Assembly: GCA_038065455.1 (NCBI GenBank) | Contig: JBBTQX010000007.1 | Span: forward strand, 1 to 40,109 | DNA: 40,109 bases | DNA from: Patescibacteria group bacterium | GTDB lineage: Bacteria > Patescibacteriota > Minisyncoccia > UBA6257 > GWB1-50-10 | Reading direction: 5' to 3' | Part shown: positions 1 to 40,109 of the stretch, piece after piece | Position numbering within the stretch: position 1 is the stretch's first letter | Layout: every line of letters starts with the position of its first letter | Program-made: the position numbers and the translations under genes | The notes under the pieces: model-generated | The model's input: the letters and a program-made list of their open reading frames with translations, nothing else | Database searches by the model: none | Told to the model about the DNA's origin: nothing

Positions 1-2
1 AT

Positions 3-73
3 TGCGGGATCGTCTAAAGGTAGGACGTCGCTCTCTGAAAGCGAAAATTTTGGTTCGATTCCAAGTCCCGCAG
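3..73 (+). tRNA. tRNA-Gln(CTG)
   Basis: Acceptor stem TGCGGGA/TCCCGCA, anticodon arm TCGCT-CT-CTG-AA-AGCGA, T-loop GGTTCGATTCC; CCA not encoded. Confidence 0.93.
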
Positions 74-141
74 CACTTAGAAAATCAATTTGAGCAAAGC
101 GAAAATTAGATTTTCAAGTGCTCCGATCAAAGCATCGGAGC
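72..141. repeat. Two tandem hairpins directly 3' of tRNA-Gln
   Basis: AGCACTT-A-GAAAATC...GATTTTC-AAGTGCT (72-122) enclosing GAGCAAAGCGAA, then GCTCCGAT-CAAAGC-ATCGGAGC (120-141). Confidence 0.7.
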
Positions 142-215
142 TACTGAGTCAGCGCAGTATCGAGGAAGACCAGGGATTGTCATAGATAACCCCATAACGT
201 GATATAAATATAAAA

Positions 216-590
216 ATGATAAATATTAAAGATCTTTACGCAATTTTTAAAGAAGCTGGGAAAATAGATGAATACCAAAAAATTTTGGAGTTGCTAGACG
301 ACTCGTTAAAAAATAGAGAAAAAATTGAAGAACTTACAAGTGAAAACAAACGACTAAAAGAACAATTAGCGGTTGCTAGAAAGATCCGATTCGAAAATAA
401 TGCCTACTACCTAGGACAAGATGGTCCCTTTTGTATGAATTGCTATGATAGCGACAAAAAACTTATTCGATTGCCAGAACGACCAGGATTTGATTCATTA
501 CAATGCCCTACGTGCAAAAATTACTTTGATCAGGGAAGAGGGGGCGGACTGCCAGTTATGCCTAGACGACCTCAAAATCAAGCAATATAA
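216..590 (+). CDS. Hypothetical protein, coiled coil plus C-terminal zinc ribbon
   Basis: ORF track 124 aa; heptad-rich N-half; CMNC and CPTC pairs; AT-rich. Confidence 0.75.
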   Translation: MINIKDLYAIFKEAGKIDEYQKILELLDDSLKNREKIEELTSENKRLKEQLAVARKIRFENNAYYLGQDGPFCMNCYDSDKKLIRLPERPGFDSLQCPTCKNYFDQGRGGGLPVMPRRPQNQAI

Positions 591-889
591 AAAACAAAGG
601 AAATATAGTACTTATAATTATCGTCGCCGTCGCTATTATTTGGGGACTTGGCACGCTTCTTAAAAAAGATACATACATCGGATTCTATTATCCTGATGCG
701 AGCAATTTATTTAATGATATACAAAGCGGGAACTCATTTGATTCATTGGATGCATGTCGTAATTGGGTAAGTGAACAAAAGTCTATTCATAATCCTAACG
801 GTACGAATTCTGATGATTATGAGTGTGGAAAAAATTGTGACTTACAAAATGGACAAAAACCTTATATCTGCGAAGAAACCCTTGAATAG
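587..889 (+). CDS. Membrane-anchored/exported 4-Cys protein with non-canonical ATA start (or start-loss pseudogene)
   Basis: Not in ORF track. Open frame of 100 codons: (I)KNKGNIVLIIIVAVAIIWGLG...GFYYPD...SLDACR...DYECGKNC...YICEETLE. In-frame TAG at 563-565 leaves ATA at 587 as the likely start. Confidence 0.7.
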   Translation: MKNKGNIVLIIIVAVAIIWGLGTLLKKDTYIGFYYPDASNLFNDIQSGNSFDSLDACRNWVSEQKSIHNPNGTNSDDYECGKNCDLQNGQKPYICEETLE

Positions 890-918
890 TTCTATACTTG
901 AGGTGGTAAAATAAAACC

Positions 919-1068
919 ATGAAACCCGAAGATTATTTGTGGCTATTAATTCCTCTGGGAGTTATTACACTTATCATTCTCTCTGTCCTTTTTATACCTG
1001 CAGAGAAATATGATCCAGATTTCGATTCTAGAATTGAAAATTGTGGACCTGGTGGTACATCGTGCTAA
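919..1068 (+). CDS. Small single-TM membrane protein (49 aa)
   Basis: MKPEDYLWLLIPLGVITLIILSVLFIPAEKYD...CGPGGTSC; extended -10 TGGTAAAAT ends 6 nt before ATG. Confidence 0.55.
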   Translation: MKPEDYLWLLIPLGVITLIILSVLFIPAEKYDPDFDSRIENCGPGGTSC

Positions 1069-1171
1069 TCCGACTAGACCGAGATGGGTAAATTGATCCC
1101 CGAAACCGACCCCAAAGAACGCTTGCGGGGCTTGAACGGTGGTGGTACTAGACCGGGGAACACAGCCAAAA

Positions 1172-1996
1172 TTAAAATAAAGTCTGCGGTTTTCCGCCTT
1201 CGTACTGGATTTCTTTGAGTTTTAATTTGCTTTCACCGGCCGATGAATCGAGCTCGGCTTTCAATATCTTCATTCGCTTGTCGCCCTTCATCGTCCAAAC
1301 ACCCGGCTCGGGATTCAAGGCCCGCACTTTCCGATAAATTATTGCCGGATCGTCCTTGTCCAAATCGACGAAGCCGTCCTGCGTGGAGAATTTTTTTGTG
1401 AATGTCGCCTGGCTTTCATCCTGTGCCGCCGGTTTTATTCCGCTCTCCGCGAAGTCGGGGAGAATTTTTACAAGCAAATCTCCGGCCAACTCGGCCAATC
1501 TTTCTTCCAATTCCTCGTACGTTATTTTGGAATTTGTCATTTGGAATTTGTCATTTACTAGAATATCCCCGTGGTCGATTTTCTCGTCCATTCGATATAA
1601 GGTGACGCCGGTTTCCTTGTCGCCATTCAGGATAGCAGACTGGATAGGCGAAGCGCCCCGGTATTTCGGGAGAAGCGAAGGATGAACGCCGATAATGCCC
1701 TTCGAAAAGGCATTTATAACCTCTTGAGGAATTATCTTCGCATAGGCGGCCACTATAGCGAAATCGAATTTAGAAATCAGAATCTGGAATTCAAAATCTA
1801 GAAGATTCTCCGGCTGATAGACCGGAATGCCGCATTCGAGCGCCAAAACCTTCGCCGGCGGGGGAGTGATTAGTTTTTTGCGCCCGACTGGTCGATCGGG
1901 ATTCGAAACCACACCCGAGGGCGGCATGCCGGAGTCAATCAGTTTTTTTAATACCGCCGCCGAAAATTTCGGCGTGCCGAAAAAAAGGTACTTCAT
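1172..1996 (-). CDS. fmt: Methionyl-tRNA formyltransferase
   Basis: FFGTP, PDRPVGR, HPSLLPKYRGASPIQ motifs; start reassigned to MKYLFF directly after def. Confidence 0.95.
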   Translation of the reverse strand: MKYLFFGTPKFSAAVLKKLIDSGMPPSGVVSNPDRPVGRKKLITPPPAKVLALECGIPVYQPENLLDFEFQILISKFDFAIVAAYAKIIPQEVINAFSKGIIGVHPSLLPKYRGASPIQSAILNGDKETGVTLYRMDEKIDHGDILVNDKFQMTNSKITYEELEERLAELAGDLLVKILPDFAESGIKPAAQDESQATFTKKFSTQDGFVDLDKDDPAIIYRKVRALNPEPGVWTMKGDKRMKILKAELDSSAGESKLKLKEIQYEGGKPQTLF

Positions 1997-1997
1997 T

Positions 1998-2537
1998 TTA
2001 TTTACCTTCGCGTTTAATCTTTTCTTCGCGAGTGACAAGCCGCTCCGAAGAAGGGGATTTTTGCACATTCTTTGTTCTATCGATAAAGAGTTTGCCATCC
2101 AAATGGTCCGTCTCGTGCTGGAAGACACGGGCCAAAAGATCCCAAGCCTTTATCTTTATCTTCCGCCCATTCGAATCTTGGCCGGTGAGCGTAAGCCGAT
2201 AATGGCGTTCCACCTGACCGAAAAGGCCAGGTACGCTCAAACAGCCCTCCTCGAGCATTTCCATTTCTTTCGAAACCTTCACGATTTCGGGATTGAATAC
2301 CGCATAAAACTTCGGCCGGCCGTTTTGGTCCGGCACCTGGGCCACAAACATCCGAAAGAAAAAACCGATTTGGTTGGCCGAAAGCCCGACGCCGTTGGCC
2401 TGTTTCATTATTTCCCGCATTGATTTTATGAGAGCTTGGATTTCTTTTTTCGAATATTTCCCGAAATCAAACTTCACCGTCTTTTGGCGAAGGAATTTTC
2501 CGCTCTTTTTATCGTCTATGAGCAGGATTTCGTTCAT
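1998..2537 (-). CDS. def: Peptide deformylase
   Basis: GVGLSANQ, EGCLS and QHETDHLDG motifs. Confidence 0.97.
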   Translation of the reverse strand: MNEILLIDDKKSGKFLRQKTVKFDFGKYSKKEIQALIKSMREIMKQANGVGLSANQIGFFFRMFVAQVPDQNGRPKFYAVFNPEIVKVSKEMEMLEEGCLSVPGLFGQVERHYRLTLTGQDSNGRKIKIKAWDLLARVFQHETDHLDGKLFIDRTKNVQKSPSSERLVTREEKIKREGK

Positions 2538-2806
2538 TTCTTTTTGGACTTGGATTTTTTGGAGAAAAGCACGCTCATAAAATATGCCCCTTTGTTTTTA
2601 ATATTCATGTTTTCTTTGATGCCCCCCGCTATCTTCATCAGTTTTTCCTGGTCATGCTCTTTGGCGAGTTTGATATAAAGCGCTTTATGTTTCTCATCCC
2701 CAAGGGTTTCGGAAAGCAAGAGTCCCACCATCTGGTGTTTCTGGTACACATGGCTCTTTTTGGAACGCTCCCGAAGGTTCTTGAGGTAATCGTTATCAAG
2801 CGCCAT
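2534..2806 (-). CDS. Hypothetical basic protein
   Basis: ORF with 4-bp overlap into def start; Lys-rich; start could be 2815. Confidence 0.65.
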   Translation of the reverse strand: MALDNDYLKNLRERSKKSHVYQKHQMVGLLLSETLGDEKHKALYIKLAKEHDQEKLMKIAGGIKENMNIKNKGAYFMSVLFSKKSKSKKK

Positions 2807-2845
2807 TCTACACATTTTAGGCGATTTCCTTTAATATATAAAGAT

Positions 2846-4054
2846 ATGATTTTAAACACCAGAAAAACGCTGGCCTTGGGTCTAATCGCCGTCATTTTGG
2901 CCGGAGGTATCTTTTACGCCGGCTTCAATGTCGGTTCCATTCAGAAAGTCGGTGGATTGGCTTTGGAAAATTCCACAAGTTCTTTGGCCGCCAATCCCGA
3001 GATACTCTGGGAAGCAATAAATCTGATAAAGGAAAACTACGTCAGCGCTAAAGACGTGACCGACAAAGATTTGATATACGGAGCGGTAGCCGGCGCGGTG
3101 GGCGCCCTCAAGGACCCCTATTCGGTCTTTTTCAATCCGAGCGATGCGGAAAAATTCAGCCAAGATTTGAATGGCAGCTTCGGCGGCGTGGGAATGGAAA
3201 TCGGCATCAAAAACAGCCAGCTGGTGGTCATCGCGCCCCTCAAAGGCAATCCGGCGGAGAAAGCCGGTTTTAAACCGGGTGATATGATTCTGAAAATCGA
3301 CGATACTTTTACGAACGATATGGATACCACCGCCGCGGTGAAAATAATCCGGGGCGAACCGGGTACGAAAGTAAAACTCCTAATGATGCGCGAAGGTTGG
3401 AAAGAACCGAAAGAATTCGAGATTACCCGAGCCATCATCGAAGTACCGACCTTGGATTGGGAGATGAAAGAGGGGAACATCGCTTATATTCAACTCTATA
3501 ATTTCAATTCGAATGCCGGCTCGCTCTTCTACAACTCGGCTCTATCGACTCTGATAAGCGGCGCAAAGGGCGTGGTGTTGGATTTACGGAACAATCCGGG
3601 CGGTTTTCTCGACATCTCGATTGAAATTGCCGGTTGGTTTACGAATCGCGGCGAGCCCGTTGTGCGGGAAAAATTCCGTTCGGGCGAAGAAAATGTGATG
3701 CGCTCAAACGGCCCGAGTGCCCTCGTCAATCTGCCTGTAGTGGTGCTCGTGAATGGCGGCTCGGCCTCGGCCTCCGAGATATTGGCTGGAGCGCTCCAGG
3801 ATGTCCGCAAAATAAAACTCGTGGGAGAAAAGACTTTCGGTAAGGGCAGCGTTCAGGAAATAGAGAATTTGAAAGATGGTTCCACTCTCAAAATAACCAT
3901 TGCCGAATGGCTCACGCCGAATGGGCGGCATATAAATAAACTGGGCATTATCCCGGATGTGGTGATTAAAATGCCCGATGACGGCATTATCAACAAAAAA
4001 GATCCCCAGCTCGACAAGGCACTCGAGATAATAAAACAAGAGATAAATAAATGA
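2846..4054 (+). CDS. ctpA: Carboxyl-terminal processing protease (S41A, PDZ domain)
   Basis: N-terminal TM, DPYS, GVGMEI PDZ, LDLRNNPGG, SASASEI, GEKTFGKGSVQ; start set at MILNTRK. Confidence 0.93.
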   Translation: MILNTRKTLALGLIAVILAGGIFYAGFNVGSIQKVGGLALENSTSSLAANPEILWEAINLIKENYVSAKDVTDKDLIYGAVAGAVGALKDPYSVFFNPSDAEKFSQDLNGSFGGVGMEIGIKNSQLVVIAPLKGNPAEKAGFKPGDMILKIDDTFTNDMDTTAAVKIIRGEPGTKVKLLMMREGWKEPKEFEITRAIIEVPTLDWEMKEGNIAYIQLYNFNSNAGSLFYNSALSTLISGAKGVVLDLRNNPGGFLDISIEIAGWFTNRGEPVVREKFRSGEENVMRSNGPSALVNLPVVVLVNGGSASASEILAGALQDVRKIKLVGEKTFGKGSVQEIENLKDGSTLKITIAEWLTPNGRHINKLGIIPDVVIKMPDDGIINKKDPQLDKALEIIKQEINK

Positions 4055-4503
4055 AAATTATATTAATTAAGGATGTAAAGGGCATCGGCAAAGCATTCGA
4101 TGTGAAAGAAGTCAAAGACGGCTATGCCCGAAACTTCCTCCTGTTGAAGGGACTAGCCGAAGCGGCCACGAAAGAGGCTGTCCAAAGGTTGGAACGGCAG
4201 AAAAAAATTCGGGAAACCGAGCATCAAAAACTTGTCGAGGAGCTCAAAATCGGAGCGAAAAACCTCGAGGGATTGGAATTGAAATTCAAGATGAAAACGG
4301 GGGAGAAAGGCGAAACTTTCGGCTCGGTGAGCCGGAAAGACATCGAGCTGGAGCTCGCGAAACACGGCTATAAAGATTTGAAAATAGAATTGGAAAAGCC
4401 CATTAAGGGCATCGGCGAACACTCGGTGCCGATAGATCTAGGAGAAGGGATAATGGCAAAAGTGAAAGTCTTAACCGAGGCGGAACAGAAAATCCCGGCT
4501 TAA
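4051..4503 (+). CDS. rplI: 50S ribosomal protein bL9
   Basis: MKIILIKDVKGIGK...VKDGYARNFLL; FGSV motif. Confidence 0.96.
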   Translation: MKIILIKDVKGIGKAFDVKEVKDGYARNFLLLKGLAEAATKEAVQRLERQKKIRETEHQKLVEELKIGAKNLEGLELKFKMKTGEKGETFGSVSRKDIELELAKHGYKDLKIELEKPIKGIGEHSVPIDLGEGIMAKVKVLTEAEQKIPA

Positions 4504-4515
4504 GCCGGGATTTTC
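4488..4515. terminator. Palindrome between convergent rplI and rpmA (probable bidirectional terminator)
   Basis: Perfect 28-bp palindrome GAAAATCCCGGCTTAAGCCGGGATTTTC. Confidence 0.7.
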
Positions 4516-4516
4516 A

Positions 4517-4789
4517 TTAGATTACGCTGACTACCTTCACTGATTTCTTCGAGCCGTCGAAACTGGTTTTGCGCTTGTCGGAGAATTTGATCACGCCGAT
4601 TTTCATCGCGTAGATGGTATCATCGCTGCCGATCTTCACGTTCTTGCCCGGATGGTATTTCGTGCCCCGCTGGCGGATGATGATATCGCCCGGCTTGGTC
4701 TTTTCGCCCGCAAAGAGCTTCACGCCAAGCCGTTTGGATTCTGATTCTCTGCCTAACTTTGTAGAGCCTTTAGCTTTTGTATGTGCCAT
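4517..4789 (-). CDS. rpmA: 50S ribosomal protein bL27
   Basis: [22 protein letters not shown]; [13 protein letters not shown]. Confidence 0.97.
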
Positions 4790-4823
4790 AACGTTCTTAT
4801 ATAATAATCAAAATGCTCCTCTG

Positions 4824-4979
4824 ATGTCAAATTTCACAGCCTGGATAAGGGAAAATCGGGTAAGAATCGTCTTTTGGCTCGGCCTAGCGATAATCGCGTC
4901 CCTGGCCTTCGGCCTCGGCTATCTCACGGCCGGCCAAGCCAACCCCGCACCGATCATCATTCAAAAAAACTCGCGATAG
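4824..4979 (+). CDS. Small single-TM membrane protein (51 aa)
   Basis: MSNFTAWIREN...LAIIASLAFGLGYL...PAPIII; 3' part of track ORF 4614-4979. Confidence 0.6.
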   Translation: MSNFTAWIRENRVRIVFWLGLAIIASLAFGLGYLTAGQANPAPIIIQKNSR

Positions 4980-5100
4980 GCCTTCAAATTGACGGCATAG
5001 GCCAAACTGCTCTAATATATCGGCATCTAAACAAAAGGTGTTTAGGTGCAGTATCTTACCAACAAAACAACGAGGGCTCGGAAAGCCCAAGGAGATTGCT

Positions 5101-5733
5101 ATGTTGAACACATATTTGCTCGGCTTCATTATTTTTCTGTTGTTCGTTATTCTTTTTTTTGTGCTCCCAAAAACGCCTAAAAAGAGGTTTGGGGAAGGGA
5201 GAAAATTAACAAAAGAGAAAAGAATTTGGATCATCGCGGAAGCGATAACGCGATATATAAAACGGAATGAGGCGAACAACGCTTTATATAAAGCCTTCAA
5301 TATCACCTCGCCTGACAACGTTTTCATTGATGTCCGGATATTTCTCACGCGGTATGCGATACCGCGAGGGTTAACGTTATTTCAGGATCTATTCGACCAA
5401 ATCCTGAAAATGTACGCGGAAGACATGCAAAAAATCTTCAACCGGGAAGATCAATTAAAGGAAAATTACGGGGAGGATGAGGTTTTTTGGAACTCCATGT
5501 CCCGCCACGATTTGGAAAAGAAAATGGAAGAAAAACGCGATCTGGAAAGAGATAAGGAGCGCGTTGAAAACGAATTCTGGACGCTGTATGACGCGCTAAA
5601 ATGTTTTGGAATTAAAACATTCGGCGATGGTAGAAATTACAAACCCTATCTGGTTCTAACGTCGGCGCAGCAGAAAGTATACTTACCCAACCCCCAGTCT
5701 TTTAAACCCAACATAATGAAGGAGAAGGTATGA
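5101..5733 (+). CDS. Hypothetical protein with N-terminal TM helix
   Basis: AAGGAG upstream of ATG 5101; hydrophobic N-terminus; 4-bp overlap with next gene. Confidence 0.7.
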   Translation: MLNTYLLGFIIFLLFVILFFVLPKTPKKRFGEGRKLTKEKRIWIIAEAITRYIKRNEANNALYKAFNITSPDNVFIDVRIFLTRYAIPRGLTLFQDLFDQILKMYAEDMQKIFNREDQLKENYGEDEVFWNSMSRHDLEKKMEEKRDLERDKERVENEFWTLYDALKCFGIKTFGDGRNYKPYLVLTSAQQKVYLPNPQSFKPNIMKEKV

Positions 5734-6119
5734 AAGTATTGATTGTGGACGATTCAACCGTAATGCGACGAATAGTCGCCAATATGTTAACGTCTTTTGG
5801 CTTTGACCCAATTGAAGCGAAAAATGGAATGGATGCGACTCGAAAAATCCTGGATGAAAAACCCGACTTGGTTATTACGGATTGGAATATGCCGGAAAAG
5901 AATGGAGAGGATCTCGCAAGATGGATAAGGACCAATGAGCAGTTCAAAAAACTGCCAATCATAATGGTAACCGTGTCCAATAACAATGAGGAGATCGCCA
6001 GAAAAATGCGATTCCTCGTGAATGACGTCATCAATAAGCCATTCCCACCGCAAAAGTTGTTGAGCAAGATAGAGGCGATAATTTGCGAATCGAATAAGTC
6101 TTCAGTAAGTATAAGATAA
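5730..6119 (+). CDS. Stand-alone CheY-like response-regulator receiver
   Basis: LIVDDS, ITDWNMP (phospho-Asp), MVT and KPF motifs; no output domain. Confidence 0.88.
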   Translation: MKVLIVDDSTVMRRIVANMLTSFGFDPIEAKNGMDATRKILDEKPDLVITDWNMPEKNGEDLARWIRTNEQFKKLPIIMVTVSNNNEEIARKMRFLVNDVINKPFPPQKLLSKIEAIICESNKSSVSIR

Positions 6120-6138
6120 AAAAACACAAAAATTAATG

Positions 6139-6178
6139 AGACGCTCCAAACATTGGAACGTCTTTTTTATTTTCCATT
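6139..6178 (+). terminator. Intrinsic terminator
   Basis: AGACG-C-TCCAA-ACA-TTGGA-A-CGTCT followed by a T run. Confidence 0.6.
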
Positions 6179-6198
6179 TAATTTTTATAATATTCCTA

Positions 6199-6279
6199 TC
6201 TCCGATAATTTCCACTTGAGCGAGCGGAATTTCAGCGCTTGGAGGTCCGTCTGCGAGCGAGAGTGGAGATTATCGGGGA
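6199..6279. repeat. Long imperfect hairpin element with internal GAGCGA motifs
   Basis: CCGATAATTTCCACT (6202-6216) / AGTGGAGATTATCGG (6262-6276) arms; interior GAGCGAGCG...GCGAGCGAG. Confidence 0.7.
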
Positions 6280-6284
6280 CACTC

Positions 6285-7055
6285 CTAGTTGTATCCAACT
6301 TTCTTCAACCAAAACTCATTCTCCCATTCCCATAGGCGCTTTGCGCCCAGGAAAGCGTGGAAGTCCTCGTGCCAGTAGGGGAATTCCTTGATTTCAATGA
6401 GGCCGGTCACCGGACCCCAATCGTGCTCGCATTTTTCGGCGGCCGTCCGGCCCACGCGGATTTTTTCGTAACGGATTTTGTCCCTTCCGCCCTTGCTCCG
6501 CATCGTCGCTCCGCAGATATGGCAGGTCTTCACTTGGTCGATTCTTAAAATCCAGCGCGTCTCCAAGCCCTTCACCTGGTCCTTCATCGCGGCGATATAA
6601 GCCGAAGTCTGGAGATTATAATCGCGATAGATGGCCATTGAGGTCTTGATATCCAAAATACCGAGCTTCCCGCCGATTAAGGCGATTGCGTCCAGCGTGC
6701 CAGCATAACGCTCCTCGTAGTTCACAAGGCGCTTTTCCACAAAATCTTTGTCCACTTGGATTTTGTTTCGTTCGGTAAACTCCACGAAGGCCTGGACGGA
6801 GGGGAGTATCTCCGGCGGAATCTCCGGATTTTTACCGAGCAGGATGCCCTCCACGGCCTCGTGCACCAGTGTGCCCTCGCTTGCAGACTGGGATTTTATC
6901 TTCTCGCCGGCATCAAAGTTCGGCAGATTCGCGTAGAAGCGGTAGAGCTCCGGCTTGGACTTTATCTCCATTATCTTCGTGACCCGCGGATACCAGAAGC
7001 CGTCTATCTCGTAGCCGGCCAGCTCTTTGAATTGGTCAATATCTTTGTAATACAT
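6285..7055 (-). CDS. PD-(D/E)XK family exonuclease (Cas4/lambda-exo-like fold) with Zn-ribbon insert
   Basis: YPRVT, EGTLVH, E...YAGTLD...DIKT...QTSAY motifs; CHICG insert. Confidence 0.8.
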   Translation of the reverse strand: MYYKDIDQFKELAGYEIDGFWYPRVTKIMEIKSKPELYRFYANLPNFDAGEKIKSQSASEGTLVHEAVEGILLGKNPEIPPEILPSVQAFVEFTERNKIQVDKDFVEKRLVNYEERYAGTLDAIALIGGKLGILDIKTSMAIYRDYNLQTSAYIAAMKDQVKGLETRWILRIDQVKTCHICGATMRSKGGRDKIRYEKIRVGRTAAEKCEHDWGPVTGLIEIKEFPYWHEDFHAFLGAKRLWEWENEFWLKKVGYN

Positions 7056-7065
7056 CTGCCTAATC

Positions 7066-8442
7066 TTACTTCATTTTCTGGAGAAGTTCATTGGTGTATT
7101 CCACGACCGTGCCGGCGCCCATCATAATTAACACAGAATTATGAATTATGAATTTTGAATTTTGAATTACGGCTTTTTCTACGGCTTTTTTCAAATTTCT
7201 GGGATTTTTTAGATAGATCGCGCCGGGGATTTTTTCGGCGAGCGCCTCTGAAGTATATTTTTTGCTTGAGATATCCCGGCCCGCCACCCTATAAGAGGGG
7301 AGTAAGATGAGCGAATCGGCATCATTGAAAGCGTGCGCGAAATCATTGAAGAGCGCCTTCAAGCGGTGGGCCTGATGGGGCTGAAAAACGCAGATGATTT
7401 TCGATTCAGGATACTTTTCCCGGAAGGCCTGAAGCGTCGCTTTTATCTCCGTCGGATGGTGGGCATAGTCGTCGTAAACCGGCATTTGTAATTTGTAATT
7501 TGTAATTTGTAATTTCCCCCTATATTCCATCCGACGCCAGGCGCCGCGATATTGTTTGAGCGCGGAGAGAATCTTTTTTTCCGGAATGCCCAGATTTCTA
7601 GCGAGCACATAGACCGCCATTGCATTCTGGAGATTGTGCTTCCCCGGAACGGAAAGATTTTTTTTCAGACGGGAAACGATGGACAGAGAAGCGGCCGCAA
7701 CCGAATACCAGACGAGTTTCACACCATTCCGTTTCGTGAGTTTTTCGATCTCGCGCTTCAGCGAGAAAAGTTTTTCGTCGTCGCGGTTCGCGACGAGAAT
7801 CCCGCCGGTCTGGATGTTCCAGATGTATTTCAAAAAACTTTTTTTGACGTTCCCGAAATTTTTATAGAAATCCAAATGCTCGCGGTCGATATTCGTGATA
7901 ATCGCGCCGAAGGGGGAGTAGTTCCAAAAAGCCCCTTTCCATTCGTCGGCCTCTAAAACCAGGAAGCCGCTCTTGCCCAGGCGGAAGTTCCGCCCGCCGA
8001 ACTCTTTCAATTTAGTGCCCACGATGACCGTCGGATCCCAGCCGGCTTTTATCAAAACCAAAGAAAGCATGGCGGTAGTCGTACTTTTTCCGTGAGCGCC
8101 CGCAACTCCGAAAGTTCGATAACGGCGGGTGAGTATGCCGACGGCTTCCGGATATGACTGGGTTTTAATACCTAAACGCCTGGCCTCCAAAAGCTCTGGA
8201 TTATCCGGTTTTATGGCATTAGTATAGACTACTAGGCTTGGCAGGTTCATATCGTCGGGGATTATATTGGCCTTTTTATGCCCTATTTTGACCTTAAAAC
8301 CATCCTTTTTGAGCTTCCTAGTAATTATCGACTCGGCCGAATCCGACCCCGAAACAACCCATTTTTGGCTCTTAAACCAATAGGCCAGGGAACTGACCCC
8401 AATGCCGCCGATTCCGATGAAGTGAACAGAATTTTTCTTCAT
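7066..8442 (-). CDS. murC: UDP-N-acetylmuramate--L-alanine ligase
   Basis: HFIGIGGIGVS, GAHGKSTTT, EADE, DDYAHHPTEI, FQPH. Confidence 0.96.
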   Translation of the reverse strand: MKKNSVHFIGIGGIGVSSLAYWFKSQKWVVSGSDSAESIITRKLKKDGFKVKIGHKKANIIPDDMNLPSLVVYTNAIKPDNPELLEARRLGIKTQSYPEAVGILTRRYRTFGVAGAHGKSTTTAMLSLVLIKAGWDPTVIVGTKLKEFGGRNFRLGKSGFLVLEADEWKGAFWNYSPFGAIITNIDREHLDFYKNFGNVKKSFLKYIWNIQTGGILVANRDDEKLFSLKREIEKLTKRNGVKLVWYSVAAASLSIVSRLKKNLSVPGKHNLQNAMAVYVLARNLGIPEKKILSALKQYRGAWRRMEYRGKLQITNYKLQMPVYDDYAHHPTEIKATLQAFREKYPESKIICVFQPHQAHRLKALFNDFAHAFNDADSLILLPSYRVAGRDISSKKYTSEALAEKIPGAIYLKNPRNLKKAVEKAVIQNSKFIIHNSVLIMMGAGTVVEYTNELLQKMK

Positions 8443-8479
8443 TTTGTTATCTATTAACTATAAACCAATAGAGGTTGAT

Positions 8480-8629
8480 ATGAAAGAAAGCCCGCAGAAT
8501 ACTGTCGCACATTGTTGCTTTTGCGACAGGACACGGAACTCTTATAGGCGCTCATCTTTCCGTGAATCTCTTTCAAGAGATCTGTATCTTCTTTGCCAAC
8601 GCTTTTCCCTCAAATGTATGGATAGTTAA
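8480..8629 (+). CDS. Possible small Cys-rich protein (49 aa)
   Basis: AGAGG upstream of ATG 8480; CCFC...C...C; fills an otherwise empty gap. May be spurious. Confidence 0.3.
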   Translation: MKESPQNTVAHCCFCDRTRNSYRRSSFRESLSRDLYLLCQRFSLKCMDS

Positions 8630-8997
8630 AGATACGAGAGCCCTACTTTGATAAGTTTGATGACTATTTCCCAAATCCAAATCACGAGATTGGCGACGGA
8701 TTTCACTATTTCAGTGAAGCTCACGCCGATATTTTGCAGAAACCAATTATTGATGGAATCCCAGCCGGATTTTACGTTCGAAAAATCCAAGGAATCACCG
8801 GAAACGGACGGCTGTCCGCCGATATCAATACCCTTAAGCTTATCGATAAAATTAGCGATGGGAGCGGGAATACTCTCCGTAATGGTCTGGCCGACGTCGA
8901 TTATGTCCGGGATAATCGGCGCCGTCTGGGCCGAAGCGAAAATAGGCACAACGAAAAGCGGAAGCGAAAGGATTGTTATTGAAATTTTTTTGAACAT
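8626..8997 (-). CDS. Hypothetical exported/membrane protein
   Basis: Signal peptide ending ASA-Q; amphipathic C-terminal helix. Confidence 0.7.
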   Translation of the reverse strand: MFKKISITILSLPLFVVPIFASAQTAPIIPDIIDVGQTITESIPAPIANFIDKLKGIDIGGQPSVSGDSLDFSNVKSGWDSINNWFLQNIGVSFTEIVKSVANLVIWIWEIVIKLIKVGLSYL

Positions 8998-9019
8998 GCC
9001 GATATAAAGTAGTGTGCCC

Positions 9020-10318
9020 TTACTTGCTTCCCGACATCGAGATTAAACCGCTCTCCGGCAAATAATCCATCGGGTCGATGGTCACGCCGATCGGAACGAG
9101 GCCTGCGGCCGGCTTTACCGGCTTCAATTGAATACTGGGCGTCCAATATATGCCGAAGTGCAGATGCGGACCGGTGGCAAAGCCCGAATTGCCCGAATAC
9201 CCTATCAAATCTCCTTCCTTAACTATATCACCTGCCTTCACGATTGCACGCGAAAGGTGCGCATAAAGACTCGTGAGATTATTGGGATGCTCTACCAGGA
9301 TATAACGCCCGTATTGATAGCGATTCCAGCGCGAAGTGCCCCGGTCATTGTTGTCCACTCGGGAAATCTTTCCATCCGCCGTGGCAAAGACCGGTGTACC
9401 GATGGTGGAGCTAAAATCCACACCGGTATGAAATCCCGTCTTATAGGCGCGTTCGGCGAATTTAGTCGGGCCGTAATACTGGGTCAGAACCGCGTTCGAC
9501 ACCGGGAATTTCAAGACACCCGGCCGTTTTAAAGGTAAAAGACTCGGATTGAAAGAGGCGCGCAATTTATCTTCGATGCCTTCGATGAATTCGCTGATGG
9601 CCAATTGCTGTTCATCGAGCTTGGATATCTGATTCTGGTATATCTGCTCCTGGCTTTTGGTTACGGAAAGAATATCCTGCTTCTCGTTTTTTTGATCCTG
9701 AAGGATATATTGGCTGCTCGCGAGACTAGCCTGTTCTATTTCTCTTTGACGCTTCCGCTGGCTTTCCGTTTCCAATTTATCACTTAGATCTTCCTGAAGA
9801 GCGCGGAGGCCGGCGATGCTCTTTGCCAACTCGACATTCAAGGTGGCAGTCTCGTTCGCCCGGCTCACGCTTTCCGAAAGTCCGCCGGTCTGCATCACTA
9901 TAAAAAGAAGATTCTGCCGGTCTTGATTCTGCATCTCGCGGAAAAGTTCGCCAATCGCCTCCTTCCTTTTTTTGATATTCGATTCCGCCCGGCTGATATC
10001 GCTGCTCATAGAATTTATCTCGAGATTGAGCTTTTCTACCGTGAGCCGGTTGGATTTTTGCTGAAGGTCGAGCTGATTGATTTTGTAATTGATGCCGTCT
10101 ATCTCGCTCTTCAGGGTTTTATTGGATTGGGAAATCTTGTTCAATTGGGCCTGGAGGGCGTCTTTTTGATTCTGGATTTGCTGAAGCTCGCTATTTTTCT
10201 GATTGATGGCGCCCTGGAGTTGATCGGCGGTCGTCTGGGCGAAAACGCCGACTGGTAAAAATACGGCGGCGGCCAAGAGCAGACCCAAGGCTATCGATAT
10301 TTTTTCTTTCGTTTTCAT
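9020..10318 (-). CDS. M23 metallopeptidase with long coiled coil (EnvC/MepM-like peptidoglycan hydrolase)
   Basis: Signal peptide, coiled coil, HTGVD, YAHL and TGPHLHF zinc motifs intact. Confidence 0.9.
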   Translation of the reverse strand: MKTKEKISIALGLLLAAAVFLPVGVFAQTTADQLQGAINQKNSELQQIQNQKDALQAQLNKISQSNKTLKSEIDGINYKINQLDLQQKSNRLTVEKLNLEINSMSSDISRAESNIKKRKEAIGELFREMQNQDRQNLLFIVMQTGGLSESVSRANETATLNVELAKSIAGLRALQEDLSDKLETESQRKRQREIEQASLASSQYILQDQKNEKQDILSVTKSQEQIYQNQISKLDEQQLAISEFIEGIEDKLRASFNPSLLPLKRPGVLKFPVSNAVLTQYYGPTKFAERAYKTGFHTGVDFSSTIGTPVFATADGKISRVDNNDRGTSRWNRYQYGRYILVEHPNNLTSLYAHLSRAIVKAGDIVKEGDLIGYSGNSGFATGPHLHFGIYWTPSIQLKPVKPAAGLVPIGVTIDPMDYLPESGLISMSGSK

Positions 10319-11721
10319 TCCAGTTTTCCGATAGCGAAATTTATCCTCCGCGCGCCTTCTTCTTGGCCGATTATCTCAAGAATATCGGCAGGACCCGGCG
10401 AAGCCTCTCGGCCCGAAAGCGCAGCTCGAAGAGGCCATAATACTTCGCCCCGTCCCCTCTTGTCGGCTACCGTCATCACGTATTTCTCGATAGTTTCCTT
10501 TTTGAAATCCCCCGCCGGTATTTTAGAAATGACGTCGAGCGTGAAGCGCAGATTATCGAGAATGGCCGCTTCCGGCGTTTCTTTCCAAATCAGAAGACTC
10601 TTGGAATAATCCGGCAATTCAAAAAAAATGTCGGCCAATTCCCTGAAATCCGAAAGTTTTTTCATCCGACCTCTGTCCACCTCGGCGATTTTGGCGAGCA
10701 TTTCTTTCTTCTTCACCCATTCTTTCGGAATAAAATCCTTGAGCGCCTCCGCGAGCTCTTCCGGAGGCAAAATCTTCAAATACTGTCCGTTCAGCCAATC
10801 CAATTTTTCCGGATTGAAAATCGCGCCGGCTTTCTGAACCCGTTTCAGGCCGAATTCAGCGATAATTTCTTCGCGGCTCAATACTTCGCGGTCATTCTCC
10901 GGATGCCAGCCCAAAAGCGCCATAAAATTCATAACCGCCGGAGCGAGATAGCCTTTCGTCCGATATTCATTGAATGACGTTTCGAGATACCGTTTGGAAA
11001 GCTTTTTGTGGTCGGGTCCCAATATCAAAGGCAGGTGCGCATACTGCACTTTGGAAAAACCCAACGCCTCCTGAATGGCAATCTGTTTCGGCGTGTTCGA
11101 GAGATGGTCTTCGCCCCGAATGACGTGCGTAATTTTCATCTCCTCGTCGTCCACCACCACCGCGAAATTATAGAGCGGGGTTTTCAGATCCTTTGCGATG
11201 ACGATATCGCCGATGAGCGCAGTATCAAAAGAAACCTTTCCCCGAATGATATCGGGGAAGGAAATTATCCCATCGTCCATCCGAAAACGGATGACCGCCG
11301 GTTCTTTTTTCGCCCGCGCTTCCGCTTCTTCAAGCGAAATACTTCGGCACCGCCCGCCGTACTTCGGAGACAATCCCTGGCTCATCTGAGCCTGGCGCTC
11401 GTCTTCCAATTCCTCCGGCGTGCAAAAACACCAATAGGCCTTTTTTTCTTCGAGAAGCTTTTCGAGTTCTTTTTTGTAGGCGGGAATCCGCTCGCTCTGG
11501 CGGAAAAAATCCTCGTCCCAATCCAAGCCGAGCCATTTGAGGCACTCCAGCATATCCTTCTCATATTCCTTTTTGGAGCGCTCCTTATCGGTATCTTCTA
11601 TGCGCAAAAGGAACTGGCCGCCTTCGTGGCGGGCAAAAAGCCAGTTAAATAGGGCTGTTCGGGCATTTCCCAGGGAAAACGGACCCGTCGGCGATGGGGC
11701 AAACCTGACTCTGATAGGCAT
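10315..11721 (-). CDS. gltX: Glutamate--tRNA ligase
   Basis: RVRFAPSPTG, LRIEDTD, HVIRGEDHLSNT, KLSKR; start at MPIRVRF. Confidence 0.95.
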   Translation of the reverse strand: MPIRVRFAPSPTGPFSLGNARTALFNWLFARHEGGQFLLRIEDTDKERSKKEYEKDMLECLKWLGLDWDEDFFRQSERIPAYKKELEKLLEEKKAYWCFCTPEELEDERQAQMSQGLSPKYGGRCRSISLEEAEARAKKEPAVIRFRMDDGIISFPDIIRGKVSFDTALIGDIVIAKDLKTPLYNFAVVVDDEEMKITHVIRGEDHLSNTPKQIAIQEALGFSKVQYAHLPLILGPDHKKLSKRYLETSFNEYRTKGYLAPAVMNFMALLGWHPENDREVLSREEIIAEFGLKRVQKAGAIFNPEKLDWLNGQYLKILPPEELAEALKDFIPKEWVKKKEMLAKIAEVDRGRMKKLSDFRELADIFFELPDYSKSLLIWKETPEAAILDNLRFTLDVISKIPAGDFKKETIEKYVMTVADKRGRGEVLWPLRAALSGREASPGPADILEIIGQEEGARRINFAIGKLE

Positions 11722-11841
11722 GAGCCTATTATCCCCCATTTTTGGGTGTTTTGGGAGAGTTGACATGATACATATAACGTGCTATCCTAAAAAGATAATA
11801 AGCATCTTAATAATTAAATAACTATACGAAAGGGTACGGAA

Positions 11842-12351
11842 ATGATCGAAAAAATCGTTCAAGAAATTACCGACATAGAAACAAGGCTGAAAGAAATCAC
11901 CGACAAGAACGATGAAATGATAAGCAGGGAAGTAATCGCTATGAACGAAATAATTGATAAGTTTTTGAAAATATTGAATTTGCCAGAAGAAGCAAAGAAC
12001 GAGTTTTCAAATAATTTCTCTGAAAGATGGAGAGGAATAGATTTATCCCTCCGCAATGCGAACAAAGTCTTATTAACAAAGACAAGAGGGATATTGATAC
12101 CGATACAGCAACTCCTTTCATCAATTTTACCGGATGAAGAAAATAAAGAAAAGGATTACACAGAGCTTATCTGCAAAAGAGCAAAGGAAATAACCGAAAA
12201 AATACAAAAAGAAACAAGCATAATAGACGATGAATGGGAAATTGAATTGAAGGATTTTTTCATTGATTCCAAAAAAGATTTGGAGAAAGATCTCTGTAAA
12301 TTCGCTGGAGATTATGGAATCAACTTTAATCCGGAATCTTTTGATTTATAA
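11842..12351 (+). CDS. Hypothetical acidic helical protein
   Basis: AT-rich ORF of 169 aa opposite to flanking genes. Confidence 0.65.
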   Translation: MIEKIVQEITDIETRLKEITDKNDEMISREVIAMNEIIDKFLKILNLPEEAKNEFSNNFSERWRGIDLSLRNANKVLLTKTRGILIPIQQLLSSILPDEENKEKDYTELICKRAKEITEKIQKETSIIDDEWEIELKDFFIDSKKDLEKDLCKFAGDYGINFNPESFDL

Positions 12352-12368
12352 TAAAAACAAAACAAATC

Positions 12369-12401
12369 GGCACTACAATCAATTGTAGTGCCTTTTATTT
12401 T
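12369..12401 (+). terminator. Intrinsic terminator
   Basis: GGCACTACAAT-CA-ATTGTAGTGCC followed by TTTTATTTT. Confidence 0.7.
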
Positions 12402-12413
12402 TGAATTGAAATC

Positions 12414-13487
12414 TTAAGAGTGGCGAAGAATTTGGAATATTTCCGCCGAAATCATTTTCGCGGCGTCGGGGCGAGCGAATTTGCGGGCGGCGGCCGTCAT
12501 CACCGCATATTTGCCTTTGTCGCCCAGGATATTCTCGAGCTGGCTCAAAATAATATTCGGCGTCAGGTTCGCCTCTTCTATTACAATCGAAGCGCCGGCT
12601 TTCGCATACTCATAGGCATTCATTTTCTGGTGATTGTTCGCCGCTTCCTCGAGTGGAATGAGAATGGATGGTTTGCCGAAGGCGGCAATCTCGAAAATGG
12701 AACCCGAACCGGCCCGTGCGATTACCGCGTCGGCTTCGGAAAACGCTTCTTTCATTCCGTTCAAATCCAGAAAACCGGCGAACTTGTATCCGGCGTTTGC
12801 CGAAAACATTTTGGCTTCATCAACATTCTTCTCCCCCACCTGGTGGAAGATGCGGTATTTTTCGAGCAAAGCATCCAAATTGTCGAAAACAAAGCGGTTT
12901 ATGCGCGCCGAACCCTGCGAACCGCCCCAAACGAAGACGAGCGGTTTTCCGCCCGAGTTCGGTTTACTCCCTCCCCCGACAAGCTCTTCCCGCGCGGGAT
13001 TGCCGGAAACGAAGGTTTTATTTTTATCGAAATAATTCGCCGCCGCTTCAAATCCAATGCCGATTCTCTTCGCGAATTTAGCCGAAAGTTTGTTGGTCAA
13101 TCCCGGAACGGAATCCGATTCGTGGATGATTATCGGAATCATATAGAAGCGCGCCGCGAGCACGACTGCGAGCGCTCCCGGACCGCCCTTCGAAAAAACC
13201 GCGTCCGGCATCAGGAAATAAAGCCGAAAGAGCGCCTGAAGAATACTCCAAAAGAATTTCGGAATATCGATAAAATTGACCGGCGAAAAATAACGCCGAA
13301 GTTTGCTTCCTGCGATTCTATAGACCGGGATATCCCGATTCAAAAATTCTCCATTAAGCGGACTCTTCGGCCCTATATAATATAACTCAACGTCCGCAAA
13401 ATCCGTCTTCCGAATTTCTTCGGCGACCGCGATAAGCGGGAAAATATGCCCTCCAGTACCGCCTCCAGTTAAAAGTATTCTGAACAT
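12414..13487 (-). CDS. murG: Lipid II GlcNAc transferase
   Basis: TGGGTGGHIFP, GNP, GGSQGS, RAGSG, HQKMNA. Confidence 0.96.
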   Translation of the reverse strand: MFRILLTGGGTGGHIFPLIAVAEEIRKTDFADVELYYIGPKSPLNGEFLNRDIPVYRIAGSKLRRYFSPVNFIDIPKFFWSILQALFRLYFLMPDAVFSKGGPGALAVVLAARFYMIPIIIHESDSVPGLTNKLSAKFAKRIGIGFEAAANYFDKNKTFVSGNPAREELVGGGSKPNSGGKPLVFVWGGSQGSARINRFVFDNLDALLEKYRIFHQVGEKNVDEAKMFSANAGYKFAGFLDLNGMKEAFSEADAVIARAGSGSIFEIAAFGKPSILIPLEEAANNHQKMNAYEYAKAGASIVIEEANLTPNIILSQLENILGDKGKYAVMTAAARKFARPDAAKMISAEIFQILRHS

Positions 13488-13518
13488 TAAATTAGAATTT
13501 AGAACTTAAAATTTAAAA

Positions 13519-14622
13519 TTATCTTTTCATAGATATATTAACCATAAGGCCGCTCATGGTCAAAAAAACCGCAAGCGCCGTTCCGCCGTAGCTCACGAAA
13601 GGCAAAGGCACGCCGGTCAGAGGAATAAGCCCCGAGTTCGCTCCGATATGGACGAAAACCTGAAGCCCGATGATTGTCATAAACCCGATACCCAAAAGCC
13701 GGCCGAATGCATCGGACGCTCCCTTTGCAATCGCGAGGCCGCGCCAGACAAAAAGAAGGAAAAAGAAGATAAGCGCAATGGAGCCGATGAAGCCCAATTC
13801 CTCGGCAATGACCGCGAAAATGGAATCACCGATGGGTTCCGGCAGATAGTGCAATTTCGTCGTCGAGCGACCGTAGCCCACGCCCGTGAGACCGCCCGAG
13901 CCAATGGCGATAAGCGTTTGGTTTATCTGGTAAGTTTTGCCAAGCGGATCGGAAGCGGGATTCAAAAATCCCAAAACTCTTTCCATCCGATAAGGAGTAA
14001 TAAAAAGAAGCGCGGCAACGGCAAAAAGAGTAATCGCTCCGACCGAAAAAAGGAATCTGATTTTCGCGCCGGCCGTAAAATACATCGCGAGCACAGCTCC
14101 AAGAATCAAAACCGCAATCGTAGTCGAAGGCTGAAGAATAAGCGGCATAAGCACGCCGGCCGAAAGAATCATGAACGGAATAAAACCTTCTCTCAGATTC
14201 TTGCCTCGGCTTTGGCTTTTGCCGATCCAAGCCGCCATATATATTAAGAAAGTAATTTTCACGAGTTCACCCGGCTGGAAACCCACACCGCCGATCGAAA
14301 GCCATCGTTCCGAACCATAAGCTTTGAATCCGAGCGGCGTGAAAACGAGAAGCAGGAGAATGACGCTTCCCGCAAGAAACCATATCCCCCACTTCTTCCA
14401 ATTTTGGTAATTTATGAAAAACGCGGCAAAAAATCCGACTAGTCCCGGTAAAATACCGAAAAGGATTTGATGTTTCAAATAATAATAGCTGTCGCCGAAC
14501 CTGGCTTTCGAAAGGTCGGAGGAGGCGCTCGTGAGCATCACAAGACCGAAGATGACGAGCACGATGAAAAAAGCAATGAAGGAATAATCGAGACTCGAAC
14601 TTTTTTTTAAGTTTCGAAACAT
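13519..14622 (-). CDS. ftsW: SEDS peptidoglycan glycosyltransferase
   Basis: Multi-TM; QPGE, IGSGG..G.G, LPEPIGDSIF..EELG, PLTGVPLPFVSYGG; upstream of murG. Confidence 0.92.
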   Translation of the reverse strand: MFRNLKKSSSLDYSFIAFFIVLVIFGLVMLTSASSDLSKARFGDSYYYLKHQILFGILPGLVGFFAAFFINYQNWKKWGIWFLAGSVILLLLVFTPLGFKAYGSERWLSIGGVGFQPGELVKITFLIYMAAWIGKSQSRGKNLREGFIPFMILSAGVLMPLILQPSTTIAVLILGAVLAMYFTAGAKIRFLFSVGAITLFAVAALLFITPYRMERVLGFLNPASDPLGKTYQINQTLIAIGSGGLTGVGYGRSTTKLHYLPEPIGDSIFAVIAEELGFIGSIALIFFFLLFVWRGLAIAKGASDAFGRLLGIGFMTIIGLQVFVHIGANSGLIPLTGVPLPFVSYGGTALAVFLTMSGLMVNISMKR

Positions 14623-14625
14623 CTT

Positions 14626-16029
14626 TTATGGGGCGGCTTTCACGATTGCACCGGCCTTTTTCTTCAAAAGCATTCCGTTCTCCATCGCGATAACGCCGTT
14701 TACCAACACCGTTTTCGATTTCCAATTTTCCCAAATCACCGCGTCCGCCCAATAATTTTCCTTTATCATCCCGCGTTTCAATATGCCGTATTTCGCGGCC
14801 GGAAGGCCGGTGAGCTTCGCTACCGCTTTCTCGACCGGCAACTTACCGCTCTTTTCGGCCCAGGAAAAAAATTCACCCGCGCCCGCTTCTCCGCCAAAAT
14901 GATGATAGCTTAAAGTAACGAATGAATGCTGACTCGCAAGAAAATCTTCAAGAACCGCCTTATCACCCCAAAAACAGAATATTTTTCCTTCAAGCCCTAT
15001 AAGAGCCATTAATTTCAAAATAGAGCGCGCCTTCGTGAGGCCGTGGTTCCGGGCAAAATCGTCGAGCGACTTGCCTTCGAGGAATTTTAAAGCCGGTGGT
15101 GCGAAAGCAATTATTGCTCCGTCAATTTTTATTTTTTGAAGATGTTTCAATACCCGATCTTTAACGGTTTTTTCTTTGAGCGAGTTCTTCACTTCTTCGA
15201 AATCGGCCGCTCTTAACCAATCGGGAAGAAAATAATAAAGCGGTACGGATACCACAGGATGGGGAAAGATATCGAAATTAATATGGCTTTTGGAAGCTTC
15301 TTTTTCTAAAAGAGCGAGCGCTGAACGGTAATTTTCCGAAAAGCCGCGCAGGGGCTGGAAATGGCTTATTTCGACGCTCGCGCCCGCGGTTTTGGAAATA
15401 TCGATTATTTCCCGAAGCGATTCCAATATATTTTCGCTGTCCCGACGCAGATGAGCCGCGAAAACTTTTTTCATTTTCGCCGATTCTCTGGCAATTTCGA
15501 TAAGTTCATTCACGGGTATGCCCCGGCCGGCCGGCGAAGACAAATCCAACGAGATTCCCAAAGCGCCCTCCCGGAGAGTCCGGCTGACGGCATTTTTTGC
15601 ACTCTCCGCTTCTCCTTGATTCAAATCCCGACCGATTCCTTTTGTGAAAAATCGGCGGATATCTTCATAACCGGCGAGTGCCCCGAAATTTACGCCCACT
15701 CCCCGCTTTTCCAAAAAAAACAGTGTTTCCCCCAACGGCCTTCCGAATAAACCTTCAACGGAACCGATTACGGTCGTAATACCTCGCTTCAAAATATTTT
15801 CTTGATAGGGTTCAGCAAAGATTCCCGAATAATGTTCGGCCTCAAAATTCATATCAATAAGGCCTGGCGTTACAACAGCTCCCGTGGCATCCAGAAAAAT
15901 ATCGGCCGTTTCTTTTTTAAAAGAACCCAATTGGGCAATATGCCCATTCCGAATAAAAATATCTGTTTTGAGCGGGACACCACCCGAGCCATCGTATACC
16001 AAACCGTTTTTTATCAGAATTGTTTTCAT
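14626..16029 (-). CDS. N-acyl-D-amino-acid deacylase-like amidohydrolase, degenerate metal site
   Basis: IKNGLVYDGSG, VVTPGLID, GITTV, AHLR, VEISH, RGMIKENYWADAVIW; expected HxH after PGLIDM replaced by NFE. Confidence 0.8.
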   Translation of the reverse strand: MKTILIKNGLVYDGSGGVPLKTDIFIRNGHIAQLGSFKKETADIFLDATGAVVTPGLIDMNFEAEHYSGIFAEPYQENILKRGITTVIGSVEGLFGRPLGETLFFLEKRGVGVNFGALAGYEDIRRFFTKGIGRDLNQGEAESAKNAVSRTLREGALGISLDLSSPAGRGIPVNELIEIARESAKMKKVFAAHLRRDSENILESLREIIDISKTAGASVEISHFQPLRGFSENYRSALALLEKEASKSHINFDIFPHPVVSVPLYYFLPDWLRAADFEEVKNSLKEKTVKDRVLKHLQKIKIDGAIIAFAPPALKFLEGKSLDDFARNHGLTKARSILKLMALIGLEGKIFCFWGDKAVLEDFLASQHSFVTLSYHHFGGEAGAGEFFSWAEKSGKLPVEKAVAKLTGLPAAKYGILKRGMIKENYWADAVIWENWKSKTVLVNGVIAMENGMLLKKKAGAIVKAAP

Positions 16030-16183
16030 CGTTTACCAGGCAGTGAAAATGCGATTGCAAATCGTGATTAAATCAGCAATCATTTTCTTTGTTTTTTTAA
16101 CCTTTTATTTAATGTCATATAATATATCTGTAAAAATTTGACGGACGATTTGAGTTTAATTTAATCGCATTTCTACTGCCTGG

Positions 16184-17230
16184 CTAGACAAATCGCGAAA
16201 GGAAAAATAGGACTAATCCGAAAATCGTCATTATCGCGCTCATAATCCAGAAACGCATCGTGATCTGGCTCTCGGGCCAACCCAATGCTTCGAAATGATG
16301 ATGAATCGGCGTCGAAAGGAATACTTTTTTCTTCCGGAATTTTTTGCTCGCCACCTGAACAATGACCGAGGCAGATTCAATCGCCAAAATAAATCCGAAG
16401 AAAGGCAGAAGAAGCGAAGTGTCGGTCAGCATCGCCATCACGCCCAAAGTAATACCTAAAGACATCGAACCCGTGTCGCCCATAAAAAATTTCGCCGGAT
16501 AAATATTGAACCAAAGAAAAGCCAAAAGCGCCCCCAAAATAGAAGCGCTCATCACCGACAAATCATAGCGATGAAGGACGAAGCTCACGACAACGATAGC
16601 CATAAAAGAGAAAAGCATCACGCCTCCCAAAAGACCGTCTAAACCATCTGTCTCATTCGCCGAAAAAGCGGTTGCAACAATGACGAATATGTAAAAAGGA
16701 ATATACCAAAGTCCCAAATCCACAGTCCCAATAAAAGGAATGAAGAGCGTGTGCCAATCGAGGCGGAAATAAAACCACCAGGCACCCAAAACCGCCACGG
16801 CTCCGTAGAGCAGGAGCTTATGTTTCATTCTTAATCCGCCGCCGTGAGGACCGATTTTCAAAATCCCCAGCATATCGTCCGCGAGACCGACCAGAGCTGC
16901 GAGAAAAAGCGCCGCGATAGGCAGATAGGTTTCGGCCCGATTCACAAAATTGAAATACTCGAAAAAGCCATCAAAAAGATTTCCTAAGACGAAAAAGACA
17001 AGAGCAATCGAAAGAACGGTCGCCCAAATAATGATTCCGCCCATCGTGGGTGTATTGGATTTATTTTTGTGGAATTGATAAAAAACCGGCGCGCTCGCCT
17101 CATCGCGGATATTCACTTTTCTCAGATTGAATTTTTCAAGAAACCGAAAAACGAGGGGCGTGAGTAATAGCGCTACCGTAAAGGAAAGAGCAAAAATTAT
17201 AAGAACGCGGACTGCGGCGAAGACTTCCAT
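16184..17230 (-). CDS. mraY: Phospho-N-acetylmuramoyl-pentapeptide transferase
   Basis: TPTMGG, ADD, NETDGLDGL, FMGDTGS, PIHHHFE. Confidence 0.96.
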   Translation of the reverse strand: MEVFAAVRVLIIFALSFTVALLLTPLVFRFLEKFNLRKVNIRDEASAPVFYQFHKNKSNTPTMGGIIIWATVLSIALVFFVLGNLFDGFFEYFNFVNRAETYLPIAALFLAALVGLADDMLGILKIGPHGGGLRMKHKLLLYGAVAVLGAWWFYFRLDWHTLFIPFIGTVDLGLWYIPFYIFVIVATAFSANETDGLDGLLGGVMLFSFMAIVVVSFVLHRYDLSVMSASILGALLAFLWFNIYPAKFFMGDTGSMSLGITLGVMAMLTDTSLLLPFFGFILAIESASVIVQVASKKFRKKKVFLSTPIHHHFEALGWPESQITMRFWIMSAIMTIFGLVLFFLSRFV

Positions 17231-17244
17231 TTGGATATTATACC

Positions 17245-18153
17245 TTAAAATTCATACGCTCGGGCTATCCAACCGAACAACTCATCGGTCTCTTTAAAGC
17301 GGTCTTTGCTTCCCAGAAGCACCACCGCCACCCGACGCCCGTTCATCGAAAGAATAGCCACCAAATTCTGCCTGGCGAGAGGCGAAGTGCCCGTTTTTCC
17401 TCCCAGAAAATCGGACCGACTCGAAAGCGGGTCGATATTCGGCACAGTGTGGCTCCGGTCGGAATTAGCCGGCTGAACGAGAAGATTCGGAAGCCTGGTG
17501 TAACTCAGGATATCCGGCTCCTTTTCCAGAATATAATTCAAAAGGGCGAGCATATCGCTCGCCGTTCCCTGATTCAAATCATTCAAGCCCGAAGCGTCGT
17601 AAACCACGGTCTGGGTAAGCCCAATTTCGCGAGCCTTCGCCATCATTATCTTCACGAAATCGTCGTGGCCGACGTGGTATTCGAAGGCGGCCGCCGCCCG
17701 GTTTGACGAGGCAATGAGCATTATTTTCAAAAGGTCGCGAGCGATATATGTTTCGCCCGGCCGCAAATCCCCCGCCTCGCCTTCCGTCGCCGACACGTCC
17801 TGGGAAATGATTATCTTTTCGTTCAAATCCATTTTTTCCATCACTACCACGGCGGTTAGGAGCTTGGTCAAGGACGCGAGTGGCCACATCTTGAAACTAC
17901 CAGACTTGAAAAAAGGAAAACTATCGTCGAGTGATTGGACGATTGCGGCTTCGGCAGAAAGTTCCGGGTCAAGCACTTTCCAATTCCTTACCGGCACTTT
18001 CTTCGAATTATTTTCCCAGTTGGAGAGTGTGGTCTTTTCCGGCGCATTTTCCGTGGCGGGTTTTTTGCTTTCCGTTCGGCCGGAACGGACAAGACTTATA
18101 ACAATCGCCGAGGTCAAAACCAAGAGCGTTAAAAAAATAATCTTCCACTTCAT
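17245..18153 (-). CDS. D-alanyl-D-alanine carboxypeptidase (peptidase S11)
   Basis: SxxK (ASLTK), SxN (SSN), KTG; N-terminal TM. Confidence 0.9.
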   Translation of the reverse strand: MKWKIIFLTLLVLTSAIVISLVRSGRTESKKPATENAPEKTTLSNWENNSKKVPVRNWKVLDPELSAEAAIVQSLDDSFPFFKSGSFKMWPLASLTKLLTAVVVMEKMDLNEKIIISQDVSATEGEAGDLRPGETYIARDLLKIMLIASSNRAAAAFEYHVGHDDFVKIMMAKAREIGLTQTVVYDASGLNDLNQGTASDMLALLNYILEKEPDILSYTRLPNLLVQPANSDRSHTVPNIDPLSSRSDFLGGKTGTSPLARQNLVAILSMNGRRVAVVLLGSKDRFKETDELFGWIARAYEF

Positions 18154-18157
18154 GAAA

Positions 18158-18748
18158 TCAAACGGGATTTTCTTGATTCTCCGGAAGCGGATTTTCCGGA
18201 ACCTGCGACGCTTCGAAACTCGTCAGGATATTCTTGTATTTTTCGAACTCCGGCAATTCTTCGATTTTTCCCAACCCCAAGTGCTTCAGAAAATTAAAGC
18301 TCACTTTATATTCGAACATATTCTTTCTCGCTTCCTGGAAATGGCGCGTCACGAGTCCGCGCACCAAAAGCGCCCTTAGAATAAAACTGGAATTCACGCC
18401 ACGGATATAATCCACCGTAGAGCGCGCCACAGGCCCGAGATATGCGATTATAGACAGCGTTTCCAGAGTCGCCGGAGTAAGTTCTTCCTTGAATTCTTCC
18501 TGAACGAGTTTTTGGCCGAGCCAAGCCAAATCCGGCTTCGTCGCCAGCTGAAAAAGATCACCGTGCCTTACAAGCATAAAACCGCTCTTTTCATCCGAAT
18601 TCAGTTTCGAATCCAATTCATTTATCAAGATGCCACACTCCCCTTCGCTTACATCCAGGAATTTGGCTATCTTTTTCGCATCCAGCGGCTCGCCATAATA
18701 AAAAAGCAAAGCCTCAAGGGCAGCAACGGTATTGTTGTTTCTTTCCAT
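18158..18748 (-). CDS. scpB: SMC-Scp complex subunit ScpB
   Basis: LEALLF, LETLSIIAY..P..R..VDYIRGVNS. Confidence 0.95.
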   Translation of the reverse strand: MERNNNTVAALEALLFYYGEPLDAKKIAKFLDVSEGECGILINELDSKLNSDEKSGFMLVRHGDLFQLATKPDLAWLGQKLVQEEFKEELTPATLETLSIIAYLGPVARSTVDYIRGVNSSFILRALLVRGLVTRHFQEARKNMFEYKVSFNFLKHLGLGKIEELPEFEKYKNILTSFEASQVPENPLPENQENPV

Positions 18749-18762
18749 GTTTATTGGATATT

Positions 18763-19476
18763 TTAAGCCTCCTTTGGTTTCCGCGCAATCGTAATTTCAT
18801 CGAATTGAGCTTCCTGATCCGCCGATATGAGCTGGTCCCTTATGAGATGGAGAATGGCGAGAAAAAGCACAATAAGCTCGCTTCTTCCTTTTCCTTCATG
18901 CATTTTTTTGAAACCGATGGGAATTTCCGTGAGCCGCCTGAAAATTTCCTCGATTTTCTGCTTCAAGTGGATTATTTCGTTCTTCACTTTCACGATGGGC
19001 TTCAGGAATTTTTCGAGTTTGCCAACCACCCCGGCCGCCGCTTTCGCGAGCGTTTCTCCTGTCGCGGATTTGGGCGGATAGAACGTCGCTTCCTTCGTCA
19101 TTAAATATTCCCGCGAAAACATTTGGGGCGAAACTTTCCAAAGTTCTTTGACGTGAAGCTGGGCTTTTTTGAATTCCTGATAGATTTTGAGCCGGCCTTC
19201 TAAGCCCCGTATATCCAATTCTTCTTCGTCGGTAAGAGGGAGCGAAGGTAAAAGTACTTTGGATTTTATAAGAATAAGTTTCGAGGCCACTACCAAAAAA
19301 TCAGCAAGAATAGAATGGCTCACGCCGGCTTTCTCCAACTTCTTCAGATAATCAAAAAAACCGCCGGTCACCTCCGCCAGGCTCACGACCATAATTTCCA
19401 TCTTCTTCTCTTCAATCAGTTCCAAGAGTTTCTGAAGCGGTCCCTGATACTGCTCCAAATTCAATTCATAGCTCAT
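18763..19476 (-). CDS. scpA: Segregation and condensation protein A
   Basis: YQGPL..LLELI, FLVVASKLILIKSKVLLP, FLAILHL; upstream of scpB. Confidence 0.93.
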   Translation of the reverse strand: MSYELNLEQYQGPLQKLLELIEEKKMEIMVVSLAEVTGGFFDYLKKLEKAGVSHSILADFLVVASKLILIKSKVLLPSLPLTDEEELDIRGLEGRLKIYQEFKKAQLHVKELWKVSPQMFSREYLMTKEATFYPPKSATGETLAKAAAGVVGKLEKFLKPIVKVKNEIIHLKQKIEEIFRRLTEIPIGFKKMHEGKGRSELIVLFLAILHLIRDQLISADQEAQFDEITIARKPKEA

Positions 19477-19533
19477 TTAACTAAATAATAGAACATTTTA
19501 TGGATAATAAAACCTCTCTCAAATAAAACCAGG

Positions 19534-19718
19534 TGGCGAGATTTGGCACATTGAAAAAGTGGGTAAAAGCTCCGCTTTTTATCGACATCGCTCGGACAAT
19601 ATAAATATGCTTTTATTTTGCTCCTCGCTCGTCGATATAAGACTTGGGGTGGGATAATTCACCGCGGGGCGGTGATTATCCGGAGACGCACACTTTTTCG
19701 GTATGCCAAATCTCGCCA
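19534..19718. repeat. 185-bp element with 28-bp terminal inverted repeats (MITE/REPIN-like or structured RNA)
   Basis: TGGCGAGATTTGGCACATTGAAAAAGTG (19534-19561) vs CACTTTTTCGGTATGCCAAATCTCGCCA (19691-19718): 25/28 complementary; two internal hairpins. Confidence 0.75.
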
Positions 19719-19722
19719 GACA

Positions 19723-20748
19723 TCACCCATGTCTAATAACCATCACATCTCCATCCTGCACCACATAATCCTTCCCCTCGAGCCGGAGCCAGCCTTTCTG
19801 TTTCGCCGCACTCCAAGCATTAGCTTGTCCTGAGCTAGTCGAATGGACAGCCGCTTCCAATAATTTATCGGTCGAGATGACCTCCGCCCGGATAAATTTA
19901 TTTTCGAAGTCCGTATGGATAACACCCGCCGCCTGCGGCGCCTTTGAACCGCGCTCGATTGTCCAGGCCCGCGTCTCGTCCTCCCCGGTTGTGAAAAAAC
20001 TCATCAGATTCAATATTTTGTAGGCCTCAAGGATAAGATCGGGAATCAACACGACTGAATTCAAATCAGAGATTATGAAATCAAAACCCATTCCGGCAAT
20101 TTTCTTCTTCAGTTCCTCGCTTGCCTCTTCCGACTTGCCGTTCAATAAAAAGAGTTGCGGCTTGGCCGTCAGAAGCTGAAGCTCTTTCACAACCGGCTCT
20201 CCTTTAAACTCCGATGCCAAATTCCCACTCTCCAATCTTTTTCTCACTTCGTTCAGAACGGTGAGATTTTTATTTGCCGTTTTATCTCCGCCCCGTGCTT
20301 CAGCTTCAAGTGAGTGTAGGCGTTTCGTCACGGTCTCCAAATCCTTGAAAACCAGCTCCATTTCGATGATATCTATATCGCGAATCGGGTCTACTCCGCC
20401 CTCAACATGGATAATGTCTCCCTGGCCGAAACAACGCACCAGATGGAGAATGGCCTGCACATTCCGGATATTCGCCAGGAATTGATTGCCCAATCCCTCG
20501 CCCTGGTTCGCGCCCTTCACGAGTCCCGCGATGTCGTAGAATTCCACGACCGCCGGCACGGTTTTTTTGGACGCGCTCAATTTCGTCAATTTCTCCACCC
20601 GTTCGTCGGGCACGACGACCACACCCACATTCGGGTCTATGGTAGCGAAGGGATAATTCGCAATCGTAATCTCCTGATTCGTGAGGATTTTAAAAAGTGT
20701 GGACTTCCCCACATTCGGCAAACCTACGATTCCAATTGACAGTTTCAT
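19723..20748 (-). CDS. ychF: Redox-regulated ATPase YchF
   Basis: GIVGLPNVGKST, NYPFATIDPN, DIAGLVKGA..GEGLGNQFL, EGKDYVVQDGD. Confidence 0.97.
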   Translation of the reverse strand: MKLSIGIVGLPNVGKSTLFKILTNQEITIANYPFATIDPNVGVVVVPDERVEKLTKLSASKKTVPAVVEFYDIAGLVKGANQGEGLGNQFLANIRNVQAILHLVRCFGQGDIIHVEGGVDPIRDIDIIEMELVFKDLETVTKRLHSLEAEARGGDKTANKNLTVLNEVRKRLESGNLASEFKGEPVVKELQLLTAKPQLFLLNGKSEEASEELKKKIAGMGFDFIISDLNSVVLIPDLILEAYKILNLMSFFTTGEDETRAWTIERGSKAPQAAGVIHTDFENKFIRAEVISTDKLLEAAVHSTSSGQANAWSAAKQKGWLRLEGKDYVVQDGDVMVIRHG

Positions 20749-20828
20749 ATAATTTTTGCTATTGTATTTTCAGTTCAATACAACTAAATAATAACTGAAA
20801 TATAAATTTTTTTCCAAAGGAGGGAAAA

Positions 20829-21428
20829 ATGGAAAATAACATTTTTATATGCGTTCTCTGCGGCATTCATAAAGATGGCAAAACGAGCCGTATGAACCAA
20901 GAAATGATAAAAACAGCCTGGATTCATAAAAATAACGGTTCTGGAAAAAATGAACAGAGGACAATTCTCCAGGGAGGATTTAAAAATCCCAAAGGAGAAA
21001 CTGAAGCAATGTCCGCATACTGTTTTGCTAAAACACGGTATCCATTTTCAGAATTAAGCTTCGTCTTGGAAAAAAAATCTTTCCGAACTCATAATAACGC
21101 GCTCGAGGGATTGGATATAATTTCAAAAAGATTCCCGAAAATCGGAGTTATATCTCTTGTCGGTCATCCAATACACATGGCAAGAGTAGCTCTCTGTTAT
21201 GAAATAGCTAACAGATTATTTCATGATAACCGCTACACTATAATAAAATTTCCATCAAAGGAAATTTATGACCCTCTGGTTTATAGGCAGGAATATTGGG
21301 TGGATGATCAAATATTCGCCGCCAGGGAGAAAAAGGTGATGATATTATATCGTTTTCTTTTATTCCGTCCATGGGCCAGATTAGGCTTCTGGGTGTTAAA
21401 AAATATTTGGCCATCTCACAAACAATGA
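20829..21428 (+). CDS. YdcF/DUF218-like protein
   Basis: ILQGG, EAEAM-like (ETEAM), LEKKSFRTHNNA, HMARV pattern; AT-rich. Confidence 0.6.
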   Translation: MENNIFICVLCGIHKDGKTSRMNQEMIKTAWIHKNNGSGKNEQRTILQGGFKNPKGETEAMSAYCFAKTRYPFSELSFVLEKKSFRTHNNALEGLDIISKRFPKIGVISLVGHPIHMARVALCYEIANRLFHDNRYTIIKFPSKEIYDPLVYRQEYWVDDQIFAAREKKVMILYRFLLFRPWARLGFWVLKNIWPSHKQ

Positions 21429-21492
21429 CGGGAAGGGAGAGAAAGAAATTGTATGAAAAAAAACGGCGTTCTCACATCAAGGACGCCGTATT

Positions 21493-22014
21493 TTATTTTC
21501 CGGAATGAATGTAAAATCTGTAGCACTTTTTGGCCCAGATCGACCCCGCATAATCCACCCCGATGCGTGGGGATTTCTTTATTCGGGATGGCTTTATCTC
21601 AATTCCCCTACCTTCAATCCAAAGACCATTCTTTTTATCCGTTATTTTACCGTTAAACTTTTTATCGATATGAAAAAATTTCGTAACGCGCGCCGGACCA
21701 TTTATCCCTTCTACGCCGCGTATTAAAACCGCCGCGGGATATCCTTCTTTTCCCGTTACAATATTCAACATCCAATGCATTCCGTAGGTGAAGTAGATAT
21801 ACCAATGCCCGGCCGGTCCGAACATAACAACATTCCTCGGCGTCATTCCGCGCGAGGCATGAGAAGCTTTATCTTTGAGTCCGTCATACGCCTCTACCTC
21901 CGTTATCATTGCGGAAATGATTTTTCCCCGCCATTTTCGAACGATATATTTTCCCAATAAATTTTTCGTCACCGCAAGCGTCGGCCGCTCGAAGAATTTT
22001 TCTTTCAAAATCAT
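21493..22014 (-). CDS. mpg: DNA-3-methyladenine glycosylase
   Basis: ITEVEAY, YIYFTYGMHWMLN, AVLIRG, GPA, PRIGV; start at MILKEKFF. Confidence 0.93.
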   Translation of the reverse strand: MILKEKFFERPTLAVTKNLLGKYIVRKWRGKIISAMITEVEAYDGLKDKASHASRGMTPRNVVMFGPAGHWYIYFTYGMHWMLNIVTGKEGYPAAVLIRGVEGINGPARVTKFFHIDKKFNGKITDKKNGLWIEGRGIEIKPSRIKKSPRIGVDYAGSIWAKKCYRFYIHSGK

Positions 22015-22355
22015 ATGAAACGCTTGATTTCTTTCAGGACTTCCGCAGGAATCGGGTTGCGAGTCGGACTTTTCCCCGGATACCGCCACACGGTGATTAT
22101 TTTTATTATTTTTTTCGTTTTGGAATTTGGCATTTGGAATTTGGAAATTGCTCGCCTCTTGGCGAGCTTATACATCGCCCAGATTTCGGTATAGCGCTTC
22201 GTACCGGCCGGTTGCATCACCGCCACGGTTTTCTCAACGATTCCTTCTTCCGTTCGCGCCGGAAATTGGATGATTCTTTTTATCCGCGACTCCGAAAGGC
22301 CGTAGTATTTGAGCTTAAGCTTGGCGTGAACGGTCCAGAGATATTTATCACTCAT
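22011..22355 (-). CDS. Hypothetical protein, DUF4258-like
   Basis: WTVHAKLK..YGLSES.I...I..P...KIITVW pattern; overlaps both neighbours. Confidence 0.6.
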   Translation of the reverse strand: MSDKYLWTVHAKLKLKYYGLSESRIKRIIQFPARTEEGIVEKTVAVMQPAGTKRYTEIWAMYKLAKRRAISKFQMPNSKTKKIIKIITVWRYPGKSPTRNPIPAEVLKEIKRFI

Positions 22356-22821
22356 TTTTCCTCCCGTATGTTCCCATCAAAACCGTCTGTTCGAGAATAT
22401 GTCCTTTCATCGCTTCTTCCAATTCCGTCTTGCTTGAACCGGCCGGCAATTCCAGGAGCGAGTCCAGCGCGTAGGCTTTGAACATATACCTGTGTGGCGC
22501 TTTGCCCCGCGGCGGACACGGGCCGTAATATTTCAATTGTCCGGCGCTGTTCTTTCCCAGAACCGCCCCGAACGGAACATTGTCTTCGGAAACATACTGC
22601 GTTTTTGGGTCGATATTCCAGACCACCCAATGGTCCCAAACCTGCCCGCGCGTCGCGTCCGGGTCGTCCATCGCAACCGCCAGACTCTTCGCTCCGGCCG
22701 GAATGTTGCGGATTTCGAGAAGCGGATTGACGTTATCCCCGTCGCAGGTGTGCTTCGCGGGAATTGGGTCCCCGTGCCTGAAAGCGGAACTTTTGAGAAT
22801 GAGGCCGCCGGTATTTTCCAT
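22348..22821 (-). CDS. YbhB/YbcL family PEBP protein
   Basis: HTCDG, DDPDA, WDHWVVWNI, YYGPCPP, HRY; start at MENTGG. Confidence 0.92.
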   Translation of the reverse strand: MENTGGLILKSSAFRHGDPIPAKHTCDGDNVNPLLEIRNIPAGAKSLAVAMDDPDATRGQVWDHWVVWNIDPKTQYVSEDNVPFGAVLGKNSAGQLKYYGPCPPRGKAPHRYMFKAYALDSLLELPAGSSKTELEEAMKGHILEQTVLMGTYGRKNE

Positions 22822-22887
22822 TGGTCTTATGATAACCGAAATTGCCGATATCGCCAAAAACGCTCTCATGTGGTAAACATAAATGTA

Positions 22888-23997
22888 ATGAGCAGTCTCG
22901 CGATATACCGAAAATACAGGCCGGGAAGTTTTGAAGAGCTTTTGGGCCAAGAATCCATCGTCCATATTTTGAGGGAAGCGGCCCGCCAGGACAAACTCGC
23001 CCATGCGTATCTTTTCGCCGGCCCCCGCGGCACAGGCAAGACGACGACTGCGCGCCTCATCGCGAAAATTGCGAATTGCGAAAAGAGGAATGCCGAAGAA
23101 AAATTCCGAACTAAAGGCGAGCCGTGCAACGAATGCCGGACTTGTCTCGCGATTGACGAGGGGCAGAATTTGGATGTGATAGAAATCGACGCCGCTTCGA
23201 ACCGAGGCATAGATGAAATCCGCAATCTCAAAGAGAGCGTGCGCGTCTCCCCCGCTATGAGCCGCTACAAAGTCTTTATCATCGATGAAGCGCATATGCT
23301 GACGAAGGACGCTTGGAACGCGCTCCTCAAAACCCTGGAAGAGCCGCCGGCTTACGTCATCATCATTCTCGCGACGACCGAGCTGGAAAAAGTGCCGCTT
23401 ACCATCAGTTCGCGCGCGCAGAAATTTCTCTTCAAACGCGCCACCCGGGGAAAAATCGTTGAGAAACTCAAGAAAATCGTGGCCGAGGAGAAAATGAAAA
23501 TAGACCAGGAAGCACTCGACCTCGTGGCCTCCTCCGCCGAGGGCAGCTTCCGCGACGCGGAGTCACTTTTGGATCAACTTGTGGCTTTCGGGGACGATAA
23601 AAATATCACTCTTGCCGAAGTGGAAAAAATGATTGGGAAGGTGGGTTTCAATAAGCTTTCCGACTTTGCGGGAATAATCCTCGCGGGCGAAATGGACAAG
23701 GCTTTGAAGGCGCTTTCGGACATTGAGGATGGCGGTTTCAATCTGACGCAATTCGCGAAGGATTTGATTCAATACGTCCGCCGGGTGGCGGTTTTGAAGA
23801 CCAATCCTAGAATGAAGGATGCTTTCAAAGATGAATTAATGGAAGACCATTTGAAAAAAATAATCGCCCACGCCGAAATCTTCCATGAAAAGCATTTGGG
23901 GCTTTTGAAAGCACTCATCACCGCCCACGGCCAGATGCGCTACAGCCAATTCCCCATTATTCCCCTGGAAGTGGCGCTTATTGAGAATGGGAAATAA
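22888..23997 (+). CDS. dnaX: DNA polymerase III subunit gamma/tau (short form, 369 aa)
   Basis: YRKYRP, GPRGTGKTT, EIDAASNRG, IIDEAHML, LLKTLEEPP; start at MSSLAIY. Confidence 0.96.
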   Translation: MSSLAIYRKYRPGSFEELLGQESIVHILREAARQDKLAHAYLFAGPRGTGKTTTARLIAKIANCEKRNAEEKFRTKGEPCNECRTCLAIDEGQNLDVIEIDAASNRGIDEIRNLKESVRVSPAMSRYKVFIIDEAHMLTKDAWNALLKTLEEPPAYVIIILATTELEKVPLTISSRAQKFLFKRATRGKIVEKLKKIVAEEKMKIDQEALDLVASSAEGSFRDAESLLDQLVAFGDDKNITLAEVEKMIGKVGFNKLSDFAGIILAGEMDKALKALSDIEDGGFNLTQFAKDLIQYVRRVAVLKTNPRMKDAFKDELMEDHLKKIIAHAEIFHEKHLGLLKALITAHGQMRYSQFPIIPLEVALIENGK

Positions 23998-24003
23998 ATT
24001 TTC

Positions 24004-24573
24004 CTATTTGATTGCCGAGAGAAAAGGCAGAATTGCAAAAATCTTTCCGCTGAAAAGGAATGTTAAGACAGCCGCCGCGACGAAGGGCCATCTGATTGTC
24101 GTATAAACTTCTTTTAAAAATGAATGGCGGAAGAGAGAAAATAAAGCTACCGCCAAAAACGCGAAAGGGAGGAAAATGACGAAATCCGGCCAACCTATGG
24201 CGAGCGCGAGAACCAAGCCCAGCTCCGTCTCGCCCGATTCGAAGAATCGCTCTTCTTTCTTCTGAAGCGCTTTCAAAAAAAACCAGAATAAAAACGCTAA
24301 GGCGATGGAAAGCATGGCTTCCATCCAAAATCGGCTCCAGGAATAAGAAAAGATATAATTCAGAAAAGGTTTTGTGAAACTGTCCAAAGTCCAAACATAA
24401 TATTGGCCGAGGGAAAGTATTGCGGCATAAAAGATCTTGAAGCCGATCGCCCACCAGGCCAGTTTTTTCAAATAATGAACGGGCGCGGCGGCGGCAAAAA
24501 TAATAGTTGCCCCGAAAAAAACTCTCGGAAACCATTCGAGAACCAGATTTAAAAGAGAGATTATTGAATCCAT
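24004..24573 (-). CDS. Multi-TM membrane protein, weak resemblance to prepilin peptidase (A24) C-half
   Basis: About 5-6 hydrophobic segments; FESGE.EL......GWP pattern. Confidence 0.6.
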   Translation of the reverse strand: MDSIISLLNLVLEWFPRVFFGATIIFAAAAPVHYLKKLAWWAIGFKIFYAAILSLGQYYVWTLDSFTKPFLNYIFSYSWSRFWMEAMLSIALAFLFWFFLKALQKKEERFFESGETELGLVLALAIGWPDFVIFLPFAFLAVALFSLFRHSFLKEVYTTIRWPFVAAAVLTFLFSGKIFAILPFLSAIK

Positions 24574-24580
24574 ATTCCGG

Positions 24581-25798
24581 CTAAATAGCGAACATCCCGT
24601 TTCGGTAGATCATCTTCGCGCGCCCGTTTTTTAAGTGGGCTGTGACCATCCGCGGAGTCGTGGAAATCATATCCTGATGGATGGCGGAATCGTTAAAACC
24701 GAGCCGGACCCAATCGGATTTTTTCGGCTTTGAAGGGTCGCCCCGGTAGCAATCGTGATACGAAGCGCCGACGGCCAAATGCGTGTTGCCGTTCGGCCCG
24801 CCGATATTCTCATCAAAAAGCGTTTCGGCCATGAACTTCGTAATCCTCGAAAATCTTTTGTCCGTGAGCGAATATTCCCCTATTCGGTTGCCGCCGGGCG
24901 CGGAAATCAGTTGCTTCAATAATTTTTCGTTCTGTTTGGCCTTCGCTTCAACGACCAGACCTTTTTTGAATTTCAGTTTGACGCCTTTAATGAGCTGGCC
25001 GTAGGTGTAAACGGGCTGATTGAACCGAATCCAACCATTCGTGCCGCGCCAATCGGGCGAAGTAAATATCTCGAAGCTCGGAATGTTCCGCCCGCGACCG
25101 CCCTCCCAGAGCCTTTTTTCGCCGAGCGTTATCCAAAGATCCGCATCCGGCCCCGTGATATGTAGCTTATCTATCGGCATCCTGTTCAACTTATCCTTCG
25201 TTCGATCTATCTGTCTTCCGATTTCCCGCCATTTGGCGACCGGATTCGGATAATTCAAAAAACAGGCGTCGATTATCTGCCGCCAGTATTCTTTCTCCGA
25301 TAGTCCCGCTTCCTTAGCCATCGCGGGCGTGCCGTAAAGAGCGAGCACCCAGGTGAATTTTCCTTTGTTTTCTTTTTCGTTCCGCCATTCCCGATAGGGT
25401 TTTATCGACTTCCCTCTTTCAATTATCTTTTTGGAATCAATACCTTTCAAAGATTCCATATCAGTCTCGCTCAAAATCATTATCTGATGGTCCATTTGGT
25501 CCACCAATCCGCGGTAGTATTTGGCCGGAAAGAAATTAAGCTGATGCTCTTTCGCGTTCAGATAGAAATCTCGGCTGATATTAAATTTTTTGTCGTCGTC
25601 CGGCGCGTATTTGGAGATAAAATGCCCTCCGGCTTTAATGATGGCTTTTAATATCTCCGCATACAGGGGCTTCGCGCATTCGCTCGCGACAACCTGGATT
25701 ACTTCGCCCTTCTTCACACCCTTCCCGCTATTAGGAGCGAAATTCACCAATACATCGGCGTATCTTTCCAATATTTTTTTATTCGGGATATATGGCAT
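24581..25798 (-). CDS. Aminopeptidase, M29 (AmpS/PepS) family
   Basis: YADVLV, NIPSFEIFTSP, IGE, LFDENIG...HLAVG, NDSAIHQD. Confidence 0.92.
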   Translation of the reverse strand: MPYIPNKKILERYADVLVNFAPNSGKGVKKGEVIQVVASECAKPLYAEILKAIIKAGGHFISKYAPDDDKKFNISRDFYLNAKEHQLNFFPAKYYRGLVDQMDHQIMILSETDMESLKGIDSKKIIERGKSIKPYREWRNEKENKGKFTWVLALYGTPAMAKEAGLSEKEYWRQIIDACFLNYPNPVAKWREIGRQIDRTKDKLNRMPIDKLHITGPDADLWITLGEKRLWEGGRGRNIPSFEIFTSPDWRGTNGWIRFNQPVYTYGQLIKGVKLKFKKGLVVEAKAKQNEKLLKQLISAPGGNRIGEYSLTDKRFSRITKFMAETLFDENIGGPNGNTHLAVGASYHDCYRGDPSKPKKSDWVRLGFNDSAIHQDMISTTPRMVTAHLKNGRAKMIYRNGMFAI

Positions 25799-26266
25799 TT
25801 ATTTTTTAATTTCCAAATACTCTAATTTTATTTGCTGTTTATCTTTAAATACTAAAGAGGCTGGTTTTTCTAATACTATTTCATCGACTGAAGCTTTAAA
25901 TATATATCCATCGCGGTTAAATGATTTACCCCAAACATCGAAAAAATCGCCAAGAACATAAATACGCTTATCTTGGGATTCCACGTGAATGACTCCGAGT
26001 GCGGCATCATCGTCGTGAGTATGAACGGCGCGCTCGCATGATGCTGAAAGGCCTATCTCCGCGGGTATTGACTCAGGTTTCCCATCCACCGTGATGGAAA
26101 TTATCGGATGAATGTGTTGAACCAAAGGAAAATTCCGTATAAGGCACGGCACGGATGCGCTATTCGTACGATTCGCGTTCCCAAAAATACTGGGATACAA
26201 AAAAAGAAAAACAAGGAGAATAAATAGCCCTCCTCCCCACCAAAACATGGGCTTATTTGATTTCAT
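25799..26266 (-). CDS. Exported His-motif protein (probable metal binding)
   Basis: N-terminal TM; HIHP, VHTHD, GVIHVE, LGDFFDVWG motifs. Confidence 0.7.
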   Translation of the reverse strand: MKSNKPMFWWGGGLFILLVFLFLYPSIFGNANRTNSASVPCLIRNFPLVQHIHPIISITVDGKPESIPAEIGLSASCERAVHTHDDDAALGVIHVESQDKRIYVLGDFFDVWGKSFNRDGYIFKASVDEIVLEKPASLVFKDKQQIKLEYLEIKK

Positions 26267-26529
26267 GGTTTAATTTTAGCATTTAATCTTATTTTTTTGG
26301 ATTTTCGGTCGCGAATAAAAGCGACAACGAGCCATATAAACAGCGAAATCGCGCATAAGATTCCGAAAACAACCACATAAATAAGAGCAACCGCCGGCAT
26401 AACGATTACACCTCCCAGGCCCGCTTTGCTTGCCGGAGACGACAAACGATAAAAAACATATGCGATAATCCCGATAGAACCAAGAATAAAAACCACGAAA
26501 TGATAAATAATGATTTTAAGCTTTTTCAT
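26263..26529 (-). CDS. Small two-TM membrane protein
   Basis: 88 aa, two hydrophobic helices. Confidence 0.6.
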   Translation of the reverse strand: MKKLKIIIYHFVVFILGSIGIIAYVFYRLSSPASKAGLGGVIVMPAVALIYVVVFGILCAISLFIWLVVAFIRDRKSKKIRLNAKIKP

Positions 26530-26761
26530 TTATTAAAATAATTTTCTTCTCCCGGCGCCAGTTCTTTATCTCCGCCTCCCTTTTCAACGCTCCGCTTCTG
26601 GTTCTGAATTTTTCCGTATGGACGATTTTCACCGCTTTGCGCGAGCTCGTATAGTGTCCGCCTTTTCCATTTTTATGTTCCTTGAGTCTCCGTTCCAAAT
26701 CGGTGGTAATGCCGGTATACAAACTCTTGTCTTCGCATTCCAAGAGATAGATGAAGTACAT
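26516..26761 (-). CDS. GIY-YIG nuclease (YhbQ/UPF0213-like)
   Basis: YFIYLLEC..SLYTGIT..ERRLKEH..G.G..YT...ALKREAEIK; start at MYFIY. Confidence 0.9.
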   Translation of the reverse strand: MYFIYLLECEDKSLYTGITTDLERRLKEHKNGKGGHYTSSRKAVKIVHTEKFRTRSGALKREAEIKNWRREKKIILINEKA

Positions 26762-26775
26762 TTCTAAAGGCAAAT

Positions 26776-27057
26776 CTATTTTTTTCGCGGGTCGCCCCAA
26801 TTCCAATGCGGTTTTTCACCTTTCCAATAACCGAAAATGAAGATAAGCGCGATCATCAACAATACGCCCATAAGCGCTGCTCCGGGCGCATCATCGATTT
26901 CCCCGACGTAGATGCCAGCAAAAACTAAGGCCAGGCCGATAACTATAACAAGCCATCCCCGCCACCTCACCGGCACCCAGCCCCAACCAAACCAGCGGGC
27001 CTTAAACCAAAGCCCCTGCGGGTTATCCCTTAGATATGCTATATATTCTTTAATCAT
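26776..27057 (-). CDS. Small Trp-rich membrane protein
   Basis: WFKARWFGWGWVPVRWRGW, two TM helices, KGEKPHWNWG; start at MIKEY. Confidence 0.75.
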   Translation of the reverse strand: MIKEYIAYLRDNPQGLWFKARWFGWGWVPVRWRGWLVIVIGLALVFAGIYVGEIDDAPGAALMGVLLMIALIFIFGYWKGEKPHWNWGDPRKK

Positions 27058-27071
27058 GATTATCCCGTTTG

Positions 27072-27107
27072 TTAGCTTAATTTTAGCACGATTTTTTCGA
27101 ACGGTCT
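27072..27107. repeat. 36-bp direct repeat A, copy 1 (contains minus-strand extended -10 TGCTAAAAT)
   Basis: TTAGCTTAATTTTAGCACGATTTTTTCGAACGGTCT; 32/36 identical to 28602-28637. Confidence 0.8.
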
Positions 27108-27148
27108 TGTATTTGACATTTCTATTGATATCAAGGGAAAATGAAGAT

Positions 27149-27361
27149 ATGAATAAATCCACTATCCAAAAGATTGATTTGGGATTGCTTCGGAAAGAGC
27201 TTAGGAAGTTTGAGAACATGTGGGTAGCCATTTCTGGGGAAAATAAGATAATCGGTAGCGGCTCTACTTATGCCGAGACTATAAAGAAGATTAATTCTAA
27301 AGAAGACATAATGCTGTTAAGAGTTCCGCCTCTTAATGCTTCTCTTGCTCCATCTGCATGA
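27149..27361 (+). CDS. DUF5678-like small protein
   Basis: KFENMWVAI....IIGSG.TYAE pattern; 70 aa from ATG 27149; ATGA overlap with next gene. Confidence 0.7.
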   Translation: MNKSTIQKIDLGLLRKELRKFENMWVAISGENKIIGSGSTYAETIKKINSKEDIMLLRVPPLNASLAPSA

Positions 27362-27780
27362 AGTTTTCTTATCAAAAACTTCCCTTTGAAGGATTTGACA
27401 CACGACAACCTCTGATAGCCAGACCAATTCTTCCAGTTTATCTCCACGGGAAAAATCATAGAACACCTTCCCCATATTATGCTCTTTTGGACTCAGGGGC
27501 CGATAAAATATTGATGCCGGCCGAACTTGCCGAAGTAGTAGGAATAAAAGATTTTACAAAAGGGAGACTTGAGCCGACAGTTGGAATTGCGAACCAACGT
27601 GCTGATGTTTATTATCACGATAACTTATCCATCGAAATCGTCGGACACTCTAAGAAATTGTCGATAAGCATTGGTTTCTCGGATAAAATATTTCTTCCTA
27701 TTCTTGGACGTTCTTTTTTCATTCATTTTAAATCAGTGATATTCAGCGAAAGAAAAGAAGAAATAGAATTAAAAGATTAA
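27358..27780 (+). CDS. Retropepsin-like aspartyl protease
   Basis: RPILPV, ALLDSGAD catalytic motif, ILGR. Confidence 0.82.
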   Translation: MKFSYQKLPFEGFDTRQPLIARPILPVYLHGKNHRTPSPYYALLDSGADKILMPAELAEVVGIKDFTKGRLEPTVGIANQRADVYYHDNLSIEIVGHSKKLSISIGFSDKIFLPILGRSFFIHFKSVIFSERKEEIELKD

Positions 27781-27804
27781 AAGTTGCTAAAAGATTACTT
27801 ACAG

Positions 27805-27828
27805 TGCTGGCCGTCTTGAGGTAGAACC
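27805..27828. repeat. 24-bp direct repeat B, copy 1
   Basis: TGCTGGCCGTCTTGAGGTAGAACC; 22/24 identical to 28551-28574. Confidence 0.8.
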
Positions 27829-27862
27829 GTTGAGACTAAATCCTTGTTTAATGGAATCTTAA

Positions 27863-28480
27863 TTACTTCTCCCGAAAATCCTTCTTAATCATTTTAATAA
27901 TCTCGGGAAATTTAGGTATGGTAAAGTGTCCTCGTTTGTTATTATAGACGACAATGTGTGCCTTTTTTAGTTTCTTTCTATATTTCTCAGCGTGAGAGAC
28001 GGGCACGACATCATCGTCTTTCGAAAAAAGAATGTGGAGATTCTTACAATTTCTTTCAACCAAAGATAAATCGGCTTTGAGTTTAAAACCGCCGACCAAA
28101 TCCTCTGTAGATAAAGTTCCATCAAAGGGCGCACAAACGAGATACACTGATAGTGCTTTTTTTGACAACTTGTGTTCGGATAGATATTTTGCAAGAAAAA
28201 TTCCACCGAGAGAAGAGCCAATGAGAATAAAATTGTGCCTGAGAAGGGGCAGATACCTCTCAAAAAGAATTTCCCAATCTCTGTACTTTGCGTTATCTTG
28301 CAGTGGCATTCTCGGCCTAACGATTTCAAATTTGTTATCCAATTTTTCTTCGAGATCAGCTTCCCAATATGGTCTTTTCTTGGTTGAAACATTTTTATTC
28401 TTCAACCAGTGCAAATAATCCTTTTCACTCTTAAAAGTCATCCCACCGTGAATCATAAGTATTTGAGGCTTCTTTTCCAT
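27863..28480 (-). CDS. Alpha/beta hydrolase (RBBP9/YdeN-like)
   Basis: IHGG, GSSLGG nucleophile elbow, SKDDDVVP, GHF. Confidence 0.88.
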   Translation of the reverse strand: MEKKPQILMIHGGMTFKSEKDYLHWLKNKNVSTKKRPYWEADLEEKLDNKFEIVRPRMPLQDNAKYRDWEILFERYLPLLRHNFILIGSSLGGIFLAKYLSEHKLSKKALSVYLVCAPFDGTLSTEDLVGGFKLKADLSLVERNCKNLHILFSKDDDVVPVSHAEKYRKKLKKAHIVVYNNKRGHFTIPKFPEIIKMIKKDFREK

Positions 28481-28550
28481 GAGCTTATTTTGCTACTGAT
28501 TTATATTACAATCAATGAGTCTCAATCTCTCACATATGTGTACTCAGGTT

Positions 28551-28574
28551 TGTTGGCCGTCTCGAGGTAGAACC
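28551..28574. repeat. 24-bp direct repeat B, copy 2
   Basis: TGTTGGCCGTCTCGAGGTAGAACC; part of hairpin GCCGTCTCGA...TCAAGACCGGC. Confidence 0.8.
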
Positions 28575-28601
28575 ATTTGGGTTCAAGACCGGCTTAACAA
28601 T

Positions 28602-28637
28602 TTAGCCTAATTTTAGCATTAATTTTTCGAACGGTCT
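28602..28637. repeat. 36-bp direct repeat A, copy 2
   Basis: TTAGCCTAATTTTAGCATTAATTTTTCGAACGGTCT. Confidence 0.8.
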
Positions 28638-28685
28638 CAAACTACCCAAAAGAACTATTTACACATAGCAGAGTGAATATCTTGG

Positions 28686-28790
28686 TGTGGATAACTATTG
28701 ACTTTTACCGAACGCTTAGTATATATTGATATTATCAATATGAGAAAGGACCCAAAAGGTGTTAGTGCCTTAGGGGCCTTTTTCTTTTTA
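28686..28790 (+). promoter_or_regulatory. Regulatory block upstream of DGR target: DnaA box, -35-like TTGACT, operator-like palindrome, terminator-like hairpin
   Basis: TGTGGATAA 28686-28694; TTGACT 28698-28703; ATATTGATA-T-TATCAATAT 28723-28741; AAAGGACCC...GGGGCCTTTTTCTTTTT. Confidence 0.5.
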
Positions 28791-28857
28791 TTGGAGGTAG
28801 TTTTTTATATTTTCCAAGAAAGTGCATTTCTCAGATTTTCGGAATATAATCATTTCC

Positions 28858-30786
28858 ATGGAATCACATAATTTCCTCAAAGATAAATACAACCTCCACA
28901 ACGCCCCGGAGGTGGAAAAAGCCGCCGAACGCACGGAGGAACGCACGGGCGAAAAGGTGCCGCAAAATCCCGATGCCAGGATAGAAAACTACCTTGACCG
29001 CCTGGAGCGCCTCGCCTTAGATCCCAATAAAGAGCAGGAGCGCAAGATGTTCGGGGACGAACCCCGCCCCCGCGCCCTTTCCCTCCTTCGAGAAATGGTG
29101 ATGAACAAATATGTACGTCCGAACAAGGAGAAGATGGCCGAAGGGGCGGCGAGAGTCGAGGAACGGGCCGCGCGGGAAATGGGCATCGAGGCGCATTACG
29201 GCGAGCAAGAACTCGCGCAGAGAGGCGAAATCGCCGCGGCAGACCTCGAAAAATCCCTGGACAACTGGATCTCATATCTCTCGGATGCGAATGAACCGTA
29301 CCCGACGTGGTTCCGGTATTACGCCTTCCGGAACGTCCTTGATCTCGGCGACTACGACAAGGACAAGGGAGAATTCACCAAACGCTCCCGGGGAAGCGCC
29401 AGATTGTTCCCCGACATTGACCGCGGCGCCCTGGCCTATGTCGAGCAGATGATCGAAGCCGCGAAGGACCCGGAGATGCTCGAACGTTTGAGAAAAGCCC
29501 AAGAAACCACGGGAACTCCGCCGGATCAGTTACTCACCAAGGAAAAAGCCGCGCAGTTTTCCAAATTTTCTTTCAGCAAGCAGTACGTGGAAGGTATCCG
29601 GCAAGCCGGAGAAATCACTCCCGAGATGCGGGAAGAAACCCGCGGCCAGTGGGTAAAATACCAGCAAGGAACGGACCCCACGGCCCTGTGGTCGTCGCTC
29701 CAAAACAAGGGCGCGGCCTGGTGCACGAAAGGATTCGGAACGGCCGAGACCCAGCTCAAGGGCGGCGACTTCTACGTCTATTACACTCTCGACCGGCAGG
29801 GCAAACCAACCATTCCCCGCGTCGCGATCCGAATGCAGGAAAAAAATATCGGCGAAGTGCGGGGCGTCGCGGACAACAACCAGAACCTCGAGGGCAACAT
29901 GGCCGAGATCGCCGAGGAGAAGATGAAAGACCTGCCGGGAGCGGAAAGATACAAGAAAGTGTCTGCCGACATGAAAGCCTTGACTGCAATTGAGAAGAAA
30001 ACGATGCGCGGCGAGGCCCTCATGAAAGACGATCTCGCTTTCCTCTACGAACTCGACGCGCCCATCGAAGGGTTTGGGTATCGGCGAGATCCTCGGATTG
30101 GCAAGCTTCGCGGCAAGCGCAACCCCGAAGAAGACGCGCCGGTCGTTTTCGAGTGCACTCCGGAGCAGATCGCGCGGAACGTAAAAGAAATAAGAGAAGG
30201 CACCAAGGCCTATGTCGCCCCCCTCGTTCTCGGAATCTTCGACAAGATCCAGGAATACGGCATCGAACACGTCTATACGTCCTTCCCCGAAGGCCGAATC
30301 AGGAAAGAAACGATTGAAATCGGAGGAAAAAGCGCTAAGGAGCTTGAAAAAGAGATGAAGAAAAAAGGCATTAATGTCTCTGATTATGCCAAGTACATGA
30401 TTGAAAGCAAAGATTTCACGACGCTCAAAAAATCGGAGCCGGAAGACCTGGTCCGCCTCAAGGTGGGCGATCTCGGTTTCCCTAAAGACAAGAATCCCAC
30501 GACGGACGAAGTATACAAGCGCATCGAAGAACTGGGGCTCGAACTCTGCCCGGCGGAAACCGGCCCGCAATTATGCCTTAAATACGCGGACCAACCCTTA
30601 AACGAATGGGTGAGAATCGGCATGAAGCAAATAGCCGACCGCAGCGGCGACCCGGACGTCTTCAACCTGACACGCAATGATGGCGGTTTGTGGCTGAACA
30701 GCCGCTGGACGAATCCCGAGTACAGGTGGGATACCGACAATGAGTTCGTCTTCCGTCTCCGCAAGTTGAAAAACTTAAAAACTTAG
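28858..30786 (+). CDS. DGR target protein (642 aa) with C-terminal variable region
   Basis: Codons just before the C-terminus match TR; TATAAT ends 7 nt before ATG 28858; no signal peptide or TM helix seen. Confidence 0.92.
   Translation: MESHNFLKDKYNLHNAPEVEKAAERTEERTGEKVPQNPDARIENYLDRLERLALDPNKEQERKMFGDEPRPRALSLLREMVMNKYVRPNKEKMAEGAARVEERAAREMGIEAHYGEQELAQRGEIAAADLEKSLDNWISYLSDANEPYPTWFRYYAFRNVLDLGDYDKDKGEFTKRSRGSARLFPDIDRGALAYVEQMIEAAKDPEMLERLRKAQETTGTPPDQLLTKEKAAQFSKFSFSKQYVEGIRQAGEITPEMREETRGQWVKYQQGTDPTALWSSLQNKGAAWCTKGFGTAETQLKGGDFYVYYTLDRQGKPTIPRVAIRMQEKNIGEVRGVADNNQNLEGNMAEIAEEKMKDLPGAERYKKVSADMKALTAIEKKTMRGEALMKDDLAFLYELDAPIEGFGYRRDPRIGKLRGKRNPEEDAPVVFECTPEQIARNVKEIREGTKAYVAPLVLGIFDKIQEYGIEHVYTSFPEGRIRKETIEIGGKSAKELEKEMKKKGINVSDYAKYMIESKDFTTLKKSEPEDLVRLKVGDLGFPKDKNPTTDEVYKRIEELGLELCPAETGPQLCLKYADQPLNEWVRIGMKQIADRSGDPDVFNLTRNDGGLWLNSRWTNPEYRWDTDNEFVFRLRKLKNLKT
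30635..30766 (+). repeat. DGR variable repeat (VR)
   Basis: 132-bp ungapped match to 31096-31227 with 13 mismatches. Confidence 0.95.
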
Positions 30787-30810
30787 AACTTTGTCTTTAG
30801 TTCTTAGTTT
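30779..30810 (+). promoter_or_regulatory. Stem-loop just 3' of VR (candidate retrohoming target-recognition hairpin)
   Basis: AAACTTAGAACT-TTGTCTTT-AGTTCTTAGTTT, 11/12 paired; absent after TR. Confidence 0.55.
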
Positions 30811-30839
30811 CTTTAACGCTTTTTCCGGCGCAATTTTTT

Positions 30840-30848
30840 TGGTATAAT
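30840..30848 (+). promoter_or_regulatory. Extended -10 promoter for TR RNA
   Basis: TGGTATAAT (TGnTATAAT) about 250 nt upstream of TR. Confidence 0.6.
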
Positions 30849-31095
30849 CGCAGCCGGACGGGTTATATCGGGCGGCTACGGTTTCCCGGGACCCTTCCGG
30901 CGCTTGCGCGTTGAGAGCGCGGACGGTCAAGGCTTTCCGCGGAGGATGCGCGGGCTCGCCAATAAAAAAGAAACAACTTGGTGCGCAGCGCTGGCTGATT
31001 AAAAGGAGATTCATCTCCCAGATCACGAATAAAATACAGCCCAGTCTCTTCTTTCATATAGACGGGCAGTGGCGCGGATGGCGTGGCGCACAGAA

Positions 31096-31227
31096 CCGAC
31101 CGCAGCGGCAACCCGAACGTCTTCAACCTGAAACGCAATGATGACGGTTTGCGGCTGAACAACAACTGGACGAATCCCGAGAACAGGTGGAATACCGGCA
31201 ATAAGTTCGTCTTCCGTCTCCGAAAGT
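31096..31227 (+). repeat. DGR template repeat (TR)
   Basis: 11 AAC/AAT codons in VR frame; holds A at 11 of 13 mismatched sites. Confidence 0.95.
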
Positions 31228-31236
31228 ATTTTCTTT

Positions 31237-31265
31237 CCGCGCTTATAAAGCGCGGTTTTTCTTTT
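31237..31265 (+). terminator. Hairpin plus T run just after TR, overlapping avd stop codon
   Basis: CCGCGCTT-ATA-AAGCGCGG-TTTTTCTTTT. Confidence 0.6.
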
Positions 31266-31641
31266 CGGGGTTATTCAGGCTTTTCTTCCAGCCACCGAGC
31301 ATCCGGCCGATCTCCTCCAGTTTCACCGCGATATCCTCGCACTGCTTGTTCGATATGAGTTTACCCTCCCACGCTATGGAAATCAGAAATTTGAGCGTAT
31401 CGGTTACAAGGATGCACTCCGCGATTTTCCCCGCTTTCTTCTCTTTTTCGGTAAAATAAGCGAGATAGGAGAGTTCGATGAGGTCGAGGAACTTGTTTTC
31501 AATCCTCGCACCTATGGTATAACGGGCCCCCTTAGCGATATGCGGCACAAGATTCATCCAAAACAAATACCCCTCTTTGATTCTGTTCAAGATCGAGGCG
31601 TTACCGAGAGAGAGAGCGGACGGCCGGGTCATGTTTTCCAT
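31243..31641 (-). CDS. avd: Avd-like four-helix-bundle accessory protein
   Basis: KGARYTIGARIENKFLDLIE and EEIGRMLGGWKK typical of bAvd family; start 31641 or 31632 (129-132 aa). Confidence 0.88.
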   Translation of the reverse strand: MENMTRPSALSLGNASILNRIKEGYLFWMNLVPHIAKGARYTIGARIENKFLDLIELSYLAYFTEKEKKAGKIAECILVTDTLKFLISIAWEGKLISNKQCEDIAVKLEEIGRMLGGWKKSLNNPEKKNRAL

Positions 31642-32760
31642 GATATCATTTCCGTGGAGAATCTTCTTTCCGCATGGCGGAAGTTTTTGCGCGGCAAGCG
31701 GAAGCGCAGGGATGTCGCCGTATTCTCCCTGAACCTCATAGGCAACATACTCGCGCTCCACCGGGAACTCGCGGATAAATCCTACCGCCACGGCCCTTAT
31801 ATGGCATTCAAGATTAACGACCCAAAGCCACGCGACATCCACAAGGCCGAGGTGCGCGACCGCCTGTTGCACCACGCCATCTACCGGGTTCTGTATCCGC
31901 ATTTTGACCGGAAATTTATCTTCGATTCATATTCCTGCCGCTTCGACAAGGGCGCCTACCGCGCCATGGATCGGCTGAATCAGTACGTGAGAATTGTTTC
32001 GCGCAACCACACGCGAACTGCTTGGGTCCTCAAATGCGACATCAGGAAGTTCTTCGCGAGCATCGATCATAAAATACTGAAAGATATTTTGGGATGGCGT
32101 CTCGACGACAGCGATATTCTCTGGTTGCTGACCGAAATCATAAGCAGTTTCCACACAAAGAATGAGCCGGGTACCGGTCTGCCGCTCGGGAATCTCACGA
32201 GTCAGCTCCTCGTGAATATTTATATGAACGAATTCGACCAGTTTATCAAAAGGAGATTGAAAATCCGCTACTGCGTGCGTTATGCCGACGACTTCATAAT
32301 CGTGCATAAGGACAGGCGGCATCTGGAAAATCTTCTGCCGCCGATACGTGGTTTTCTCGAAACGCGGCTGAAGCTCTCGCTCCATCCCGATAAGGTTTTT
32401 ATCAAAACTTTCTCTTCCGGCGTCGATTTTCTCGGCTGGGTCCATTTCCCGCATCAGCGGGTACTGAGAACCGCGACCAAAAGACGGATATTTCGGAGAA
32501 TCAATGGTAGCCCGGAATCAGCAACCATCACTTCTTATATGGGTTTATTGAAGCACGGCAATACTCAGCTGCTTAAAATCGATATATTCGGGATATCGTT
32601 TCGAATCCCGGAAGGGTCGCCGATTTCGGACTCGAACCGACATCCAAAAAATCCAGGAAACAACGCTCTCCGGTCTCCCACGGATGCGTGCTCAAGTTGG
32701 CTGGGGGGCAGGGATTCGGACCCCGATAAATACCTTCAAAGGGTACTGTCCTACCGTTAG
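31540..32760 (+). CDS. DGR reverse transcriptase
   Basis: KPRDI, RDRLLHHA, KCDIRKFFASIDH, GLPLGNLTSQ, RYADDF, VDFLGW; start and last ~55 aa uncertain. Confidence 0.95.
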   Translation: MRHKIHPKQIPLFDSVQDRGVTERESGRPGHVFHDIISVENLLSAWRKFLRGKRKRRDVAVFSLNLIGNILALHRELADKSYRHGPYMAFKINDPKPRDIHKAEVRDRLLHHAIYRVLYPHFDRKFIFDSYSCRFDKGAYRAMDRLNQYVRIVSRNHTRTAWVLKCDIRKFFASIDHKILKDILGWRLDDSDILWLLTEIISSFHTKNEPGTGLPLGNLTSQLLVNIYMNEFDQFIKRRLKIRYCVRYADDFIIVHKDRRHLENLLPPIRGFLETRLKLSLHPDKVFIKTFSSGVDFLGWVHFPHQRVLRTATKRRIFRRINGSPESATITSYMGLLKHGNTQLLKIDIFGISFRIPEGSPISDSNRHPKNPGNNALRSPTDACSSWLGGRDSDPDKYLQRVLSYR

Positions 32761-32771
32761 ACGACCCCCCA
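32698..32771 (-). tRNA. tRNA-Gln(TTG)
   Basis: Reverse complement TGGGGGGTCGTCTAACGGTAGGACAGTACCCTTTGAAGGTATTTATCGGGGTCCGAATCCCTGCCCCCCAGCCA; CCA encoded; T-loop TCCGAAT. Confidence 0.9.
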
Positions 32772-32860
32772 ATATTTGTTTCGTTTCAGAATATCACGCC
32801 CCTATTCATTGGGCAATTTCGTCCTTTTCCGAAGACTGATTTTGGCTTAAACTTAAACCA

Positions 32861-33847
32861 ATGAACGGTTCCACGACGATTAAGCGGAGTCCGATTGTCC
32901 TCATCCGCAATCTCATCGGGATAGAGCTCGCCGCCTTTCTCCTTTACTTTCTTTCGCTCGGCTACGGCAGCTACAAATACGACCTTTGGAACCAAATCTT
33001 CCTTTCGAACGTATTCTCGTACGATATCGCCAAGATGGTATTTCTTTCCGGCGCTCAGCTCTTCATCACCATCTTCGCCTTCTTGAGCTGGTATTACGAA
33101 TCGTACGATATCCGCCCCGGCGCCATCTCCCATTCCCGAGGAGTGCTTTTCAAAAATAACCGGACTCTTCCGCTCGAAAAATCGATGACTGTAACCCTAT
33201 CCTCCGGCCCGCTCGGCAAAGTTCTCCACTACGCGACTATCCGCCTCGAAAACCATAATTACAAAGAGATGGAATTAAATACGATCTCCCGCCCCGAAAG
33301 TTATCTCAAAGTAATCGAAAAATGCATCGACCCGAATATCCGGAGGTTCGTGGAAAAGCCGGATATGAGCCGGCTCATTTCGCAGGATGAGGACGAGCGG
33401 CTGGAATTCAAATCATCGCTCCGCTTCGACCGCAAGCTCAATCAGATGAACCGCGAATTGGAAAAGGCCGCGATGAAGACTGTCGCCGGCTTTCTCAACT
33501 CCAAGGGCGGCTATCTCGTGCTCGGCGTCGACGACTCGCGGAAGCCCCTAGGACTCGAGGACGACTACCAAACTATCCAGCGCAAAGACAGCGATGGCTT
33601 CGAGAATCACTTCACCCAGATATTCAATTCAATGGTCGGCCCGGAACACCGGCACCTGGTGAAACTTTGGTTTTATAACTTTGAGAATCGGGATATTTGC
33701 GCCGTCCAGGTAAGCCCGAGTCCCCAGCCGATATATTTGAAAGTGAACGACGGCGAGCGCTTCTTCGTGCGGACCGGCAATATCACAACCGACCTCAAAT
33801 TCAGCGAAGTCGACGCCTACACCCGTTCGCGCTGGCCCCGCCGATAG
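32861..33847 (+). CDS. Membrane protein: two TM helices, bPH_2-like domain, C-terminal Schlafen/AlbA_2 domain
   Basis: EDERLEFKSS, KTVAGFLNSKGGYLVLGVDD, FFVRTGN; N-half TMs then SRGVLF...GPLGKVLHYATI. Confidence 0.82.
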   Translation: MNGSTTIKRSPIVLIRNLIGIELAAFLLYFLSLGYGSYKYDLWNQIFLSNVFSYDIAKMVFLSGAQLFITIFAFLSWYYESYDIRPGAISHSRGVLFKNNRTLPLEKSMTVTLSSGPLGKVLHYATIRLENHNYKEMELNTISRPESYLKVIEKCIDPNIRRFVEKPDMSRLISQDEDERLEFKSSLRFDRKLNQMNRELEKAAMKTVAGFLNSKGGYLVLGVDDSRKPLGLEDDYQTIQRKDSDGFENHFTQIFNSMVGPEHRHLVKLWFYNFENRDICAVQVSPSPQPIYLKVNDGERFFVRTGNITTDLKFSEVDAYTRSRWPRR

Positions 33848-33849
33848 AA

Positions 33850-35115
33850 TTAATATCTCCTCTTCGTTCTGAATTTAGTGAAATTCCTGGGAGCGCTCTT
33901 CCTTCTGAATTGTCTTTCCTGCGGCGGCCGCTCGGATTTAAAATATTCGTCCTGCGAAAGCTGGCTCGGCAATTCGGGCGGGAGTTTCGAAACCGGCAGA
34001 ACGATTTTCATCAGCCGCTCGATGGCGCGGATTTCCTGCCATTGGTTCGGCATCGCGAAGGATATCGCGCGGCCTGCCATTCCGGCCCGGCCGGTGCGGC
34101 CGATGCGATGGACATAATCTTCGGCTTGGTTCGGCAAATCGTAGTTGATGACGACTTCTATCCCCTGTACATCAATGCCGCGCGCGGCGATATCCGTCGC
34201 AACCAAAACCCGATAGACGCCGCTCTTGAAGCCGTCCAAAGCCTGCTTGCGCTGAGCCAATGTCCTATCCGAATGGATTTCGGCGGATCTCTGGCCGATG
34301 TCGCGGATAAAACGATTTATTTTTCTGGCGCCGTGCTTGGTGCGCGTGAATACCAATACCGGTCCGCGGTAATCTTTCAAAATCTTTTCGAGCAGGCGTC
34401 CCTTCAGGGCCGGCTGGACGAAAAATACTTCCTGGACGATATCTTTGGCCGCGGTGCCCGAGGGCGCGATCTCAAGGCGAATGGGCAACTTCATGAAATT
34501 CGCCGCAATACGCGCGATTTCATCCGGCATCGTCGCCGAAAAAAGCATCGTCTGTCTTTCCTTCGGCACGGCGAAAAGTATCTTTTTGAGTTGGGGCGCA
34601 AAACCCATATCCAACATCCGGTCGGCTTCGTCCAAAATGAGGATTTTCACCTTATCGAGCTTCAATCGGCTGTTTTCGATATGGTCGATTATCCGGCCGG
34701 GCGTCGCGATGATGATATGCGGATTCCTTTCTAAAGCTTTTCTCTGAATGAACATCGAAGCGCCGCCGATTACGACCGCCATCTTGAGCCCGAGCTTGCC
34801 GCCCAGTTTGCCGAGCATCTCCTCCACCTGCATCGCGAGCTCCCGCGTCGGAAGAACCACGAGTCCCTGGCCTGCCTGCGCAGGCAGGCCGCTTTGCATC
34901 TGCATCAGGCGCTGAATCATCGGCACGCCGAAAGCCAGGGTCTTGCCCGTGCCCGTCTGGGCTATACCGATAAGATCATTGCCTTCAAGGGCCACCGGGA
35001 TGGATTTGAGCTGAATCGGCGTCGGAATCTTGAAATGAAGGTTTTGAATGGCCTCAAAAAGGGCCGGCGCAATGCCTAACCCGGAGAATCCGGAGAGAAT
35101 GTCCTTGTCTTCCAT
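33850..35115 (-). CDS. DEAD-box RNA helicase (RhlE-like)
   Basis: PTPIQ, AQTGTGKT, PTRELA, DEAD, SAT, HRIGRTGR; start at MEDKDI. Confidence 0.95.
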   Translation of the reverse strand: MEDKDILSGFSGLGIAPALFEAIQNLHFKIPTPIQLKSIPVALEGNDLIGIAQTGTGKTLAFGVPMIQRLMQMQSGLPAQAGQGLVVLPTRELAMQVEEMLGKLGGKLGLKMAVVIGGASMFIQRKALERNPHIIIATPGRIIDHIENSRLKLDKVKILILDEADRMLDMGFAPQLKKILFAVPKERQTMLFSATMPDEIARIAANFMKLPIRLEIAPSGTAAKDIVQEVFFVQPALKGRLLEKILKDYRGPVLVFTRTKHGARKINRFIRDIGQRSAEIHSDRTLAQRKQALDGFKSGVYRVLVATDIAARGIDVQGIEVVINYDLPNQAEDYVHRIGRTGRAGMAGRAISFAMPNQWQEIRAIERLMKIVLPVSKLPPELPSQLSQDEYFKSERPPQERQFRRKSAPRNFTKFRTKRRY

Positions 35116-35245
35116 TTGCGTCAGTTTATCAGATATACAGGAAATAAGCGAATTTTCGGCTCCGTTTGTCTGGACTTGGATAAAAAATAATGTTAGATTG
35201 GGGTCAGTTAATTTACCATTTATCCGCATCACGAAAGGATTGAAA

Positions 35246-35695
35246 ATGAAAAAATCCGAAAAGAAAGTGGTTAATCCGAAATTCGCCCAAACCGAAAAAT
35301 ACCGCAAAATTCTTTCCGCCATAGAATCCGAGAACAAATGCCCTTTCTGCCCGAGCAACTTCAAGTGGCATAAAAACCCGATTTTAAAAAGATTGGGTGA
35401 TTGGTTCATTACGGAAAATAGCTGGTCATACAAAGAGGCTCGACATCGTTTTATCGTGATTTGCGAAAAGCACAAGGAAAAACTTTCCGAATTGAGCGCG
35501 AAGGATTTGGAAACGGTTTTAAAGCTGGCAAAATGGGCTACGGAAAAATATAAGATTTCCGGCGGCGCTCTCGCGATGCGCTTCGGAGACACTCGTTTTA
35601 CCGGCGCAACGGTCTGCCATCTTCATTTTCATTTAATTTCGCCGAAATTGAATAAAAGAGGGACCGCAAAGGCAGTGTACTTCCCAATCGGATAA
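35246..35695 (+). CDS. HIT family nucleotide hydrolase
   Basis: CPFC and HLHFHL histidine triad; start at MKKSEK. Confidence 0.88.
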   Translation: MKKSEKKVVNPKFAQTEKYRKILSAIESENKCPFCPSNFKWHKNPILKRLGDWFITENSWSYKEARHRFIVICEKHKEKLSELSAKDLETVLKLAKWATEKYKISGGALAMRFGDTRFTGATVCHLHFHLISPKLNKRGTAKAVYFPIG

Positions 35696-35700
35696 GCCAA

Positions 35701-35743
35701 AAAAATAAACAGCCTGTTGATATAACAGACTGTTTTTATTTTT
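35701..35743. terminator. Probable bidirectional terminator between HIT gene and thyA
   Basis: AAACAGCCTGTT-GATAT-AACAGACTGTTT flanked by A and T runs. Confidence 0.6.
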
Positions 35744-35752
35744 ACCCTAAAA

Positions 35753-36571
35753 TCATAAACCTACCGGCGCGGGAATGAACGGATACGGGTCGTATCCATC
35801 CAAATAAAAATCATCGAAGGAGAATTTGAATATATCCTTCACTTCGGAATTTAAAATTACACGAGGCAGATTTTTCGGCGTGCGGCTAAGCTGGAGCTTT
35901 ACCTGTTCGAAATGGTGCAGATATATATGCGTGTCCAGCAATATATGCACGAATTCGCCCGGTTTCAAGCCCGTTACTTGAGCCAACATAAGGAGAAGCA
36001 GCGAATAAGAGGCAGTATTGAACGGAACGCCGATAAAAACATCTGCGCTCCTTTGAATCATGGCAAGCGAAAGTTCTCCGTCCGCCACGAAACATTTGAA
36101 TATTCCGTGGCAGGGCGCTACGGGAACATTCAAATCCTCGGGATTCCAAGAAGTCACCATATGCCGCCGGGAATCGGGGTTGGATTTCAAATCCTTCACC
36201 AATTCCGCGATTTGATTGATTTCTCCCCCGTTTCTCTTTTTCCAATGAATCCATTGGGCCGGATATATCCTTCCCACATCTCCTTCTTCAAGACCATACT
36301 GTTCGGTCACTTCTTTGGCCGCCCATTGGTTCCAGATGGGGATTTTGTTTTCTTTGAGGAAATCAATACGGGTATCTCCCCTCAAAAACCAAAGTAATTC
36401 GCCTATCACGTAACGCAAATTGATCTTTTTCGTGGTAAGCAGGGGAAATTCTTCCGCCGGCCGAAAACGCATCATATGCGCGAATACGGCGACATTGCCC
36501 ACTCCTTGGGGATCGGACTTCTTTTTCCCGTATTTCATGACATATTCCAAAAGCTCCTGATATTGTTTCAT
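35753..36571 (-). CDS. thyA: Thymidylate synthase
   Basis: FPLLTTKK, ELLWFL, PDSRR, APCH, QRSAD..GVPFN, HIY..H. Confidence 0.95.
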   Translation of the reverse strand: MKQYQELLEYVMKYGKKKSDPQGVGNVAVFAHMMRFRPAEEFPLLTTKKINLRYVIGELLWFLRGDTRIDFLKENKIPIWNQWAAKEVTEQYGLEEGDVGRIYPAQWIHWKKRNGGEINQIAELVKDLKSNPDSRRHMVTSWNPEDLNVPVAPCHGIFKCFVADGELSLAMIQRSADVFIGVPFNTASYSLLLLMLAQVTGLKPGEFVHILLDTHIYLHHFEQVKLQLSRTPKNLPRVILNSEVKDIFKFSFDDFYLDGYDPYPFIPAPVGL

Positions 36572-36696
36572 ATCCTTGCTCCTTCATATAAATGTTTTTG
36601 ATTTTTAAAATAAAACTGACTAGAACATATCACTAAAACTGGTTATCTGTCAATATAAAAAACCCCGGACAAATTTATTTGCCGGGGCTTGAAACA

Positions 36697-37536
36697 TTAG
36701 CTTTTTACTAGAATTATCTCCACTCCCGCCGCTTTGAGAATTTCTTCTCCGTTCAGCGAAGCATGGCCGGATCCGAAAAAACACCTTTTAAATCCGGCGT
36801 TAGCGATGAGCTTCGCGCAAACAGGGCAAGGAAAAACGGTTACATATATATCCGCTCCTTCCAAAGATATGCCCTTCTTCGCGGCTTCGGCTATAATTGC
36901 CTGTTCCGCGTGGATTGCGGATGAAAGATCGCTTCTTTTCCCCGCTGAAATAAAATCGCGCGGATCGCCGAAAACGTAGGGCGTGTGTTCGGAAGGCAAA
37001 TGACGGTTATATTCCTTAATCGGGATATTCCCGTCTTTTACCGCCACTGCGCCGACATGCCGCCACCAATCGGAGCTTTTCCCGGCTTCTTTGCAGGCGG
37101 CATCCATTATGGTCCGGTAAAAAAAACCGCTCTCCTCTCGATTATAATCAACCGGTTTTTTCGATAAAACGTTTTTTTCATCCCATCTGAGAAAGATCGG
37201 AAGAAAAATAACACTATTCGGAATAAGATATTTATCCGCGAAACGCCGACAGATTTCTTCTTCGACGGTTATGAAAGAAATCCGGCCCTCTACGCGCAGT
37301 TCTTGAGCAACCTTTTCGTCGAGAATTTCCACTTTTTTGAATAATCCGAGCGAAACAATCATATTACCTATGACTCGCGGATCGATGGCTCGAATCTCTT
37401 CTTCCAAAAAAGTGAATTCTTTTACCAAATCATCCCCTAAAATATAGAGACAATCGACGACACTGGCGTATTTCGAGAAAAGTTTCAGATACCCGTTATG
37501 TAAAACGGGCACATAAAGAATCATGACTGTTCTCAT
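36697..37536 (-). CDS. dCMP-deaminase-like protein with extra N-terminal domain
   Basis: HAE...PCPVCAK zinc motif, VGAV; ~130-aa N-terminal extension starting YVPVLHNGY; start at MRTVMI. Confidence 0.85.
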   Translation of the reverse strand: MRTVMILYVPVLHNGYLKLFSKYASVVDCLYILGDDLVKEFTFLEEEIRAIDPRVIGNMIVSLGLFKKVEILDEKVAQELRVEGRISFITVEEEICRRFADKYLIPNSVIFLPIFLRWDEKNVLSKKPVDYNREESGFFYRTIMDAACKEAGKSSDWWRHVGAVAVKDGNIPIKEYNRHLPSEHTPYVFGDPRDFISAGKRSDLSSAIHAEQAIIAEAAKKGISLEGADIYVTVFPCPVCAKLIANAGFKRCFFGSGHASLNGEEILKAAGVEIILVKS

Positions 37537-38087
37537 AATTCCTCCGCTATATTGTGAATTTTGGCCAGATACTTCTTTATCGTATTCTGGATAAAATTCG
37601 AAGTGGAAGTTTCCTCCGCTTGGCGCGGAAGCACAACCACATCTCCGCAATATTTCCTTATTTCCTCTATCTGTTCGGGAGGATAACTGTCCTCCACTGC
37701 GACGAAAATATCCGGCTTGATAGCGTCAATGAGCCTGTACTGCCATTTGCCTTTTTCGTCGATGTCATCGATGATCGTCACAAAATCGACCGGCGATTGA
37801 TAAGTCAGCATTTCACAACGCTCGTTTTCCGGCACCACCGGGCGAAAATCGCCTTTATATGACTTTATGCCGCGATCCGAATCCACTCCGACGACCAATA
37901 TGTCGCCGTGTTCTTTCGCTTTCATCAGATAGCGGAGATGCCCGATATGGAGCATGTCCCAAGACCCGATTGTTACCACGATTTTGCGGCCGACTGCCTG
38001 AAGGCCTTTCGTGGCCAACACTAGGTTTTCGTAATCCTTAACTATTTTCAAGTCGGAATTACTGCCATTGCCATTCAGAATACCCAT
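37533..38087 (-). CDS. Cytidylyltransferase-family nucleotidyltransferase (RfaE domain II/TagD-like)
   Basis: GSWDMLHIGH, LVVGVDSD, RP...ER, TSTS. Confidence 0.88.
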   Translation of the reverse strand: MGILNGNGSNSDLKIVKDYENLVLATKGLQAVGRKIVVTIGSWDMLHIGHLRYLMKAKEHGDILVVGVDSDRGIKSYKGDFRPVVPENERCEMLTYQSPVDFVTIIDDIDEKGKWQYRLIDAIKPDIFVAVEDSYPPEQIEEIRKYCGDVVVLPRQAEETSTSNFIQNTIKKYLAKIHNIAEEL

Positions 38088-38192
38088 AAATCCTCCTTTG
38101 GAAATGAGTTGTTTTTGTTTGCTGTTATTTATGTGAATTAACTGTCCTTACACTAAACAAAAATGGATGATTATGTCAATCACCAGCTCTTC

Positions 38193-40001
38193 TTATTCCG
38201 TTTTATTCTTCTGTCTTTTTCTTTCGTTCTCCGTCAGATATTTCTTGCGGATGCGGATATTCTTCGGCGTGATTTCCACAAGTTCGTCGTCGCCGATGTA
38301 GTTCAAAGCGTCCTCCAGGCTCAAAGTGACCGGCACCTCTATCTGATCCGCCAAACCTTCGTTCTTGGCGCGGAAGTTCGTGAGCTGGCGCGTGCGGCAG
38401 ACGTGCACGCCGATATCGTCGGCCTTGGCATTCTGGCCCACCACCATCCCCGCATAGACTTCAACAGCCGGACCGAGGAAAAGCTTTCCCCGTTCCTGGG
38501 CAGTCGCAAGGCCGTAATTGTTCGTGAGACCCGCTTCGGTCGCGACGATGGAGCCGTGGGGCTCGTTCCGCAAATCGCCTTTGTATTCTTCGTAGCCCAG
38601 AAAGATACTGTTCATTATGCCCGTGCCTTTGGTGCTCGTGAGAAATTCATTCCGGATGCCGATAAGACCGCGGGTCGGAATCGCGAAATCCACGAAGACG
38701 GTGCCGCTATCCACCCGCATATCTTTCATAATGCCCAAGCGTTTGCCCAGAAGCTCTATCACGATGCCGGAAAAATTCTCCGGCGCTTCAACCGAAACCA
38801 ATTCTATCGGCTCCATTTTCTTTCCTTTTTCCTCCTTGAAAATAACCTGTGGCTTGGAAACTTCCAATTCGAATCCTTCCCGGCGCATCTTTTCTATCAA
38901 GATGGAAAGATGGAGTTCGCCGCGTCCGGCCACCGTCCAGCGGTCGGTACTGTCCTGGGCGACGGAAAGAGCCACGTCGGTCTCAAGCTCGTGTTCCAGA
39001 CGTTCTTTGATATTCCGCGAGGTGGTGTATTCTCCTTCCTTACCCGTAAAGGGCGAAGTATTCACGCCGAAAGTCATTTTGATAGTCGGCTCGTCTATTT
39101 GGATAACCGGAAGAGCGATGGGATGCTCCGGGTCCGTAATCGTTTCGCCGATTGAAATGTCCGAAATACCCGCAATGCCGACAATGTCGCCGGCAAAAGC
39201 CTCCAAGGCGTCCACCCGAGTCAGCCCCTCGAAAAGGACTACCGAGCTTATCTGTCCTTTTTTGACTTCGCCCGCGCGATTGATATGGGCAACCATCATG
39301 CCTTTTTTAAGAACGCCCGAATAGAGCCGGCTGATAGCGATTTTGCCTTTATAGTTGTCGTAGACGAGATTTACGGTAAGCATCTGGAGAGGCTTCGAGA
39401 CGTCCGCGACAGGCGCTGGAATATATGAGATGACTTTTTCAAAAAGCGGCGTGACGCCTTCCATCTCTTCCAGATTCGGCTTCAGGCCGGCCTTGCCCTG
39501 GATGGCCGAAGCGTAGATGACCGGAAATTCCATCTGAACATCGCTCGCTCCCAGCTCGATGAAAAGTTCGTAAGTGGCGTTCAAAACCCATTCCGGCCGG
39601 GCATTCGGCTTGTCGATTTTATTAATAACCACGATTATCTTGTGGCCGGCTTGAATAGCCTTCCGAAGCACGAACTTCGTCTGGGGCATCGGCCCTTCTT
39701 TCGCGTCCACCAAGAGAAGTACACCATCCACCATCCGCATAATGCGCTCCACTTCCCCGCCGAAATCAGCGTGACCGGGCGTGTCCACGATATTGATTTT
39801 GAAATCTCGGTAATGAATGGAGGCATTCTTGGAAAAAATGGTAATGCCGCGCTCCCGCTCCAATTCATTGGAATCCATTATAAGCTCGTCCGAAGCTCCG
39901 CTCTTGAGCTTGAAGTTTTCGGATTGCTTAAGCAAAGAATCCACGAGAGTGGTCTTCCCGTGGTCGACGTGCGCGATAATGGCGATGTTTCTGATTTCCA
40001 T
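38193..40001 (-). CDS. typA: Translational GTPase TypA/BipA
   Basis: IRNIAIIAHVDHGKTT, DTPGHADFGGEVER, GRGELHL, DDELVEITP..IRIRK. Confidence 0.97.
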   Translation of the reverse strand: MEIRNIAIIAHVDHGKTTLVDSLLKQSENFKLKSGASDELIMDSNELERERGITIFSKNASIHYRDFKINIVDTPGHADFGGEVERIMRMVDGVLLLVDAKEGPMPQTKFVLRKAIQAGHKIIVVINKIDKPNARPEWVLNATYELFIELGASDVQMEFPVIYASAIQGKAGLKPNLEEMEGVTPLFEKVISYIPAPVADVSKPLQMLTVNLVYDNYKGKIAISRLYSGVLKKGMMVAHINRAGEVKKGQISSVVLFEGLTRVDALEAFAGDIVGIAGISDISIGETITDPEHPIALPVIQIDEPTIKMTFGVNTSPFTGKEGEYTTSRNIKERLEHELETDVALSVAQDSTDRWTVAGRGELHLSILIEKMRREGFELEVSKPQVIFKEEKGKKMEPIELVSVEAPENFSGIVIELLGKRLGIMKDMRVDSGTVFVDFAIPTRGLIGIRNEFLTSTKGTGIMNSIFLGYEEYKGDLRNEPHGSIVATEAGLTNNYGLATAQERGKLFLGPAVEVYAGMVVGQNAKADDIGVHVCRTRQLTNFRAKNEGLADQIEVPVTLSLEDALNYIGDDELVEITPKNIRIRKKYLTENERKRQKNKTE

Positions 40002-40109
40002 AATTTTACTGAATGAATCTCCATTGAAACATTAAAAAAGTTGATAGTCAACCGGGTAGTAGAAACTCGATTAATTTTTCAGCCGCGCTGCAATCGAGTT
40101 TTCACTACC

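Follow-up and report, generated by a model that had tools for sequence, protein, structure and literature searches.

The short (GA)n repeat between the start codons of two head-to-head genes of a Patescibacteria DGR, those encoding the reverse transcriptase (RT) and the antisense avd (accessory variability determinant), is probably a translational phase-variation switch common to both genes, present here as a short ON allele. The repeat consists of 5.5 GA units (11 nt, GAGAGAGAGAG; 31606-31616) and is a candidate slippage site within the 5′ coding ends of RT and avd. An original prediction made from the sequence had proposed a single ON/OFF switch acting on the two genes, and this reading is supported by homologous loci, by alleles of near-identical strains, by conservation of both start codons and by joint frameshifting in silico.

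The DGR and neighbouring features

The window, i.e. the whole stretch of DNA analysed (40,109 nt), corresponds to a complete contig (C7:1-40109) of a 654-kb genome assembled in 10 contigs and scored 100% complete. The DGR surrounding the tract has all parts, namely target ORF, VR, TR, antisense avd and RT, and its RT is the only DGR RT found in the whole genome. The RT ORF (31540-32760, + strand; 406 aa) matches Pfam RVT_1 (E 2.9e-20) and begins at ATG 31540, upstream of the tract, while avd (31243-31641, − strand) matches Pfam bAvd (E 1.8e-14) and has its conserved start at ATG 31632. The template repeat (TR; 31096-31227, + strand) gives an ungapped match, at an offset of 461, to the variable repeat (VR; 30635-30766, + strand) at the 3′ end of the target gene, which was taken from the ORF list (28822-30786, + strand; 654 aa, start uncertain) and in which no Pfam families were found. 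Over 132 nt, TR and VR differ at 14 positions, 12 of them TR adenines. The order TR (+), avd (−), RT (+) is that of the ‘B3’ architecture, TR-(avd)-RT, with avd reversed and TR and RT on either side, a layout found in 90% of the CPR set according to the available sections of Wu et al. 2018 (PMC5758913). RT homologues number in the thousands in CPR; among the best 120 of 8000 scored, identities were 61-97% and all matches with a named source were from CPR bacteria. The Avd is of the bAvd family, and its structural model has four long helices, as expected of a four-helix-bundle Avd. With RT, Avd, an adenine-biased TR/VR pair and strain-level diversification of VR (below) all present, the locus is a DGR.

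A tRNA-Gln gene (anticodon TTG; 32698-32771, − strand) lies beneath the 3′ end of the RT ORF. At 406 aa the RT is longer than most of the listed homologues (~303-377 aa), which match just 72-91% of its length, so that the last ~45 RT codons may be read-through over the tRNA gene. The depth of the contig from run X8 peaks at tRNA-Gln, as expected for a conserved tRNA. A terminator-like hairpin (31237-31255, + strand; 8 pairs, 6 of them G-C, followed by a T-run) is found directly after TR and across the avd stop codon; terminator-like sites are as frequent in the region as expected by chance, and the hairpin, if real, would place TR RNA and RT mRNA on separate transcripts. A promoter scan of 30700-31900 returned 0 sigma-70-like sites, a result that carries no information in this phylum. 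An ORF immediately downstream of the DGR (32861-33847, + strand) encodes a bPH_2 (bacterial PH) domain and a Schlafen AlbA_2 domain.

A (GA)n tract between two antisense start codons

RT and avd overlap head to head and codon-aligned on opposite strands, with the tract between the two starts. ATG 31540 of RT is the antisense of an Avd His codon, and the avd ATGs at 31632 and 31641 lie opposite the RT codons for His31 and His34, the former pair sharing the CAT at 31630-31632 (His31 on the + strand, avd start on the − strand). The RT leader, 22 codons from ATG to tract (31540-31605, + strand), is antisense to avd codons and aligned with them. Within the RT frame the tract falls in residues 22-26 (T-E-R-E-S), and on the minus strand it is read as A-L-S-L in the Avd N-terminal tail. 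Coordinates and translations therefore agree with the original placement of the tract in both N-termini, downstream of both start codons, and both frames are presently open as had been stated, giving an RT of 406 aa and an Avd of 129 aa (from ATG 31632) or 132 aa (from ATG 31641).

Altering the tract in silico to 7, 9, 13, 15 or 19 nt shortened RT (from ATG 31540) to 33-66 aa and Avd to 9-20 aa, while 11 and 17 nt gave both proteins at full length. The proposal that gain or loss of one GA unit frameshifts both genes at once was thus borne out in silico, as changes that are not a multiple of 3 shorten both products. Taken alone, an 11-nt tract is within genome-wide chance: dinucleotide tracts of at least 11 nt occur twice in the genome, against a mean of 0.6-1.2 in Markov simulations (orders 1, 3 and 5, with 12 simulations of each). 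Four further dinucleotide tracts of about this size (10-11 nt; GA, TC, TA, TG) are located in the genome at C3:35296-35305, C5:39694-39703, C5:40216-40226 and C9:25736-25745.

Simple repeats at the same position in homologous loci

Two independent sets of homologous loci were compared. The first contained 80 loci from species-representative genomes, reduced to 73 plus the window by removal of 7 contig-end loci lacking an Avd match; the second contained 80 metagenomic loci, of which 65 were retained after removal of 8 duplicates and 7 loci without anchors. Anchors were placed by tblastn, with RT represented by its body from residue 32 onwards and Avd by the body that begins with the first residue past the tract; in the genome set a locus was scored as repeat-bearing where a G/C run of at least 8 or a dinucleotide repeat of at least 12 nt was present in the 30-90 nt between anchors. 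Repeats of this kind were found at the spot in 70/73 loci of the genome set and nowhere else in ~441.7 kb; counted as tracts, the 5.3 kb of focal sequence held 72 and the ~441.7 kb of flanks held 0. On this sequence comparison the position of the tract is not due to chance, given repeats at the same spot in nearly all loci of the set and none elsewhere. Among the metagenomic loci the repeat was present in 62/65, the best match to the window being 74%, with no near-identical locus found in the metagenome scan. Distant B3-type relatives (RT 50-56% identical; L090-L094, L108, L110) have divergent avd and RT genes and lack the repeat.

When the sets were pooled (139 Patescibacteria loci), a simple repeat was present at the spot in 135 and absent from 4, with (GA)n in 62, poly-G in 70 and CT, TC or GT repeats in 3. 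The (GA)n tracts are 9-43 nt long (median 21.5) and the poly-G tracts 6-13 nt (median 9). The window tract had been described as short, which holds within this range, two of the 62 GA-type loci having a shorter tract and one a tract of equal length; its slippage rate may be low as a consequence. The motif itself turns over at the same site, as (CT)n of 21 nt in L062, (GT)n of 21 nt in L069, (TC)n of 34 nt in L156 and a compound GA23 + G9 in L009, and in the pair L112/L115, with RTs 88% identical, GA13 in one corresponds to G9 in the other.

On the RT strand, TA (as TAA, TAG or TAC) comes immediately after the repeat in most loci, giving a stop in one RT-strand frame, and the avd-side flank likewise has TAA in one frame. 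The repeat also interrupts some assemblies: at the poly-G site of L087 a stretch of N occurs together with a long, artificial C-run, and L083 starts at the tract, at a contig end.

Translation starts of RT and avd

The comparisons below suggest that, judged from codon usage and open frames, both true starts lie beyond the tract, each upstream on its own strand, with the repeat inside the two reading frames. Across the 139 loci, His31 of RT, whose codon lies opposite the avd ATG, is encoded by CAT in 104 cases and by CAC in 2, compared with 138:114 for the control His of the HHA motif (Fisher p = 2e-19; since the loci are related consensus assemblies, this and the following p-values overstate independence), an excess attributable to selection for the antisense ATG. 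ATG 31632 aligns with M1 of 35 in-frame homologues and is the family-conserved start. Between this ATG and the tract the avd frame is open in 48/49 poly-G loci, the other two frames being open in 26/49 and 12/49. On the opposite strand the RT leader frame is open in all 62 GA-type loci, whatever their frame state, and 60/62 have the upstream ATG; the same leader frame is open in just 35/70 poly-G loci. Codons that would create a stop on the antisense strand (TTA, CTA, TCA) account for 0/229 Leu/Ser codons among the 20 overlapped avd codons of GA-type loci, versus 224/987 in the rest of avd (p = 3e-23), and are not avoided in poly-G loci (58/294 vs 318/1289). The His31 CAT bias, the open leader frames and the avoidance of antisense stops all back the assumption of the original prediction that translation begins upstream of the tract on both strands.

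Decay of the repeat points the same way: loci without it are in frame in 4/4 cases, and those that are repeat-less or have a dinucleotide tract of at most 13 nt, a cut-off picked after the data were seen, in 10/12 (binomial p = 5e-4). These loci encode a full-length Avd with the same kind of N-terminal tail. In the AlphaFold model of Avd (36-sequence alignment; mean pLDDT 87.5), long helices span residues 16-34, 43-63, 66-92 and 98-123, with a short one at 37-40. Residues 1-15, including the tract-encoded part, are non-helical (mean pLDDT 49 for residues 1-10), and changes of tract length that keep the frame should be tolerated if this low-confidence tail is as modelled.

The poly-G form (70/139 loci) resembles the GA type in the site of the repeat relative to the avd start and helix 1, in scatter of frame and in the conserved avd ATG. 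In poly-G loci, however, the RT ATG usually follows the tract, so that only avd is shifted, whereas in the GA type both genes are shifted. Possible starts independent of the tract occur in both forms. For RT the candidate is GTG 31654, ahead of which, past the tract, no canonical in-frame start was found, although a protein started there would lack the conserved RT N-terminal motif. No Shine-Dalgarno-like motif was seen before ATG 31540 on reading the sequence. In five GA-type loci an additional RT ATG immediately follows the tract, and in many poly-G loci (e.g. L028, L034, L046, L056, L063) helix 1 (L-P-V) begins, left of the tract, with a TTG or GTG codon that could serve as a tract-independent internal start of Avd.

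Length and frame of the tract between loci and strains

The offset between Avd-body and RT-body frames is spread over 52:43:44 of the 139 loci and 40:40:42 of the 122 with long tracts. The in-frame state is not enriched among long tracts, two thirds of which are out of frame; a spread as even as 40:40:42 would equally be expected of a non-coding spacer under no constraint. Repeats of (GA)n or poly-G at the same position, in varying frame, had been named as a check on the prediction, and were found (repeats in 135/139, offsets 52:43:44). The 25 closest locus pairs (RT at least 80% identical) have the same type of repeat in 23 cases, the same length in 2 and the same frame in 4, and the tract thus changes much faster than its surroundings, keeping its type and seldom its length or frame.

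Length differences were also identified between near-identical strains, the other check named, from contigs assembled from different samples. The tract is 11 nt in the window and in run X8 (another sample) and 19 nt in runs X9 and X11 (two other studies), where 8 nt (GAGAGAGA) are inserted behind 31605. The sister strain with the 19-nt allele is ~99.5% identical to the window outside VR, and this length places both genes out of frame (OFF/OFF). The X9 contig (3949 nt) has 26 differences from the window over 2328 nt, 15 in VR, 3 in TR and 8 elsewhere, leaving only 11 in ~2.2 kb outside VR; two alleles 8 nt apart in strains this similar suggest that the tract changed recently. Fourteen of the 15 VR differences are at TR adenines, and the fifteenth (30644) is opposite TR 31105, which is A in the sister TR, so that the DGR has been diversifying among these strains. 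Between TR (31152, 31198) and VR (30691, 30737) of the window, the two mismatches outside adenines read C/T and G/A; at 31152 and 31198, T and A are found in the sister TR, matching the window VR, and therefore either the window TR changed after VR was last written or VR was written from an older TR.

Among database proteins the nearest is P0001 (97% identical), which shares the K48E change with the sister strain and whose called start is at the codon equivalent to GTG 31654, downstream of the tract. This would be expected if the upstream frame is closed, and P0001 may correspond to the 19-nt allele. More generally, gene callers mis-start or split avd and RT at the tract, as in P0001 and several other calls, and DGR surveys may in consequence score many intact elements as broken or avd-less. 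The absence of a run X8 contig over 30625-30751 (VR) was considered as a sign of VR heterogeneity in an ON population and rejected, a contig gap being no evidence. Contigs of the RNA run X13 end at 31430 and resume at 31618, placing the tract outside their cover.

MutS_V and MutL domains were not found in the 100%-complete genome by searches that score in 11/14 control genomes. The apparent lack of both would fit unstable repeats and should raise slippage even in short tracts.

Discussion

The arrangement described here suggests that a hypermutable element is an integral part of Patescibacteria DGRs of the TR-(avd)-RT layout across a large clade. Within its GA-type subclade the start codon of either gene lies antisense to a His codon of the other, and the repeat would be translated twice, as (Glu-Arg)n in the RT leader and as (Leu-Ser)n in the Avd tail, which is disordered. 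During replication, slipped-strand mispairing would shift the tract by GA units, any length other than 11 + 3k nt putting both genes out of frame together. According to the available sections of PMC6182149, the RT-Avd complex of the Bordetella phage DGR is necessary for cDNA synthesis, and loss of either RT or Avd should for this reason halt mutagenesis. Out-of-frame lengths would then stop adenine mutagenesis of VR and in-frame lengths restore it. The window would hold the ON/ON state, in frame, and its short tract probably slips less often than those of most relatives (13-43 nt). Slippage as the mechanism, its reversibility within a population and its effects on protein levels and mutagenesis are what we infer from these comparisons. 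Programmed ribosomal or transcriptional slippage at (GA)n was set aside because, to our knowledge, GA repeats are not a known slippery motif.

Several features of the window tract would also be consistent with a locus that no longer switches, the repeat being a switch in the family and here, shrunk to 5.5 units, ordinary coding sequence fixed ON, with the 19-nt sister allele active or ancestral. The tract is near the lower limit for its type (just 2/62 shorter) and no longer than chance would provide in this genome, the same 11-nt allele recurs in another sample (run X8), and lost or short dinucleotide tracts are in frame in 10/12 loci, as if decay fixed the ON state. We nevertheless consider this unlikely, as the 11- and 19-nt alleles in strains ~99.5% identical indicate recent change, the 11 nt are still a perfect, uninterrupted repeat, and a host in which MutS and MutL were not found should have elevated slippage in short tracts too. 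A different view of the tract, as part of the non-coding 5′ untranslated region of RT, avd or both, with translation starting at GTG 31654 and at a codon left of the tract and with repeat length tuning expression, in a Shine-Dalgarno-like or spacer role, or doing nothing, appears quite improbable. It would account for the even frame offsets, the RT ATG ~13 nt after the G-run in many poly-G loci or just past the tract in five GA-type loci, the TTG or GTG codons that open Avd helix 1 in many of the poly-G loci and the downstream start given to P0001 by the gene caller. It would not account for retention of the avd ATG opposite His31 (CAT 104 : CAC 2), for leader frames kept open on both strands in any state, or for the in-frame condition of all four repeat-less loci; L062, L069 and L156 have CT or GT repeats instead of a purine run, unlike a Shine-Dalgarno role, and a start at GTG 31654 loses the RT N-terminal motif that relatives keep.

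Least probable of all, to a degree that we give it hardly any weight, is a chance low-complexity stretch or flexible linker, with homologues differing in length through neutral indels that the region tolerates. Both the genome-wide expectation (0.6-1.2 tracts, 2 seen) and the low-confidence Avd tail that the tract encodes in the model are compatible with it. Neutral indels in coding sequence should, however, keep the frame, whereas two thirds of long-tract loci are out of frame, and the repeat is perfect and restricted to one site (72 tracts in 5.3 kb vs 0 in ~441.7 kb), where its motif turns over while a repeat remains. Site-specificity and frame offsets together already contradict this explanation.

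A switch shared by RT and avd, the reading that we favour, has parallels in well-known systems. Outer-membrane protein genes of H. pylori such as oipA have CT dinucleotide repeats in the 5′ coding region, poly-G tracts act as contingency loci in Campylobacter jejuni, and neither Campylobacter nor Helicobacter is known to have MutS/MutL. Like such loci, the DGR has a perfect short repeat just past the start, of strain-variable length, with two of three frames shortening the product, and like Campylobacter and Helicobacter the host has no detectable MutS/MutL. Unlike them, one repeat read on both strands would gate two head-to-head genes, the gated product is a targeted hypermutation machine rather than a surface structure or restriction-modification gene, and the host is an uncultivated ultra-small bacterium. 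In phasevarions, phase-variable DNA methyltransferases such as modA and modH are switched. The DGR tract would similarly be a slippery repeat that switches an enzyme with heritable downstream effects, one stochastic switch controlling a wider programme, although the effect would be diversification of a target gene by reverse transcription, not methylation-dependent regulation. In other respects the element is like canonical DGRs (e.g. that of Bordetella phage BPP-1), with RT, Avd and adenine-specific TR/VR differences.

The general principle of simple-sequence contingency loci is set out in the available sections of PMC3315296 and PMC6321876. The available sections of PMC6182149 and PMC5758913 contain no mention of a repeat in avd or RT or of a frame-dependent ON/OFF state, and no description of a repeat switch in DGR genes was found in the literature searched, which included parts of PMC5758913 and PMC10053308 and had article text as its scope. 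Slipped-strand phase variation is known; what these searches suggest to be new is its use on a hypermutation machine, where a single repeat would control two genes that overlap in antisense.

On balance, and with less assurance than for the switch itself, we lean towards a heritable, stochastic master switch for targeted hypermutation across this clade of Patescibacteria DGRs, which would permit hedging as well as locking of the ON state by repeat decay, with the window part-way along. A built-in random switch, if true, would show how cells limit the cost of continual self-mutagenesis and how a useful variant becomes fixed. Phase-variable genes would gain a ‘mutator on/off’ class, with a rare case of one repeat gating genes on opposite strands, and contingency-locus logic would extend to uncultivated ultra-small bacteria. 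Populations would hedge between cells that rewrite the target protein and cells that freeze a successful variant, and lineages such as that of the window, apparently part-way there, would be able to lock the DGR ON through decay of the repeat.
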